DNA from: Candidatus Hadarchaeota archaeon
GTDB lineage: Archaea > Hadarchaeota > Hadarchaeia > Hadarchaeales > Hadarchaeaceae
Direction of reading: 5' to 3'
Assembly (NCBI GenBank): GCA_964514945.1
Contig: CAZESD010000003.1
Coordinates: 1-51,329 of the forward strand
DNA length: 51,329 bases
Notes under the pieces: generated by a model
What the model saw: the letters and a program-made list of their open reading frames with translations, nothing else
Database searches by the model: none
What the model was told of the DNA's origin: nothing
Position numbers and translations under genes: made by a program
Shown: positions 1 through 51,329 of the stretch, one piece after another
Numbering within the stretch: the first letter of the stretch is position 1
How the letters are laid out: each line of letters starts with the position of its first letter

Positions 1-763
1 AAGGCGCCAATACTTCGCCTACGGACGGCAAGCCGTGTTGTCCTCTTACAATGCAAACTGGGTCGTCCTTTCCAACGTACCGCCCTGCGATGAGGCTTAA
101 CCTAGAGGTGCTCGCCACAGACGCCAACAGTTTGTCCGATGAGCGGTATATCCTTTCGATCACGTAGCGCCCCGGAGTACCTAGCAGGGCAATCAAGTCG
201 TACATCTCCGCTGGACATACTAAGTCTACAGTTTTGTTTTCCATGACGTCCATTACCCTGAATGTGAAGCCACCATGTATGGACGGATCGATTACCAAGC
301 CTGCGGTGCTAAAGGGGTCCGCGAATATCTTGAATAGCGGAAGGTTCCATGCGCCAGGTTCTGTCTTGTCAGCAGCAAAAACTACTATGGGGTCACTCTT
401 TCTTTCTTCGAACTCCATTTCAGCAACACCCGGCCCCATGCCCTTCACATTGCCCGAGAAGGCTTCGCCCAGCAAATCTTGTCCAGCCGCGTAAAGCTTT
501 AGCGGCTTAGAGACGGTTTCACTTATTTCTGTAAACGTGTTCCACGCAAACTCATGTATATTCGGGTTGTTTTCTCCATTTCCATGAGTCATCAATAGCT
601 CCAGATCGTCGCCGCAGTGGAAAACATAATAGTCTGTGATCAAGCCCTCTTTACGGGCTTTTTCTAGGTGTTGTTTAGCAGCTTCGATTTGTTTAGGATG
701 GACTATATGATGGCCAGCCACAGAACCTATATCAGCTTTGATTATGCTCACAGTAGTGCGCAT
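1..763 (-). CDS. fbp: Fructose-1,6-bisphosphate aldolase/phosphatase (class V FBPase), runs off the left edge; missing from ORF track
   Basis: Hand translation from ATG at 763: MRTTVSIIKADIGSVAGHHIVHP...HCGDDLELLMTH...GNVKGMGPG...RYVGKDDPVCIVRGQHGLP, with the YVGKDDP Schiff-base motif. Confidence 0.95.
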   Translation of the reverse strand, partial: MRTTVSIIKADIGSVAGHHIVHPKQIEAAKQHLEKARKEGLITDYYVFHCGDDLELLMTHGNGENNPNIHEFAWNTFTEISETVSKPLKLYAAGQDLLGEAFSGNVKGMGPGVAEMEFEERKSDPIVVFAADKTEPGAWNLPLFKIFADPFSTAGLVIDPSIHGGFTFRVMDVMENKTVDLVCPAEMYDLIALLGTPGRYVIERIYRSSDKLLASVASTSRLSLIAGRYVGKDDPVCIVRGQHGLPSVGEVLAP

Positions 764-807
764 TCGTTCACCGTTCGTGTATCTCCTTTGTTTTTAAAAG
801 TTCCCCT

Positions 808-1377
808 TTAAAAAGCTTGCGTATAAGAGATAACTAACGCTCCAACCAGGCCCGCGGCTACCGAGGCGGCAAGGATGAGCAACAAGGTCGGCACGGGCCC
901 CGCGCTAACCTCTGGCTTTAGGGGCCTTCCACGGAGACGATACCACATGCGTATTGCCCGTCGAGTACCCAGATGCGCGGCCCACAGGCAGAGCGGCAGG
1001 TTCACGGTCAAGATGAGTACGATGAACAGAACCACCCAGAAATCGTTGGCCGGGATATGTAGGAAGGACCAACCTCCCACCATTTGCTCAAGTTGGGTGA
1101 TGAGCACGCTGTCATAAACCCCTCGCGAGAAAATGAAGACAGCAGCCCCCACGCCGAAGAAGAGCTGGGCGAGCACGAAGGTCGCGAGGACGGTGAATGC
1201 GAAGTAAACGAGCGGCTGCCACCAAGCACCTAGTTCGAGTGGCGAGGGCACGCGTACGGCTTGGCTGAGGTCAACGAAGAATTCCCCACCACCGCCCCAT
1301 CGTCCATAAGCGACGCCGAAAATCCAGCTTCCAACAACTAACAACCAAAATGCGGCGTGCCAGTATTCACCGCGCAT
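808..1377 (-). CDS. Hypothetical multi-pass membrane protein (possibly SpoIIM-like)
   Basis: 189 aa, several hydrophobic segments; NLPLCLWAAHLG weakly resembles SpoIIM-family ELPA motif. Confidence 0.6.
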   Translation of the reverse strand: MRGEYWHAAFWLLVVGSWIFGVAYGRWGGGGEFFVDLSQAVRVPSPLELGAWWQPLVYFAFTVLATFVLAQLFFGVGAAVFIFSRGVYDSVLITQLEQMVGGWSFLHIPANDFWVVLFIVLILTVNLPLCLWAAHLGTRRAIRMWYRLRGRPLKPEVSAGPVPTLLLILAASVAAGLVGALVISYTQAF

Positions 1378-1398
1378 CGCTTCACCGATGGTGTCAGA

Positions 1399-1638
1399 CT
1401 ACCTGTATTTTCGCTCGTAGTCACGTCGCGCAGTTCTTATAGCTCGGTTGAGGTAGTTGTGGTTTATCTTGGTTGGCTGGGAAGAGGTTGGCCTCGGTAG
1501 GGGTGTCGGTGCTTTCAAAGTGCCAGGGGAACGCTCCAAAATGCTCAATCTGCGCTCCAAAACTGATAATCTTTGAATTAATGAATTTAATTTGTTTTCA
1601 ATAGATGAAATACGCTCATCTCTTGAGATTTGTTCCAT
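1399..1638 (-). CDS. Small coiled-coil protein
   Basis: Heptad pattern ISSIENKLNSLIQRLSVLERRLSILE, Pro-rich linker, basic tail; GGAGGTGA RBS upstream. Confidence 0.65.
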   Translation of the reverse strand: MEQISRDERISSIENKLNSLIQRLSVLERRLSILERSPGTLKAPTPLPRPTSSQPTKINHNYLNRAIRTARRDYERKYR

Positions 1639-1716
1639 CTTCTCACCTCTCCTTTGAGTTTTTGAGATTTCGGGTATTTAAAGGTTGGTTTTGTTTTAAA
1701 AAGCTCGAAAATTCCT

Positions 1717-2325
1717 TCAATCTTTTCTCCCGGTGAGTGCGCGTTCTTCGATTTCGCCACAGGGTTTTCTCTCTTTAAACACTTGGGCTGAGAACTTGCT
1801 TATGCGCACCCCCTCACGGAGCCAGTAGTCGGGCATTAATCCCGCTTTCATGCAGGTATGTGAGAGGAACTCCTCAGTATCCCACCCCCATTCGACGGGC
1901 ACCTGAGGCAAGAGCAGGCCTGCGTAACCAGACCACTCGATGATTAGGCCGTCCCTGCCAATCGCGATGTGTTTCGGATATTCGCGTGGGCTCTTGACCT
2001 TGATGACTTCGGGCTTCGATAGCACACTCACCTCGATCTCTGCTTCGGGGAGCTCCTCAGGGGTTATCGACGGGAAGCGAGGATCGCGGGTCGCGGAACT
2101 AATTGCGGAATCTATCACGGCATCGATAAGAGGCATTTGGGGGAGCGGGTGGCCTATGCACCCTCGAAGTTTACCTCCTTTGTTCAGGGTAACGAAAACG
2201 CCTCGACGTTCGCGTAATTTCGCAGGCACTTTCGGGGCCTGTGGTTTTCTGCCCTCGCACAGGTAGGTTTCGATTGTGCGCCGAGCGAGCTTTACCAGCA
2301 GCTTTCCTTCCTCGAGCGTGAGCAT
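1717..2325 (-). CDS. AMMECR1-domain protein (TIGR00296-like)
   Basis: GVFVTL...LRGCIG, DPRFP, GRDGLII, GLLLPQVPVEWGW, FLSHTCMKAGL motifs. Confidence 0.93.
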   Translation of the reverse strand: MLTLEEGKLLVKLARRTIETYLCEGRKPQAPKVPAKLRERRGVFVTLNKGGKLRGCIGHPLPQMPLIDAVIDSAISSATRDPRFPSITPEELPEAEIEVSVLSKPEVIKVKSPREYPKHIAIGRDGLIIEWSGYAGLLLPQVPVEWGWDTEEFLSHTCMKAGLMPDYWLREGVRISKFSAQVFKERKPCGEIEERALTGRKD

Positions 2326-2330
2326 AGAAT

Positions 2331-2819
2331 TTACCCCACTATTCGATTGTATCGCGATGCCATTTCAAGTATTGTCTTCCAATGTGTGCCATGCCAGTAT
2401 GTCTTGCCACACTTCCCGCATCGCCAGAACTCCCGTTGCGCTTTTAGCACAGTTGCGGGAACCAGGTTCTTGACTTCGTCCTTGCTCGCAAGCTTGAGCG
2501 AACCATTACACATCGGACATCTGGAGTTCTCAGGCTTGATCTCGATCTTCTGCCTACAGCGTTTAGAGACTTCGACGAGCTGTCTAACGACATCATTGCT
2601 CTCGACATAGGCACTCCGGATGCCTGCCCGCTTGGCGCGACGGTGCAGGATCAAGTCGCACGTCAGCAGCACCCTTCGCTGAAGTTTGGCTCGCTCAAGC
2701 AAGACATCGTCCTGCTCGTTCGCGGGCACCCTAAGATCACCTATGTAAGTAACGTCGTGGCCAGCTAGCCTGAGCCAGCGCGCCAGCTTGCCGAGCATGC
2801 TGTCCGCGACGAATTTCAT
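2331..2819 (-). CDS. Mut7-C RNase (DUF82) family protein with Zn ribbon
   Basis: Start revised to ATG 2819: MKFVADSMLGKLARWLRLAGHD; CPMCN...CGKCGKTYWHGTHW. Confidence 0.9.
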   Translation of the reverse strand: MKFVADSMLGKLARWLRLAGHDVTYIGDLRVPANEQDDVLLERAKLQRRVLLTCDLILHRRAKRAGIRSAYVESNDVVRQLVEVSKRCRQKIEIKPENSRCPMCNGSLKLASKDEVKNLVPATVLKAQREFWRCGKCGKTYWHGTHWKTILEMASRYNRIVG

Positions 2820-2922
2820 TAGACCGTGATATCCTTTGCCGAGCTCCAAAAAGTAGTTGTCGATTTGCGTGTAGCATCTCAACCTTAAAAAGTGGGAGAG
2901 GACATTAAGGGGTGGTGGCAAA

Positions 2923-3288
2923 ATGCGCCAGCGCATCGAAGTAACTTGTCCCATCTGCGGCAAACCCTTCATTGTGGAGCTCGATATAAGCACCTACGTC
3001 ACCGCCGAAGCGGCGGCGCCCCCGGCGAAGAAGCGCAGGGCAGCGCTAGTGTTGCGGAGCCAAGAGGTCAAGGTCGACTTCATACTTCGCGCGATGCGAG
3101 CACTGGCTAGCAAGGATCCTAGCGGAATGATTGAGGTTGAGGAGATTGTTGACATAGCCGGGAAGGTTGGGCTCGCGCGCGAGGAAGTCGACGGGATTTT
3201 GACAGGGGAGAAGGAGGCTGGCCACATCTACGAGCCGAAGCCAGGGGTGGTCTGCTTTACCATCCCGCCCGAACGAGCAAAAGATTAA
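2923..3288 (+). CDS. CxxC-motif protein with C-terminal winged helix resembling the archaeal MCM C-terminal domain
   Basis: N-terminal CPICG; C-terminal IEVEEIVDIAGKVGLAREEVDGILTGEKEAGHIYEPKPG. Confidence 0.7.
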   Translation: MRQRIEVTCPICGKPFIVELDISTYVTAEAAAPPAKKRRAALVLRSQEVKVDFILRAMRALASKDPSGMIEVEEIVDIAGKVGLAREEVDGILTGEKEAGHIYEPKPGVVCFTIPPERAKD

Positions 3289-3425
3289 TCCTCTTCCTCA
3301 AAAATCTGTTTCTCTTCGAGGCCTTTCTTTAGCATACGCTTGAGCCGCTTTCGTTCGAGTTCTTGGTCTTTTTTGCTTCCCTTCCTTTCCTTTCCGCGGC
3401 GCTTAAAGCGTCGCAATCGAAGCAC
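3285..3425 (-). CDS. Small Lys/Arg-rich protein (46 aa), not in ORF track
   Basis: GTG 3425: VLRLRRFKRRGKERKGSKKDQELERKRLKRMLKKGLEEKQIFEEED*; TATA-like TTATAAA about 25-30 nt upstream; alternative in-frame ATG at 3443. Confidence 0.5.
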   Translation of the reverse strand: MLRLRRFKRRGKERKGSKKDQELERKRLKRMLKKGLEEKQIFEEED

Positions 3426-3518
3426 CGTTTTAGAGTTTTGCATGCTAATTTATAATAGTCTGTGGTGAAAATTTTCCATCTAATAAATAACTAACAACCA
3501 AAGGAGGAGGGGAGACAA

Positions 3519-4721
3519 ATGGTTGAAAGATATGATGTAGTTGTGGCTGGAGGTGGTCCAGCCGGATTAGCTGCGGCAAGAGTGGCAGCAGCCGAGGGGG
3601 GGAAAGTGTTACTGCTCGAGCTGCAGGCTCAGATAGGTGGACAGACCCAAGCCGCTACTTGGGTGCCTGCAGATGTGATAACTCACCCCCTTAAAGAATC
3701 GATCGTCGCAAACATGAAGGAAGTAAGGCTTCACTCGCGCCACAAGGAGCTTTCTATAAGCGGGGACTTCGGTGCCATCGTTGACCGGCGCCTGTTTGAC
3801 AAGTTCTTAGCCGCGGAGGCTGTAGCGAGCGGCGCCGAGCTCTGGGTGGGCTCCCCAGTCAAGGAACTCTTAGTGAGCGGGGATGACGTGCGTGGAGTCC
3901 ATGTCGAAGCCGGAGATTGGGCCGAGCGAATCGAGAGCGAACTAATAATAGACGCTACGGGCGCTAGGGGCGAGTGGTCGAGCTTGCTGCTCAGGAAGGT
4001 GCTGAAGCGAGATTGGAAGCGTGAGCTGCTCGCGCTGAGCAATGAGTATCTGATGGTGAACGTGACAAACGATGAAAGCGCGGACTTGTTTTTTACCTCA
4101 TACTTCGCCCCGCTCGGGCACGCTTGGGTTTATCCCTTCGGTAAGCGCTTCGCGATGGCAGGAGTCCAAGGAGTGCGTATCCACCCGGATGCCGCTCTAG
4201 ACGAATTCATAGGTAGGCGTGGCGTGCCCAGACTCGAGCGAGCGGTGCCGGTGGCGGCATTCCGCGGTCAGCTTCCTCTTGAGGGACCGTTGAACCAGAC
4301 ATGCGCAAACGGGATAATCGCAGCTGGAGGCGCGGCTGGCCAAATCTATGCGTTATCGGGACAAGGGCTTCGTTACGCACTGCGCTGCGGGGAAATCGCT
4401 GGCAAGGTAGCAATCGACGCGATTACCGAGGGCGATGTTTCGATGGGAGGGCTGGCCGATTACGAACGGCAATGGCGAGCCGAGTTTGATGCCGAGCTGA
4501 GGGCTGGGCAACTCCTACATTCCTCACTGAGTGTTTCACAGGATCAGCGGATGGATGCGCTGCTGGGCGCGCTAGAGGACAAGCCCAAGCTCCAACAGGC
4601 CTTCATCGATGTGTTCACAGGGTTCAGGCTTAAGGGCCCGCTTGAAGCGCTGCTGAAGGATGAGGAGATTTCCCGAATCTTTGGACGAGAAACGGTTGAG
4701 AAAACGCTTGCCCTGAAGTAG
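3519..4721 (+). CDS. Geranylgeranyl reductase-family FAD oxidoreductase (divergent)
   Basis: YDVVVAGGGPAG Rossmann motif, IVDRRLFDKFLA, IDATGA, HAWVYP, SGQGLRYAL; strong GGAGG RBS. Confidence 0.85.
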   Translation: MVERYDVVVAGGGPAGLAAARVAAAEGGKVLLLELQAQIGGQTQAATWVPADVITHPLKESIVANMKEVRLHSRHKELSISGDFGAIVDRRLFDKFLAAEAVASGAELWVGSPVKELLVSGDDVRGVHVEAGDWAERIESELIIDATGARGEWSSLLLRKVLKRDWKRELLALSNEYLMVNVTNDESADLFFTSYFAPLGHAWVYPFGKRFAMAGVQGVRIHPDAALDEFIGRRGVPRLERAVPVAAFRGQLPLEGPLNQTCANGIIAAGGAAGQIYALSGQGLRYALRCGEIAGKVAIDAITEGDVSMGGLADYERQWRAEFDAELRAGQLLHSSLSVSQDQRMDALLGALEDKPKLQQAFIDVFTGFRLKGPLEALLKDEEISRIFGRETVEKTLALK

Positions 4722-4741
4722 TGCGATCTGAGGTTTTTTAG

Positions 4742-5638
4742 ATGCGCTGCCCTTCATGCAGCAGTTCAGCGGTACTACACGACACGCTTAGAGGGGAGCA
4801 CATCTGCACGCGCTGTGGCCTCGTGCTCATGGAGCGCTCGCTCGAACTCAAGCCGGAGTGGCGCAGGAGGCCGGGGGAGGAATTGGAGCGCGCAGACGTG
4901 ACCGCGGGCATCGACGTGACGCAGCATGATTTTGGGTTGGGGAGCAAGTTCAGTGTTTCGAAGGATTTACCCCCAAGCTGGCGCGCCAGCCTGAGGCGGA
5001 TGCAGCTCTGGCAGCAACGTTCGCGTGCAAACACATGGGAGCAGCGAAGTTTACGTGAGGCGTTAATAGAGTTGGACAAGTTATGCGAGGACCTATCGCT
5101 GCCCAAGGGGATCAAAGCCGAGATAAGCGTCCTTTATCGGAGGGCTAGGGCAGCGAGGTTGACTGGAGGCAGAGGAACTCACCAAGTTCTCGCTGCGCTT
5201 ACATTTATTACATGCAGGCTGAGAGGGTTACCGCGCACAGAGGGTGAAATTTCTCGCACACTTACGGCTCGTTTGGGCATAGGAAACTATGAGGCTTCAC
5301 GTAATCTTCGTCGGCTCACAAAATTTTTCACTCAAAAGTTGAAGCTTAAGTTGCCTCGCATTTCAACCGACGATTACATCAACCGTTTCGCCGTTCAGCT
5401 AGGATTTTCTACACAGATGATCAAGCACGCTCACGAGCTTTATCGCTCTTTGCCCAAAAAATTCAAACAGACGAGGCACCCACTTTCACTCTCAGCGGCC
5501 GTACTTTACCTTGCAGCAGAGGCAAGTGGTGAAAAAGTTCCTCTCAAAAAAATTGGTGATGTAACGGGGTTTGCAATTTCTTCCATTTCTAAAAATGCGG
5601 CGCGAGTCCGAGAACTCACAACTCTCCACGAGGAATGA
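4742..5638 (+). CDS. tfb: Transcription initiation factor B paralog (divergent)
   Basis: CPSC...CTRCG Zn ribbon, PEWR, HDFGLGS B-reader-like segment, two cyclin repeats (GLPRT; SAAVLYLA). Confidence 0.85.
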   Translation: MRCPSCSSSAVLHDTLRGEHICTRCGLVLMERSLELKPEWRRRPGEELERADVTAGIDVTQHDFGLGSKFSVSKDLPPSWRASLRRMQLWQQRSRANTWEQRSLREALIELDKLCEDLSLPKGIKAEISVLYRRARAARLTGGRGTHQVLAALTFITCRLRGLPRTEGEISRTLTARLGIGNYEASRNLRRLTKFFTQKLKLKLPRISTDDYINRFAVQLGFSTQMIKHAHELYRSLPKKFKQTRHPLSLSAAVLYLAAEASGEKVPLKKIGDVTGFAISSISKNAARVRELTTLHEE

Positions 5639-6161
5639 TTATAGTTCCTTCGCTGGTTTCGCCGACTTCTTCAGTTTTTCCTTTAAGATGGAGTGCACCG
5701 GTCAGCGCAGCTAGAGCCGCGTCGATTTCATGTTCGCTTGCGTTTTCTTTCAATCTCATCCCCTTTCTCTTGAGCTTGACCATCCATTGACTACGGTCAG
5801 GGGTTTTAAAGAGGATCATGCCTGAAGTTCGGGGGTGTATCTCTATGACTCGAAGATCTTTCGCTCGAAGCATGTCTGCGAGGCGTATCCCTCGCTCCGT
5901 GAGCGACCGCATGCCGGCGAAAGTAGGAGGAAAGACCCGGAAGCCGCGCTGGGTGAGCAGCGTGTCGGCTCGCCTCAAGTTTCCCTGCTGAGGCAGACTA
6001 AGTGGGGCATCGATCGCAACCAGCTTGACACCCGAGCGCGTACATTGCTCCAAGATTTCTTCGTCAGAGTAAATCAAGCTAGTCTGAAACTTGTTGTTTG
6101 AAAGTCGTGCAAAACCGCTAGGGTTCTTCGGAACGCCGGCGAGGTCGAGTCCGATAATCAT
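5616..6161 (-). CDS. DUF429 family protein (predicted RNase H-like nuclease)
   Basis: Start revised to ATG 6161, coupled TGATG with dys: MIIGLDLAG, VAIDAPLS, IEIHP, DAALAAL. Confidence 0.85.
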   Translation of the reverse strand: MIIGLDLAGVPKNPSGFARLSNNKFQTSLIYSDEEILEQCTRSGVKLVAIDAPLSLPQQGNLRRADTLLTQRGFRVFPPTFAGMRSLTERGIRLADMLRAKDLRVIEIHPRTSGMILFKTPDRSQWMVKLKRKGMRLKENASEHEIDAALAALTGALHLKGKTEEVGETSEGTIIIPRGEL

Positions 6162-7090
6162 CACTTGAGTCTCCTGAGTACCGAAGCGACTAGCAGGGGG
6201 AGGATAACTGTCACGTCGCCGATCACAGTAACTAGTTTTGCATCTGGCGTAACTTTGCCCCATGATTTTGCCTCGTCGAGGGTTGCTCCACTTAACCCTC
6301 CGGGCTCAGGGCGATCCATCGTGACCTGAATTGCGTATTTGAAAGATTTAGGCGCGAGTAACATGCTCTGGAAGATGAAGTTCTTTGGGACACCCCCGCC
6401 TAGCAACACCGCCCCAGGTTCCTTAGCGTTGCTTGCCAACTCGACCATCTCCTGCACATCGCGTAGGCAATCGATGTTCAGCTCGTGTTCCTGTGAGTAA
6501 AGCCACGCCTGAAGCCCGAGGATTGAATCCGCTATCGCCGGGCAGAAGACAGGCACATTTTTGGTTGCAGCGGCTTTTACGAAAGAATTTTTATCCTCAA
6601 GGTGTGATCCGATTCTGCGGAGGAGTTCAGCCGATGAAATTCGCGCTCCCTTCTTCGTGACTTCAGCGAAAATTGGTTGAATCTTGTCCTCGAAGAGTTC
6701 GAAAATCTGCTGCGGGACATAGACATCGAAGATGCGGCTTATGCCTCGCTTGCGCAACCCGGCATCATCCACTAGGGCCTCGCCCCGCGCATGGTAGCCA
6801 CCGAATGCCTCGATGAGATCATGGGTCACGTTCGCGCCAGTGGTGACGATGACGTTGACAAGTTCTTCACTTATTGCTTGGGTCAGAACTCGGCGAAGAC
6901 CTCCGGGGACCATCGCGCCTCCAACACCCATGAAAATTGTCGACCCAGCCTTGAGCATCTCGTGATAAATTTCAACAGCCTTTGCGACCCTCCCTGCACT
7001 GAAGACGCCCGATTTGCCCATCTCCTCCACGAGTTCGTCGACCCGCATCTCAGGCTTGAGCTCGATATGTTTGACGCGTTTTTCCATCAA
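6161..7090 (-). CDS. dys: Deoxyhypusine synthase
   Basis: TTGANVTHD, CPAIADS, GGGVPKNF, GGLSGATLDEAKSWGK with catalytic Lys. Confidence 0.95.
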   Translation of the reverse strand: MMEKRVKHIELKPEMRVDELVEEMGKSGVFSAGRVAKAVEIYHEMLKAGSTIFMGVGGAMVPGGLRRVLTQAISEELVNVIVTTGANVTHDLIEAFGGYHARGEALVDDAGLRKRGISRIFDVYVPQQIFELFEDKIQPIFAEVTKKGARISSAELLRRIGSHLEDKNSFVKAAATKNVPVFCPAIADSILGLQAWLYSQEHELNIDCLRDVQEMVELASNAKEPGAVLLGGGVPKNFIFQSMLLAPKSFKYAIQVTMDRPEPGGLSGATLDEAKSWGKVTPDAKLVTVIGDVTVILPLLVASVLRRLK

Positions 7091-8379
7091 TATTCTCTCC
7101 TTGGATATGCAACCCGCACGAGGGGCCGAGCTAGATGCCTACGAGCACGTGGTGGAACTTCGAAAGCACCCACTCCGATCTCCCTCTGTACCTCCAAGAT
7201 TTTTGCCGCGCTGGCTGGCACCCTAACCTTGCACCGTTTACACGAATATCCCTTACTCTTCCCTTCAGACTTCATCCGCTTGCCGCAGCGTGGGCACATC
7301 GGATTAACTTTTCGTAGCACAGGCACAAGCTTTAGGATCGAAAGTTTTTCCAAGTTTATGGTAAGGGGTAGCTCGGGCTTCTCTTTAACCCCACCATAGG
7401 CAACAATTTTGTCCCCGACCACAAGCTTCTTTGAAACGTCGCGAAACTGGCGGGTGGGCTCGTAGGCAGCGCAGTCGATTTCTCCGGTTTTATCCCGCAT
7501 GCTGAAAATAACATGGCCCCCCGGGATGATTTTTGGTGCGCTTGACACCTCACCTTTGACAATTACCGACCAATAGGGTTTGACCTCTGAGATTTTCGCC
7601 CGCCTGAGGTGTTCGTCCGTGCCTTGGTTCGTCTCATAAATGATGAAGTGCTCGATGGGTTCCAAAGCTTTCACGAGTTTATGAGATTTTAGCGTAGTTT
7701 TAGCGTCCTCTCCACGAATACCGTAGAGAATTGGACAAGGGGTGTGGGGTGTTATGCGGATCTCTCCGGTGAAAGGATCCAAATTGTCGAAAGTTTTTGG
7801 GAAAGTTTGGTCATTCATCATAACAACTGAGGTGGCATCGACTTTTCTCGGGGTTCCTCGATTTTCCGGCGTGCGATATGTAATAAGTTCAAACGTCCAG
7901 TCGCGCTCGAGGGGATTGCCGATAGCAGCTAGCGCGCCGATGATGCCACGTCCAAGCTTGAACTTGTGCACTTCCGCGCCAATTTCCATCGCCAAGGCTT
8001 CAGCTTCGTCAATCGTTGCGATATCTTGCACAACCTTCTTTGAGAATTTCCTTAGCTTTGTGGGAACCCTTTCACTTTCATAAAACACGACGCCAGGGTT
8101 TGTGGTTTCGATGTGGAGTTCGGCCAGCTCTTCAACGGTGCGGAGAATTATTTCTTTGACGACTGGGATTTGATGCTTTTGTACCTTAACTGTAAAAGCG
8201 ATAGCGCAATTTCCTCTCGTTTTTAATTTCCAATTGGGGTTGAGTCTGATTAATTTGGGGTATCCCTCGAGTTTGATACCTTGGGCTTTTAGGCGGCCGA
8301 TAGCCACAGCTCCAACGTAGGTGGTACACATGCCCTGCTTCGAGTCCGTGTCGTCGATGCCGATGTGGAGCAGCACCAA
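7087..8379 (-). CDS. tiaS: tRNA(Ile2) agmatinylcytidine synthetase
   Basis: HIGIDDTDS..GMCTT, RLNPN..KTRGN, GRGIIGALAA, TPHTPCP, TNQGTD, GGHV, CPRCG...CKRC. Confidence 0.95.
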   Translation of the reverse strand: MVLLHIGIDDTDSKQGMCTTYVGAVAIGRLKAQGIKLEGYPKLIRLNPNWKLKTRGNCAIAFTVKVQKHQIPVVKEIILRTVEELAELHIETTNPGVVFYESERVPTKLRKFSKKVVQDIATIDEAEALAMEIGAEVHKFKLGRGIIGALAAIGNPLERDWTFELITYRTPENRGTPRKVDATSVVMMNDQTFPKTFDNLDPFTGEIRITPHTPCPILYGIRGEDAKTTLKSHKLVKALEPIEHFIIYETNQGTDEHLRRAKISEVKPYWSVIVKGEVSSAPKIIPGGHVIFSMRDKTGEIDCAAYEPTRQFRDVSKKLVVGDKIVAYGGVKEKPELPLTINLEKLSILKLVPVLRKVNPMCPRCGKRMKSEGKSKGYSCKRCKVRVPASAAKILEVQREIGVGAFEVPPRARRHLARPLVRVAYPRREY

Positions 8380-8478
8380 GTTTATCGACCATTCAACTAT
8401 TCCGTTTAATTAACATAAGGGGTGTCGCTTCTGGCGGCAGTTTTATAGGTTTTAAACTAAACTTGAAAACGTGGAAAC

Positions 8479-9579
8479 GTGAGCGTGAGAGTGATTCTTA
8501 CAGGCATTTGTGCGTGCCTTTTGTTCCTAACGACAGTGCAGACGGGAATGGCACAGCAAGCCGAGCTACCCACTTGGGACGTCGGCCTCACTTGGGCGAT
8601 TGGTAAACCTGACATCGACCTAACATTCACTTACACAACCATGGACATGACAGTAGATACGACTGGGAGTGGCAGTTATTACGTAATTTACGAGGTCGCA
8701 GCGATTGAGGGTCAGGAATATAGAGTGGACGTGGCTGGAGGGTTAGATATGATTATGGACATGGATATCAGTGGGGTTTCTGCAGGACAGCAAGTCTCCG
8801 GTTCCATGCACCTAACGATGGCAGCAAAAGTGGATGGAACCATTTACTACACAAAGAACGAGATAGCGGTGGCCCGAGCAGATGAGACGTTGGATATTGA
8901 CATGGAGTTCTCGGGCAGCTTTACGGGCGGAGGTCAAACTGTAAGTCTCAGCGGATCCTTGGACGCGAGCGGTAACATGAGTACCACTTTCAATCCGTCG
9001 TTGGACATCTTCGAGTTTCCAATCACGGTTGGCGAAAGTTGGACCGCAGAGTCCGTTGCCACGGTAACGGGCAGCATGAGCGGCAGTATAAGTCTTACAG
9101 TAGCAACGGATGGCGAGGAGCAGAGCTTTAGCGAACCAATCAGCGAATCACTAGACCAGACGGTTAACGTGTCGCTCTCAGTTAGTTGTCCGAACACGGT
9201 GGATATACCCCTCGCCTCGACATGCTATAAACTCGTGGTGTCAGGCACGGGCATGGCCCAAGCAAGTCCGTTTATGTCGGCTAGTGTGCTATACTACTCG
9301 CCAGATAGTGGTTTCGTCGTGGCGTCAGAATTACCTTTTGATGAAGCACTGAGTGGCGCGAGTCTTGGATCAGAGCAGGACATCCCCCTCTTTGGGGAGA
9401 TCATGGGGGGTGAAGAAACAATCGCCCTTAGCTCGGTTACCGAGCAAGAGGCCCGAGATGCTATAGAAGGAATAGGTGCGGAGGGCATCGACAACATGGT
9501 CCTCATCGGAGCCATCGTGGCGATAGTCATCGTAGCGATCGCAGCAGTTTTGGTAGTAGTTGGACGAAAGCGTGCATAA
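8479..9579 (+). CDS. Secreted, C-terminally membrane-anchored beta-rich protein
   Basis: N-terminal signal peptide ending TGMA-QQ; Thr/Ser/Asp-rich body; C-terminal TM helix followed by RKRA. Confidence 0.8.
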   Translation: MSVRVILTGICACLLFLTTVQTGMAQQAELPTWDVGLTWAIGKPDIDLTFTYTTMDMTVDTTGSGSYYVIYEVAAIEGQEYRVDVAGGLDMIMDMDISGVSAGQQVSGSMHLTMAAKVDGTIYYTKNEIAVARADETLDIDMEFSGSFTGGGQTVSLSGSLDASGNMSTTFNPSLDIFEFPITVGESWTAESVATVTGSMSGSISLTVATDGEEQSFSEPISESLDQTVNVSLSVSCPNTVDIPLASTCYKLVVSGTGMAQASPFMSASVLYYSPDSGFVVASELPFDEALSGASLGSEQDIPLFGEIMGGEETIALSSVTEQEARDAIEGIGAEGIDNMVLIGAIVAIVIVAIAAVLVVVGRKRA

Positions 9580-9680
9580 GGCGACAGTGGATAAAGTTTG
9601 GCTAGGCGGGAGCGCTTATTGGTTATCTGTCCTCATAAAAACCTTATTGAACTCAATTGACAATGGAGATTTGGATTATC

Positions 9681-11531
9681 ATGGCTGCCAGCCCGTGGGG
9701 CGAATTTAAGCGCGATGTGTGCGATGCACTAGAGGTCGCGCTTTCCAAACTCGGTTGGAAATCGCTGGTGAGGGTGGAGCAGACATTAGAGGAGCCCCCC
9801 GATCCGAAGCTTGGTGACCTAGCCACGAGACTTTGCTTCGAGTTCGCGAAGACGCTTCATAAGTCCCCCATGTGGCTCGCGGAGGAGCTGGGAAAGGCGA
9901 TAAAACCTGCAGGCCTGATCGCGCGGGTGGAGGTCGCGGACAGCTATGTGAACTTTTTCGTTGATGTTCCTAAACTCACCGAACTCACGCTACGGGCAAT
10001 CGAGCGGGCTGACGCCAAGTATGGTTGTTCTGAGCTAGGAAAGGGCAAGAAAGTCGTCATCGAGCACACGAGCGTAAACCCCACAAAGCCGCTCCACATC
10101 GGTCACGGCAGGAACGCGGTTATCGGCGACACCATGGCGCGAATCCTGCACGCATTAGGCCACGAGGTCGAGGTGCAGAACTACATCGACGACATGGGGC
10201 GACAGGTAGCGGAGACTCTGCTCGCATACAGGCTGACTAAGAGAAAGCCTCGCGCGAAGTTTGATCATGTTTTGGGGTTGATTTACGCGGACATGCACAA
10301 GCGCCTCGGGAAGGAGTCGAAATTTGAGCAGCAAGTGCGGAAAGTGCTCACGCAGCTCGAGCGCGGCAAGGGTCCCACCGTTCGCAGGGCGAGGCAACTT
10401 GCTGAACGTTGCGTCGAGGCGAACCTCAAGACAACCGATCGACTGGGTGTAAGCTATGATTTGCTAACATGGGAAAGCGATATTGCGCGATCAGGGATGT
10501 TTAAAGAAACACTTGAGCGACTGCGCGCAACCCCGTATGTGGTCGAAGGCACGGGCGAGTGGGCTGGAACGCTGGTCTTGAGGCTGGCAAACTTAGGGAT
10601 CGGGGACAAGGTGCTTGTGCGCTCCGATGGTACCGCCGTTTATACAGCGCGCGACATTGCCTATCAGCTCTGGAAGTTCGGGCGGACGAAGGCAGGACTG
10701 TTTTTCAAATTACACTCCAAGCGCCCGGATGGCACCAAGACATACACGACCGTTCAACGGGGCAGGTCGGGCGGGAAGTTTGGCCAAGCCGATAAAGTGA
10801 TTAACGTCGTTGGGGCGGAGCAGCGGTTCCCACAGCAAGTTGTTTTCACCGCCATAAAGGCGCTCGGGCTGGAACAGGAACACAAGAACTCGTACCACCT
10901 CGCCTACGAGCACGTCTGGCTCCCGAGTGGCAGGTTCTCCGGGCGCAAGGGCACTTGGGTTGGGTTTTCCGTCGACGATGTCATCGAGGAGGCGGTAGCT
11001 CGCGCCTACGTGGTGGTCGAGGAACATGCCCCTAAGGCGAGTGAGCGATTCAAGCGTGCTGCCGCTGAGTTTGTGGGCGTGGGGGCGATTCGGTACTCGT
11101 TGGTTTGTACCGCGCCCGAGAAGCGCATCACGTTCAAGTGGGAGGAAGCACTCAACTTTGATCGAAACAGCGGCCCCGCGGTGCAATATTCCCATGCTCG
11201 AGCTTGTAGTATCCTACGGAAGGCGAAGCGTCAGGGCGGGAAGCACCCGAGTGATGTCTTCAAGTTACCCCAAGAACAGCATCTGATTAAGCTGCTTGCG
11301 AAGTTTCCGGAAATTGTCATTGAGGCGGGCGGGAAGCTGCAGCCGAATTTGCCCGCGCTCTACGCAGCCAAGTTAGCACTGGCGTTCAACACGTTTTATG
11401 AGGCGGCCCCCGTGATCGAGGCTGAAACACCTGAGCTGCGTGTCGCCCGCCTCCGACTAGTGAACTGCGTTCGAATAGTGCTGCAGAACGCGCTTAACTT
11501 GCTTGGGATAGCCGCGCCAGAGCGTATGTAG
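9681..11531 (+). CDS. argS: Arginine--tRNA ligase
   Basis: EHTSVNPTKPLHIGHGRN (HIGH), FSGRKG, GPAVQYSHARACSIL, ERM end; ORF track start 9657, ATG 9681 preferred. Confidence 0.97.
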   Translation: MAASPWGEFKRDVCDALEVALSKLGWKSLVRVEQTLEEPPDPKLGDLATRLCFEFAKTLHKSPMWLAEELGKAIKPAGLIARVEVADSYVNFFVDVPKLTELTLRAIERADAKYGCSELGKGKKVVIEHTSVNPTKPLHIGHGRNAVIGDTMARILHALGHEVEVQNYIDDMGRQVAETLLAYRLTKRKPRAKFDHVLGLIYADMHKRLGKESKFEQQVRKVLTQLERGKGPTVRRARQLAERCVEANLKTTDRLGVSYDLLTWESDIARSGMFKETLERLRATPYVVEGTGEWAGTLVLRLANLGIGDKVLVRSDGTAVYTARDIAYQLWKFGRTKAGLFFKLHSKRPDGTKTYTTVQRGRSGGKFGQADKVINVVGAEQRFPQQVVFTAIKALGLEQEHKNSYHLAYEHVWLPSGRFSGRKGTWVGFSVDDVIEEAVARAYVVVEEHAPKASERFKRAAAEFVGVGAIRYSLVCTAPEKRITFKWEEALNFDRNSGPAVQYSHARACSILRKAKRQGGKHPSDVFKLPQEQHLIKLLAKFPEIVIEAGGKLQPNLPALYAAKLALAFNTFYEAAPVIEAETPELRVARLRLVNCVRIVLQNALNLLGIAAPERM

Positions 11532-11572
11532 GCTTTAAATGTGGGCTGGGTATAACTTCAGTGTAGTGGGGG

Positions 11573-11950
11573 ATGATAATGAGAGCGCTCGCGGCTCTAG
11601 GTCTGATCGGTGGCGTCTTGGCCGTGTTTGGAGTGTTTTTGCCTTGGATTCCTCTCCTTAACATTTCAGGGTGGGACTTGGCTAGTTTGGCGTCAATCTT
11701 TGGAGAAGTTGCGTCATACGTGTACCTCGTGCTGCTCGGCGGCATCCTCGCGTTGATAGGTAGTATTGCGTTGCTGGGGGGTAAGAGGAGTATCGCCTAC
11801 GTGCTCCCAGTGGGCGGGATAATAACAATCGCTGGTTGGGGATGGACCTTCGTCACCTTTGGGGGTCCCGAAGCTGCCGCATACGGCTTCTACTTTTGCC
11901 TCCTTGGGGGAATATTAGCTCTGATCGGCTCCATCGGCTTAAGGCGTTGA
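11573..11950 (+). CDS. Small membrane protein with internal duplication
   Basis: Four hydrophobic helices; LLGGILALIGSI occurs twice. Confidence 0.8.
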   Translation: MIMRALAALGLIGGVLAVFGVFLPWIPLLNISGWDLASLASIFGEVASYVYLVLLGGILALIGSIALLGGKRSIAYVLPVGGIITIAGWGWTFVTFGGPEAAAYGFYFCLLGGILALIGSIGLRR

Positions 11951-12050
11951 ACCGCCTAGCTCTGGCGCTAAGAAAAATCTAATCTTAAATCTATTTGAGA
12001 TGCTTTTCCCGAAAACCTCCTTTAAACTCTCCCCGGCTTAGACGCTCGTA

Positions 12051-12989
12051 CTACTCACGCTTTATTGGCTCCAGTGCATGAAGCTCCTTTCGCTTAGCTT
12101 CGAGCAATTGTGGTTCTTGACCAACAAGTTCTGAGGCCGAGAGCACGCGATGACCACTTTTTTCGGCTTCGGCGAAAACTGGTGTTAGGTATTCTTTGTA
12201 GTCAAGTGATCTCAAAAGGTGGTGGTCGATCACGGTCAGCGGTATCGCCTTTACTATTTTCACCATGTTTTTGAGGGCATTTGCGAGTTTTTCCTCGTCG
12301 ATCTTGAAGTTTTTGAGGTAGAGCGGAGGGCCGCCCATCACCAGCATGTCCGGCTGTTGTTTCAAAATCAGCCGCAGTGCTCCCTCGTCGATCGGCCCCT
12401 GTACATCCGAGGCGTGCATGAACGAGCACATCGGCGTTCGCACCGTCAGCATCAGTACGTATCCAAGCTGCGAGTCGGCCGCGCCATGAAAAACAGGTTT
12501 CGAGAACTCTAATGTGGTACGGCTGAACTCGAACTTTTTGCCGTCCGCGACTTGTATTCCTTTCGCGATTTTCGAGTTGAGCTTCTGAAACATGTATCCC
12601 CGTTTTCGTTGGCTCAGGTTTATATCAGAATGGATGTCCTTCGCCAAAATCAGCTTGCCGCGGTATAGGCGATCGGCGAGTTCTGAGGAACTCCAAGTCC
12701 ATGTCCAATCCTCGAAACTCGGGACGTAGTGGTCGAAGTGGTAATGGCTTATCGTCAGTACGTTGGCGTCCCGCGCGGCGTCGAGGATAACCTGCCGTGA
12801 CCGAGCAAGCGCCATGTACTCGCGCTCGTGAGGGCTTAATTTGAAACGCGGCCCGAGCGCAGAGCCGGGGTCGATAACGAGTTTGATATCATCGGTTTCA
12901 ACGAGCGTGGCCATGCTCCGGACACCAAAGCTCTCGAAGGCAAGCGGCAACACTTGAATCTCTCCGTTCCCCACGGGTACTGGCTCCAT
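12051..12989 (-). CDS. UPF0282-family metallo-beta-lactamase-fold hydrolase
   Basis: Start revised to ATG 12989; LAFESFGVRSMAT, IDPGSALGPRF, ISHYHFDHY, SDVQGP, DHHLLRS, LLEAKRKEL; possible read-through to 11991 (see findings). Confidence 0.88.
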   Translation of the reverse strand: MEPVPVGNGEIQVLPLAFESFGVRSMATLVETDDIKLVIDPGSALGPRFKLSPHEREYMALARSRQVILDAARDANVLTISHYHFDHYVPSFEDWTWTWSSSELADRLYRGKLILAKDIHSDINLSQRKRGYMFQKLNSKIAKGIQVADGKKFEFSRTTLEFSKPVFHGAADSQLGYVLMLTVRTPMCSFMHASDVQGPIDEGALRLILKQQPDMLVMGGPPLYLKNFKIDEEKLANALKNMVKIVKAIPLTVIDHHLLRSLDYKEYLTPVFAEAEKSGHRVLSASELVGQEPQLLEAKRKELHALEPIKRE

Positions 12990-13047
12990 GCAATCGAATC
13001 CACTTCTCCCCATGAAATTTAAATGCGAAGCCCCCATACACCTAACC

Positions 13048-13782
13048 ATGTCCGTACGCGTGAACTACTTGAAGCGCCCGAGGTTCAAGAGACCAGTGCT
13101 CGTCGCAGGCTTACCTGGGATAGCTCACATAGGCAAGCTAGCAGTCGAGTATTTGATCCACCAGCTTCGAGCAAAAAAATTTGCTGAGTTATATTCCGAG
13201 CACTTCCCCGAGTGGGTCGTCCGGGACGATGGCTCGGTCAAGATGTTGAAGGTAGATCTCTCCTACTGCAAGCCAGATGGGTTAAAGCGTGATCTCTTGC
13301 TCGCTACCGCTGATGCCCAGGCGGCCTCGCCAGCGGGGCAGTACCGGCTCACGGGTGAGATTTTAGATCTAGCGGCGCAGCATGGCGCGGATACTGTAAT
13401 CACAATGGCTGCGTACGTTCTTTCCCCTCATGAGTCAAAGGCGAAGGTGGTCGGGGCGGCGTCGGATGTTGAAACGGTTAAGATCCTCCACGAGCACGGC
13501 GTGAAACTTCTCGATAGCGGGATGATAGTGGGAATGAATGGTTTGCTTCCTGGGTTGGCCGCGGCGCGGGGCATGCGCGGATTTTGCCTGCTAGGCGCCA
13601 CCCGAGGAGGGCTGCTCGATGTCGCGGCAGCGGAATCCGTTCTCCGAGCTTTGAGCGATGTGCTGGGGTTCAAGCTGGATTTGGAAGAGCTCCACAAGCA
13701 CGCGGCGACTTTGCCCAGGTTCAAGCCGCCTAGGCTCAGGCTGCCGAGTGGCATCGAGGAAGAGGTCAGCTACATCCGATGA
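13048..13782 (+). CDS. PAC2-family proteasome assembly chaperone-like protein
   Basis: Start revised to ATG 13048; GLPGIAHIGKLAVEYL, IVGMNGLL, CLLGAT, C-terminal SYIR. Confidence 0.88.
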   Translation: MSVRVNYLKRPRFKRPVLVAGLPGIAHIGKLAVEYLIHQLRAKKFAELYSEHFPEWVVRDDGSVKMLKVDLSYCKPDGLKRDLLLATADAQAASPAGQYRLTGEILDLAAQHGADTVITMAAYVLSPHESKAKVVGAASDVETVKILHEHGVKLLDSGMIVGMNGLLPGLAAARGMRGFCLLGATRGGLLDVAAAESVLRALSDVLGFKLDLEELHKHAATLPRFKPPRLRLPSGIEEEVSYIR

Positions 13783-13877
13783 CGCTTCTCCGACTGAAGC
13801 GCGCGTGATTTCTCGCTCGATCCCGTTCTAAGTTGAGAATTTAAGTCTTAGAAATCAAGAATTAAATAGGCGCCCAA

Positions 13878-15026
13878 ATGTCTGGGGAACTATCGGATAG
13901 GGAAATGGGGAATTTGGCAAGGAATTTTGTAAGGCGCTCGATGAGGATAGGGAAAAAGCGCAACGGCAGGTATGATGCCGTAAGGATAATTTACAACCGC
14001 ATTGACTCAAGCTGTGAAAAATTTGTCCTTAAAGTTGAAGAGGAATGCTGGCGGGTGGGCGCGCACACGCTCTTGCTTGGCTACTCATCCGAGAGAGCGA
14101 AGATAAAATACACTCTGTCCCCCGAAAAATCCCTGCGTGAGATGAGTCCGTTCGCGGAGGCGATAACGAGGCGAGCGGATACGTTGATCTTCATCGGAGA
14201 AGAGGACAAGCCAAACTGGGCGAGGGGCCTCACGGCGAAAGTAAAACTCACGGCACCTGTTCGGGAAAAACTTCACGAGATTACTGATAGGAGGAAGACC
14301 CGGTGGGCATACTTCGGCTGGCCCATCCCAGGGGCAGCTCGAGCTTACGGTTGCGCGGTCAAGAAGTTTAGGAGGATTTTTTTCGACAGCATTCGGAAAA
14401 CTTTTACACCTGAGCTCATCAAACTTTGCAAATTTTATCATGATGCGCTCGCGGGAAAAAATGAAGTTCGAATAACCGCGACAGATGGTACGAATTTGAC
14501 TTTCCGAATAAAAGGCCGCCCAGTGCTGGTCGACGATGGGATAATTTCTAACGAAGACCTTGCGCGCGGTGACGTTGGGGTGAACATCCCAGCAGGTGAG
14601 GTTTTCATTGCACCGCTTGAGACGAGTGCGAATGGAAAGATATTGTTTGAACAGGTTGCGATTCCAGGATTCGGAAAACTTGAAGGGCTAGAGCTCAAGT
14701 TTAGGAGGGGCAAGGTAATGAGTTACGAAGCGGTACGCGGCAGGGAGAACTTCACCAAATTCCTCAAGGCGAACACGGGCGAAAAGGACCGCATCGGGGA
14801 GTTCGGCATAGGCACAAATCCTGGTGCGGCTTACACAGGGGGCAGCATAATCATCGACGAGAAGATTTTTGGCACGGTTCACATCGCCATAGGCAACAAC
14901 CGCGGAGCCTACCACGGCAAAAATCGAGCTTCCAGCCATCTCGACATCATCAAAGACATGCGGCACGGGCAAGTTTTCGTGGACGGCGAGCTTATAATGG
15001 ATCGGGGGAAACCGACCCGACGATAG
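13878..15026 (+). CDS. M29-family (thermophilic metalloprotease) aminopeptidase
   Basis: GTNLTF, NIPAGEVF, IGEFGIGTN, IDEKIFGTVHIAIG, HLDII. Confidence 0.9.
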   Translation: MSGELSDREMGNLARNFVRRSMRIGKKRNGRYDAVRIIYNRIDSSCEKFVLKVEEECWRVGAHTLLLGYSSERAKIKYTLSPEKSLREMSPFAEAITRRADTLIFIGEEDKPNWARGLTAKVKLTAPVREKLHEITDRRKTRWAYFGWPIPGAARAYGCAVKKFRRIFFDSIRKTFTPELIKLCKFYHDALAGKNEVRITATDGTNLTFRIKGRPVLVDDGIISNEDLARGDVGVNIPAGEVFIAPLETSANGKILFEQVAIPGFGKLEGLELKFRRGKVMSYEAVRGRENFTKFLKANTGEKDRIGEFGIGTNPGAAYTGGSIIIDEKIFGTVHIAIGNNRGAYHGKNRASSHLDIIKDMRHGQVFVDGELIMDRGKPTRR

Positions 15027-15114
15027 ATTGCGGCATCTGTTATGCTTTGTTGAGTGTAGAGAGAGGTTGTATCTCTGAAGTGATTTATACACAACTTCGG
15101 CATGTTATTCTTCA

Positions 15115-15507
15115 TCAGTGCCCTTTGCGTCTGACACGCCGAGCCGCTGCGAGTTTTTCCTTTTTCTCCTCAAGCACATGGGGTTTATATTCATCTATGA
15201 CGCTTTGAGGGCACATCTTCACCCCGCTGAAGTATCCAGCTCTGGCGATTGCATGCGAAGCGATCGGGGTCGTCGACAGGAGGAAGATCATGATCAGAAA
15301 GGCCTTTACGGAAGCCGCCGAGATGCCTTCAAGGAGAATCACGCCCAGTATGATCCCACACGCCCCAATTACAATAGATTTGGTGGCTGCGTGGAGCCTC
15401 GTGTACAAATCTGGAAATCTGACAATCCCCAGCGTTCCCAAGAAATAAAATATCGACCCGATCAGTATGAGAACCATAGAAATTATCTCGAGAATCTGTT
15501 CGATCAT
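15115..15507 (-). CDS. mnhG: Mrp/Mnh antiporter subunit G
   Basis: GIVRFPDLYTRLHAATK, TPIASHAIARA. Confidence 0.92.
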   Translation of the reverse strand: MIEQILEIISMVLILIGSIFYFLGTLGIVRFPDLYTRLHAATKSIVIGACGIILGVILLEGISAASVKAFLIMIFLLSTTPIASHAIARAGYFSGVKMCPQSVIDEYKPHVLEEKKEKLAAARRVRRKGH

Positions 15508-15770
15508 ATCCTTATCTCACCTTCAAGGTATTTGGTGATGACTAAAGTACTGATGAATGCGATTAGGGCAAGAGGAATGGCAACGTCAATAAAGAGCTCG
15601 TTGATGTACGAGCCGAGCAAAACAGCTAGCCCAACTCCAACTAAGGTCATGGTGTTCAGAGCCATCGCCCTGTCGGCCAACGATGGGCCCCTTATCAGCC
15701 TATAGAGGCAGAACACAAATGACGCGCACAACAGGCCGATGAATATGTAAATGAAATTCTCAATCATCAT
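15504..15770 (-). CDS. mnhF: Mrp/Mnh antiporter subunit F
   Basis: RLIRGPSLADRAMAL, FISTLVITKYL. Confidence 0.9.
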   Translation of the reverse strand: MMIENFIYIFIGLLCASFVFCLYRLIRGPSLADRAMALNTMTLVGVGLAVLLGSYINELFIDVAIPLALIAFISTLVITKYLEGEIRI

Positions 15771-16270
15771 TCAAACATCTTCCTCAGATGTGGTTCGTAC
15801 GCGCCAGAGATCTCCTTTTTCACGGCTTCTAACTCCCTTTTCGTGACATGAATCCAGTGCACGTATAATTCGTTCCTTTTTTGATCGAAATCCACGAGCA
15901 GGGTGCCAGGTGTTAGGGTTATTGAATTGGATAGCAGCGTGATTTCCCAGTCTTTCCTGAGGTGCGTTGGCACGCGTACTATGCCGGGTCTTATCGGCAT
16001 CTTCGGGTGCACCACCTTCCACGCGATATCTAAACTAGCTAAGACAGACTCCTTTATAAAAATAGGGATGTAAAGCACGAGGTACGCCCATCTCCTTGGG
16101 TTAAGGAAGTCTTTACCGCTACCCTTGATAAATACGGTGCTGAAGAGGCACGCCCCCACGGCTGACACAACGAGTCCGGAGACTATCAGTTGTATGTCCA
16201 GTGTGAAAGTGAGTAGCATCCATACTACAAACATGAACAACCAAGCGGCCATGAATTTAATTAACCTCAA
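15767..16270 (-). CDS. mnhE: Mrp/Mnh antiporter subunit E
   Basis: PGIVRVP, LLSNSITLTPGTL, LYVHWI. Confidence 0.93.
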   Translation of the reverse strand: MRLIKFMAAWLFMFVVWMLLTFTLDIQLIVSGLVVSAVGACLFSTVFIKGSGKDFLNPRRWAYLVLYIPIFIKESVLASLDIAWKVVHPKMPIRPGIVRVPTHLRKDWEITLLSNSITLTPGTLLVDFDQKRNELYVHWIHVTKRELEAVKKEISGAYEPHLRKMFE

Positions 16271-16280
16271 GCATCACACC

Positions 16281-17759
16281 TCACAATACCACTCCGATAT
16301 ATATTCCGCTACCCAATACCTGTTTTGATATCTCGCCAACAGCGTCGAGCCCGATATTGGGCAGGATGCCGATCACCAAGCAAGCGGCTGCAAGAATCAG
16401 CACGGGGACTAGCATTGAAGCAGGGGTTGCTCCTCCTCGTGTGTGGCCATCGCTCTTACCTAGAAATATCACCTGAAAAGCTCGGATGTAAACGGCCAAG
16501 ATCAGCAGGCTAACGGCTATCGAGATCGCGAGTGGCATGAAGTGTCCCGCATCAAAACACGCTCGATAAATCAACAACTTACTGATGAAGCCGTTAAATG
16601 GCGGAATTCCAGCAATCGCCAGCCCTCCGAATAAGAACATGGTAGCTTCTACAGGCATGTGCTTTAACAGACCGCCCATCTTGCCTATCTCTCTGGTGCC
16701 AACCCTGTAGATCACGCAACCTATCGTTAAGAACAGCAAAGCCGTCGCAAGCGCATGGTTTACGATGTGAAATATCGCGCCCTCGATTCCTCCAGCGGTA
16801 CCAATGCCTAGGCTCAAAGTTATGTATCCGACACCACATATCGTGGAATACGCGAGAAGTCTCTTTATATCGGTTTGCACGAGCGCGAACGCCGCACCGA
16901 TTATCATCGTGACAATCCCGAGCGCCATAATCGCCGGGCCGATACCTATCGCTTGAAAACCAAACATTGTGTAAGTTATCCTAATTATACCATACAATCC
17001 AACATTAACCGATACGCCGGAAAGTAGTGCGCTTATTGGAGAGGGTGCAGCGAGGTGGGCATCAGGCAGCCAAGCATGCAAAGGTACGATTGCAGCTACC
17101 AGCCCAAGTCCGATGATGAGCGAGATCCCGGCAAAAGTTAGGATTTTCATATTCCCAATTGTTTTAATCATCTCCGCTATGTGCGCCATGTTGAGGGTCC
17201 CAGCAATATTGTAAATTAAGCCGATCCCCAACAGAAATACAAAACCTGCAATCATGCTTAGTACCATATATTTGAAAGACGCTTCCATCTCCACTGGGCC
17301 ACCACGGAATGCCACGAGTGCATAGGCTGCAATGAACGAGATCTCGAGGAACACAAACATGTTAAACAAGTCCCCAGTCAGCACAATACCGTTCATTCCG
17401 GCTATCATGAACATCAAGAGCGAGTCATACATGGGCCGGCCGGTGAATTTTTTCATGTAGGAAGTTGAGTAAACAACACAGAGGAACCCGATACCGGAAA
17501 TTATCAACGTCATAAGGGCGCTTAGAGAATCTGCAACGAGGTTTATACCTAGCGGGGGACTCCAGCCCCCGACCCCATAAGTGAGTATGTTGCCCTCCAA
17601 AGTGGTTTTGAGTATCGTCACCGCTAGGGCTATTAAAATGAGAGTCGTGATAGTGGAAATGGCGTGTCTTGCTTTATTTGAAAACCTACCAATGGTGGTG
17701 TTCAGAAGCCCTGCAAACAGTGGCATTACAATCATGAGTATGAGCGCAAGTTCGATCAT
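16281..17759 (-). CDS. mnhD: Mrp/Mnh antiporter subunit D-like, with atypical loss of lysines
   Basis: GGWSPPLGINLVADSLS, GDLFNMFVFLE, WLPDAH, DIKRLLAYST, PPFNGFISK. Confidence 0.9.
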   Translation of the reverse strand: MIELALILMIVMPLFAGLLNTTIGRFSNKARHAISTITTLILIALAVTILKTTLEGNILTYGVGGWSPPLGINLVADSLSALMTLIISGIGFLCVVYSTSYMKKFTGRPMYDSLLMFMIAGMNGIVLTGDLFNMFVFLEISFIAAYALVAFRGGPVEMEASFKYMVLSMIAGFVFLLGIGLIYNIAGTLNMAHIAEMIKTIGNMKILTFAGISLIIGLGLVAAIVPLHAWLPDAHLAAPSPISALLSGVSVNVGLYGIIRITYTMFGFQAIGIGPAIMALGIVTMIIGAAFALVQTDIKRLLAYSTICGVGYITLSLGIGTAGGIEGAIFHIVNHALATALLFLTIGCVIYRVGTREIGKMGGLLKHMPVEATMFLFGGLAIAGIPPFNGFISKLLIYRACFDAGHFMPLAISIAVSLLILAVYIRAFQVIFLGKSDGHTRGGATPASMLVPVLILAAACLVIGILPNIGLDAVGEISKQVLGSGIYIGVVL

Positions 17760-18100
17760 CCACGGAGCCTCCTTATCTTTTTGACATCTGTACTGCGGTA
17801 TCGTTCGAACAGCCTAATCGCGACCGATACCATGAGTGCGACTGCAGCGAACTCTATCACAATCGCAGTTATGACCATGGCTTGAAGCAAAGGGTCGACC
17901 GGAACCGCGGTTGAGCTACCAGAAATTATAGGAACAGTTCCACCCAAAACATAGCCCAATGAAATTAGCAGCAGGTTGATGGAATATCCCATGAGGCATA
18001 TGCCGTAGATTATCTTGAAGAGGTCCCTTTTAACTAGAATACAGTACAGCCCCACGGAAAACAGCGTCAATGCCGCCAGATACGGGAAATTCATAATCAC
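17756..18100 (-). CDS. mnhC: Mrp/Mnh antiporter subunit C
   Basis: DPLLQAMVITAIVI motif. Confidence 0.92.
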   Translation of the reverse strand: MIMNFPYLAALTLFSVGLYCILVKRDLFKIIYGICLMGYSINLLLISLGYVLGGTVPIISGSSTAVPVDPLLQAMVITAIVIEFAAVALMVSVAIRLFERYRSTDVKKIRRLRG

Positions 18101-18522
18101 CTTCTCTCCTCCTTAGGGCGCCTACCGAATAGGTAGTAAAATATCAGTATTGTTTCGCAACCAACCAGGATGCCTACGCTTATGGCGAGCAGGATGATCA
18201 CACCGGACATCGTGAGATGACCGACGACTTTTGGCAGGAAGTTTTCTAAGAACCCCTTTCCAAGCAGCAGCGCGATTGTCCCCATTGTTAAGAATCCAAG
18301 TAAGCCTAAAATTCTGCCCGTATGTGCAGTAAAACAACTAACCCTTCTTTCCGCAGTTGAGAGCTTGAAGGCTGCATACCAGAGCACAATTAACAGGCCT
18401 ATCACAACCCCGCCTGCAAAGGCCCCACCCGGCGATGTGTGACCGGTTAGGATGAGGTAAATTGCATACACAAATACAAAGGGAGTAATTCCACGTGATA
18501 TGGTTTGAATTATCAAAGACAT
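18097..18522 (-). CDS. mnhB: Mrp/Mnh antiporter subunit B
   Basis: GHTSPGGAFAGG motif. Confidence 0.88.
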   Translation of the reverse strand: MSLIIQTISRGITPFVFVYAIYLILTGHTSPGGAFAGGVVIGLLIVLWYAAFKLSTAERRVSCFTAHTGRILGLLGFLTMGTIALLLGKGFLENFLPKVVGHLTMSGVIILLAISVGILVGCETILIFYYLFGRRPKEERR

Positions 18523-19070
18523 GCCTTGCCCTCCGCCATCTTTTTTGACACCTTCCGCAAAACCAGAGACATGCCTAAAACTGACGCAAAAAGCACCACG
18601 ACTTCCCCTAACGTGTCATAGGCCCGATAATCCAGCAGGATCGCTGTTACAAGGTTTTGGGAACCAGTGTTTTCCACTCCTTCGTCAATGTAGCGTTGGG
18701 AGACCTCGGGGTTATACTCCGGTGACCCAAATTCAGTCATAAGGGGCACAACGGCAACTGAGAATAACAGGAAAACACAGACCACGATTACACCCAGAGC
18801 AAGCGTGGTTTTAGTCGATTCGGGTTCAGAACTCCTTCGGTGCGTTCGGGCCAGCGCTATCACCAGCACGACAACCATCATTATTTCCACGATGAGCTGC
18901 ACTATGGCCAAGTCGGGCGCCATCATGAGAAAGAATAAGATCCCCACGAGGAATCCACAAGCTCCGAGTGCCAAGGCGGCCGCAAGAAGATCCCTCAGCT
19001 CAGCTACCGCAACTGCAGACACGATCACAAGTATAAAGAAAAACCCCATCAGGATTTCCATCACAACCAC
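18513..19070 (-). CDS. DUF4040/MbhD + MbhE-like subunit (detached C-terminal part of MrpA)
   Basis: APDLAIVQLIVE; NLVTAILLDYRAYDTLGEVVVL. Confidence 0.88.
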   Translation of the reverse strand: MVVMEILMGFFFILVIVSAVAVAELRDLLAAALALGACGFLVGILFFLMMAPDLAIVQLIVEIMMVVVLVIALARTHRRSSEPESTKTTLALGVIVVCVFLLFSVAVVPLMTEFGSPEYNPEVSQRYIDEGVENTGSQNLVTAILLDYRAYDTLGEVVVLFASVLGMSLVLRKVSKKMAEGKACL

Positions 19071-20855
19071 CTAAAGCAGGACCGCGTATAGGAGCAGCAA
19101 CATGAAAAATATTGCAATGAGCCACGCTATGTAATCCCTCAGGTGCCCTGACATTACCCTTTTACCTCCCCTGAAACCCGAAACTACGGCGCCTGCGAAT
19201 TTTAAATAGACAGCATCGATCCACCATTCCTTCTTGACGCAATGATGCAGAGCCGAAAGCGGAGCGAAACGGTGCACAGCGCCCATGATGCTCCGTCTTT
19301 TGAGCCATATTACGATAGCAAGCACAATACCCGCATAGCTGAGCAGCGTCAGGAAGGAGGGATCAAAAATAGAAGGCGCATACACCGGAGCGGTTCCTAG
19401 ATTAAATCCTCCCAAAGCCGGCAAGACGATTTGTTCAAGAGGCCAGTAAGCAAACAATCCAAATGCTATACAGCACGCGGCCAACGCGATCATGGGCGCT
19501 TTCATTAATATTGGAACTTTTTTCCGACTTTTGATTACCTTCGGTGTTTTTTGCCTCCAGAAAACCAAGTACAACAACTTGGTAAACAACAGAAGCGTCA
19601 TGATGCTAACAATGATGACTACCAGCGACAGTATAGGATATCCTGCATCAAAGACGGATTTCGTGATCATCCCCTTGCTGAAGAAACCGTTGAAGGGAGG
19701 TATGCCGGAAATGGACACTGCAGCTATTAATCCGCAAACAAAAGTCACTGGCATGTACTTTCTCAAGCCCCCAAGTTTGGCCATGTTCCTTGTTCCAACC
19801 TGGTAAATCACCGCTCCAGCCATCAAGAATAGAAGTGCTTTGAAAAATGCGTGGTTTATCAGATGAAATAGGGCGCCCGCTAGCCCCAAAGAAGTGCCGG
19901 CACCAATACCCATAGTGATGAGGCCTAACTGAGACACCGTGGAAAATCCTACGAGTCTCTTGATGTCAACTTGCACCAGTGCGCATGTGACGCCAACGAG
20001 GGCCGTTATTGCCCCCAGAGTTATGATTGTCGATTGCCAAGCGTAAGGAAACCCAAAGATGCCATAAAAAAACCTTATCAGACCGTAAATCCCGGTTCCC
20101 ACCATGATGCCAGAGAGAAGCGCGCTTATCGAGGAGGGGGCCTCCGGATGAGCATCAGGCAACCAAGTATGAAGTGGTACAACAGCTGATTTGACGCCGA
20201 ACCCGACAAACGTGAGCACCATGGCAGCGGTCAGCCATCCACTATTTGCCGTGGCCAAGAGTCCTCCCAAGGCCGGCATGCTGAGCTCGCCGACGTTGAG
20301 ATAAATGGCGATCATGGCGGTGAGCAGGCACAGGGCGCCCAAGTGTATCATTATAAAGTATTTGTAGGCGGCCCTGATGGCAACGCCCGTTTGAAAGTGC
20401 AGGACAAGCAGGAAGCAGGAGATTGTCATGAGTTCCCAAAAAATGAAGAACTGAAGTAGGTTCCCTGATAGGAAAACACCAACCATGCTACCCGAGAAAA
20501 TCAAAAGGCCAGAGTAGTACCTCGTTAACCCCTCTTTTCCCGCCATATATCTCACAGAGTAAATCGTAGCCAACAGGCAGAGAAAGAGCGCCAAGAGTGA
20601 CATGTACACGGCCAGCGCATCCGCGTAGATCTCAAACTCCAGCCCCAAGCGCTCGGCCCACACATAGGTCAGATGCAGGCGCCCCCCCTCTAGGATAGTG
20701 GGAAGCAGCGAGAGGATGGCTAACATTGCAACGGAGATAATGAGAACGCTGAGGTAGGCCCTAAATTTCGGGCGGCCGCGACCTACAATTGGTATCAAAA
20801 ATGAGGACAAAATCGGGAGCAAGATCGCAATTAAAGGAGCGTATTGCAAACTCAT
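19071..20855 (-). CDS. mnhA: NuoL/MrpA-like proton-translocating subunit
   Basis: FFIFWELM, GFGVKSA, WLPDAHPEAP, NHAFFKALLF, FFSK, lateral-helix tail WWIDAVY...SGHLRDY; start ATG 20855 after AGGTGA RBS. Confidence 0.88.
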   Translation of the reverse strand: MSLQYAPLIAILLPILSSFLIPIVGRGRPKFRAYLSVLIISVAMLAILSLLPTILEGGRLHLTYVWAERLGLEFEIYADALAVYMSLLALFLCLLATIYSVRYMAGKEGLTRYYSGLLIFSGSMVGVFLSGNLLQFFIFWELMTISCFLLVLHFQTGVAIRAAYKYFIMIHLGALCLLTAMIAIYLNVGELSMPALGGLLATANSGWLTAAMVLTFVGFGVKSAVVPLHTWLPDAHPEAPSSISALLSGIMVGTGIYGLIRFFYGIFGFPYAWQSTIITLGAITALVGVTCALVQVDIKRLVGFSTVSQLGLITMGIGAGTSLGLAGALFHLINHAFFKALLFLMAGAVIYQVGTRNMAKLGGLRKYMPVTFVCGLIAAVSISGIPPFNGFFSKGMITKSVFDAGYPILSLVVIIVSIMTLLLFTKLLYLVFWRQKTPKVIKSRKKVPILMKAPMIALAACCIAFGLFAYWPLEQIVLPALGGFNLGTAPVYAPSIFDPSFLTLLSYAGIVLAIVIWLKRRSIMGAVHRFAPLSALHHCVKKEWWIDAVYLKFAGAVVSGFRGGKRVMSGHLRDYIAWLIAIFFMLLLLYAVLL

Positions 20856-21029
20856 GATTTTCAATCTCACCTATTTGTTCTGACAAATTCACGATGTTCG
20901 TGCATAAGAAATAGCTTACGTCGAGCAATCTGTTTAAGGTAATGGTTGGTCTCGATATTGGGATACTTACCGACCTCTGGAACTTGAAGGGAATACCTCC
21001 AAAAAAGTTGCGCAAGCTAAGGCCGGCTT

Positions 21030-21050
21030 AAAAAAAGAAAAAGGAAGGGC
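21030..21050 (-). terminator. Oligo-T tract, probable archaeal terminator
   Basis: CCCTTCCTTTTTCTTTTTTTT on minus strand just after the stop of the 21056 gene. Confidence 0.5.
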
Positions 21051-21055
21051 AGAGT

Positions 21056-21436
21056 TTACCTGCCCTTCGCAGCTTCGTAGATTGCCCTCAGTGCAATGAT
21101 CAGCGCAGCCGCGCCTACAAGCGTCGTTATGTTTGCTGCTAGCTGAGTGAGCTCTGTCGGTATGCTGACTCCAGTTAATGGTATCATCGTCTGCATGCCT
21201 AGAACGGTAACGACGAAAGCAATAGTGGCCAGCAGGAAGGGGCTACTCTCGCGGACCGTTATGTTGAGGAGTCCGACGACCACTCCCAAAACCGCAAGCA
21301 CTACAAAAAGCCAATCCGACGGCGTCATGAACGCTGCAACTAAAGCTATTATTAATCCTATATAGAATGCTGCTGGACCGATTAGGGCAATTCTTTTAAC
21401 AGCCTTTTCCCTTGCCAGGTTCAACCCTCCATGCAA
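21056..21436 (-). CDS. Small 4-TM membrane protein
   Basis: Hydrophobic helices, GLLNIT..ESSPFLLA; true start may be TTG/CTG a few codons downstream, after GGAGGG. Confidence 0.8.
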   Translation of the reverse strand: MHGGLNLAREKAVKRIALIGPAAFYIGLIIALVAAFMTPSDWLFVVLAVLGVVVGLLNITVRESSPFLLATIAFVVTVLGMQTMIPLTGVSIPTELTQLAANITTLVGAAALIIALRAIYEAAKGR

Positions 21437-21454
21437 ATGTGATTTGTCCCTCTT

Positions 21455-21667
21455 TTAAAGTATATGGTAGTGCTTTTTTGGAAGTAGAGCCAATTTTGCA
21501 TCAACATAATGAAGTGCAACGTAAAATGCCGCAGTAACCATCCAGTCTGAAAAAATCGGACTACTCGATAACCATTTTTTTATCAATCGCAAGAACTTTT
21601 TGTGCAGAAATTGAACTGGCAAGGCCTCGCTAATAGTAAACTTTATATTCCGAAACTTTTTCTGCAA
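21455..21667 (-). pseudogene. Truncated HEPN-domain gene remnant
   Basis: DWMVTAAFYVALHYVDAKLA resembles the HEPN N-terminal helix motif; stop occurs before any R-x4-6-H motif. Confidence 0.5.
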
Positions 21668-21755
21668 AATTTATATCAGTCTCAATTTATCGGAATGAAT
21701 AAAGAATAAAGTTAAAGTTTTTAGTCTCTACAATACCAGAGCAAGTCGGTGGATC

Positions 21756-21863
21756 ATGGGGAAGCGACCTCGAAAGTGGAAGAAGAAGGGCCACATGCGC
21801 TGGAAGTGGGTACGGAAGCGCATGCGGCGGAAGCTCCGCAGGATCAAGCAGAGGAAAGCTTAA
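21756..21863 (+). CDS. rpl41e: Ribosomal protein eL41 (eS32), Thermococcales-type; not in ORF track
   Basis: [35 protein letters not shown], matching the [14 protein letters not shown] signature; GGTGGA RBS. Confidence 0.9.
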
Positions 21864-21970
21864 TCGATTTCCCATTTTGAGATATCTAGAGGCCAATATC
21901 TTAGCATCGCTTTGTAACACGCTAAACAGCTCTCCTTGCCCCCGCTCCACGATGCGATAACTTGCGTCAT
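21860..21970 (-). pseudogene. Truncated DUF71/COG2102 (Dph6-like) PP-loop ATPase
   Basis: ATG 12 nt after the rSAM stop: MTQVIASWSGGKESCLACYKAML, then unrelated sequence and stop at codon 37. Confidence 0.8.
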
Positions 21971-21982
21971 AGCAATACATGC

Positions 21983-22690
21983 TTAGATTACATTAAAAAC
22001 TTCGTACTTCAATTTCTCGTTGCCGCACAAATATGTCACATTCTTCAAGTGTTTTCTTGCTTCTCTTACAGCATTTTTGATTTCTTGGGAGGTTGGTGCT
22101 CGCCATAAATCGTTGACTGGAATGTAAGCATCGATATGGTACGATATCTCTGAATCAATTGATGAGATAAATTGCGCGATTTTCTTGATTTCTTCTAGTT
22201 CAATTAAACCAGGGATGTAAATACTCTCGGAGGACAAAGGAACGCCGGAATTATGGATTTTCCTAAAATTCTTTAATGCGTTTTTATTAGATTTTTCAGT
22301 GAATTTTTTGTGTAGTTCATCAGAATACGCTTTTATGCTTACGCAGATATCATTCACATTTTCTAGCAACTTTTCGTTTAGCTCATGACCATTTGTTAGT
22401 AGAATACTGTAGATACCGGAATCGTGCAATTTTTTGGTTAATATTGGTAGTTCTGGGTCAACGGTTGGTTCTCCACCCATTAGGGTTACTTTCTTGGCGC
22501 CGAGGCCATCCAAAATTCTCAAAATCTCGGCCAATCTCAGGTAACGAATTTCACTTTTGGGTTCAGTTTTTACATGGACATCATATAAGGTCTTTTTTCT
22601 AATGCAACCCAAGCAACTGAAATTGCAGCCATAGAAGTGGAGGTTTGCAGTTTTTGTTTTTGGAGCGTATGTTATGTGATACACGTTCAT
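21983..22690 (-). CDS. Radical SAM protein (PflA/activating-enzyme-like, short)
   Basis: FYGCNFSCLGC, MGGEP, LTNG, ISIKA, YIPG. Confidence 0.9.
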   Translation of the reverse strand: MNVYHITYAPKTKTANLHFYGCNFSCLGCIRKKTLYDVHVKTEPKSEIRYLRLAEILRILDGLGAKKVTLMGGEPTVDPELPILTKKLHDSGIYSILLTNGHELNEKLLENVNDICVSIKAYSDELHKKFTEKSNKNALKNFRKIHNSGVPLSSESIYIPGLIELEEIKKIAQFISSIDSEISYHIDAYIPVNDLWRAPTSQEIKNAVREARKHLKNVTYLCGNEKLKYEVFNVI

Positions 22691-22699
22691 TTTACCACT

Positions 22700-23689
22700 C
22701 TAAACTGGACAAGCCCCGCATTTTCGACAGTACGTGGATGTGTGGGGCACGTTTGAATTACACCTAGGGCAAATTTTGCCGTTTGGGTCAGTCGGGTGGG
22801 GCACCCCTACCGCCGACCTGTAAATTTCGTAGTAAAAAAGCTGCTCCTTATCTCTGATGGTCACTTTATCTTCATCGAGGTACTTGCTTTTTTTCTCGTC
22901 AAACCCAATGTCAGGGATAATTAAATTAAAAAAGCTCGGCAGCGTGGCGGTCCCCGAACCAAACTCTATGGGCGTTTTGGTCCTCCATACTATTTCTTTG
23001 GGCAACATATTCTCGAAGGCTTTGCGTAAGATCCACTTGCCCCATGTTTGTCCACTTTCGCTTCGAACTTTTAACGATGGGCCCAACTCCATAGCAAATT
23101 TTTTAAACTTAGGGTCAAGGTATGGAAGCTTGACCTCCATCCCTAGAACTTTAGCAAGCTCTGTTGATGAAAAATGCATGATGCTCCACAATTTTTGGAG
23201 CTCTAAATTTAGCTGCTTCTTTTCCAATCCGTGGAGAAAGCTGTATCCTGCGAAGAGCTCGTCACACCCATCGCCAGTTATAACCGTATTTGCACAGTTT
23301 TCCTTCGCATACTTTAGACCAATATAAATCGTTGCGCTGTTGCGGATTTCCATGGGGTCGAAAGAGTCCAAGGCCTTGACAACAACTCGAATTGCATCGT
23401 ACAACTCTTCCTCGTTGAAGCGGTGAACAAAATGTTTTAAGCCAAAACGGTTTGCTACCAAAGCCGCGTAGGAGATATCTGGCGCGGGAGCGTTCTGTAG
23501 AGCAACCGTAAATGCCGTTAGTCCTACTCGCTTGGATGCCAAGTAGGCAAGAATCGATGTGTCAAGGCCCCCAGAAAGCAGAATCCCCTCCGCCAGATTT
23601 CTTTCGACGCTTTCATCCAGCGCTTTCATAAGTCTGTTGCATAGGGCAACAAGATCTTCTGCATCCGATTGTTTTTGGGGATTTATCAT
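22700..23689 (-). CDS. Stand-alone asparagine-synthetase C-terminal (synthetase) domain with Zn ribbon
   Basis: LLSGGLDTS PP-loop, TGDGCDELFAGY, LPYLD, KWILRKAF, RTKTPIEFGSG, C-terminal CPRC...CRKC; no glutaminase domain. Confidence 0.88.
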   Translation of the reverse strand: MINPQKQSDAEDLVALCNRLMKALDESVERNLAEGILLSGGLDTSILAYLASKRVGLTAFTVALQNAPAPDISYAALVANRFGLKHFVHRFNEEELYDAIRVVVKALDSFDPMEIRNSATIYIGLKYAKENCANTVITGDGCDELFAGYSFLHGLEKKQLNLELQKLWSIMHFSSTELAKVLGMEVKLPYLDPKFKKFAMELGPSLKVRSESGQTWGKWILRKAFENMLPKEIVWRTKTPIEFGSGTATLPSFFNLIIPDIGFDEKKSKYLDEDKVTIRDKEQLFYYEIYRSAVGVPHPTDPNGKICPRCNSNVPHTSTYCRKCGACPV

Positions 23690-23726
23690 CTCTATCCATT
23701 AATAATTAACACGTAAAGGTTTTATA

Positions 23727-24431
23727 TTGGATATACCATCCAACATGGGGGGAAGCTTGAGGATAACCGGAGTAAGAAGAAAAATTGCAGAGAAAATATG
23801 GGGCGGTAGAACCCCTGATGAAGTTTTGTCTAAACGGTACAAGATATTCGTTTTCCTAGGAATTTTTTTAATAGGCATGTTTGCGGTGTACCGTTATTTC
23901 ATTGGGATAACTTTTCTTCCGAATTTCGAATGGATAATCCCTATTCTTGTCGTCACTGGCTCCTTCTCGCTTTACTGCGGCCCGTCCAAATTTTGGCGAA
24001 TAGTTACCCGGTATTTTGGAGTCTTGGCGGTAATCAGCGCGTTTATTGTATGGTTTATCATGTTTGGGATTCTACCTATCCACGCTTTCGTATGGTCAGG
24101 TTTCATCTTTGCTTGGTTGCTTGCTATGAGAAACAAGCTCTCGATGTTCGACAAATTCAAGAAACTGCTATGGCGCACGACACTCACGGCCGCTATTGCT
24201 ATCATCGTGTTTGACATCTATACCGGGGTCTTTGGCTGGTCGCTCGTTCATGGCGCGGGGCTGGCAGCAGCATTTCTTGCCCAGATACCATTCACATTGT
24301 ATCATCTTTGTTCTTTGATATTCATCCCACCATTAGTAGGGTTAGGCAAGCTACTGGTGAAGGTCAAGGTTCCCGTCCCGGTGGCAATTGCAGCAGAGAG
24401 GCAGGTCAGGGTTCAGGAGCGTATCAGGTGA
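23727..24431 (+). CDS. Probable ECF-transporter S component (cobalamin-type, DUF6580-like)
   Basis: About six TM helices, LPNFE motif, AQIPFTLYH motif; followed by DUF4430 gene; start uncertain. Confidence 0.65.
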   Translation: MDIPSNMGGSLRITGVRRKIAEKIWGGRTPDEVLSKRYKIFVFLGIFLIGMFAVYRYFIGITFLPNFEWIIPILVVTGSFSLYCGPSKFWRIVTRYFGVLAVISAFIVWFIMFGILPIHAFVWSGFIFAWLLAMRNKLSMFDKFKKLLWRTTLTAAIAIIVFDIYTGVFGWSLVHGAGLAAAFLAQIPFTLYHLCSLIFIPPLVGLGKLLVKVKVPVPVAIAAERQVRVQERIR

Positions 24432-24445
24432 TAGGAGGTGATCGA

Positions 24446-24844
24446 TTGAAAAAAAAGCCAACAATGCAGATCCTAGCACTCGTAGTTATAGTCGGATTTC
24501 TTTGCTTTGCTAGCGGGTACTATGTGAGCGGCACCCTCCCATTCGCAACGACTAAGGAAATATCGGTAAAGGTAAAAGTAGTAACGAAAGAAAGTGGCAC
24601 CATTCAAAAAACGGTAACCATTAGAGACGGCATGACGCCTTTTGACGCATTGCTGAAAGTGACCGATATGCAGACCACGTATTGGGAAAGCTATGGAACT
24701 TCGACCATGCGTTCAGTGGCATGGGATAATTTAGGTTCAAACGAAGGTTATACGTACACGGTGAACGGTGAAATGCCAGGTGCTATGAGTGATTGTCAGT
24801 TACACGATGGCGACAACCTCGTAATTTCGTACACCACGTGGTGA
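24446..24844 (+). CDS. Membrane-anchored DUF4430 (transcobalamin C-terminal-like) protein
   Basis: TTG start after GGAGGTGA; N-terminal TM; TPFDALL...YTVNGEMP...LHDGDNLVISY. Confidence 0.75.
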   Translation: MKKKPTMQILALVVIVGFLCFASGYYVSGTLPFATTKEISVKVKVVTKESGTIQKTVTIRDGMTPFDALLKVTDMQTTYWESYGTSTMRSVAWDNLGSNEGYTYTVNGEMPGAMSDCQLHDGDNLVISYTTW

Positions 24845-25408
24845 TCACAAAAGTGTCCTAGCAGCTGCTTTCGCGCCTTCTTCGGCTTTCACGATATCTC
24901 GAGCACTCCCGATTATTATCACATCTTCTTCGCGAGGTTTGAAAATCTTCGTAAGCGTATCGCTCAGCTCCTTCCCGATCTTCAGAAAACCATCCGGGAA
25001 TTGAAATTTCCCCCCCCTGAAAATTAACACTGTAGCACCCGTAGCCCCGGCCTTTATCGCCTCATCCCTTTGCTCGATACCCCGTTTGACTTTCTTCACC
25101 GCGCCGCGAACGATCACCGCGACATCAACTTTGCCGACCGTAAGGTTCCCAGCATCGATTTGCGCGAATTCAAGAGGTTTTCCGAGTGAACGTTTGCCTT
25201 TGGCCGTGAGCGCATGCCCACCACGCGATGAGGTGATTAATCCCTGCTTCTTCAGTTGGTTAAGAATCGTGCGCATGCTGCCTTCACCCACCCCGATCTC
25301 TCCGGCAAGCTGTTTACGACCAGTCCTTTTGTGCTTCGCTATGAGTTCAAGCGCTCTGCGAACGTGAACCTCGGCAAAGCGCGGCAGGGGCCCGATGGCG
25401 CGCGGCAT
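24845..25408 (-). CDS. HTH + DUF4443/DUF2111-like protein
   Basis: GPLPRF, GRKQLAGEIGVGEGSMRTIL, GIEQRDEAIKAGATGAT; start ATG 25408 or GTG 25417. Confidence 0.8.
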   Translation of the reverse strand: MPRAIGPLPRFAEVHVRRALELIAKHKRTGRKQLAGEIGVGEGSMRTILNQLKKQGLITSSRGGHALTAKGKRSLGKPLEFAQIDAGNLTVGKVDVAVIVRGAVKKVKRGIEQRDEAIKAGATGATVLIFRGGKFQFPDGFLKIGKELSDTLTKIFKPREEDVIIIGSARDIVKAEEGAKAAARTLL

Positions 25409-25445
25409 AGACAGCACTTATCCCTTCACAATTTTCGTGCCAGTT

Positions 25446-25644
25446 TTATCCTTGCTGCAGCATAAGGTTTCTGGTTTGAAGTACGTTGCCGTGGGTTATC
25501 ACGAGCCCAATCCTGTTTTGCCTACTTTACCAGTTGCGCGAGAAGTCGGGTGGTTTTCTTGCGGTTCAGAAATTGCTTCGCGATGGTTCCACTTTCATGG
25601 TCCTGCTTAATCGCGTTCCCACCTAAGGTGACCAATAACTTCAT
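25446..25644 (-). pseudogene. arcC: Carbamate kinase gene remnant (N-terminal about 65 codons)
   Basis: GGTGA RBS + ATG: MKLLVTLGGNAIKQDHESGTIAKQFLN...LVK*(TAG 25522-24); shifted frame gives LVITHGNVLQTRNLMLQQG*. Confidence 0.85.
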
Positions 25645-25736
25645 CTAATCACCGGGTTTCCAATATTTGAGGAAAGGATTAATATTTCCATGTGTTCGTT
25701 ATTTTTTACACAGTATATGTCAGGATCGGGGATGAC

Positions 25737-26513
25737 GTGATACGCGCAGTCACCTTGGATGTGTGGGGCACCCTGCTTGGTTATACGTCCGAGCTGAGCG
25801 AGTACTGGCGAGAGGCTAGAAAAAGGGGTATGTTCAAAGTACTGAGAATACTTGGATATAACTACAACATGAGCGAGATTAGCAAAGCCTACGATATGTT
25901 GGAGCGAAAAATTAGAGGGGAGGAGGTCCTCTTGCCAATTAGCTGCACGAGTTCTTCGAGGCAGCGCTTTGAATCGATGAGTGAGATAACAGTCACAGAT
26001 CAAGTGGGGCTCTTCCTGAGACTCCTTAACGTCAAAGTTCAGGGTCCTTGGTTTAAGGAACTTGTGAAACTCTATGCCGAGGCCTCGCTTGAGAAGTTGC
26101 CCACCTGTGCGAAAAATGCGCGCGAATGTCTCAGCCAATTGAAGGATGATGGCATAAAATTGGGGATAATATCCAACGTTGCCAGGACGCCAGGCAGAGT
26201 CCTCAGGATCGCTTTGGCTAGGCATGGGATACTAGAATATTTTGACGCCACGATTTTCTCCGACGAGGTTGATGTGAAAAAACCCCATCCAAAGATATTC
26301 CTACACGCCCTTTCTCAGCTAGGGGTTAAGGCCAGCGATGCTGTTCACGTGGGGGATCGCTTGCGTGAAGATGTCTACGGAGCCAAAAGGGTCGGCATGC
26401 GCGCGGTTCTTTGCCGATCCATCGCTCCTTCCCTCCCAGACGAGGAAATACTCAAACCTGACGTTTCGATTGATGAATTGACACAACTTCCAGCCGTGCT
26501 GAGGTTCATCTAA
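25737..26513 (+). CDS. HAD-superfamily hydrolase
   Basis: Start revised to GTG 25737; LDVWGTL, IISN, KKPHPKIF, HVGDRLREDVYGA. Confidence 0.9.
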   Translation: MIRAVTLDVWGTLLGYTSELSEYWREARKRGMFKVLRILGYNYNMSEISKAYDMLERKIRGEEVLLPISCTSSSRQRFESMSEITVTDQVGLFLRLLNVKVQGPWFKELVKLYAEASLEKLPTCAKNARECLSQLKDDGIKLGIISNVARTPGRVLRIALARHGILEYFDATIFSDEVDVKKPHPKIFLHALSQLGVKASDAVHVGDRLREDVYGAKRVGMRAVLCRSIAPSLPDEEILKPDVSIDELTQLPAVLRFI

Positions 26514-26550
26514 GCTCTGATCCTTTCGAACTTGGTCATTTTGATTCTCC

Positions 26551-27483
26551 TTACTTTTCCTTCTTTTTAAGTAAGGAAACGAGTAGGGCTTTTTGCGCAT
26601 GCATTCGATTTTCGGCTTGGTCCCAGACAACCGAGCGCGGCCCATCGATGACATCGTCCGTGATTTCTTGTCCTCGGCGAGCTGGCAGGCAGTGCATGAC
26701 GATGGAGTCTGGCTTTGCCCCCTTTAACAGCTGGGCATTGACTTGGTAATCCTTGAACGCCTTCATTCGTTCTCGGGCCTCTTTTTCCTGCCCCATCGAG
26801 ACCCACACGTCTGTATAAATGACGTCTGCTCCACCAACGGCTTGTTTTGGGTCGGTCGTGAACTCAACCTTTGCGCCGCTTTTCTTCGCGTTGGCTCGTG
26901 TCTGCTTTACGATATCAGCGGGCGGCTCATAGCCACGCGGACAGGCAACTGAGATGTTCGTGCCGACCAGCGTGCATCCCAGCAATAAAGAGTTGCAAAC
27001 GTTGTTTCCATCGCCAATCCACGCTATTTTAAGCCCATTGAGTTTGCCTTTGTGCTCGCGAATTGTGAGCAGGTCACTTAACGTTTGACACGGGTGGTGC
27101 AAGTTGGTCAGCCCGTTAATCACAGGTACGCTTGAGTAACGCGCGAGTTCGACAATGATATCGTGTTTAAATAGTCTTGCCATCACCACGTCAACCCAGC
27201 GTGAAAGGTTGCGGGCCACATCAGGAACGGATTCCCTCTCCCCCAGCTGGATATCAGCGGGCGCTAGGTAGATCGCGTGTCCACCAAGTTGAGTCATCCC
27301 GGTTTCGAAGGTCACCCGTGTGCGCAGTGATGGTTTCTCGAATATCATACCAAGCGTTTTACCTTTGAGCAGTTCGTGCGGTTTCCCTTTTTGAAGCTTT
27401 TCTTTGAGCTCCGCAGCTTCATCCAAAATTGCGTTGATTTCACTCGAGCTCAGGTCCTGCATAGATAACAAGTGTTTTACCAT
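26551..27483 (-). CDS. argF: Ornithine carbamoyltransferase
   Basis: PSLRTR, HPCQ, GDGNNV, DVWVSMG, HCLP, QAENR. Confidence 0.97.
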   Translation of the reverse strand: MVKHLLSMQDLSSSEINAILDEAAELKEKLQKGKPHELLKGKTLGMIFEKPSLRTRVTFETGMTQLGGHAIYLAPADIQLGERESVPDVARNLSRWVDVVMARLFKHDIIVELARYSSVPVINGLTNLHHPCQTLSDLLTIREHKGKLNGLKIAWIGDGNNVCNSLLLGCTLVGTNISVACPRGYEPPADIVKQTRANAKKSGAKVEFTTDPKQAVGGADVIYTDVWVSMGQEKEARERMKAFKDYQVNAQLLKGAKPDSIVMHCLPARRGQEITDDVIDGPRSVVWDQAENRMHAQKALLVSLLKKKEK

Positions 27484-28670
27484 TACCTTTCAGCCTCACT
27501 TAATATTCCATCCAGAGCTTCTATCAAGCGATCGATATGTTTTCGCTCGACTATCAGTGGTGGAACGAACCTCAAAACTTTATCGGCGGTGCAGTTTATC
27601 AGGAAACCTCGCTTCCTAGCTTTGACTACCGCAGCATCGGCAATTTGTTTGGTAGAGAGTTCCATCGCAAGCATTAGCCCGAGTCCTCGCACCTCTCGCA
27701 CGCACCCGTGTTTGTCTGCGAGTTCATTCAAGCGCTTTTTGAAGTACTCGCCAATTTTCGCGGCTCGTTGAGGTAGCTTCAGCTTTTGCATCGTTTTTAT
27801 CGCAGCTTTTGCAGCCACACAAGCCAAGGGATTGCCGCCGAAGGTCGAGGCGTGATTGCCTGGCGAGAACGATCCCATCACCTCAGCTCTAGCGCCAAAG
27901 CAACCGATCGGAAAACCTCCGCCGAGCGCCTTCGCCATGGTGAGTTCGTCAGGCTCCACATTCCAGTGCTCGCACGCGAACCATTTGCCCGTGCGCCCCA
28001 TCCCAGTTTGGACCTCATCGGAGATCAAGAGCGCTCCATGCTCATCGCATAGCTTTCGTAGTCCGGGCAGGTAATCGTTGGATGGTACGTTTATGCCGCT
28101 CTCGCCCTGAATCGCCTCTACGATTACAGCAGCCGTTTGCTCGCCAATCGCTCGCTCGACGGCAGCAAGGTCGTTGAAGGGCACGAAATCGAAGATTTTT
28201 GGGATGAGGGCTCCAAATGGCTCACGATAACTGGATTTCCAAGTCGCGCCAACGCTAGCTGCCGTCCTGCCGTGAAAGGAGCCCTGCATAGCGATGATAC
28301 GCTGACGCTTGGTGTGTTTGACCGCGAGCTTGAATGCACCCTCGATAGCTTCTGCACCAGAGTTGCAGAAGAAGAACTTGTTGATACTCTTTGGGACGAC
28401 GCGTGCGAGCAATGCCGCTAGCTCCGCTTGTTGTTGGATGTAATAAAGATTTGAGGTGTGCATTAACTTCTTCGCCTGAGCGGAGATCGCCTTGACAAGC
28501 GCTGGGTGGCAGTGTCCTAAAGAACAGACCGCGATCCCCCCTACGAAATCTAGATAACGCTTTCCTTGGATGTCCTCGACGAACATTCCTCGCCCCTTTA
28601 CAAGCGCCAAAGGCTGGCGTCGGTAGGTACTCGCAACGTAGCGCCCATCGAGTTCTTGGATGCGCTGCAT
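27483..28670 (-). CDS. argD: Acetylornithine aminotransferase
   Basis: NSGAEA, FHGRT, DEVQTG, MAKALGGG, TFGGNP. Confidence 0.95.
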   Translation of the reverse strand: MQRIQELDGRYVASTYRRQPLALVKGRGMFVEDIQGKRYLDFVGGIAVCSLGHCHPALVKAISAQAKKLMHTSNLYYIQQQAELAALLARVVPKSINKFFFCNSGAEAIEGAFKLAVKHTKRQRIIAMQGSFHGRTAASVGATWKSSYREPFGALIPKIFDFVPFNDLAAVERAIGEQTAAVIVEAIQGESGINVPSNDYLPGLRKLCDEHGALLISDEVQTGMGRTGKWFACEHWNVEPDELTMAKALGGGFPIGCFGARAEVMGSFSPGNHASTFGGNPLACVAAKAAIKTMQKLKLPQRAAKIGEYFKKRLNELADKHGCVREVRGLGLMLAMELSTKQIADAAVVKARKRGFLINCTADKVLRFVPPLIVERKHIDRLIEALDGILSEAER

Positions 28671-29564
28671 TTATTTGCCCCGTTCGATCATCGTGCCTAT
28701 ACCGCGCTCGGTCAAAATTTCAAGCAAAAGCACATGGGGCGCGGTGCCGCTGATGATGTGGGCGCGCTCGACGCCCCCCTGCACGGTCCTCAGGCAGGCC
28801 TCAATCTTTGGGATCATGCCTTTTTTTATGATCCCTTCTTGAATGAGCTTCTGTGCTTCCTCGACAGTCAGCTGTGAGATGAGTGATTTTTCATCCTTCG
28901 GGTCGCGCATTACACCTATAACATCAGTAAGCAGGATGAGTTTTTTCGCGCGCATAGCGGCTGCGAGTTCGGCAGCCACGACGTCGGCATTGATGTTCAG
29001 GCTGCGTCCTTCTGTATCTATGCCTATCGGAGCGATTACAGGGATGTAGCCTGTGCCCACGAGGTAGTTTATGACGGTTGGGTTTATCTGCTCGACTTCA
29101 CCGACCAACCCAAGATCTACTTCGACCTCGCGCCCCTTGCTCGTCGTGGTCTTATAGAGAAGTTTGTGAGCGCGGATGAGATTTCCATCCATGCCTGAGA
29201 TACCCACTGCGCGCCCCCCATGCTTGCTTATCCCCAGCACGATCTCCTTGTTGATTTTTCCAACGAGCTGCTCATGCAGGATCTCCATCGTCTCTTCGTC
29301 GGTCACGCGGAGCCCTTCGACGAATTTCGGCTTCTTCCCCAGTTTGCGCATCTCCTCACTTACCTCGGGCCCGCCGCCGTGCACGATCACGATCTTCATG
29401 CCGACGTAGCTTAGGAGGACGATGTCGCGGAGCATGGCATCGAGCAACTTCTTTTTCTCCATCACGCTTCCGCCGAGCTTGATAACTATCGTCTTGCCGT
29501 GAAATTGCTGGATGTAGGGCAGGGCCTCGAGCAATATCGTGGCGCGGTCTTGCATTTTCACCAC
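28671..29564 (-). CDS. argB: Acetylglutamate kinase
   Basis: EALPYIQQF, IKLGG, VHGGGP, GLRVTD, NINAD, GMIPK. Confidence 0.97.
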   Translation of the reverse strand: MVKMQDRATILLEALPYIQQFHGKTIVIKLGGSVMEKKKLLDAMLRDIVLLSYVGMKIVIVHGGGPEVSEEMRKLGKKPKFVEGLRVTDEETMEILHEQLVGKINKEIVLGISKHGGRAVGISGMDGNLIRAHKLLYKTTTSKGREVEVDLGLVGEVEQINPTVINYLVGTGYIPVIAPIGIDTEGRSLNINADVVAAELAAAMRAKKLILLTDVIGVMRDPKDEKSLISQLTVEEAQKLIQEGIIKKGMIPKIEACLRTVQGGVERAHIISGTAPHVLLLEILTERGIGTMIERGK

Positions 29565-29608
29565 TGAGTTGATTTCATTAAATTACATGTTCTTAAAGAT
29601 AATCCAAA

Positions 29609-30913
29609 CTAGGTCGTGTATTTCGAGTTGATGCGTACATAGTCATAAGTTAAATCGCATCCCCAAGCGGTAGCGCAGGCTTTTCCCGCGGCGAGGTCGG
29701 CATGGATTTCGATTTCCTTGCTGCGCATGATGTCACGCGCCCGCTTGAACGCCCGCTTTGCTTTAGGTTTGCCGTGCACGACTAAGTCAACGCGGCCCCG
29801 ATCGCTGACTAGCTCCAAACTCAGTTTTGACGGGTCAAACGATGCTCCCGAATAACCAAGGGCAGCGATTATACGGCCGTAGTTGGGGTCGCGTCCGAAA
29901 ATAGCAGCCTTGATTAAATTTGATCCCGCAATCGCAAGGGCAGCGCGGCGGGCATCCTCCCGGTTACGGGCGTTTTTAATTTGGACTTCGATCAGATGTG
30001 ATGCGCCCTCCCCATCTTTGGCGATCATCCACGCAAGTTCAGTGAGCACATAATCGAGTCCGGCCTGGAATTGCTTCTCTTGGTGCTTGAGCGTGATTAA
30101 GCGATTTTTTGCGCGCCCGTTCGCGAGTGCGAGCACCATATCATTGGTGCTTGTTTCGTTGTCGATATTGATCATGTTGAAACTCTGATTGACCGAGTTT
30201 TGGAGTGCGGCCTGGAGTACCGCAGAGCTCACCACGGCGTCGGTGACGATGAATGCGAGCATGGTTGCGGTTTGTAGATTTGGGCGGATCATGCCGGCGC
30301 CTTTTGTCATGCCAGCGATAGTTACAGGCGTTCCATCTTCGAGGTCGACCCGGACGGCGATTTCCTTGGGCGTGGTGTCGGTGGTCATGATTGCCTTAGC
30401 TGCGCTCAAGCTTGCCTCGCGTGAATTCAAGAGTTCCTCGACGGCCGCACGGATTCCAGTTTCGATTTTCCGCATGGGCAAGCGCAAGCCTATTAGGCCC
30501 GTAGATGCAACAGCGACATCTCCGGTACGAAGTTTCAACAGGCGCGCCACGAGGCGAGCCATCCGGCGCGCGTCCTGCAACCCCCGCTTACCTGTGTAAG
30601 CGTTCGCGCTCCCCGAGTTTACGACTACCGCTCCAAGCTTGCCGTTCTTCACGTGTTTCATTGTCACGAGCACCGGGGCGCCCTTCACTAAATTTGTGGT
30701 AAAGACTCCTGCGGCTGTAACTGGCCCATCTTCGTTTGCGAGCAACATCATGTCAAGTCCGCGGCGCTTGATTCCAGCCCGCACCCCAGCCGCTAGGAAT
30801 CCAGGGACCGTCGTCACGCCGCCCTCGAGCACAGTAATCATGCGAACACCAGTATCAAAGAGGTGCAAGGACGACTTTAATCTTTTTGCGCTAGAATCTC
30901 CTGCTTCGATCAT
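29609..30913 (-). CDS. argJ: Ornithine acetyltransferase / N-acetylglutamate synthase
   Basis: MTTDT, KGAGMI.PN..ATML autoproteolysis motif, STND, DGEGA, GRDPN, WGCDLTYDYV; alternative start 30841. Confidence 0.95.
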   Translation of the reverse strand: MIEAGDSSAKRLKSSLHLFDTGVRMITVLEGGVTTVPGFLAAGVRAGIKRRGLDMMLLANEDGPVTAAGVFTTNLVKGAPVLVTMKHVKNGKLGAVVVNSGSANAYTGKRGLQDARRMARLVARLLKLRTGDVAVASTGLIGLRLPMRKIETGIRAAVEELLNSREASLSAAKAIMTTDTTPKEIAVRVDLEDGTPVTIAGMTKGAGMIRPNLQTATMLAFIVTDAVVSSAVLQAALQNSVNQSFNMINIDNETSTNDMVLALANGRAKNRLITLKHQEKQFQAGLDYVLTELAWMIAKDGEGASHLIEVQIKNARNREDARRAALAIAGSNLIKAAIFGRDPNYGRIIAALGYSGASFDPSKLSLELVSDRGRVDLVVHGKPKAKRAFKRARDIMRSKEIEIHADLAAGKACATAWGCDLTYDYVRINSKYTT

Positions 30914-30920
30914 AAGGCTG

Positions 30921-31949
30921 TCATGGCCGTAGCGCTGGAACCTCTAATCCCCTTGTTTCACCAAATCCGAACATCAAGTTCATGTTTTGAATAGCCTGTC
31001 CCGAGGCGCCCTTGACGAGATTGTCGATGGCCGAAACCACGACGAGTCGATTGCCCGCCGCGTCAAGTTCGAATCCAATGTCGCAGTAGTTTGATCCAAC
31101 CACGAAGTTCACCTGCGGTAGTTCCTCAAGTACCCGCACGAAGGGCTCGCGGGCGTAGAACTTTCGGTAGAGGTCAAGTAATGATTTTTTACTAGTCGAC
31201 TTTCGCAGGAAGACATGTGCTGTTGAGAGGATTCCTCGCACGATTGAGATGAGATGGGGTGTGAAGTGGGCTTTGACCTTTCCTCCGGCCAGCTTGCTCA
31301 GCTCTTGGTCGATCTCAGGGGCGTGGCGGTGGGTGGTCGCGGCGTAAGCTCGAATGTTTGCGCATATGAGGGGGTGGTGGGTCACTTCGCTAGGTGTGGC
31401 CCCTGCACCGGAGGTTCCAGTCTTAGCGTCGATGACGATGTGGTCAAGATCGATCAGGCGTTGTTTGACTAGCGGTGCCAAGCTCAGAATTGCGGCTGTC
31501 GGGTAGCACCCCGGATTTGCGACGAGGCGTGCACGCTTGATCTTCGTGCGGTGGAGTTCAGGTATCCCATAAACCCCTTTGACCATTGGACTCTCGTGCT
31601 TGGTGTAGTATCGCTCATACACCTTAACGTCATCGAATCGGTAGTCCGCGCTGAGGTCGATTATCTTCGCTTTCTCCTTGAGCAACTTTGGCACAAATTT
31701 CATTGCGACACGATGGGGGGTAGCTACGAAGACGACATCAGTCTGCTTTCCGATTTTCACGTAGTCGGGTTTCACGATTTTCAGATTAACTATTTCACGG
31801 AGGTTTGGATGAACCTCGCCCACAAGTTTCCCGACGTTGTGGATGTCGTGGGCTCCAATGAGTTTTACCTCGGGGTGGCCGGCGAGCAACCTGAAGAGCT
31901 CCACGCCCGTGTAGCCCGATGCCCCGACTACCGCAGCCGTGATCGTCAT
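30921..31949 (-). CDS. argC: N-acetyl-gamma-glutamyl-phosphate reductase
   Basis: GASGYTG, ANPGCYPT, SGAG, HRHAPEI, DNLVKGASGQA. Confidence 0.97.
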   Translation of the reverse strand: MTITAAVVGASGYTGVELFRLLAGHPEVKLIGAHDIHNVGKLVGEVHPNLREIVNLKIVKPDYVKIGKQTDVVFVATPHRVAMKFVPKLLKEKAKIIDLSADYRFDDVKVYERYYTKHESPMVKGVYGIPELHRTKIKRARLVANPGCYPTAAILSLAPLVKQRLIDLDHIVIDAKTGTSGAGATPSEVTHHPLICANIRAYAATTHRHAPEIDQELSKLAGGKVKAHFTPHLISIVRGILSTAHVFLRKSTSKKSLLDLYRKFYAREPFVRVLEELPQVNFVVGSNYCDIGFELDAAGNRLVVVSAIDNLVKGASGQAIQNMNLMFGFGETRGLEVPALRP

Positions 31950-33436
31950 CGCGAACGCCTCCTAGCATCCTTCAATAACTTCACCTCTGCTTTTGTAATT
32001 GCTCGCCTTCGGGTGCGCGTAAGCTTCGCGCGGTATTTCGCTTCTCGCTTCAATAACTTAAGTTGATTTTTAACAGCTTTTGGCGCGGGGCCACCGGGCA
32101 GCTCCCGGGCAGCGATGCATTTGTCGAGGTCGAGAGTTCCCTTCAGTTCCTCTGGCGTTAGGTGAACCTCCTTGTCGAGAACTTCTTTCGACGCTGTCCG
32201 CAGATCCTCGATGTTCAGCTCTCCTGGGGCTCGGCTCTCCTTGGTTGCGCGGGCAATCATCCTTCCAACGATTGCATGGGCATCCCTGAAGGCCAACCCC
32301 GCCTTCCGCACGAGCACATCGGCAAGTTCGGTTGCGGCCGCGAATCCCCCTTCGGCCCGCCTGCGCATGAGCTCCCGATTCGGCTCGACCGCGCTGATTA
32401 GTTTCGCCATCACTTCCGCACCATCCCTCACCTCGTCGACGGAGTTCCACAGTGAGGGCGTTAAATCCTGAAGGTCGAGGTTATAAGATTGGGGGATGGC
32501 CTTCATCACCGCAAAGGCCCCTGAGAGGTTCCCGAAGACGCGCCCAGCCTTCGCGCGCGTGAGTTCGGCCACGACTGGGTTCTTCTTCTGAGGCATGGCG
32601 CTGCTTGTCGCCGCGAATTCCTCGGGCAATTCGATGAGGTTGAATTCCGCCGAACTCCAGAGCACGAGCTCCTCGGCCAGCCTGCTGAGGTTAGCCATTG
32701 CGATTGCTAGGGCACTCATGGCCTGCAGAGCGAAATCGCGTGAGCTGACGGCGTCCATGGCGTTCTCGTCGACTCGCTTAAAACCCAACATGTGTGCCAC
32801 CCGCACGCGATCGATGGGGAAGCTTGTCCCCGCGAGCGCGCAGGCCCCCATCGGGCATGAGTTCGTGACATCGTAGGCTTGCTCGATGCGCTCGACATCA
32901 CGGAGGAAGGCGAAAGCATAGGCGGCGAGGTGGTGCGCGAAGGTGGTGGGTTGAGCCACTTGGAGGTGGGTGTAGCCGGGCATTATCGTATCGGTATTTT
33001 TTTCGGCGAGTGCAACCAAGGCGTTCACGAGTTCGAGCAGCCTCTCCTCAACATCGAGCAGGTTTTTGCGCAGAGTCAAGCGGATCGCTGTGGCGACCTG
33101 GTCGTTGCGGCTCTTCGCGGTGTTGAGCTTGCCTCCAACTTCTTCGCTCGTCTCCTTGGTCACGAAATCTTCAACTGCCATGTGGATGTCCTCGAGCTCC
33201 GGGCGAAGATCCAACCCACTAACGCCGTGCTCGTGGAGCTTGTAAAGCGCCCGGAGGATGGCGGCCGCGTCTGAGCCGTCGATAATCCTGCGCTCAGCGA
33301 GCATGATCGTGTGAGCTAGGTTGATTTGCACGACCGAGTAGAAAATCCGAGCATCAGCTTCCATCGAGGAGATGTACTCGCTAGCCAGGGGGTCCATTGC
33401 TCGCTCAAAGCGTCCCCGGCGAATCACCCTAATCAC
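31946..33436 (-). CDS. argH: Argininosuccinate lyase
   Basis: SRNDQVAT, GYTHLQVAQP, TSSAMPQKKNP, YNLDLQ. Confidence 0.97.
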   Translation of the reverse strand: MIRVIRRGRFERAMDPLASEYISSMEADARIFYSVVQINLAHTIMLAERRIIDGSDAAAILRALYKLHEHGVSGLDLRPELEDIHMAVEDFVTKETSEEVGGKLNTAKSRNDQVATAIRLTLRKNLLDVEERLLELVNALVALAEKNTDTIMPGYTHLQVAQPTTFAHHLAAYAFAFLRDVERIEQAYDVTNSCPMGACALAGTSFPIDRVRVAHMLGFKRVDENAMDAVSSRDFALQAMSALAIAMANLSRLAEELVLWSSAEFNLIELPEEFAATSSAMPQKKNPVVAELTRAKAGRVFGNLSGAFAVMKAIPQSYNLDLQDLTPSLWNSVDEVRDGAEVMAKLISAVEPNRELMRRRAEGGFAAATELADVLVRKAGLAFRDAHAIVGRMIARATKESRAPGELNIEDLRTASKEVLDKEVHLTPEELKGTLDLDKCIAARELPGGPAPKAVKNQLKLLKREAKYRAKLTRTRRRAITKAEVKLLKDARRRSR

Positions 33437-34610
33437 CTTTCCGCTTGTGTAGGATCTTGCTCTGAAGTGCGTGGAATTTGATTACCCCTATTGCATCGCG
33501 CTGGTCGAAGCCATAACGTTCAAATGAGACAAGCTCTTTGTTGTAGAGGGAGTAAGGCGAGTTGCGGGCCACCACGCGCGAGCTGCCGCGGTCGAGTTTA
33601 ACCTTTACCTTGCCCGTAACTCTTTTTTGCGTGTTATCGATAAAGGCATCCAAGTCTTCGCGTAGCGAGTCGAACCATAGCCCGCTGTACGCCAAGTCCG
33701 CCCAGGTTTGGTCGACCACCTGCTTAAATGCCAGCTCCTGTTTCGTCAGCACGAGTTGCTCAAGCGCTCGATGGGCTTGGATTAGGACAGTCGCCGCCGG
33801 TGCTTCATAGTTCTCCCGCGCCTTCAGCCCGAGAATTCGATCTTCGATGAGTTCGATCCTACCGACGCCGTACTCGCCAGCTATCTTGTTTAGTTTGGTG
33901 ATGAGTTGGAGACCGTCCATGCGCTTTTCATCGATAGCAATCGGCACACCTTCCTTGAACTCGATTTCAACGATGCGCGGTTTCGGGAGAGCTTTCTCGG
34001 GAGGGCGGGTCCACACGTAAATCTCTTCAGGTGGAGCGTGTGCGGGGTCTTCGAGCACACCTCCCTCAATGGAGCGTCCTAAGAGGTTTTCGTCGATGCT
34101 GTAGGACTTACCTACTTTGGGGAGGGGGATGTTCTGCTTCTGCGCATACTTGAGCTCCCACTTCCGGTCAAGGTTAAGCTCTCGAATTGGTGCAATGATT
34201 TTGAGTCCGGGAGCCTTGATCGCGATGGTTGTATCGAAGCGAAACTGATCGTTTCCTTTGCCCGTGCAACCGTGCGCCACGGCATCGGCCTTTTCTTTAC
34301 GCGCGACTTCAACGATTTTGCTTGCGATGGGATAACGGGCGAGTGCTGTCGAGAGGGGATAGCCTTCATACATCCCATTCGCCTTGATGCTGCGGAAGAT
34401 GTACTCTTCGACGAATTCTTTGCGCGCGTCGACGTGAACGTGCTTGATGGCACCTAGCTGCTTTGCCTTCACTGCTATTTCCTTTAGCTCTTTGGGATCC
34501 TGACCGACATCAACGGAAACTGTGATGACATCGGCCTTGTACTTGTCCTGGAGTAAACGGACCGCGACACTAGTGTCCAGTCCTCCACTGTAAGCGAGTG
34601 CGACTTTCAT
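33429..34610 (-). CDS. argG: Argininosuccinate synthase
   Basis: AYSGGLDTS, HGCTGKGNDQFRF, YSIDENL, YEAPA. Confidence 0.97.
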   Translation of the reverse strand: MKVALAYSGGLDTSVAVRLLQDKYKADVITVSVDVGQDPKELKEIAVKAKQLGAIKHVHVDARKEFVEEYIFRSIKANGMYEGYPLSTALARYPIASKIVEVARKEKADAVAHGCTGKGNDQFRFDTTIAIKAPGLKIIAPIRELNLDRKWELKYAQKQNIPLPKVGKSYSIDENLLGRSIEGGVLEDPAHAPPEEIYVWTRPPEKALPKPRIVEIEFKEGVPIAIDEKRMDGLQLITKLNKIAGEYGVGRIELIEDRILGLKARENYEAPAATVLIQAHRALEQLVLTKQELAFKQVVDQTWADLAYSGLWFDSLREDLDAFIDNTQKRVTGKVKVKLDRGSSRVVARNSPYSLYNKELVSFERYGFDQRDAIGVIKFHALQSKILHKRKGD

Positions 34611-34781
34611 TTCCGCACCACTTGTTGTTTACGAAGTCGACATAAAAGGTTTGAGGTATTTTGGGCCGATGCGAGGGGGGCAACGTACATATATTGGGCT
34701 CCGTCTCCGAAAACCTTTTAGCGTTCGCCCTCCATCGCTACAGTTGAGCCTTTGGGCGTGGAAATAGCGAGGATTGTATAG

Positions 34782-35078
34782 ATGGAAGTGGTAGTCAAGT
34801 TGCAAGGTGACCTGCGCGAGAAGGCTGGCACCAACACGATAAAAGTTTCGATCGAGGAGGACGAGACCGTCGACACCTTGCTCATGAAGCTCGGCCGACG
34901 TCACCCCCGAGTGGTCGAAATGATCCTTGATCCGACAACGGGGGAGCTTCAGGAGAAGTTCAACATCCTGCTCAACGGCCGAAGGATTCAGCAGATCCGC
35001 GGAATTCACACGAAGCTCAAGCATAAGGACGAGGTCGCGATTTTTCCGCCTGCAGTTGAGAGCAGCGCGGCAGAGTGA
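34782..35078 (+). CDS. MoaD/ThiS/SAMP-like beta-grasp protein lacking terminal Gly-Gly
   Basis: LREKAG, ILLNGR, LKHKDEVAIFPP; ends AVESSAAE instead of GG. Confidence 0.8.
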   Translation: MEVVVKLQGDLREKAGTNTIKVSIEEDETVDTLLMKLGRRHPRVVEMILDPTTGELQEKFNILLNGRRIQQIRGIHTKLKHKDEVAIFPPAVESSAAE

Positions 35079-35243
35079 CTCACCTGGCTTTGGAAGGACT
35101 GGACGGGAGGCACGTCGATATCGGTTTTTCAGGCGCTCTACGGCACAGCGGTTTATGGGATCTTAAAGTTCGCCATCGCCGCTCCCCTCTCGGTCGGGCT
35201 GATTGGATTTTTGATAGAGCTTCCTATCCTACTTCAAATTTAA
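35079..35243 (+). pseudogene. Probable PstC-like ABC permease fragment, in frame after the SAMP-like stop
   Basis: LTWLWKDW...LYGTAVYGILKFAIAAPLSVGLIGFLIELP resembles PstC W...IYGT...IAVPLGIG..IFLSEY. Confidence 0.45.
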
Positions 35244-35396
35244 AAAGCGGGACCAAAATACCAGAGCAAAATAGGGATAAGCACTTCAGCAGAGTCTCTT
35301 GGAGATTTCTTTGACATCGGCCAAGAACGCCCAAATATGAATGCACGTTCATATAAATGGCTGCTATAGTTTAGTGGCATGGTAATTGGGGGATAA

Positions 35397-35993
35397 ATGG
35401 AGATCGTGTTAGTCGGCCGCTCGAATGTGGGCAAGTCAAGCGTAATCAAGCAGCTCACAGGAAAGCGGGTTCGGGTGGGCAAGCGGCCCGGGGTGACGCG
35501 CAGGCCCTACCACTATCGATGCGGCGAGCTCGAGCTGGTTGATATGCCGGGCTTCGGCTTTATGGTGGGCGTCAGTCGCAAAAGGCAGGAAGAGATAAAG
35601 ACGAGTATTGTGCGCTACTTGGAGCGAAATCGGCGAAGAATTCTGTTTGCACTCGAGGTGCTCGATGCCCGCGCCTTCGGCGAGATCGTAGAACGGTGGG
35701 AACGGCGGGGCCAGGTGCCCGTAGACATTGAGATGTTTCAGTTTTTACAGGAACTCGAATTCCACCCAATCGTTGTCGTGAACAAGATTGATCTCATTTA
35801 TCCTGAGGAGCGCGATGAAGTGTTAGATGAAATTTGTGAAAAGCTGGGGTTGCAAGCACCGTGGCGACAATGGCTCGATGTAATTACTCCGATATCGGCG
35901 AAAACAGGCGAAGGCATGTATGAGCTGAAGAAGCTGGTTGGAGGGAGGTTACGCGCGCTAGGTCGGGAGCGTTTGTTGAAATATCTCAAGTGA
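35397..35993 (+). CDS. engB: GTP-binding protein EngB
   Basis: GRSNVGKSS, PGVT, DMPGFG, NKID. Confidence 0.93.
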   Translation: MEIVLVGRSNVGKSSVIKQLTGKRVRVGKRPGVTRRPYHYRCGELELVDMPGFGFMVGVSRKRQEEIKTSIVRYLERNRRRILFALEVLDARAFGEIVERWERRGQVPVDIEMFQFLQELEFHPIVVVNKIDLIYPEERDEVLDEICEKLGLQAPWRQWLDVITPISAKTGEGMYELKKLVGGRLRALGRERLLKYLK

Positions 35994-36118
35994 TGATGTC
36001 AGAGAGTTCATGGCCAGGATGGCTTGGTTGATTTTCAGCACGGCGAGAGGTCGTCGAGCAAAAAGTGTACATGCTGAAAGATGGTGAGGTTGAAGAGTTC
36101 GAGATTGTTGTTGTGTAG
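35986..36118 (+). pseudogene. Possible JAMM/MPN+ metalloprotease C-terminal remnant
   Basis: SSDDVREFM..AWLIFST in one frame, VYMLKDGEVEEFEIVVV* in the +1 frame. Confidence 0.35.
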
Positions 36119-36119
36119 T

Positions 36120-37328
36120 TCATTCGATTGCTAGGTTCTGCCCCCTAGCTATCTCTAGGAACGCTTTCGCGACGCGCTCCACCTTTTCCGTGGTTAGTCC
36201 ATAAGTGTTGAGTTTAAAATGTTTTGTCAGTCCCGGCTGAATCCCAACGATGCCCCTGCGCTTGAGCTCATCGTACAGGAAGAACCCGCGGCGCTTGTGA
36301 GTCTGCGACGCCTTGTAAAATCCCTTCGTCTCCATGTGGATCAGGGTGTGCTGCTTAGGCTTGACCCCCAGCTGTTTGGTCCCCTCAATCCGCTCCAGCT
36401 GCTCGACGAGGTATCTTGCTTGATCTACCTCTTGGGGCCAGCGTTCGACCCGTTCGACCACGTGAGGGAATGAAGCCATCAGCGAGATGAGCGGCGCACC
36501 CATTACCGTGCAACCTAACAAAGCATACTCTTTGAGCCCGAATTTGCGCTCGCTCCAGTCACCCACGACTTTTGATCTCGCCAGCATCTTGTCGACCAGC
36601 TCTTCCTTGAGCGCCAAGATGCCGGTTGGGGCGCTCGCCGCCCATGATTTGTGCCCGCTCGAGACGATGATATCCGCGCCCAGCTTTTTTCCATCGATTG
36701 GCATCACCCCCGCCGTGTAAGCCGCGTTCAGCAGGAAGGGCACCCCATATTTTTTACATATTTCTCCCACGGCCGCGGCATTGTTCAGGTTGCCGTAGAG
36801 GTAATCGACGTGGGTGAGTAGCACCACCACGGGGAGCTTCCCAGTCTCTCGCTTGACCTCCTCTATTTTGTCAGCGTACGCATCCAAGTCGAGCTTAAAC
36901 TCGGGGTAGCCGCCGTGGGGAACCTCCTTGATCTTGAGTCTAGCGAGTTCAGCAGCTATGTAAGTTGAGTAGTGAGCAAGGCTGTCGACGACCACGTAGT
37001 CGCCGGGTTCCCCCAAAGTCGTGAATGTTATGAACTTCGCCTCTCTGCAGCGCGTAACCACTCGAGCTACATCCATGTTCAAAAATTCAGCCAAGTCCCG
37101 CATGAATTGGGCTATGGGGGGGCGCTCGATCGCGTCGAGCCTCGCTGCTTTCGGCGGGCACCAGTCGCAGGTCGAGTAACCGTCACCGAACTCGAGCAGG
37201 GCCTTCCGCGCCTCTGAAGTCAGCACCCCTCCCCGCTGGATGGGGTTAAGGTTGATGTAGTGCTCCTCTTTAAACTCGCGCTGTAGGTTGAGGTATTTTT
37301 CAAGTTTTTCCTTTGGGATTTTGGACAT
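36120..37328 (-). CDS. pscS: O-phosphoseryl-tRNA:Cys-tRNA synthase (SepCysS)
   Basis: PIQRGGVL, FGDGYSTCDWC, AHYST, SGHKSWAASAPTG, LLGCT, FKLNTYG. Confidence 0.96.
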   Translation of the reverse strand: MSKIPKEKLEKYLNLQREFKEEHYINLNPIQRGGVLTSEARKALLEFGDGYSTCDWCPPKAARLDAIERPPIAQFMRDLAEFLNMDVARVVTRCREAKFITFTTLGEPGDYVVVDSLAHYSTYIAAELARLKIKEVPHGGYPEFKLDLDAYADKIEEVKRETGKLPVVVLLTHVDYLYGNLNNAAAVGEICKKYGVPFLLNAAYTAGVMPIDGKKLGADIIVSSGHKSWAASAPTGILALKEELVDKMLARSKVVGDWSERKFGLKEYALLGCTVMGAPLISLMASFPHVVERVERWPQEVDQARYLVEQLERIEGTKQLGVKPKQHTLIHMETKGFYKASQTHKRRGFFLYDELKRRGIVGIQPGLTKHFKLNTYGLTTEKVERVAKAFLEIARGQNLAIE

Positions 37329-37391
37329 ACTAGCATCACCTACCCGGCTTGCTCCTCGAAACGGTGCCCATCATCAATTCCCTATTTCACG

Positions 37392-38183
37392 TTAGGGTTC
37401 ATCTAATAAAATGGGTGCCAGTTGTAACCCATAACTTTGATATCTTTTTGAGATGACCGAAATCTCCTTTGCTTCGGAAAACACTTGGATCAACTTCGGT
37501 AACTTACCACAAGTGCCGATGTGGTCTCCCATCGCGATCAGACACCCTCGAATTTCCGGAATCTCGCGGGCCCGGTTCAAACCTCGCTCGATCGATGACT
37601 TGGCATTCGCTCCCTTCACAGCATTCGCTATGGAAGTCGCGGCAGCGTCAGCGATGGATGCTTCATTGGCGGCCACGACGACAGCATCCGCTTGCCCGAG
37701 GCTCATTGAGTGTCCAACCGTACCCGAGCTCGTGCATATCCCGATAGGTAACTCCTCTTTTTTGATGAGGAATCCTATTCTTCCAGAGCTCTTCGCTTCG
37801 CCAGCGTGAATTCCGACCCGGAACTCTCTATCACCAATTATCGCTATGTCACCACCGTTTTCGACCAGCACATTTTGGGCGCCGGTTTCGCTTGCCGCCT
37901 CAGCTGCGACTTGCGAGATTGCCCCAGCCACCGCTGCGAATGGGCCGACGTCGGCTATTTCAGCTGCCTTCAACATGAGTTCTATGACCTCCAGATGCTC
38001 CCCTTTGATTCTCAGAGGCTCGATGGACCACCTGAACTCCGATTGGATGGTGATGAATTTCTCAATATCACGCCTAGCTTGCAAGCTAGCGCTGATCGCG
38101 GCATTTATCGCCCGCTCATCGTCGCACTTAATATGGAGGTTGGTTTCCTTGGAGGACCAAGTTTGCGAGTACATCTGAATCAC
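37392..38183 (-). CDS. UPF0280/COG2122 ApbE-like protein (MA1715-type sulfide assimilation)
   Basis: VGPFAAVAGAI, VENGGDIA, ICTSSGTVGHSMSLGQADAV, ADAAATSIAN. Confidence 0.9.
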   Translation of the reverse strand: MIQMYSQTWSSKETNLHIKCDDERAINAAISASLQARRDIEKFITIQSEFRWSIEPLRIKGEHLEVIELMLKAAEIADVGPFAAVAGAISQVAAEAASETGAQNVLVENGGDIAIIGDREFRVGIHAGEAKSSGRIGFLIKKEELPIGICTSSGTVGHSMSLGQADAVVVAANEASIADAAATSIANAVKGANAKSSIERGLNRAREIPEIRGCLIAMGDHIGTCGKLPKLIQVFSEAKEISVISKRYQSYGLQLAPILLDEP

Positions 38184-38585
38184 CTAGAACTTCGATAGCT
38201 TGAGTGCTCGTACTGGGCATGATGGTAAGCAGAGCTCGCAGTAAATACACTTGTTCTCGTCGAGCTCGACCGATTTGTCGTCAGTCATGTACAACGCGCC
38301 GGTCGGACAGAGTGAGAGACATGCCCCGCAATCAAAGCATGAATCGCGGTCGAGCTCGATAGCGCGCTTAATCTCCTGGGTCTCGATGCCTTTTTGCTTG
38401 AACAGTGCGATTGTTTTATCAACCTCTTTGTCGGGAGCATCGATTGAAAGCAGTATCTCTCCACCTTTTGTGCTGACTTCAGCGTACAGAATATTGGGCA
38501 GGGCCTCAGTTTCTTTGATCACTGATGCTAAGATGGGCTCCGTGGCTTTTTGGGTGGAGTACCTCAATAGCACCTTTCGAGTCAT
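38184..38585 (-). CDS. NIL-domain ferredoxin (MA1822-type)
   Basis: NIL segment (PNILYA) plus CFDCGACLSLCP and CIYCELCLPSCP. Confidence 0.92.
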   Translation of the reverse strand: MTRKVLLRYSTQKATEPILASVIKETEALPNILYAEVSTKGGEILLSIDAPDKEVDKTIALFKQKGIETQEIKRAIELDRDSCFDCGACLSLCPTGALYMTDDKSVELDENKCIYCELCLPSCPVRALKLSKF

Positions 38586-40096
38586 CTTCCTCGTCCCCCC
38601 AACAACTTAGATAGATTCTGATTCGTCAGGATTCCTCTGAGCTCGCCACGGGCGTTTATCACGGGAACTCCAGAGATTTTGTGTTTTTCAAGTTTCCTCG
38701 CTACTGCATCGACTGGCTCGTCCTCCGTTGCCGTGATGACCTTGGAAGTCAAAACCTCTGACAATTTCTTCTTACCAGTCCCGACTGCCACGGCGATGTC
38801 CCATGAGGTCGCGATTCCCACGAGTCTCCTTTTGGCATCTACGATTGGGAGGTGATCAAAGTTGCGCTCCGCGAATATCTTTGCTGCGCTGGCTATCGAG
38901 TCGCTTGGCTTGGCGGTCACCACCTCTCGCGTCATCACGTCTCTGACAAACGGGACGCCTGTGATCTGTTTCATCGGCTTGAACACTTGATCGGTGGGCA
39001 GCCCCTCCACGGGTTGGGAAAGGAAGAATCGCTTTTCTTCAATCCACTTCTTTAGGACGCCGGCGATTTCTCGTGCCTGCTTCAGGCTGCTCAGGGGACT
39101 AACCGGTACTTCCTCCCCCTCAACTTCAACTTTCCCTGATTTTAGCTCGGCGTATGTGACTTCCTTTAGGATCGGACGCTCTCTTCTTGGCACTCCATAG
39201 TCGGTGAGATCAATCCTTATCTCATCATCGCTGATGCCAGTCGTCTTGGCAACACGTTCGTTGATGATTGGGATAGGGATACCCAATCCGATGTACAGCG
39301 AGGTTCCGTATCCTTCGATTGTCCCCCCCCTGATGTACCGCGCGTCCATTTCCTTGAGGTTCCCAATGGTCATGATGGTCCCCATTGCTTTGGTCGGCGC
39401 ATGTTGGGTGCCTTCCCAGAAGATGTACCCTTGGGTGCCTCCTAAGAAGATACGCGTCCCGGCGCCGATTGTTTCATAATTGGGGTCGTTGTGCAGCGGG
39501 CTCAAAGCGCCCGAGCCCGAGTAGGCCACGTTGCCATAGTTCGGCAGCAAGGTACCCATGTAGGTGTAGATCGTTTCATCACGCGAGTTCGTGGCCGCGA
39601 CGTAGCGCTGGTAGGCGTTACGTGGGTTGCAGAGGACGGCCTGATTTATGTCGTCCTTGGTTATAGTGATCTCGAGCTCCTTGCGTGGATAGCAATCGGT
39701 GCCGTACGCGATTGCCTTGACCTTGATTTCCTTACCTCGAACCAAATCTTCGATGACATGCCCGCCGCCGTACTCAAAGCCGTGGGTCTCGCTGAGCTGG
39801 GTGGCGCCTATGTAAGCATCGACGGCCGCAACGCCGGCGTAAGCTTCGACATCGTTGAGCCAGACACGTTGCATTTTGATTGGCGGGTCAGCATGCCCGA
39901 AGTTCAACCAAGCCCCCGAGCTGCACATCGCCCCGAAAGTCCCCGTGGTGACGATGTCCACTTCTTTGGCAGCCTCGACTTCGCCCCTTTCCCTCACGAT
40001 TTCTACCATCTGCTCAGCTGTCACAACCACCGCGTCGCCACGCTTAATACGGTCGTTTATTTCGGCTATCGACTTGTTTACCTTGGGTTTGGCCAG
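38582..40096 (-). CDS. L-aspartate semialdehyde sulfurtransferase / homocysteine biosynthesis protein (DUF39 + CBS pair, MA1821-type)
   Basis: DIVTTGTFGAMCSSGA, GGGHVIEDL, NPRNAYQRY, YTYMG, two CBS repeats; conserved N-terminus SIAEINDRIKRGDAVVVTAE extends upstream of ORF-track start to CTG at 40096. Confidence 0.92.
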   Translation of the reverse strand: MAKPKVNKSIAEINDRIKRGDAVVVTAEQMVEIVRERGEVEAAKEVDIVTTGTFGAMCSSGAWLNFGHADPPIKMQRVWLNDVEAYAGVAAVDAYIGATQLSETHGFEYGGGHVIEDLVRGKEIKVKAIAYGTDCYPRKELEITITKDDINQAVLCNPRNAYQRYVAATNSRDETIYTYMGTLLPNYGNVAYSGSGALSPLHNDPNYETIGAGTRIFLGGTQGYIFWEGTQHAPTKAMGTIMTIGNLKEMDARYIRGGTIEGYGTSLYIGLGIPIPIINERVAKTTGISDDEIRIDLTDYGVPRRERPILKEVTYAELKSGKVEVEGEEVPVSPLSSLKQAREIAGVLKKWIEEKRFFLSQPVEGLPTDQVFKPMKQITGVPFVRDVMTREVVTAKPSDSIASAAKIFAERNFDHLPIVDAKRRLVGIATSWDIAVAVGTGKKKLSEVLTSKVITATEDEPVDAVARKLEKHKISGVPVINARGELRGILTNQNLSKLLGGRGR

Positions 40097-40125
40097 TCTA
40101 ACACCCCCGATTTCAGGAACCAGTG

Positions 40126-40143
40126 ATAAATACTGATATTTAT
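40126..40143. promoter_or_regulatory. Palindrome overlapping probable TATA box of sulfur operon
   Basis: ATAAATA-ctga-TATTTAT; minus-strand TATAAATA overlaps its right arm. Confidence 0.4.
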
Positions 40144-40307
40144 ATTTTTTGGATTAAAAATTACTCACAGGAATATCAAAGATTTGTTTTGCTCACGAGG
40201 AAACCACAGTAGTAAGTAGCAGTGTCCCCATTCCTTGAAATAAAAAGTTATGTGAAAGGCGAGAGATTTTAAAGTGAGCTGCTAGAAGTTAATGTGGAGG
40301 TAGGCGA

Positions 40308-40541
40308 ATGGTGAACGCGTATAGTTTAATCTCTGCTGAACCGGGAAAGACGCCAGAGGTTTTCCGGAGGATCAAATCTATCGAGGGCATCAAAAAGGCG
40401 GAGACCGTTGCGGGCCCCTATGACATCGTTGCTCGGATTGAGGTCGACTCGCTCGAGAAGTTGACCAAAATTATTTTTGGCGAAATTCGGAGCACCCCAG
40501 GCGTCACCAACACTACGACGTTAATCGTGGTAGGATTGTAA
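40308..40541 (+). CDS. Lrp/AsnC ligand-binding-domain-only protein
   Basis: VAGPYDIVARIE, IRSTPGVTNTTT; no HTH. Confidence 0.9.
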   Translation: MVNAYSLISAEPGKTPEVFRRIKSIEGIKKAETVAGPYDIVARIEVDSLEKLTKIIFGEIRSTPGVTNTTTLIVVGL

Positions 40542-41107
40542 TGGCTCTTGAGGTAATCGGTATCGTCGGCCTTCACGGTTCGGGGAAGACTGAAGTGGCC
40601 AAGGCGCTTGCTGAATTTGATGTCACGAGCGTTCGGATGGGCGATATTGTCTGGGAGGAGGTCAAGCGCCGGGGTCAAGAGATTAACGAATCGACCGTCG
40701 CGGCAGTCGCGAACGAGTTCAGGAAGCGCGAGGGCTTGGGCGCGATTGCCAAGCGATGTGTCCCGCTGATTGAGTTCCGGGGCAAGGGAAAGCAGGCAGT
40801 CGTCGTTGATGGAATTCGTGGCATAGCTGAGGTTGACGAGTTCCGCCGCTCCTTCGGCGACAGTTTTCATTTACTTGCGGTTTGGGCGAGCGAACACACC
40901 CGCTATTCCCGCGTCGCCTCCCGAAGGAGAGTCGACGATGTGATGGAGTTAAAATCATTTCGAGAGAAGGACCGCCGTGAGCTCAGCTGGGGTTTGGGTG
41001 AGGCGTTCGCGCTCGCAGATTTCATCATCGTGAACGAGGGAACACTCGATGAACTTCATAATCGTGCGGTCAAACTTTTTGAGAACTTGGTTGGTGGCAA
41101 GGCTTGA
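40541..41107 (+). CDS. UPF0200 P-loop nucleotide kinase (dephospho-CoA kinase-like)
   Basis: GLHGSGKT, MGDIV, VVDGIRG, RDRRELSWGLG, ADFIIVNEG. Confidence 0.85.
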   Translation: MALEVIGIVGLHGSGKTEVAKALAEFDVTSVRMGDIVWEEVKRRGQEINESTVAAVANEFRKREGLGAIAKRCVPLIEFRGKGKQAVVVDGIRGIAEVDEFRRSFGDSFHLLAVWASEHTRYSRVASRRRVDDVMELKSFREKDRRELSWGLGEAFALADFIIVNEGTLDELHNRAVKLFENLVGGKA

Positions 41108-41508
41108 GGTTGCAAGTCGAGGTGGAGGTAAAGCCGACTGAAGACAAGGAGAAGGTTGAAGCAGCGGTAAAGAAAATATTCCCCACCCTTGAACTCAGCC
41201 AAAATGAAAATTCACTAGTTGGGGAGTCCATCCGCGCGGAATCGCTTGATCGATTGCATCAGCTTTTGAGAGAACAAGCCATCCGTGACTCAGCCCGCTC
41301 GATGATGCTCCGAGGCAGGCGAGGCAGTGTGGTACAATTCATGTTAAATAAGCAGGTGGCTTTCGTCGGGAAAGTGAGCTTTACTGGAGGCGAGTCCCCG
41401 CTCGGCCCCATCGTCGTGACGCTGGAGGCCCCGGACATCGAACGTTTGATTGATTACCTCGCCCCTCGAACGCGGGAGGAAAAGCCCATCCGCGAGATTA
41501 GATATTGA
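41104..41508 (+). CDS. UPF0201/DUF54 RNA-binding protein
   Basis: PTEDKEKVEAAVKKIFP, IRDSAR, LNKQVAFVG, LIDYLAPRT. Confidence 0.88.
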   Translation: MRLQVEVEVKPTEDKEKVEAAVKKIFPTLELSQNENSLVGESIRAESLDRLHQLLREQAIRDSARSMMLRGRRGSVVQFMLNKQVAFVGKVSFTGGESPLGPIVVTLEAPDIERLIDYLAPRTREEKPIREIRY

Positions 41509-41881
41509 CCAGCAGCGCAAGCAGGACCCCCAGCAAGTAGTATCCGATGGCATTATAGCCCTCGAGCAGAAAAATTTTCGTTACGAGTTTGGAGGGCTTT
41601 CGTTTTAAAAACCTCCAAGGTCTGACCCCACGATGCATCAGGTAAAGCTCGATGGGTCCTATAACCGCGAGTACGAATAGGATCAAAAGTAGAGCCGTCA
41701 AGAAGTCCGAGAACCAGCAGATGATGAAGCCAGCTGGCAGGTATCCAACCCACCGTTCGACCGTTCCAAGCTTCGCGTGGCTTATCGGAACGCGAACTCC
41801 AAGTGAGCGGTAATACGTCACGATTTGCTTGAGCGCGAAGACATCGATGATTGGGAGCAGCCAGAGCAATACTTGTAACAT
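41498..41881 (-). CDS. Hypothetical membrane protein
   Basis: 127 aa, 3-4 hydrophobic segments, fills gap behind an AT-rich promoter. Confidence 0.7.
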   Translation of the reverse strand: MLQVLLWLLPIIDVFALKQIVTYYRSLGVRVPISHAKLGTVERWVGYLPAGFIICWFSDFLTALLLILFVLAVIGPIELYLMHRGVRPWRFLKRKPSKLVTKIFLLEGYNAIGYYLLGVLLALLVNI

Positions 41882-41932
41882 ATTAAAAACTTAAAGTTTG
41901 ATTGTAAATGTATCTAGTGGGGAGGATCGGGT

Positions 41933-42775
41933 GTGTACAAGATAATCACTAAAAGGGAAATTGCCCCGAATATCATTTCATTAGAAGTTGCTGCCCCACT
42001 GATCGCAAAGAGGGTCAAGCCGGGACAGTTTATAATTTTGTTGGCCGATGAAAGAGGAGAACGAATTCCAGTGACCGTTGCCGACTACAATCGAGAAAAT
42101 GGGTTGATACGCATTGTATTCCAAGTGGTAGGTAAGACTACAGCTCAGCTCTCTCAAATGAATGAGGGAGATCAAATTTTTTCGCTTGTTGGGCCTCTAG
42201 GCAATCCATCCGAAATCGACAACTATGGTACCGTGGTAACCGTGGGGGGAGGAACGGGTATCGCTTCAGTATATCCCATAACACGGGAACTAAAAAAAGC
42301 TGGCAACCGAGTCATCTCGATTATCGGCGCAAAAACAAGAGATTTGATTATCATGGAAGATGAGATAAGAAAAGCCTCCACTGAGCTTTTGGTTACTACC
42401 GATGACGGAAGTTACGCTAGGAAGGGTTTCGTAACGGAGATTTTAGATGAAGTTTTGCAAAAGGAGAAGGACGTGAAAAAAGTGTGGGCCATTGGTCCTG
42501 CTCCAATGATGAAGGCCGCATCTGAGGTTACTAAGCCGCATGGGGTGGAAACGATTGTCAGCTTGAACGCCATCATGGTGGACGGAACGGGCATGTGCGG
42601 ATCATGCAGGGTTACCGTGAATGGTGAGACGAAGTTTGTCTGTGTGGATGGTCCAGAGTTCAATGGACATTTGGTTGACTGGCCGGAGTTCATGAACCGA
42701 CTAGCGCGATATGAGGAGATGGAAAAACACTCCTTCGAAGCTTACAGAAAAGCATGTGGGGAAGAAAATGGCTGA
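41933..42775 (+). CDS. nfnA: NfnA/SudB small subunit (FAD, 2Fe-2S)
   Basis: PGQFII, GERIPVT, GPLGNP, GGGTG, DDGSY, MVDGTGMCGSCRV...CVDGPEF. Confidence 0.92.
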   Translation: MYKIITKREIAPNIISLEVAAPLIAKRVKPGQFIILLADERGERIPVTVADYNRENGLIRIVFQVVGKTTAQLSQMNEGDQIFSLVGPLGNPSEIDNYGTVVTVGGGTGIASVYPITRELKKAGNRVISIIGAKTRDLIIMEDEIRKASTELLVTTDDGSYARKGFVTEILDEVLQKEKDVKKVWAIGPAPMMKAASEVTKPHGVETIVSLNAIMVDGTGMCGSCRVTVNGETKFVCVDGPEFNGHLVDWPEFMNRLARYEEMEKHSFEAYRKACGEENG

Positions 42776-44204
42776 GATGATACCCACTCCTGAGCGAATG
42801 AAAAGGTCTCAACGCCCGATGCCCGAGCAAGATCCTAAAAAAAGGGTCTGCAATTTTGACGAAGTGCCGCTAGGATACACTACCGAAGACGCCATCTACG
42901 AGGCGCAGAGGTGTTTGCAATGTAACCCTCCGCCATGTGTAGAGGGCTGTCCGGCTGAGATTCATATCCCACAGTTCATCCTTAAAATAGTTGAGGAAGA
43001 TTTCGCTAGCGCATATCTTGAGATATTAAAAACAAATAGCCTCCCCACCATGTGTGGAAGGGTTTGTCCGCAGGAGGAGCAGTGCCAGCGCGCATGTGTT
43101 TATAATAAAATGGGCAAGCCGATTTCCATAGGGAGGCTGGAACGGTTTGTCTCCGATTGGGCGAGAAAACATGATACAAAGGAGAAATTGCCGGATAGTA
43201 AAAAGAAAGGTAAACTGGTTGCGGTCGTGGGTTCTGGGCCAGCCGGGTTGACTTGTGCAGCAGACCTAGCGAAGATGGGTTATGATGTAACGATATTCGA
43301 GGCGCTTCATAAAACGGGAGGTGTTTTAACTTATGGCATTCCTGAGTTCAGATTGCCTAAAAAAATCGTGGGATATGAAGTAGACAAAATTAAGGAGCTT
43401 AGTGTGAAAGTTGTAACAGATTTCGTGGTGGGGCTTACAAAAAGCGTTGATGAACTAGCTGGGGAGTTTGACGCAATATTTCTCGCGAACGGCGCTGGCG
43501 CACCCCAGTTTATGCACATCCCTGGGGAAAATTTAAACGATGTATATTCTGCCAACGAATTCCTGACACGTTCTAATCTCATGAAGGCTTACAAATTTCC
43601 CGAATTTGACACACCCATCAAGGCGGGTAAAAAAGTGGTTGTCATAGGGGGCGGGAATGTGGCTATGGATGCCGCGAGGACCGCTTTGAGGCTGGGTGCG
43701 AAGGATGTGCATGTGGTTTACAGAAGGACCAAAGAAGAGGCGCCAGCTAGGGCAGAAGAAATTGCGCACGCTGAGGAAGAGGGCATAATGTTCGATTTTC
43801 TTACTCTGCCCGTGAGAATTCTGGGTGATGAAAAGGGCAACGTTACCGGAATGGAATGTATTAAGATGCGACTGGGAGAACCAGACAAATCTGGGCGAAG
43901 AAAGCCGCTCCCCATCGAGGGATCGAATTTCGTTATGCAAGTGGACATGGTTATCTGCGCGATTGGGACGACAGCGAATCCCATCGTGTCGAGAAGTGCA
44001 ACTAGCGTGCAAACAAACAAACGTGGATATTTTATAGTAGATGAAAAAACGCGTGCAACGAGTAGAGAAGGAATATTTGCAGGAGGGGATATCACTCGAG
44101 GGTCGGCGACGGTGATTTCAGCGATAGGGGATGGAAAAAAAGCTGCTAGAGCTATAGACCGCTATCTTTCTTCGGGCGGCAGATTGAGGAAAAGTAAAAA
44201 ATAA
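42768..44204 (+). CDS. nfnB: NfnB/SudA large subunit (GltD-like)
   Basis: Start ATG 42768; RCLQC...CVEGCP, CGRVCPQEEQC, GSGPAG, YGIPEFRLPK, GGGNVAMD, FAGGD. Confidence 0.92.
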   Translation: MAEMIPTPERMKRSQRPMPEQDPKKRVCNFDEVPLGYTTEDAIYEAQRCLQCNPPPCVEGCPAEIHIPQFILKIVEEDFASAYLEILKTNSLPTMCGRVCPQEEQCQRACVYNKMGKPISIGRLERFVSDWARKHDTKEKLPDSKKKGKLVAVVGSGPAGLTCAADLAKMGYDVTIFEALHKTGGVLTYGIPEFRLPKKIVGYEVDKIKELSVKVVTDFVVGLTKSVDELAGEFDAIFLANGAGAPQFMHIPGENLNDVYSANEFLTRSNLMKAYKFPEFDTPIKAGKKVVVIGGGNVAMDAARTALRLGAKDVHVVYRRTKEEAPARAEEIAHAEEEGIMFDFLTLPVRILGDEKGNVTGMECIKMRLGEPDKSGRRKPLPIEGSNFVMQVDMVICAIGTTANPIVSRSATSVQTNKRGYFIVDEKTRATSREGIFAGGDITRGSATVISAIGDGKKAARAIDRYLSSGGRLRKSKK

Positions 44205-44337
44205 TAATTTCGCCAACATTCTCTCCGTATTTTATTAAGGCGCATGAAATAAGGATTAAAGAATAATTAATGCCGTGCGTAAAAATTAAGGTTCCAGTGT
44301 GCTGATGTGGTCGGCTTAATTCATTATTAAAGATGAA

Positions 44338-45585
44338 CTAAATCCAGCCACGAATTTTCATTGCTTCAGCGACCCTCTTAACAGCAACTACGTAAGCAGC
44401 CTGTCGCATGTTTACACCATATTCCTTAGAAGCGTTCAGTACCGAAGAATATGCGGCCGTCATTTTATTCTTTAAACGTTCGTGAATTTCCTTTTCGCTC
44501 CAATAATACATGTAGAAATTCTGCACCATCTCAAAGTAGGAAACCGTTACTCCACCAGCATTGCACAAGAAATCGGGTATCACATGGGCACCGTTTTTAT
44601 ATAAAATATCATCAGCTTCCGGTGTAGTTGGACCATTTGCTAACTCAGCGACGATTTTGGCTTTAATGTTTGGCGCATTCTTTCCAGTAATAACATTTTC
44701 TAAAGCAGCGGGGATGAGTATATCCACTTCGAGTTCTAGGAGTTTTTCATTAGAAATAGGTTTAGTATTTGGGAAATTAATTACTGAACTTGTCTTAGCC
44801 TTGTGCTCACGAACTGCATCAGGGTCAAGACCGCCCTTGCTGAATATACCGCCCTTGCTATCGCTGACAGCAACTATCTTAGATCCGAAAAGATTTTTTG
44901 TAAGATGTGCAGCATGATACCCAGCATTACCGTAGCCTTGCACGGCAATGGTAGCTTTCTTGAGGTCTATCCCGCAAACTTTTGCCGCTTCACGAATTGT
45001 GTGTAGGCCACCCCGGGCTGTTGCATCACCGCGTCCGGCAGAACCACCTATGCCGAGCGGTTTACCTGTGACGACACCAAATCTATTCTTTCCAGCAATT
45101 TTTGAGTATTCGTCCATCATCCAAGCCATTACCTGAGGGTTGGTGTAGACATCGGGTGCGGGAATATCTTTGTCTGGACCAATAAATTGCCACACCTGAT
45201 TAATGTATGCCCGGCTCAAACGTTCCAACTCACCTCGGGACATCTGTTTGGGGTTGCAGATGACCCCACCTTTTGCTCCTCCAAGAGGCAAATCAAGAAG
45301 AGCACATTTCCATGTCATCCAAGCTGCAAGTGCCCGCACTGTATCGATTGTTTCATCGGGATGGAATCGAATTCCTCCTTTTGTTGGGCCTCTCGCATCA
45401 TTGTATTGAACCCTGAACCCTTGGAATACTTTGATAGAGCCGTCATCCATGCGGATCGGCAAGGATACGTGGAGTTCACGCATCGGGACTCGAAGGATTT
45501 CATGTACATTAGAATCTAACTTTAGAATCTTTGCGCACTTGTCCAACTGTTTTTGCACGACCTCAAACGGGTTAAGTTTCGTCAT
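44338..45585 (-). CDS. gdhA: Glutamate dehydrogenase
   Basis: [49 protein letters not shown]. Confidence 0.97.
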
Positions 45586-45833
45586 TTTCTTTTGTCACCT
45601 TTCCTAATTTAATCTAAATATTTTTTTTACCTCGAATATTTATGAATTGTCTTTCCTATATCCTTTATCATGAAAGAAATAAATAGCGCTGCGGTACAGG
45701 AACGTTATGAATTAGAAGGCAGGCGCATACAAGAAGAAAAGTTAAGGAGGTACTTCCAAACAGAAAAAAAGTTTTTGAAATCGGGCAAAGAGTTATGAAT
45801 AGCACTGGACAAATCATAAGAAGAGTATAATGG

Positions 45834-46358
45834 ATGGTGGGTGAGATTTTGAGACCAACAAAAGCTGAATATTATTTGGAGATTGCGAAAGCCGTGTGTC
45901 TCAGATCTCCATGTTTGAGGAGAAAGTTTGGGGCCATCGTAGTCCGTGAGGATGCTGTGGTAAGCTCTGGATATAACGGCCCAGCCCGAGGAGTAATCAA
46001 CTGCTCAGAGGTTGGTTGTATTAAAGATGAGCTAGATTTGCCCCACTACTCGAGCTATGATGAATGTCCGGGGGTTCACGCCGAAGAGAACGCAATCGTG
46101 AATGCAGCGAGGCATGGAGCAAACGTTCTAGGCGGAATTCTTTACGTCTTAGGGCAAAATGCGAATGGTTCGCTAACTGAAGCTAAACCGTGTAATAGAT
46201 GCAAGCGGGTGATAATCAACGCTGGCATTAAAGAAGTTGTAATAAAAAAATCAGATGGAAGTATAGCAAAAATTGATGTCTCGGAATGGGCGAGCGAAGA
46301 TACCAAACGATATCTGGAGAGAATGGAAGAAGTTCGAAAAACAAAAAAGGGAAAATAA
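45834..46358 (+). CDS. Deoxycytidylate deaminase family
   Basis: SPCLRRKFGAIVV, GYNG, HAEENAI, PCNRC. Confidence 0.92.
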   Translation: MVGEILRPTKAEYYLEIAKAVCLRSPCLRRKFGAIVVREDAVVSSGYNGPARGVINCSEVGCIKDELDLPHYSSYDECPGVHAEENAIVNAARHGANVLGGILYVLGQNANGSLTEAKPCNRCKRVIINAGIKEVVIKKSDGSIAKIDVSEWASEDTKRYLERMEEVRKTKKGK

Positions 46359-46542
46359 TTCTAACAACCAAATTTTTCTCCCCTTTTGCTACCTTACCCG
46401 CAAAGTTTTTGGAAGATGCTTTGAACTCGTAACCTTGCTTAACCCAAGCGAAAATTCAAATACCTGAAATTCGATTAAAATTGGGCGATGACGAGAAGAG
46501 AATTATGCGACTTCAGATGAGCTAAACTTCCACCCGAGCCCT

Positions 46543-47454
46543 CTATTCTTGAAATTTCACATCGAGCTCCATCAGGTCGCGTGCCACGATTGTGTTAGGA
46601 AAAATTCGTTGTGCTTGTTTAAGGAGGATTGAATCATCTTTGTAGCGCGGACTCACGTGTAGGAGCACGAGTTGTTTCACGTTCGCCCGCTTGGCAACCT
46701 CCGCAGCCCCGCTTGGGGTCGAGTGGGCGCTTTCCGCTGCTTTGTCCGCAAGTTCGTCGGCGAGCGTGCAGTCGTGGATGAGCACGTCAGCATTGCGCGC
46801 GAGTTCGACAATACTCTCACATGGGCGGGTGTCACCAACATAAACGATCTTTCGTCCGGTTCGAGGAGAACCCATTACCTGCTCCGGTTTGACAACGCTT
46901 CCGTCGCGCAGCTTGATGCTTTTGCCCGACTTCAGACGGGAGAAATTGGGGCTTGGCTTCACGCCTAACGCAACTGCTTTTTCAGGATAAAACTTGCCCG
47001 GGCGCTGGTCCTCAACCAAAGCGTAGGCGAGTGATGGCACCGAGTGCTCGGCATTAGAAGTCAGGATGCGGTACTCCCGGCGCTTGACTTCCTCCTCCGG
47101 CTCCAGCTCGTGTACTGCTACCTCGAAGGTGAGGGTGTAGTGGGGAATTTGGAGGTATTTTTTAATACGTTCACCTTCGTCACGGGGGCAGTAAACTTCG
47201 AGCTTTCGCTCCCGGTCCATCAACGACATCGTCTGCACGAGCCCGGCGAGTCCAAGGAAGTGGTCGCCGTGCAAATGGGTTATGAAGATTGCATCGATCT
47301 TTTGGGGACTGAGCTTTGCTCTGATCATCTGGCGTTGCGTCCCCTCCGCGCAGTCGAAGAGCAGGAGTTCGCGTTCGTGCCGCAGGGCTATCGCGGGCAA
47401 TCCTCGCTGGGAGGTTGGGATGCTTCCGCTGGTCCCGAGGAAGATGAGTTTCAC
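46543..47454 (-). CDS. rnz: Ribonuclease Z
   Basis: FLGTSGSIP, FDCAEGTQ, ITHLHGDH, GDTRP, HST, HVSPRY. Confidence 0.96.
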   Translation of the reverse strand: MKLIFLGTSGSIPTSQRGLPAIALRHERELLLFDCAEGTQRQMIRAKLSPQKIDAIFITHLHGDHFLGLAGLVQTMSLMDRERKLEVYCPRDEGERIKKYLQIPHYTLTFEVAVHELEPEEEVKRREYRILTSNAEHSVPSLAYALVEDQRPGKFYPEKAVALGVKPSPNFSRLKSGKSIKLRDGSVVKPEQVMGSPRTGRKIVYVGDTRPCESIVELARNADVLIHDCTLADELADKAAESAHSTPSGAAEVAKRANVKQLVLLHVSPRYKDDSILLKQAQRIFPNTIVARDLMELDVKFQE

Positions 47455-47455
47455 C

Positions 47456-48487
47456 CTACTTCCTCCTGAATACGTAAATTCGCCTCGTCAAACTCCGGTG
47501 CACCCGCTGTTCGTGCTTTTCAATCGTCCGAAGTCCAGCGTTTACAGCCAACTCTTCAAGTTCAAGCTCCGCGGGCGAGGCGATACACGCATATCCCTTG
47601 CGCCGGAGCACCCCTGCGATTGAAGGTAACGCTTGTTCATAGAGCTCCTTCAGTTGGGCCCCAGCCGTAGAGGCTTGGCGACCGAATGGGGGATCAGTTG
47701 CGACGGAATCGACCTCGAGCGCCGGTAGCTTGCGGGCGTCTCCGACCATGAGCTGGAAGTCGACCACGCCGCTCGCCTCCAAGTTCTTTCGCGCCCCCTC
47801 AATCATCTCGCGATCGATGTCTATGCCAACGAGTTTCGCCCCGATTAGCCCAGCCTCGAGCAGGATGCCGCCCACACCGCAAAATGGATCTAATAGCATG
47901 CCACCTCGAGGGGCCCGGGCGAGATTGGTCATGCAGCGAGCGAACGTGGGCATAAGGGTACCAGGGTGGAATGCAGGTCTGAGCGTTGGCCTGCGTCGCG
48001 CGAACTGGCGTCGGTCCACCCTCGCGGCTGTTATCCCAAGCGCGCACCGCTCTCCAGTCAATACCCCCAAGAGCTCGATATCGGGGTGGGCTAAATCGAC
48101 CTTAAACTCGATCTCTTCCGCGATGGTGTTGGCAATAGTCTTAGCGAGTTTCAGCGTATCGATTCCGGGGGAACTCCGCTTCACGCGCTTCAGATGCACC
48201 GCGAAGCTTTTTCCATGGGGGATGAGATCCACGATATCGGAGCTTCCCACGGACTCGAGGATGTCCCTCTCACGAGCGCGGGCAGTGCAGAGGTGTACGC
48301 ATATCTCGCGGCACATCGCTAGACGCGAGGCGAGCACCTCCGGGCTAGCCTTTGTTTCAGCGACGAGCACTTGGTTGGGCTGTTCAAGCACCCGGTAGGC
48401 GCGGTGCTCGGCCTTGATTGCGGCTACTGCTTCAGCCGTTGGCAATGTTGGATGCTCGCCTGAGAGCACGAACATCAGTCTTTGCAT
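47456..48487 (-). CDS. tRNA (guanine-10-N2)-methyltransferase (THUMP + MTase, Trm11-like)
   Basis: Start revised to ATG 48487; LSGEHPTLP, RPAFHPG, LDPFCGVGG, ATDPPFGR, VHRSLTR. Confidence 0.9.
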   Translation of the reverse strand: MQRLMFVLSGEHPTLPTAEAVAAIKAEHRAYRVLEQPNQVLVAETKASPEVLASRLAMCREICVHLCTARARERDILESVGSSDIVDLIPHGKSFAVHLKRVKRSSPGIDTLKLAKTIANTIAEEIEFKVDLAHPDIELLGVLTGERCALGITAARVDRRQFARRRPTLRPAFHPGTLMPTFARCMTNLARAPRGGMLLDPFCGVGGILLEAGLIGAKLVGIDIDREMIEGARKNLEASGVVDFQLMVGDARKLPALEVDSVATDPPFGRQASTAGAQLKELYEQALPSIAGVLRRKGYACIASPAELELEELAVNAGLRTIEKHEQRVHRSLTRRIYVFRRK

Positions 48488-48488
48488 G

Positions 48489-49364
48489 TTAAAACCCTTG
48501 ATGGATAGCCCCTGCGATAAGGGGGGCAACTGAGACCACACTTGTCCGGTGCTCGATGGTGTCGGTGGCAATGACTGCTCGTACGCCTACCTTCAGAATC
48601 TTTTGGAGGGCATCTTCAGCGAGCACTGGATGGGTACAAGCCGCATAGATTTTGCGCGCGCGCTGGCGTCGAAGGATTCGTGTTGCCTCGATGATGGTGC
48701 CGCCCGTGCTAATAATGTCATCTACCAAAACCACATCCCGCTCTGCGACCTCGAGGTGTTTTGGTTGGATAGCGATCTTCTTCGGGGTCACTCTCCACTT
48801 CCCTAAGTAATCATAGTCGGCATTCAGCTCGGCAGCCACCCTTCGAACGCGCTCAAGTAATCCTTGGTCGATCCCTAGGATGACGGGGTCTTGAAGTTTG
48901 AGTTTGTCAAGGTATTGTCCTAGCAAGGGCGTCGCAGTGAGGTTGTAGGTTGGGATCGAAAAATTCTGTATGACTCCGTAATTATGCATGTCTACGGTGA
49001 GGAAGTCGTCCGCCCCCGCGTGCTCGATGAGCTTACAGATGGTGTGGACGCTTGTAGCTTCTCTTGGCTTGAATCGCTTGTCCTGCCGGGCGTATGTGAG
49101 ATAAGGAACGGCGGCTGTAACGTGTCGGGCCCCTAAATCCTTAGCGGCATCGATCAGCAGAAAGAGCTCGATGAGGTTGTCGTTCTGTGGATGGTGGGTT
49201 GACTGAACAATGACTACGTGTTTCCCCTCGAGTTTGGTGTCGAAACGCACGTAGAGTTCGCCATCGGGGAAGCGTTTTATCTCGGGGTTTAAAAGCGGGC
49301 ACTTTAGCTGTTTTGCAACTCTTGCCGCAAGCTTAGGTGATGCAGATCCAGCGATGATTATCAA
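48489..49364 (-). CDS. prs: Ribose-phosphate pyrophosphokinase
   Basis: RFPDGE, PYLTYARQD, VDDIISTGGT, CTHPV, TDTI. Confidence 0.95.
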   Translation of the reverse strand: MIIIAGSASPKLAARVAKQLKCPLLNPEIKRFPDGELYVRFDTKLEGKHVVIVQSTHHPQNDNLIELFLLIDAAKDLGARHVTAAVPYLTYARQDKRFKPREATSVHTICKLIEHAGADDFLTVDMHNYGVIQNFSIPTYNLTATPLLGQYLDKLKLQDPVILGIDQGLLERVRRVAAELNADYDYLGKWRVTPKKIAIQPKHLEVAERDVVLVDDIISTGGTIIEATRILRRQRARKIYAACTHPVLAEDALQKILKVGVRAVIATDTIEHRTSVVSVAPLIAGAIHQGF

Positions 49365-49406
49365 GCTATCCCTTGCGCAACTCTTTAGCGTGACGATTTA
49401 AAATAT

Positions 49407-50513
49407 GTGATTGGTGCTTCTATGTGGCGGGTCTTCAGACCTGACGCGGTGGCGGTGCTCCGCGACCGGAAGGCACGGAAGTCGCTTTCACGCTACTTTG
49501 CGGTCATGGAAGGCAAGCTCCCGGCACGCTTTTTAGTGTGCAAGCGCGTGCCAGCGAAGGTCGACTTTTCGGTAAGTGATGAGGAGCTATGGCGCGCCCA
49601 CGAGCGGGGGGTGAAGGAGTTTCGAAAGCTGCTCACGGATATTGACAAGGGCAAAACGAAACTCGAAAATTTAAAGCAACCCGGCCTCTCGTTGCTCGAT
49701 TTGAAAGTGGAGCTTGCCAAGCGGATTCTGCGTTCGTGTCACTTCTGTGAACGCAGGTGCGGGATTGATCGAACGGCTGGTGAACGAGGCTTTTGCGGAG
49801 TGAGCGAACGATCGAGGATAGCATCGGAGTTCATGCATCATGGTGAGGAGAGCGTCTTGGTGCCTTCCTATACCATTTTCTTCAACGGTTGCACTTTTCA
49901 TTGTCAGTTTTGCCAAAATTGGGATATCTCTCAATATCCAGACTCCGGTGTGGAAGTTTCGCCACAAACGTTGGCCAAGCTTGCTGAAGGCGCTCGAAGG
50001 AATGGCGCACGAAACGTAAATTGGGTCGGCGGTAATCCTGATCCTAACCTCCACACCATCTTGGCGGCTTTAAACGAGTGTAAAACAAGCATAGTATCAG
50101 TTTGGAATTCTAATATGTATTACAGCTTGGAAGCCGCAAAATTGCTGTTTGGCACGCAGGATGTTTACTTAAGCGACTTTAAATGGTATGATAACAACTG
50201 CGCGCTTAGATATTCGAAAGTACCTAAATATCTTGAAATGGTCTCACGGAATCATAGGCTTGCATTTGCGGATGCGGAGTTAATCATACGGCATCTTGTC
50301 ATGCCCGGTCACATCTCATGCTGTACCGAACCAATCCTAAAATGGATAGTGAAAAATTTGGGGCCGATGGTCAGGACGAACGTAATGAACCAGTATCGGC
50401 CTACCTATCTAGCGGATAAATATCCTGAGATAAATAGGCGCATAACCTCAGAAGAGTACGAGAATGCCCTAAGTATCGCCAAGGAAGTGGGGCTACAAAA
50501 TCTTGAACCTTAA
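49407..50513 (+). CDS. Radical SAM protein, PflX/COG1313-like
   Basis: CHFCERRC, HHGEE, GCTFHCQFCQNWDISQ, VGGNP, RHLVMPG, QYRP; alternative start 49422. Confidence 0.88.
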   Translation: MIGASMWRVFRPDAVAVLRDRKARKSLSRYFAVMEGKLPARFLVCKRVPAKVDFSVSDEELWRAHERGVKEFRKLLTDIDKGKTKLENLKQPGLSLLDLKVELAKRILRSCHFCERRCGIDRTAGERGFCGVSERSRIASEFMHHGEESVLVPSYTIFFNGCTFHCQFCQNWDISQYPDSGVEVSPQTLAKLAEGARRNGARNVNWVGGNPDPNLHTILAALNECKTSIVSVWNSNMYYSLEAAKLLFGTQDVYLSDFKWYDNNCALRYSKVPKYLEMVSRNHRLAFADAELIIRHLVMPGHISCCTEPILKWIVKNLGPMVRTNVMNQYRPTYLADKYPEINRRITSEEYENALSIAKEVGLQNLEP

Positions 50514-50631
50514 TTTTCCTAAAATGCCTGATGATAGTTGTCGTGAAATTACAAGTGTGAAAGCAAGGTTGGAAAAAAGGAATTTTGCACACCCTATAAG
50601 GCTTATTAAAAGGGCCATCCAAGGCTCGTCC

Positions 50632-51273
50632 ATGCAGGTCCACCAAATCGGCGGCTTGGGCTTCGACTCCAACATCTATCTAATAATCGACGAGGTCATC
50701 ACGCTCATCGACGCCGGAACAGGAATGAACTTCGAAACGGTCAAACGAAATTTGAGTAAGTTCAATCTAACAGCAAATGATGTCAAGCTCATCATCAACA
50801 CCCACTGCCACTACGACCACGTGGGAGGCGACCGCGATTTCATCGAGGCCTCAGGCTGTAAGGTGGCAATCCACGAGCTTGAGGCAGAGTTACTCCGAAA
50901 AGGCAATCGTGTCATCACGCTTGTGGGAGGGTTTGGCAAGAGGCTCGAGCCTATTGAGGTAGCGCGCGAGCTTCACGATGGTGATTGGGTCAAACTAGGG
51001 GAATTAACACTTAAAGTTCTCTACACACCCGGTCACACCCAAGGCAGCATAAGCCTTTACGAGCCCGAGCGAAAAATTTTGTTTTCCGGTGACACGCTTT
51101 TCTGCGGCGGCGTTGGGCGCACGGACCTGCCGACCAGCGACGGGAAAGCATTAACTAATTCGCTACGAAGGCTTGCAAAACTTGAGGTGGAGCGGCTTTA
51201 CCCCGGACACGGTCCGTTCGCAGAAAAGGGCGCACGCGGGCACGTGTTGGAAGCGCTCGAGCTCGTCGGTTAG
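50632..51273 (+). CDS. Metallo-beta-lactamase-fold hydrolase (glyoxalase II-like)
   Basis: Start revised to ATG 50632; THCHYDHVGG, TPGHT, SGDTLF, GRTD, PGHG. Confidence 0.9.
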   Translation: MQVHQIGGLGFDSNIYLIIDEVITLIDAGTGMNFETVKRNLSKFNLTANDVKLIINTHCHYDHVGGDRDFIEASGCKVAIHELEAELLRKGNRVITLVGGFGKRLEPIEVARELHDGDWVKLGELTLKVLYTPGHTQGSISLYEPERKILFSGDTLFCGGVGRTDLPTSDGKALTNSLRRLAKLEVERLYPGHGPFAEKGARGHVLEALELVG

Positions 51274-51329
51274 TGTTGGGCAATACCTCAAATAGTAAAT
51301 TGGCTAAATTCTACTGATTTAAATGGGAC

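Follow-up and report, generated by a model that had tools for sequence, protein, structure and literature searches.

A stand-alone Mrp operon in Hadarchaeota with Val, Asn and Thr in place of three MrpD lysines

The window, that is, the whole stretch of 51,329 nucleotides that was analysed, comes from a small uncultured archaeon of the Hadarchaeota and carries a complete and tightly coupled mrp operon with the gene order A(N), A(C), B, C, D, E, F, G (Table 1). Neighbouring genes overlap by 4-10 nt, except for the two mrpA parts, which abut directly, and for mrpD and mrpE, which are separated by a gap of 10 nt. All encoded subunits score above the Pfam cut-offs (MrpD in the families PF00361/PF00662), the subunit set A-G of the Mrp/CPA3 transporters (TC 2.A.63) is present, and no NuoH-, NuoB-, NuoC- or NuoD/large-subunit-like hydrogenase gene lies within 6 kb on either side of the operon. 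Pfam matches, junctions and neighbourhood are thus in line with the original prediction of an intact, coupled and complete operon without flanking hydrogenase genes. A partner encoded in trans was considered and rejected: tblastn of the genome assembly, which is 75% complete, gave as sole hydrogenase-type module a self-contained Mbh-type cluster on contig C12, which has its own Mrp-like subunits.

Table 1. Features of the mrp locus, with coordinates in the window, strand and basis of the assignment.
Feature	Coordinates	Strand	Basis
Variable slot holding the whole operon	15013..21028	.	Synteny by blastn and tblastn; Pfam on the replacement gene
mrpG (130 aa), conserved TM3 Pro retained	15115..15507	-	PF03334; alignment
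mrpF (88 aa)	15504..15770	-	PF04066; PDB and clade alignments
mrpE (167 aa), TLTPGT motif retained	15767..16270	-	PF01899; alignment
mrpD (492 aa)	16281..17759	-	ORF and alignments to solved structures, codons, model
mrpC (NuoK-like, 114 aa)	17756..18100	-	PF00420; PDB alignments
mrpB (141 aa)	18097..18522	-	PF04039; PDB alignments
mrpA C-terminal part, separate gene (MbhD and MbhE domains, 185 aa)	18513..19070	-	PF13244, PF20501; PDB and ortholog alignments
mrpA N-terminal part (NuoL-like, 599 aa)	19071..20870	-	PF00361, PF00662; alignments to 7qru_A, 6z16_A

MrpD has lost three of its four putative proton-carrying lysines, which are found in the solved Mrp, MBH and MBS structures. HMMER alignments to 6z16_D, 7qru_D, 6cfw_H and 6u8y_H (E-values of 1e-70 to 1e-80), gap-free in the helices, place Val221 (codon GTA, 17097-17099), Asn252 (AAT, 17004-17006) and Thr339 (ACG, 16743-16745) at the positions of the TM7, TM8 and TM11 lysines, respectively Lys219, Lys250 and Lys337 in B. 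pseudofirmus numbering. Kept are Glu139 in TM5 (17343-17345), His335, Phe343 and Lys394 in TM12 (16578-16580), which correspond to Glu137, His333, Phe341 and Lys392. The Glu(TM5)/Lys(TM7) pair is therefore incomplete, with Glu139 present and Val221 at the TM7 position, and the triad formed by Asn252, His335 and Thr339 departs from that expected of the Mrp family. These alignments, which cover the Bacillus and Anoxybacillus proteins as well as MBH, agree with the original prediction that the three replacements are real and independent, with the same codons, and that the TM5 Glu and TM12 Lys are kept. A compensating Lys or His nearby would have spoken against that prediction; no Lys, Arg or His gained at a membrane-core position was found in any of the operon subunits, and the only such gains in MrpD (Lys205, His32 and Arg399) are all on the surface side.

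An AlphaFold2 model of MrpD, built from a deep alignment of 126 sequences (pLDDT 96.9), matches 7qru_D and 6z16_D with a Foldseek TM-score of 0.94 and an rmsd of 2.0-2.1 Å. Helix breaks at residues 222-229 and 384-388 correspond to the broken TM7 and TM12 of the 14-TM antiporter-like fold, with Val221 located at the TM7 break, and the full 14-helix fold is thus shown, at the level of the predicted structure, to be preserved. The residues that face neighbouring subunits are shown to be retained, Glu139 towards MrpC and MrpA-C and Lys394 towards MrpA.

Further replacements are found in the other subunits. MrpA retains Glu146 (TM5), Lys227 (TM7), His340/Lys344 and Lys399 (TM12); its TM8 Lys is Gly258 (20097-20099), within the motif SALL-SGIMVGTG, and no residue aligns with His248 in the alignments to 7qru_A and 6z16_A. 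These two changes, together with related operons that lack the MrpA TM7 Lys, contradict the earlier suggestion that one intact channel is left in MrpA. In MrpA-C, the carboxylates known to be essential (E706/D792/E796 in A. flavithermus, E687/E780 in B. pseudofirmus) are retained as Glu62 (= E687/E706a) and as Asp152 and Glu156 (= D792a/E796a), as are Arg149 and His77. The TM2 acidic or cation-ligand positions of MrpC are Gly38, Tyr39 and Asn42, and an acidic residue, Glu83 (17852-17854), is found in TM3, at a position occupied by Ser80c in Bacillus MrpC and by Gly in most relatives. MrpF keeps Asp33 and Arg34, while the 'invariable' Asp of the Na+ path (D35f in A. flavithermus, D38 in B. pseudofirmus) is Asn39 (15654-15656). 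The complex thus resembles the Group-1 Mrp (CPA3) of B. pseudofirmus and A. flavithermus (7qru, 6z16) in subunit set and order (A being split here), in the fold of MrpD, in the TM5 Glu and TM12 Lys of both large subunits, in the Glu/Asp/Glu set of MrpA-C, and in the MrpE TPG motif and MrpG Pro, and it differs in the Val/Asn/Thr of MrpD, in the TM8 Gly and missing His248 of MrpA, in the MrpF Asn, and in MrpC, where His37/His40 are Tyr/Asn and Ser80 is Glu.

In a survey of 117 MrpD/MbhH-like representatives at 50% identity, the canonical E-K-K-H-K-F-K pattern is present in 73, and single losses affect the TM7, TM8 and TM11 Lys in ~13%, ~20% and ~4%, respectively; apart from the present MrpD, a single unrelated protein of 633 aa lacks all three. 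Loss of the TM7 Lys defines a monophyletic archaeal clade in the MrpD tree, with V, M, N, G or I at this position down to 48% identity, and a scan of the contigs of species representatives found this clade only in Hadarchaeota. A match labelled Methanobacteriaceae (L056) has the canonical K/K/K. The TM7-less clade also carries the MrpF Asp35f/38 to Asn replacement, which is seen in 12 of its 12 readable loci as against Asp in nearly all other surveyed loci, and an MrpC acidic residue shifted from TM2 to TM3, which appears as 'GYNE' versus the canonical 'EYNG' in a survey of about 90 loci; these two changes suggest that the cation-coupling site has been rewired too. Different lineages lose different lysines, the MrpA TM7 Lys being Glu or Gly in the related loci L042 and L043, and in related operons MrpG is fused to a PhoU_div domain. 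As read from the tree, the loss in TM7 is ancient and clade-wide and only those in TM8 and TM11 are recent, so that the three changes do not represent one event. We found no description in the literature of this archaeal Mrp clade or of a Val/Asn/Thr MrpD.

The sister group of the window's sub-lineage in the MrpD tree consists of hydrogenase-linked Hadarchaeota Mrp modules (L041, G028 and G031; group 4 [NiFe]), which share with the window's operon the TM7 loss (V, N or G), the MrpF Asn and the MrpC 'GYNE' but, unlike it, keep the TM8 and TM11 lysines of MrpD and the TM8 Lys of MrpA. Their gene order is At-B-C-D-E-F-G-A-NuoH, alongside NuoB, the large subunit, Fer4, HycI and a molybdopterin enzyme, an architecture resembling the Thermococcus formate hydrogenlyase-Mnh clusters. 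The TM7-less relatives are integral to these [NiFe] hydrogenase clusters, whose Ni-binding motifs are intact and which include a HycI protease, so that the absence of the TM7 Lys from MrpD can be reconciled with an energy-converting complex. The stand-alone operon is not, by contrast, a hydrogenase remnant, as stand-alone members are basal in the MrpD tree and the hydrogenase-linked ones form a derived subclade. A further MrpD equivalent that naturally lacks the TM7 Lys is MbsH of MBS, which has Glu219 instead (PMC7684303) and retains the TM5 Glu, TM8 Lys, TM11 His and TM12 Lys (alignment; PMC7684303), indicating that the TM7 position can vary in working complexes. MbsH still carries an ionisable residue at TM7, retains the Lys of both TM8 and TM11 and is part of a redox-driven complex; the MrpD described here has Val at TM7, has also lost the lysines of TM8 and TM11, and belongs to a stand-alone operon.

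The Val/Asn/Thr combination is also that of G003 and of another 13 full-length alleles (90-98% identical), and three additional complete operons found at this locus have it too. Across the four complete operons all eight genes are intact, with no stop codon in any of them, and pooled pN/pS is 0.21 for mrpD, 0.22 for mrpA and 0.15-0.19 for the flanking housekeeping genes. The 87 polymorphic sites of MrpD avoid all 85 family positions conserved at at least 80% (Mann-Whitney p 1e-11), and in only four of these 85 does the lineage deviate, the axis lysines accounting for two. The operon is 93.2% identical at the nucleotide level between G000 and G003, two species with genomes about 80% identical, as against 72-84% for its flanks and 14 kb of genome, and operon dS is below flank dS in the other pairs too, which points to an allele spreading between diverged genomes. 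Orthologues thus share the triple loss under purifying selection, with a pN/pS equal to that of mrpA and the flanking genes. The original prediction had associated simple decay with private substitutions at elevated dN/dS; by its own standard, the sharing of Val/Asn/Thr by many alleles, the pN/pS of 0.21 and the absence of a compensating residue speak against it. Many environmental populations, with hydrocarbon-rich and marine sediments as source environments, carry the variant intact and under selection, and it looks like a working natural exception to a rule derived from Bacillus mutants and not like a decaying gene. Purifying selection is a sign that the protein matters, and by itself gives no indication of antiporter function. 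In four sister genomes (G001, G005, G006 and G008) the chromosomal slot of the operon holds a single PF00999 Na+/H+ exchanger gene, and in G002 it spans only about 460 bp; the alternation with a single-gene Na+/H+ exchanger argues, if only circumstantially, for an antiporter role of the operon.

Taken together with the literature on residue roles (PMC7419157, PMC9568556, PMC5703873), the sequences are best explained, with a probability of about 0.55, by a functional and selectively maintained Mrp (CPA3) variant in which MrpD would act as scaffold and electrostatic link and exchange would be centred on the carboxylate cluster. At the level of the clade, the MrpD Glu/Lys pair has been reduced to a lone TM5 Glu, with Asn in place of the MrpF Asp and the acidic residue of MrpC in TM3; in the sub-lineage, the internal lysines that MrpD still had (TM8 and TM11) and the TM8 Lys of MrpA were then replaced as well. 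MrpD would most likely not be a lysine-relay proton channel, and any passage of protons through it would proceed via uncharged polar residues and water. Ion exchange may centre on Glu139 (MrpD), Glu83 (MrpC) and Glu62 (MrpA-C), with Asp152/Glu156 as putative exit carboxylates, and the predicted outcome, relative to Bacillus Mrp, is a lower H+/Na+ ratio or another ion preference; the original proposal of a different stoichiometry or a different ion is a reasonable inference. Against the functional variant stand the facts that MrpA also lacks one central Lys and that the operon is accessory in the genus. By analogy with Bacillus, two mutant effects would count against it as well: MrpD-K219A leaves the complex in place and abolishes antiport (PMC5703873), in agreement with the original statement that the TM7 Lys is essential there, and MrpF D35f to Leu loses activity (PMC7419157). 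Lineage-specific Lys losses could also mean that the relay is unconstrained and that the complex no longer moves protons.

This last thought leads to a repurposed complex, assembled and selected but without cation/proton exchange, which might provide a Na+/K+ uniport or channel-like pathway or serve as a sensor or membrane-organising module, its relay eroding as proton pumping is no longer needed. We consider this unlikely: the cation-path carboxylates of MrpA-C and the TM5 Glu and TM12 Lys of both large subunits are all retained, sister clade members sit within genuine energy-converting hydrogenases, and the slot is shared with a gene of a bona fide Na+/H+ exchanger family, even if relay lysines have been lost in a lineage-specific manner from both large subunits (MrpA TM8 here, MrpA TM7 in L042/L043, MrpD TM7 clade-wide), the MrpF Asp is replaced throughout the clade, and the MrpG-PhoU_div fusion hints at a regulatory link. 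An ordinary antiporter like Bacillus Mrp, in which Asn252, Thr339, His335 and bound water form a proton wire and stoichiometry and ion specificity are unchanged, seems quite improbable. Its proton wire can build on two polar replacements out of three (Asn and Thr) and on the retained His335 and Phe343 gate, but the hydrophobic Val at TM7 (M, G or I in relatives) leaves no ionisable partner for Glu139, in a pair said to be essential and strictly or absolutely conserved (PMC7419157, PMC9568556, PMC5703873), and the Bacillus mutant K219A is inactive (PMC5703873). The TM11 Lys is 97% conserved in the family. The TM8 Lys, missing from ~20% of MrpD/MbhH-like representatives, is not universally required, and the MrpF Asp to Asn replacement is tolerated in B. 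subtilis, at least as Kajiyama 2009 is cited in PMC7419157. Current mechanisms, however, rely on the charge of these lysines and not just on polarity (PMC7419157, PMC9568556).

Early-stage decay, with an operon losing function and the Lys losses as its first visible lesions, is very improbable and largely refuted by eight intact genes in four complete operons, by a pN/pS equal to that of flanking housekeeping genes, by polymorphism that avoids every conserved position and by an operon that has diverged less between species than the remaining genome. The operon is accessory, being present in 2 of the 14 genomes of the genus, and mrpD pN/pS is slightly higher at low divergence (about 0.2) than at deeper divergence (0.10-0.14), both of which decay would explain. 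It would also explain the metagenomic allele P0004, in which an in-frame deletion of 38 aa removes TM5; the deletion junction, however, falls where identity changes from 94% to 88%, a pattern suggestive of a chimeric contig, and 13 of the 13 other alleles of the cluster are full length, so that we discarded this allele as a sign of decay. Returning to the functional Mrp variant, a more specific proposal built on the same sequences is a Hadarchaeota 'relay-less' Mrp, in which MrpD would be a non-conducting scaffold, MrpA has lost its central Lys and exchange at the three-Glu MrpD/MrpC/MrpA-C site would be electroneutral or of low stoichiometry, suited to life at very low energy. We offer it tentatively, as rather doubtful. 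If it holds, Mrp-type ion exchange could do without the lysine axis of antiporter-like subunits, and the successive losses, first in TM7, then in MrpA TM8 and last in MrpD TM8 and TM11, would mark the steps by which evolution dismantled this axis.

Long-distance charge coupling in antiporter-like subunits is central to understanding Mrp, MBH/MBS and respiratory complex I, and current models give a key role to the TM7, TM8 and TM12 lysines, with the TM7 Lys described as absolutely conserved and essential. The Hadarchaeota operons and their relatives provide a graded natural series kept by selection, from K/K/K relatives through V/K/K operons, both stand-alone and hydrogenase-linked, to V/N/T operons in which the TM8 Lys of MrpA is missing as well, and they call for caution, as the "essential residue" rules derived from Bacillus may not transfer to archaeal Mrp annotations. 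Among the other residues of MrpD, Asp112 is specific to the clade, and Gly309 occurs elsewhere only in the closest relative, P0003.

The replacement of the TM7, TM8 and TM11 lysines of MrpD by valine, asparagine and threonine (V/N/T), as originally predicted, stands in HMMER alignments of the window protein with four solved structures (A. flavithermus 6z16_D, B. pseudofirmus 7qru_D, P. furiosus MbhH 6cfw_H and MbsH 6u8y_H), which are free of gaps in TM5, TM7, TM8, TM11 and TM12. The replacement codons are likewise those stated then (GTA, AAT and ACG), and relatives with V/K/K have AAG or AAA at the TM8 and TM11 sites. Since a confident AlphaFold2 model (126-sequence alignment; pLDDT 96.9) superposes on 7qru_D and 6z16_D with a TM-score of 0.94 and an rmsd of about 2 Å, the fold is intact and the alignment beyond doubt; the model puts Val221 at the TM7a end, right before the helix break. 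MrpD has lost its internal charges. Conservation extends to the fold, to motifs relevant for assembly and to the inter-subunit residues Glu139 and Lys394. The surrounding operon is complete, coupled and hydrogenase-free, as had been noticed: all eight co-directional genes score above the curated cut-offs of their own Pfam families, most junctions are overlaps of 4-10 nt (A(N) and A(C) directly abut, and a 10-nt gap separates D from E), and neither flank holds a hydrogenase or complex I peripheral-arm gene. The names carried by close homologues assign the organism to Hadarchaeota/Hadesarchaea.

Features of the mrp operon, MrpD residues and comparison loci; positions are in the window unless a locus is named.
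Feature	Location	Length (aa)	Family, domain or state
mrp operon	20870-15115 (-)		
Slot	15013-21028		
MrpA, NuoL-like part		599	PF00361, PF00662
MrpA C-terminal domain (A-C), separate gene		185	MbhD + MbhE
MrpB		141	PF04039
MrpC		114	PF00420
MrpD	16281-17759 (-)	492	PF00361
MrpE		167	PF01899
MrpF		88	PF04066
MrpG		130	PF03334
MrpD Glu139			B. pseudofirmus Glu137, kept
MrpD Val221			B. pseudofirmus Lys219, replaced
MrpD Asn252			B. pseudofirmus Lys250, replaced
MrpD His335			B. pseudofirmus His333, kept
MrpD Thr339			B. pseudofirmus Lys337, replaced
MrpD Phe343			B. pseudofirmus Phe341, kept
MrpD Lys394			B. pseudofirmus Lys392, kept
MrpD Asp112	17424-17426		Tyr to Asp
MrpD Gly309	16833-16835		Gln to Gly
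Radical-SAM/DUF71-like gene pair	21983-23700		
Stretch compared with G003 (L035, G003:C40)	16585-20968		
P0004 deletion	L040, about 848-851		
MrpA, TM7 Glu	L042, 2978-4777		
MrpA, TM7 Gly	L043, 3191-4975		
MrpG-PhoU_div	L042, 8266-9306	about 345	PF01865
MrpG-PhoU_div	L045, 4011-5036	about 345	PF01865
MbhH-like subunit	G000:C12:14083-15558 (L029/L034)		

Orthologues share the triple loss under low dN/dS, the check proposed with the original prediction. MrpD of G003, a genome of the same genus, has the identical V/N/T, and among the members of the 90%-identity cluster are 13 more full-length alleles, all distinct, 90-98% identical and E-V-N-H-T-K. Another three complete operons, recovered from different samples, occupy the same chromosomal position and have every one of their eight genes open; pooled over the four complete operons, pN/pS is 0.21 for mrpD, 0.22 for mrpA and 0.13-0.21 for the small subunits, next to 0.15-0.19 for three flanking housekeeping genes, and pairwise Nei-Gojobori values within the V/N/T group are 0.16-0.22. 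None of the 87 sites variable among V/N/T alleles falls on the 85 positions conserved at ≥80% in the wider family (Mann-Whitney p about 1e-11), and the lineage departs at only four of these (Tyr112Asp, Lys221Val, Gln309Gly and Lys339Thr), so that selection still treats MrpD as a family member save along the lysine axis. Asp112, at the start of TM4, is clade-wide, and Gly309, in TM10, is otherwise present only in the protein P0003. Another protein, P0004, has an in-frame deletion of 38 aa covering TM4b-TM5 including the Glu; there is no clear repeat at the junction, and since this is also the point where identity to the window jumps from 94% to 88%, its contig is likely chimeric.

Loss of the TM7 lysine is old. 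Orthologues ranging from 82% to 48% identity carry V, M, N, G or I in its place, keep the TM11 lysine and, with one exception (Asn in P0022), the TM8 lysine, and form one clade in the MrpD tree (98/100 support). Stand-alone operons are basal in this TM7-less clade, and a derived subclade sits within group 4 [NiFe] hydrogenase clusters (HycI, NuoB-, NuoH-, 30K- and Fer4-type genes, with a neighbouring molybdopterin enzyme); as the Ni-binding cysteines are intact in the large subunit checked (locus L041), TM7-less MrpD is compatible with an energy-converting machine. The earlier proposal of a one-channel antiporter fails with MrpA as the intact channel: its TM8 lysine is Gly in G000 (the window's genome), G003, the V/K/K relative L039 and L139-141, and the mobile His248 of MrpA in Bacillus has no aligned counterpart in this set. 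Another stand-alone branch (L042 and L043) shows the reverse pattern, with the MrpA TM7 lysine replaced and that of TM8 kept. The MrpF aspartate (D35f/D38), described as invariable, is Asn in 12/12 TM7-less loci with readable MrpF and Asp in nearly all other surveyed loci. In most clade members, MrpC reads 'GYNE' rather than the canonical 'EYNG': Gly occupies the acidic position of TM2, and TM3 has a Glu aligned to Ser80c, which serves A. flavithermus as a cation ligand. The clade has a rewired cation side throughout. The essential MrpA-C carboxylates Glu62, Asp152 and Glu156 are retained, together with Arg149 and His77, the TPG motif of MrpE and the proline of MrpG. A compensating Lys/His nearby, the outcome named as speaking against the prediction, was looked for in all subunits, and no lineage-specific Lys, Arg or His occupies a membrane-core position in any of them. 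In related stand-alone operons (L042 and L045), MrpG has a fused C-terminal PhoU_div domain, which suggests a cytoplasmic regulatory link.

In Bacillus-type Mrp, the MrpD Glu/Lys pair is turned towards a hydrated double cavity shared with MrpC and MrpA-C, the cation-binding place, and simulations allow Na+ binding by Glu137 itself (PMC7419157, PMC9568556); the TM7 lysine is indeed essential there, as MrpD-K219A abolishes antiport though the complex is kept (PMC5703873). We lean, at a probability of roughly 0.55, towards a variant Mrp in which the coupling site of the clade would have become a lysine-free three-glutamate cluster (D Glu139, C Glu83 and A-C Glu62) that could bind Na+ and H+ in competition. 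MrpD would be mainly a scaffold and electrostatic link, any proton path through it would run over Asn252, His335, Thr339 and water instead of a charged relay, and a lower H+/cation ratio or altered ion preference is predicted.

A complex repurposed and no longer an antiporter appears unlikely next to the chromosomal setting. The operon is accessory, carried within the genus by G000 and G003 only, in a slot bordered by the gene of an M29 peptidase and a membrane ORF of 126 aa. G002 (94% complete, 3 contigs; L134) has about 460 bp and no operon between the flanking genes, and in G001 (L138), G005 (L137), G006 (L135) and G008 (L136) the slot is filled by a single gene encoding a PF00999 Na+/H+ exchanger of 392 aa (E 5.6e-50); the 75%-complete G000 assembly (1.07 Mb) has no orthologue of it, only a 29%-identical paralogue elsewhere. 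Because an Mrp operon replaces a single-gene Na+/H+ exchanger at one locus, gene content makes a circumstantial but pointed case for a cation/proton exchange function. The radical-SAM/DUF71-like pair upstream of the operon, missing from the syntenic stretches of G003 (L035) and G002, is another indel adjoining the slot. Early decay, with private substitutions and elevated dN/dS, is the least probable reading. The operons of G000 and G003 are 93.2% identical in nucleotides over 4.4 kb; in the flanks and in 14 kb of window sequence elsewhere, DNA identity between the two genomes is 72-84%. Most other pairs, too, show several-fold lower synonymous divergence in the operon than in flanking genes, and dS against L039 is mosaic along the operon (A, F and G have 0.27-0.35, A-C through E have 0.6-1.2). 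These contrasts indicate repeated homologous exchange, recent between the G000 and G003 species; such spread is not expected for a broken operon, and selection and gene flow maintain the V/N/T allele.

An ordinary Mrp using a polar wire is distinctly doubtful, more so than repurposing. In homology and architecture the operon is Mrp/CPA3, but it fails residue criteria treated as defining in the structural literature, namely the MrpD Glu/Lys pair and Lys-His-Lys triad, the MrpA TM8 Lys/His and the MrpF Asp, and should be filed as a divergent Mrp/CPA3 variant, not a typical member. A partner may also be encoded in trans, as the genome is incomplete.

The triple loss is rare. A profile search over 1.84 billion proteins gave, as its best matches at one sequence per 50%-identity cluster, 117 MrpD/MbhH-like representatives. 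Of these, 73 have the canonical E-K-K-H-K-F-K; a residue other than Lys stands at TM7 in about 13% (mostly Glu, as in MbsH), at TM8 in about 20% and at TM11 in about 4%, and all three lysines are lost only in the window lineage and in the unrelated P0216 (633 aa), an independent loss with the pattern E-L-L-H-I-F-R. Single departures thus have precedent in the survey and in MbsH, whose Glu219 at TMH7 is listed in the MBS structure paper (PMC7684303); of the natural TM7 changes described, that of MbsH comes closest, with Glu where the window MrpD has Val, and for a hydrophobic TM7 combined with uncharged TM8 and TM11 we found none in the literature. The top profile matches also include proteins of 1250-1330 aa with three antiporter-like stretches (P0122-P0130). 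In G000 itself, the MbhH-like subunit of an Mbh-type [NiFe] hydrogenase cluster reads E-K-T-N-K-F-K, with Thr in place of the TM8 lysine and Asn in place of the TM11 histidine; more than 20 related sequences keep this pattern, and most genus members have an orthologue.

Follow-up and report, generated by a model that had tools for sequence, protein, structure and literature searches.

Most microbes that require B12 cannot make it, and salvage is therefore one of the forces that shape communities of microbes. What is known of salvage comprises uptake, remodelling by CbiZ or CbiR, and nucleotide-loop assembly; to our knowledge, no repair of B12 has been described. A subgroup of PP-loop enzymes, DUF71-B12, was predicted in 2012, as was its occurrence in clusters alongside btu and cbiB genes (de Crecy-Lagard et al., Biol Direct 7:32; PMC3541065). 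The same study reported an anti-correlation between DUF71-B12 and CbiZ in bacteria as well as the clustering with cbiB, raised a remodelling role for DUF71-B12, and considered fusions of AsnB to DUF71 solely as a way of supplying Dph6 with ammonia. Among uptake systems, ECF-CbrT is encoded in the nrdJ-cbrS-cbrT-pduO cluster of Lactobacillus delbrueckii (PMC5997447).

The window analysed here, a stretch of 51,329 nucleotides of Hadarchaeota DNA, carries a set of genes that we read, at a probability of about 70%, as a cobamide locus: a capture and import unit placed under a conserved palindrome, joined to a corrinoid-processing operon that acts on the imported corrinoid. A preliminary description had proposed corrinoid uptake and repair by a gene set matching no characterised system. 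The B12 link is strongly supported by genomic contexts, gene fusions, riboswitches, the placement of the palindrome and the fold of the DUF4430 protein; an ECF S component, which that proposal included, found no support in sequence. The claim of novelty narrows, with DUF71-B12 already predicted (PMC3541065) and the DUF4430 protein corresponding to the cbrS-type neighbour of ECF-CbrT (PMC5997447), while our search found no publication on the locus parts other than DUF71-B12. All genes previously listed were recovered at or near the positions given for them, and one convergent gene that had been missed, encoding a DUF4443 protein, is counted here as part of the unit. The features are as follows.

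21860..21970, minus strand: 36-codon mini-ORF, the scar that an in-frame deletion has left of a DUF71-B12 gene (COG2102 PP-loop ATPase)
21983..22690, minus strand: radical SAM enzyme of 235 aa, small and with a single cluster (PF04055 E=2e-22, 80.6 bits; CxxxCxxC)
22700..23689, minus strand: AsnB-like PP-loop (SGGLDTS) ligase, 329 aa (PF00733 E=1e-43), with a C-terminal Zn ribbon
23690..23756, no strand: divergent promoter region, predicted from sequence, in which a single AT-rich TATA-like element, TTTTATAT, at 23720-23727 is common to both directions
23727..23743, no strand: putative operator formed by the inverted repeat TTGGAT-ATACC-ATCCAA, right after the TATA box
23757..24431, plus strand: polytopic membrane protein, putative corrinoid permease, of a narrow family overlapping Pfam DUF6580
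24464..24844, plus strand: N-terminally membrane-anchored DUF4430 protein, putatively capturing corrinoids, with a transcobalamin beta-domain fold
24845..25417, minus strand: candidate DUF4443 winged-helix regulator (PF14544 E=8e-29, plus PH0730-like_N)

The source is a streamlined Hadarchaeota genome of 1.07 Mb, and with this metagenome-assembled genome 75% complete, gene absences rest mainly on relatives. HMM searches of the genome found none of CobS, CobT, CbiB, CobZ, BtuF, BtuC, CobA, CbiP, CbiM or ECF-S, models built from the BtuF and BtuC proteins of loci L035 and L037 matched nothing in it, and cobY and cbiZ are likewise counted as absent. Similarly, CobS and CbiB were found in 0 of the 37 genomes of the host family, and EcfT (PF02361) is absent from the source genome and from most module-carrying genomes of the family, including genomes that are 90-95% complete. 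The host genome can neither build nor rebuild a cobamide, yet it encodes B12-binding enzymes (four genes with a B12-binding domain), and the locus described here is its only recognisable cobamide locus. All five intact genes are under purifying selection (dN/dS 0.09-0.29), including in the pair of genomes that share the DUF71 deletion.

A proposed capture and import unit and its putative control region

The preliminary description of the DUF4430 protein as membrane-anchored and transcobalamin-like was borne out by its AF2 model, for which foldseek returned the transcobalamin beta domain 5no0 (E=2.8e-6, TMt 0.75, probability 1.0) and also 3u7z (E=2e-5, probability 1.0), and by its relatives, 27 of 30 homologs carrying PF14478. 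The window protein, whose true start is the methionine at 24464, itself falls just under the gathering score of that family (E=3.7e-4, 21.3 bits against a threshold of 23.8). Residues of about 30-126 share the fold of the transcobalamin and intrinsic factor beta domains (5no0, 2bb5) and of bacterial DUF4430 (3u7z), with TMt 0.75-0.80. Unlike transcobalamin and intrinsic factor, the predicted protein has no alpha domain and consists of one domain tethered by a membrane anchor, and its corrinoid binding is putative.

The membrane protein encoded upstream is always paired with DUF4430, and where other loci have btuFCD or ECF-S genes, the pair stands in their place. Its gene had been thought to start at 23727-23743, positions that belong to a conserved non-coding palindrome; the start is more likely TTG 23757 or ATG 23746, 23727 being a further alternative. 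DUF6580 (PF20221) is matched by 7 of 12 members of the family (best E=3e-19), while the window protein has no Pfam match, DUF6580 included, and no NCBIfam match. The gene is conserved at dN/dS 0.10. The protein had been called ECF S-component-like, an assignment that found no support in sequence or gene content: there is no sequence similarity to S-component families in Pfam or NCBIfam, hhalign against two S-component-like families adjoining AsnB-like genes elsewhere gave a probability below 1%, and EcfT is missing. Its AF2 model (pLDDT 82.5) gave no significant fold match, the best being BioY 4dve (TMt 0.48, probability 0.6, E=2), and BtuM was not among the matches.

By analogy with ECF-CbrT (PMC5997447), the solitary S-component-like BtuM and BtuCDF, the window would pair a small membrane protein with a capture protein to supply B12 in an auxotroph that lacks synthesis genes. 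It differs from these systems in that EcfT and btuFCD are absent and in its membrane protein, for which no sequence relationship with S components is detectable. We infer that the rightward genes form a core unit in which DUF4430 would capture corrinoids at the membrane and the DUF6580-like protein would move them inward without an ECF module; together they constitute a minimal candidate importer lacking both an ECF module and BtuCD.

Where the preliminary description had placed an AT-rich divergent promoter (23690-23726), a shared TATA-like element is present; the putative promoter region extends over 23690..23756 and contains a palindrome that had escaped notice. Within the 1.07 Mb genome, TGGAT-N5-ATCCA occurs at this site only. 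All of the relatives that were fetched (20 of 20) have the palindrome at this position, and it does not vary among relatives with saturated synonymous sites. In about 30 loci it precedes the leading gene of an operon for B12 uptake or salvage. In archaea, where it comes before B12-uptake operons, it occurs at 21 sites per 1.06 Mb against about 1.0 expected, and a TTTATA element lies directly 5' of it in nearly all related sites. Transcription of the core unit would start at the TATA box, directly followed by TTGGAT-N5-ATCCAA.

The candidate partner of this palindrome is the DUF4443 protein, which is single-copy in the source genome, adjoins the unit of motif, membrane protein and DUF4430 in 20/20 relatives, and is present in all 12 motif-bearing archaeal genomes (12/12). 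It is also found within btu/AsnB-like operons (L037, L043, L044, L026, L056, L105). DUF4443 most likely binds the palindrome as a corrinoid-responsive repressor, the pairing being read from position and co-occurrence only. DUF4443 is a broad archaeal family that occurs in other contexts too, and here it also abuts an arg operon. The palindrome takes the place that the cobalamin riboswitch (RF00174) has in bacteria, before the first gene of B12 uptake and salvage operons, and riboswitch-led bacterial operons include the same radical SAM and AsnB-like families as the window. Whereas bacteria use an RNA element at this position, the window has no Rfam match to RF00174 and instead has a DNA palindrome beside a TATA box and a candidate protein regulator, so that DUF4443 on its palindrome would be the archaeal counterpart of the riboswitch. 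Our literature search found no publication on an archaeal B12-uptake regulator, for which the palindrome and DUF4443 are a concrete candidate.

A ligase, a radical SAM enzyme and a deletion scar

Three genes with a proposed role in corrinoid processing, one of them reduced to a scar, would form a leftward accessory operon that shares the promoter region of the core unit and that only some relatives carry. The AsnB-like protein belongs to the Asn_synthase/PP-loop superfamily (PF00733 150.8 bits; SGGLDTS invariant in the family). Its earlier description as a glutaminase-less asparagine-synthetase-like ligase with a Zn ribbon proved accurate, since the protein aligns to positions 199-505 only of the 554-position AsnB model and ends in CPxC...CRxCG; the N-terminal part of the model is unmatched, and no GATase Pfam match was found in the protein. 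AsnB is its best model match (E=6e-51), at scores below the curated cut-offs (173.6 bits against 499 for NF006949; 140.9 against 267 for TIGR01536). The gene is maintained at dN/dS 0.14-0.21. The protein falls into one synthetase-domain fold family with E. coli AsnB (PDB 1ct9) and with beta-lactam synthetase and CarA (1jgt, 1q15), relatives of AsnB without glutaminase, and has the SGGLDS PP-loop and xGDGxDELFAGY motif in common with them. By this likeness its chemistry is presumably adenylation of a carboxylate followed by attack of a nitrogen nucleophile. Relative to E. coli AsnB it lacks the N-terminal glutaminase domain and has gained a Zn ribbon, and its genomic context is cobamide salvage, as opposed to amino-acid or beta-lactam synthesis.

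The radical SAM protein had likewise been identified correctly (PF04055 and CxxxCxxC, as listed). Its cluster motif, CNFSCLGC, places it in the superfamily, the only invariant cysteines of the family are those of CxxxCxxC, and the gene is under constraint (dN/dS 0.17-0.29). It resembles the pyruvate formate-lyase activase, MoaA and QueE types in its small core, CxxxCxxC cluster and GGE motif, and its nearest solved relatives are 3c8f and 1tv7. Unlike those types, it has no auxiliary-cluster cysteine and stays far under all NCBIfam and equivalog cut-offs, the best scores within the set of glycyl-radical enzyme activase, QueE and MoaA models being 49 vs 250, 46 vs 284 and 32 vs 206 bits. It also differs from them in that no glycyl-radical enzyme partner is encoded and in that its family sits inside btu operons, embedded as btuF-rSAM-btuC-btuD, with homologs in the B12 operons L035, L037, L044, L069, L071 and L114.

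What had been reported as a DUF71 remnant is real (E=3e-10 against a DUF71-B12 HMM built here; E=0.01 against PF01902) and is more exactly an in-frame deletion scar. The mini-ORF, MTQVIASWSGGKESCLACYKAM followed by LR and 12 further residues, joins the first 22 residues of a DUF71-B12 gene in frame to its last 13 residues and stop codon, and tblastn with the intact DUF71-B12 proteins of L038 and L023 matched residues 1-22 and 212-224 in one frame. The scar is no assembly artefact, because L034, a 97%-identical relative, carries the same one in a collinear region of 93% DNA identity. Its N-terminus, SWSGGKESCLACYKA, is identical to that of intact DUF71-B12 neighbours and contains the SGGKD/ES PP-loop of the subgroup. 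The ENGE[FY]H-type motif, with His for the Glu of Dph6, does not occur in the window, where the motif region is deleted, but ExGE[YF]H is present in 21 of 24 DUF71 ORFs adjoining AsnB-like genes, the other three being truncated or not scored. These intact neighbours cluster with btu, cbiB and cob genes, and the clustering of DUF71-B12 genes with B12 transport genes and cbiB is a further mark of the subgroup. The genome's other DUF71 copy (C48) has the Dph6 motif EGGEYE. The window DUF71-B12 is thus a dead member of the subgroup predicted in 2012 (PMC3541065), from which it differs in being a 36-codon scar and in having a constant AsnB-like partner that is absent from that description. The preliminary description had counted two carboxylate-amidating ATPases; only one intact carboxylate-activating ATPase is left in the genome. 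With DUF71-B12 gone, the left operon could be heading for loss.

Neighbourhoods of the homologs and what the operon may do

The enrichment of homologs near B12 genes, on which the preliminary description had staked its proposal, is clear: among 80 AsnB-like loci from distinct species, 35 lie no more than 10 kb from genes for B12 uptake or salvage (23 with DUF71-B12, 22 with nucleotide-loop genes, 25 with transporters), and radical SAM genes lie between btuF and btuC. AsnB-like, DUF71-B12 and radical SAM homologs occur within btuFCD/cobT/cobS/cobY/cbiB operons of many archaea and bacteria, in lineages including Hadarchaeota, Bathyarchaeia, Nitrososphaeria, Asgard archaea and Dehalococcoidia, the last with cobalamin riboswitches upstream of operons that contain the radical SAM or AsnB-like gene. 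One arrangement is ECF-S/AsnBl/DUF71/CobT/CobS/CobY with CobZ divergent; another is BtuFCD-(DUF4443)-AsnBl-(rSAM)-DUF71 with CbiB, CobT, CobS and CobY (L043, L044, L063, L068, L069, L071, L114). The AsnB-like family may have more than one function, since 45 of the 80 loci show no B12 gene in the fetched flanks, as do 18 of the 35 loci flanked on each side by 5 kb or more. Three homologs are fused to CobY, an arrangement that fits nucleotide-loop assembly better than repair.

In the window's lineage the loop-assembly genes are missing, which narrows the substrate to imported corrinoid; with cobS, cobT, cobY, cbiB and cbiZ absent, the enzymes probably act on that molecule itself. The processing set would combine an AsnB-like adenylating ligase of the ammonia type with a minimal radical SAM enzyme; the DUF71-B12 PP-loop enzyme would originally have been its third member. 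The ligase would adenylate a free corrin side-chain carboxylate at the expense of ATP and then amidate it, repairing deamidated corrinoids, and a separate radical reaction on the imported molecule would fall to the radical SAM enzyme. Re-amidation is plausible, and we regard it as the most economical inference. More tentatively, and with the odds against the two holding together, AsnB-like, DUF71-B12 and radical SAM may constitute a corrinoid-repair pathway and DUF4443 with GTTGGAT-N5-ATCCAAC the first archaeal protein B12 switch. If so, scavenged corrinoids with deamidated or altered side chains would be made usable again in long-lived anaerobic sediments, and the switch would control a DUF4430 and DUF6580-type importer needing neither an ABC nor an ECF energiser. 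Three conserved uncharacterised enzymes thus lie within salvage operons, and the two that are intact here, which recur across many anaerobes in operons for B12 scavenging, point to an undescribed chemical step in B12 recycling.

An alternative that we consider unlikely is that the AsnB-like protein builds the lower arm and repairs no side chain, ligating aminopropanol(-phosphate) to cobyric acid with ATP, helping or bypassing CbiB and feeding CobY. The three CobY fusions are independent, and the gene is often flanked by cbiB and cobT/cobS or follows cobY immediately. Nonetheless, CbiB is encoded in the same operons (L043, L063, L069, L070, L071, L073, L075, L090), and throughout the window's family purifying selection maintains the AsnB-like gene although cobS, cobY, cobT and cbiB are missing. 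There is a slimmer chance that DUF71-B12 and AsnB-like replace CbiZ, removing or exchanging the lower-ligand arm of unsuitable cobamides, as the bacterial anti-correlation and the cbiB clustering noted above would suggest. However, of 20 genomes with AsnB-like and DUF71-B12 salvage operons, 7 encode CbiZ as well, three of the seven being bacterial, and a CbiZ-CobZ fusion lies within the same cluster in several archaeal loci, a co-occurrence that does not favour DUF71-B12 as a CbiZ substitute. The product, cobyric acid, would moreover be unusable in the window's family, which lacks cbiB and cobS, and amide hydrolysis is foreign to PP-loop enzymes, which as far as we know form amides or activate carbonyls and never hydrolyse amides.

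Just as improbable, in our judgement, is that the left operon is a decaying relic whose AsnB-like and radical SAM genes lost their function with DUF71-B12, leaving only the importer to matter. DUF71-B12 is deleted in the window and L034 and is also missing after the radical SAM gene in L036/L045, and most genomes of the genus lack the left operon; but both remaining genes are intact, with dN/dS of 0.16 and 0.29 between the deletion-sharing genomes (small counts, 9-20 changes) and of 0.14-0.23 against more distant relatives. That the locus has nothing to do with B12, the AsnB-like protein making asparagine from aspartate and ammonia and DUF4443 regulating the adjoining arginine operon, is scarcely credible: AsnB is the best model match (E=6e-51) and DUF4443 directly follows argF and amino-acid kinase genes in the window, L023, L034 and L036, but 173.6 bits is far under the AsnB cut-off of 499, the AsnB-like, DUF71-B12 and radical SAM homologs have B12 contexts, DUF4443 sits inside btu operons without arg genes in L037, L043 and L044, and it is B12 transport genes, not arg genes, that follow the palindrome.

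Gene content and the DUF71 remnant

All genes named at this locus in the preliminary description were recovered by ORF listing and profile scans of the window, which lies on contig C3 of a 1.07-Mb MAG (75% complete). They are listed here with a DUF4443 gene that had been overlooked.

Genes of the locus (window coordinates, strand or orientation, description)
21860–21970, minus strand: short ORF (DUF71 remnant) beginning MTQVIASWSGGKESCLACYKAM
21983–22690, minus strand: radical SAM protein, 235 aa, with CNFSCLGC
22700–23689, minus strand: AsnB-like ligase, 329 aa, Asn_synthase domain
Rightward, plus strand: polytopic membrane protein, no family match in profile scans
Rightward, plus strand: DUF4430 protein, N-terminal anchor and sub-threshold DUF4430 match
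24845–25417, convergent to the rightward genes: DUF4443 winged-helix protein

The AsnB-like protein aligned only with the synthetase half of AsnB in the profile scan (positions 199–505 of 554), scoring 173.6 bits against an AsnB cut-off of 499, and its C-terminal end is a zinc ribbon (CPxC...CRxCG). Within window positions 21000–24000, G+C content is 40%–45% over the AsnB-like, radical SAM, and promoter region versus about 50% in the flanks, a difference consistent with acquisition or exchange of an accessory operon apart from the core importer unit.

Comparison by tblastn with the intact neighbor genes of relatives bore out the earlier reading of the short ORF as a DUF71 remnant: it comprises the first 22 and last 13 codons of the gene, joined in frame. 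The gene is intact, 3' of the radical SAM gene, in related loci L023/L025 and L038. The DUF71 neighbor genes of relatives contain ExGE[YF]H, the His-for-Glu signature that defines the DUF71-B12 subgroup (PMC3541065), and a second DUF71 of the MAG, on contig C48, has the Dph6 motif EGGEYE. Since the scar region, flanks included, lines up collinearly with the independent assembly L034 (93% DNA identity; enzymes 97% identical), the deletion is real and shared, and the identical scar rules out an assembly artefact as the cause of the truncation.

B12 context and cobamide capacity

Four independent lines support a locus concerned with B12, namely the contexts of the AsnB-like family, those of the radical SAM family, riboswitches, and the DUF4430 fold. 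The preliminary description had proposed corrinoid uptake here, and a neighborhood check on homologs of both enzymes supported the B12 interpretation, with btu, cbi, cob, or ECF genes near homologs of each. Among 80 AsnB-like loci from distinct species (the best 80 of 530), B12-linked genes lay within the fetched flanks at 35 and none did at the other 45; where at least 5 kb was available on both sides, 18 of 35 loci had no B12 gene. The B12-linked loci carried DUF71-B12 (23 of 35), nucleotide-loop genes (22), transporters (25), and the same radical SAM family (10), typically in the order BtuF-(rSAM)-BtuC-BtuD-(DUF4443)-AsnB-like-(rSAM)-DUF71-CobT-CobS-CobY, with CbiB and CobZ alongside. Metagenomic contigs showed operons of ECF-S-like, AsnB-like, DUF71-B12, CobT-like, CobS, and CobY genes with a divergent PgpA-type CobZ. 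Three AsnB-like loci encode fusions of CobY (NTP_transf_3), the AsnB-like domain, and the Zn ribbon, 526–587 aa long (L064:9173-10936, L070:774-2357, and L075:6139-7719). In Dehalococcoidia and Methanocellales contigs the radical SAM gene sits between btuF and btuC, and these contigs also have cobA, cbiP, cobT, cobS, and cbiB; cobalamin riboswitches precede Dehalococcoidia operons at L035, which contains the radical SAM gene, and at L098 and L073, which contain the AsnB-like gene.

Several further features of the fetched loci were recorded. ORFs of about 380 aa inside archaeal salvage clusters (L043:1531-2667, L070:6181-7341, L075:2706-3842, and L114:2860-4026) are hit by Pfam CbiZ as well as by the PgpA-type CobZ seed, and on this basis look like CbiZ-CobZ fusion proteins. 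The BtuD-type ATPases of btu operons containing the radical SAM gene (L035:9836-11092 and L037:9733-11007) carry an extra C-terminal domain of about 170 aa, Pfam MJ0874. A protein of 247 aa whose N-domain is weakly related to AIR synthase (L032:10233-10976, L070:10747-11541, and L105:4184-4957) recurs in salvage operons of Bathyarchaeia, beside cobS and an ECF S component, and may be a further uncharacterized salvage enzyme.

Searches of the 75% complete MAG with HMMs made from salvage genes of the fetched loci detected no CobS, CobT, CbiB, CobZ, BtuF, BtuC, CobA, CbiP, CbiM, or ECF-S, and Pfam searches found neither CobS nor CbiB in any of the 37 family genomes. Three larger genomes from this order do have both, adjoining AsnB-like and DUF71-B12 genes. 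The MAG has four genes with B12-binding domains. Since these are present and salvage and loop genes are absent, the organism is read as a cobamide auxotroph unable to rebuild the lower arm, and this locus is the only recognizable cobamide locus of the MAG. B12-binding domains at C6:13906-14265, C49:3669-4007, and C62:2932-3279, on other contigs of the MAG, lie in ORFs of about 470–480 aa which, judged from size alone, may encode B12-dependent radical SAM enzymes; if so, these would be consumers of the imported cofactor.

The importer pair and a candidate operator

The DUF4430 protein was modeled with AlphaFold (pLDDT 70.7), and the model's fold matches human transcobalamin in the beta domain (5no0; E 2.8e-6, TMt 0.75) as well as a bacterial DUF4430 structure (3u7z); PF14478 is carried by 27 of 30 homologs. 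The family of its membrane partner is narrow (17 representatives at 50% identity), with a Pfam DUF6580 match in 7 of 12 members. This protein had been described as ECF S-component-like. Profile comparison with the S-component-like proteins holding the same operon position elsewhere showed no similarity, a PDB sequence search found no relative, and a fold search gave no significant match (best TM-scores about 0.46–0.48, to BioY and another S component). EcfT is absent from the MAG (75% complete) and from most family genomes carrying the module, including 90%–95% complete ones. Membership among ECF S components is thus unsupported, and we infer a transport role instead from the invariable pairing with DUF4430 and the positional equivalence to btuFCD and ECF-S genes.

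An inverted repeat at 23727–23743, directly 3' of TTTTATAT, overlaps the membrane gene's initial codons as read in the ORF list. GTTGGAT-N5-ATCCAAC is the invariant block in an alignment of relatives' divergent promoter regions, and hand translation of the alignment rows showed that in L038 the frame through it closes (TGA) ahead of the membrane gene. Owing to this stop and to invariance of the 17-nt block at the DNA level, the block is non-coding and TTG 23727 is ruled out as the start; the gene probably begins at TTG 23757 or ATG 23746. This is the single TGGAT-N5-ATCCA site in the whole MAG, and a riboswitch search of the window found none. In Hadarchaeota, Bathyarchaeia, and other archaea, the palindrome directly follows a TATA box before cobamide uptake or salvage operons, in some cases in a longer form (TGGATGGATAATCCATCCA). 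The motif occurred 21 times in 1.06 Mb of fetched loci against about one expected, directly 5' of the first gene, which was btuF at seven loci, ECF-S-like at six, DUF71-btuF at L037, and DUF6580-like at eight. Besides the window, the palindrome loci are L030, L032, L037, L043, L044, L054, L060, L063, L068-L071, L105, L114, and L122-L141. These sequence patterns make the palindrome a candidate for the operator of an archaeal B12 regulon.

Position and co-occurrence make DUF4443 its likely binder. Of 61 relatives, 48 carry the gene, and a motif site usually lies some 1.1–1.4 kb from it on the same contig. In other lineages, DUF4443 is part of btu and AsnB-like operons. Among the genomes tested, it occurs in all 12 archaeal genomes that bear the motif and is missing from the four bacterial ones, which use riboswitches. 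However, DUF4443 is a broad family, and in the window it also abuts an arginine operon. This operon (argB, argD, argF) directly precedes the DUF4443 gene in the window and in related loci L023, L034, and L036 (region 24845–29564), and in relatives it also has an extra amino-acid kinase gene.

In 20 of 20 genomes without the AsnB-like operon whose region was fetched, the motif is followed by the membrane gene, the DUF4430 gene, and then the convergent DUF4443 gene. As this unit stands without the AsnB-like operon, we place the core of the system in the candidate operator, the importer pair, and the putative regulator. The AsnB-like/radical SAM/DUF71-B12 operon, found at the shared promoter region in 7 of 37 family genomes (this one included), is accessory to it.

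Possible chemistry of the accessory enzymes

The locus is a variation on known cobamide salvage with several uncharacterized parts. The DUF71-B12 subgroup, clustered with B12 genes, was put forward as a prediction in 2012 (PMC3541065). In the limited literature set searched, only that paper and a review turned up for DUF71-B12, and we found no later characterization of it, no publications on DUF4443 or DUF6580, nothing relevant on the AsnB-like partner (cobamide with asparagine synthase) or on the btu-embedded radical SAM enzyme (radical SAM with btuF), and no recognized archaeal B12 regulator or operator. Four features are new from the window: a minimal gene set that narrows the possible substrate, a clean in-frame deletion of DUF71-B12, the lack of an ECF module, and a candidate operator-regulator pair.

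Within this family the AsnB-like and radical SAM genes are under purifying selection (dN/dS 0.14–0.29); between two post-deletion genomes the values were 0.16 and 0.29, respectively, from small counts. Because the enzymes are kept without any loop-assembly genes, the imported corrinoid itself is the simplest candidate for their substrate. As in AsnB, beta-lactam synthetase, and CarA, AsnB-type synthetase domains activate a carboxylate by adenylation, and a nitrogen nucleophile then attacks it; where the glutaminase domain is lacking, this nucleophile would be free ammonia or an amine. Repair chemistry at the locus is plausible, and re-amidation of deamidated corrin side chains by the AsnB-like enzyme, as first proposed in the preliminary description, fits adenylation chemistry; we give it roughly a one-in-three chance. 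The CobY-AsnB-like fusions favor ligation in the aminopropanol arm; we rate this reaction as improbable. Replacement of CbiZ by the AsnB-like/DUF71-B12 pair is weakened and not favored, since 7 of 20 genomes carrying these genes also have CbiZ, and direct replacement of CbiB is ruled out by the presence of cbiB in the same operons as the AsnB-like gene. The radical SAM enzyme has the canonical cluster only, and resembles PflA and MoaA solely at superfamily level.
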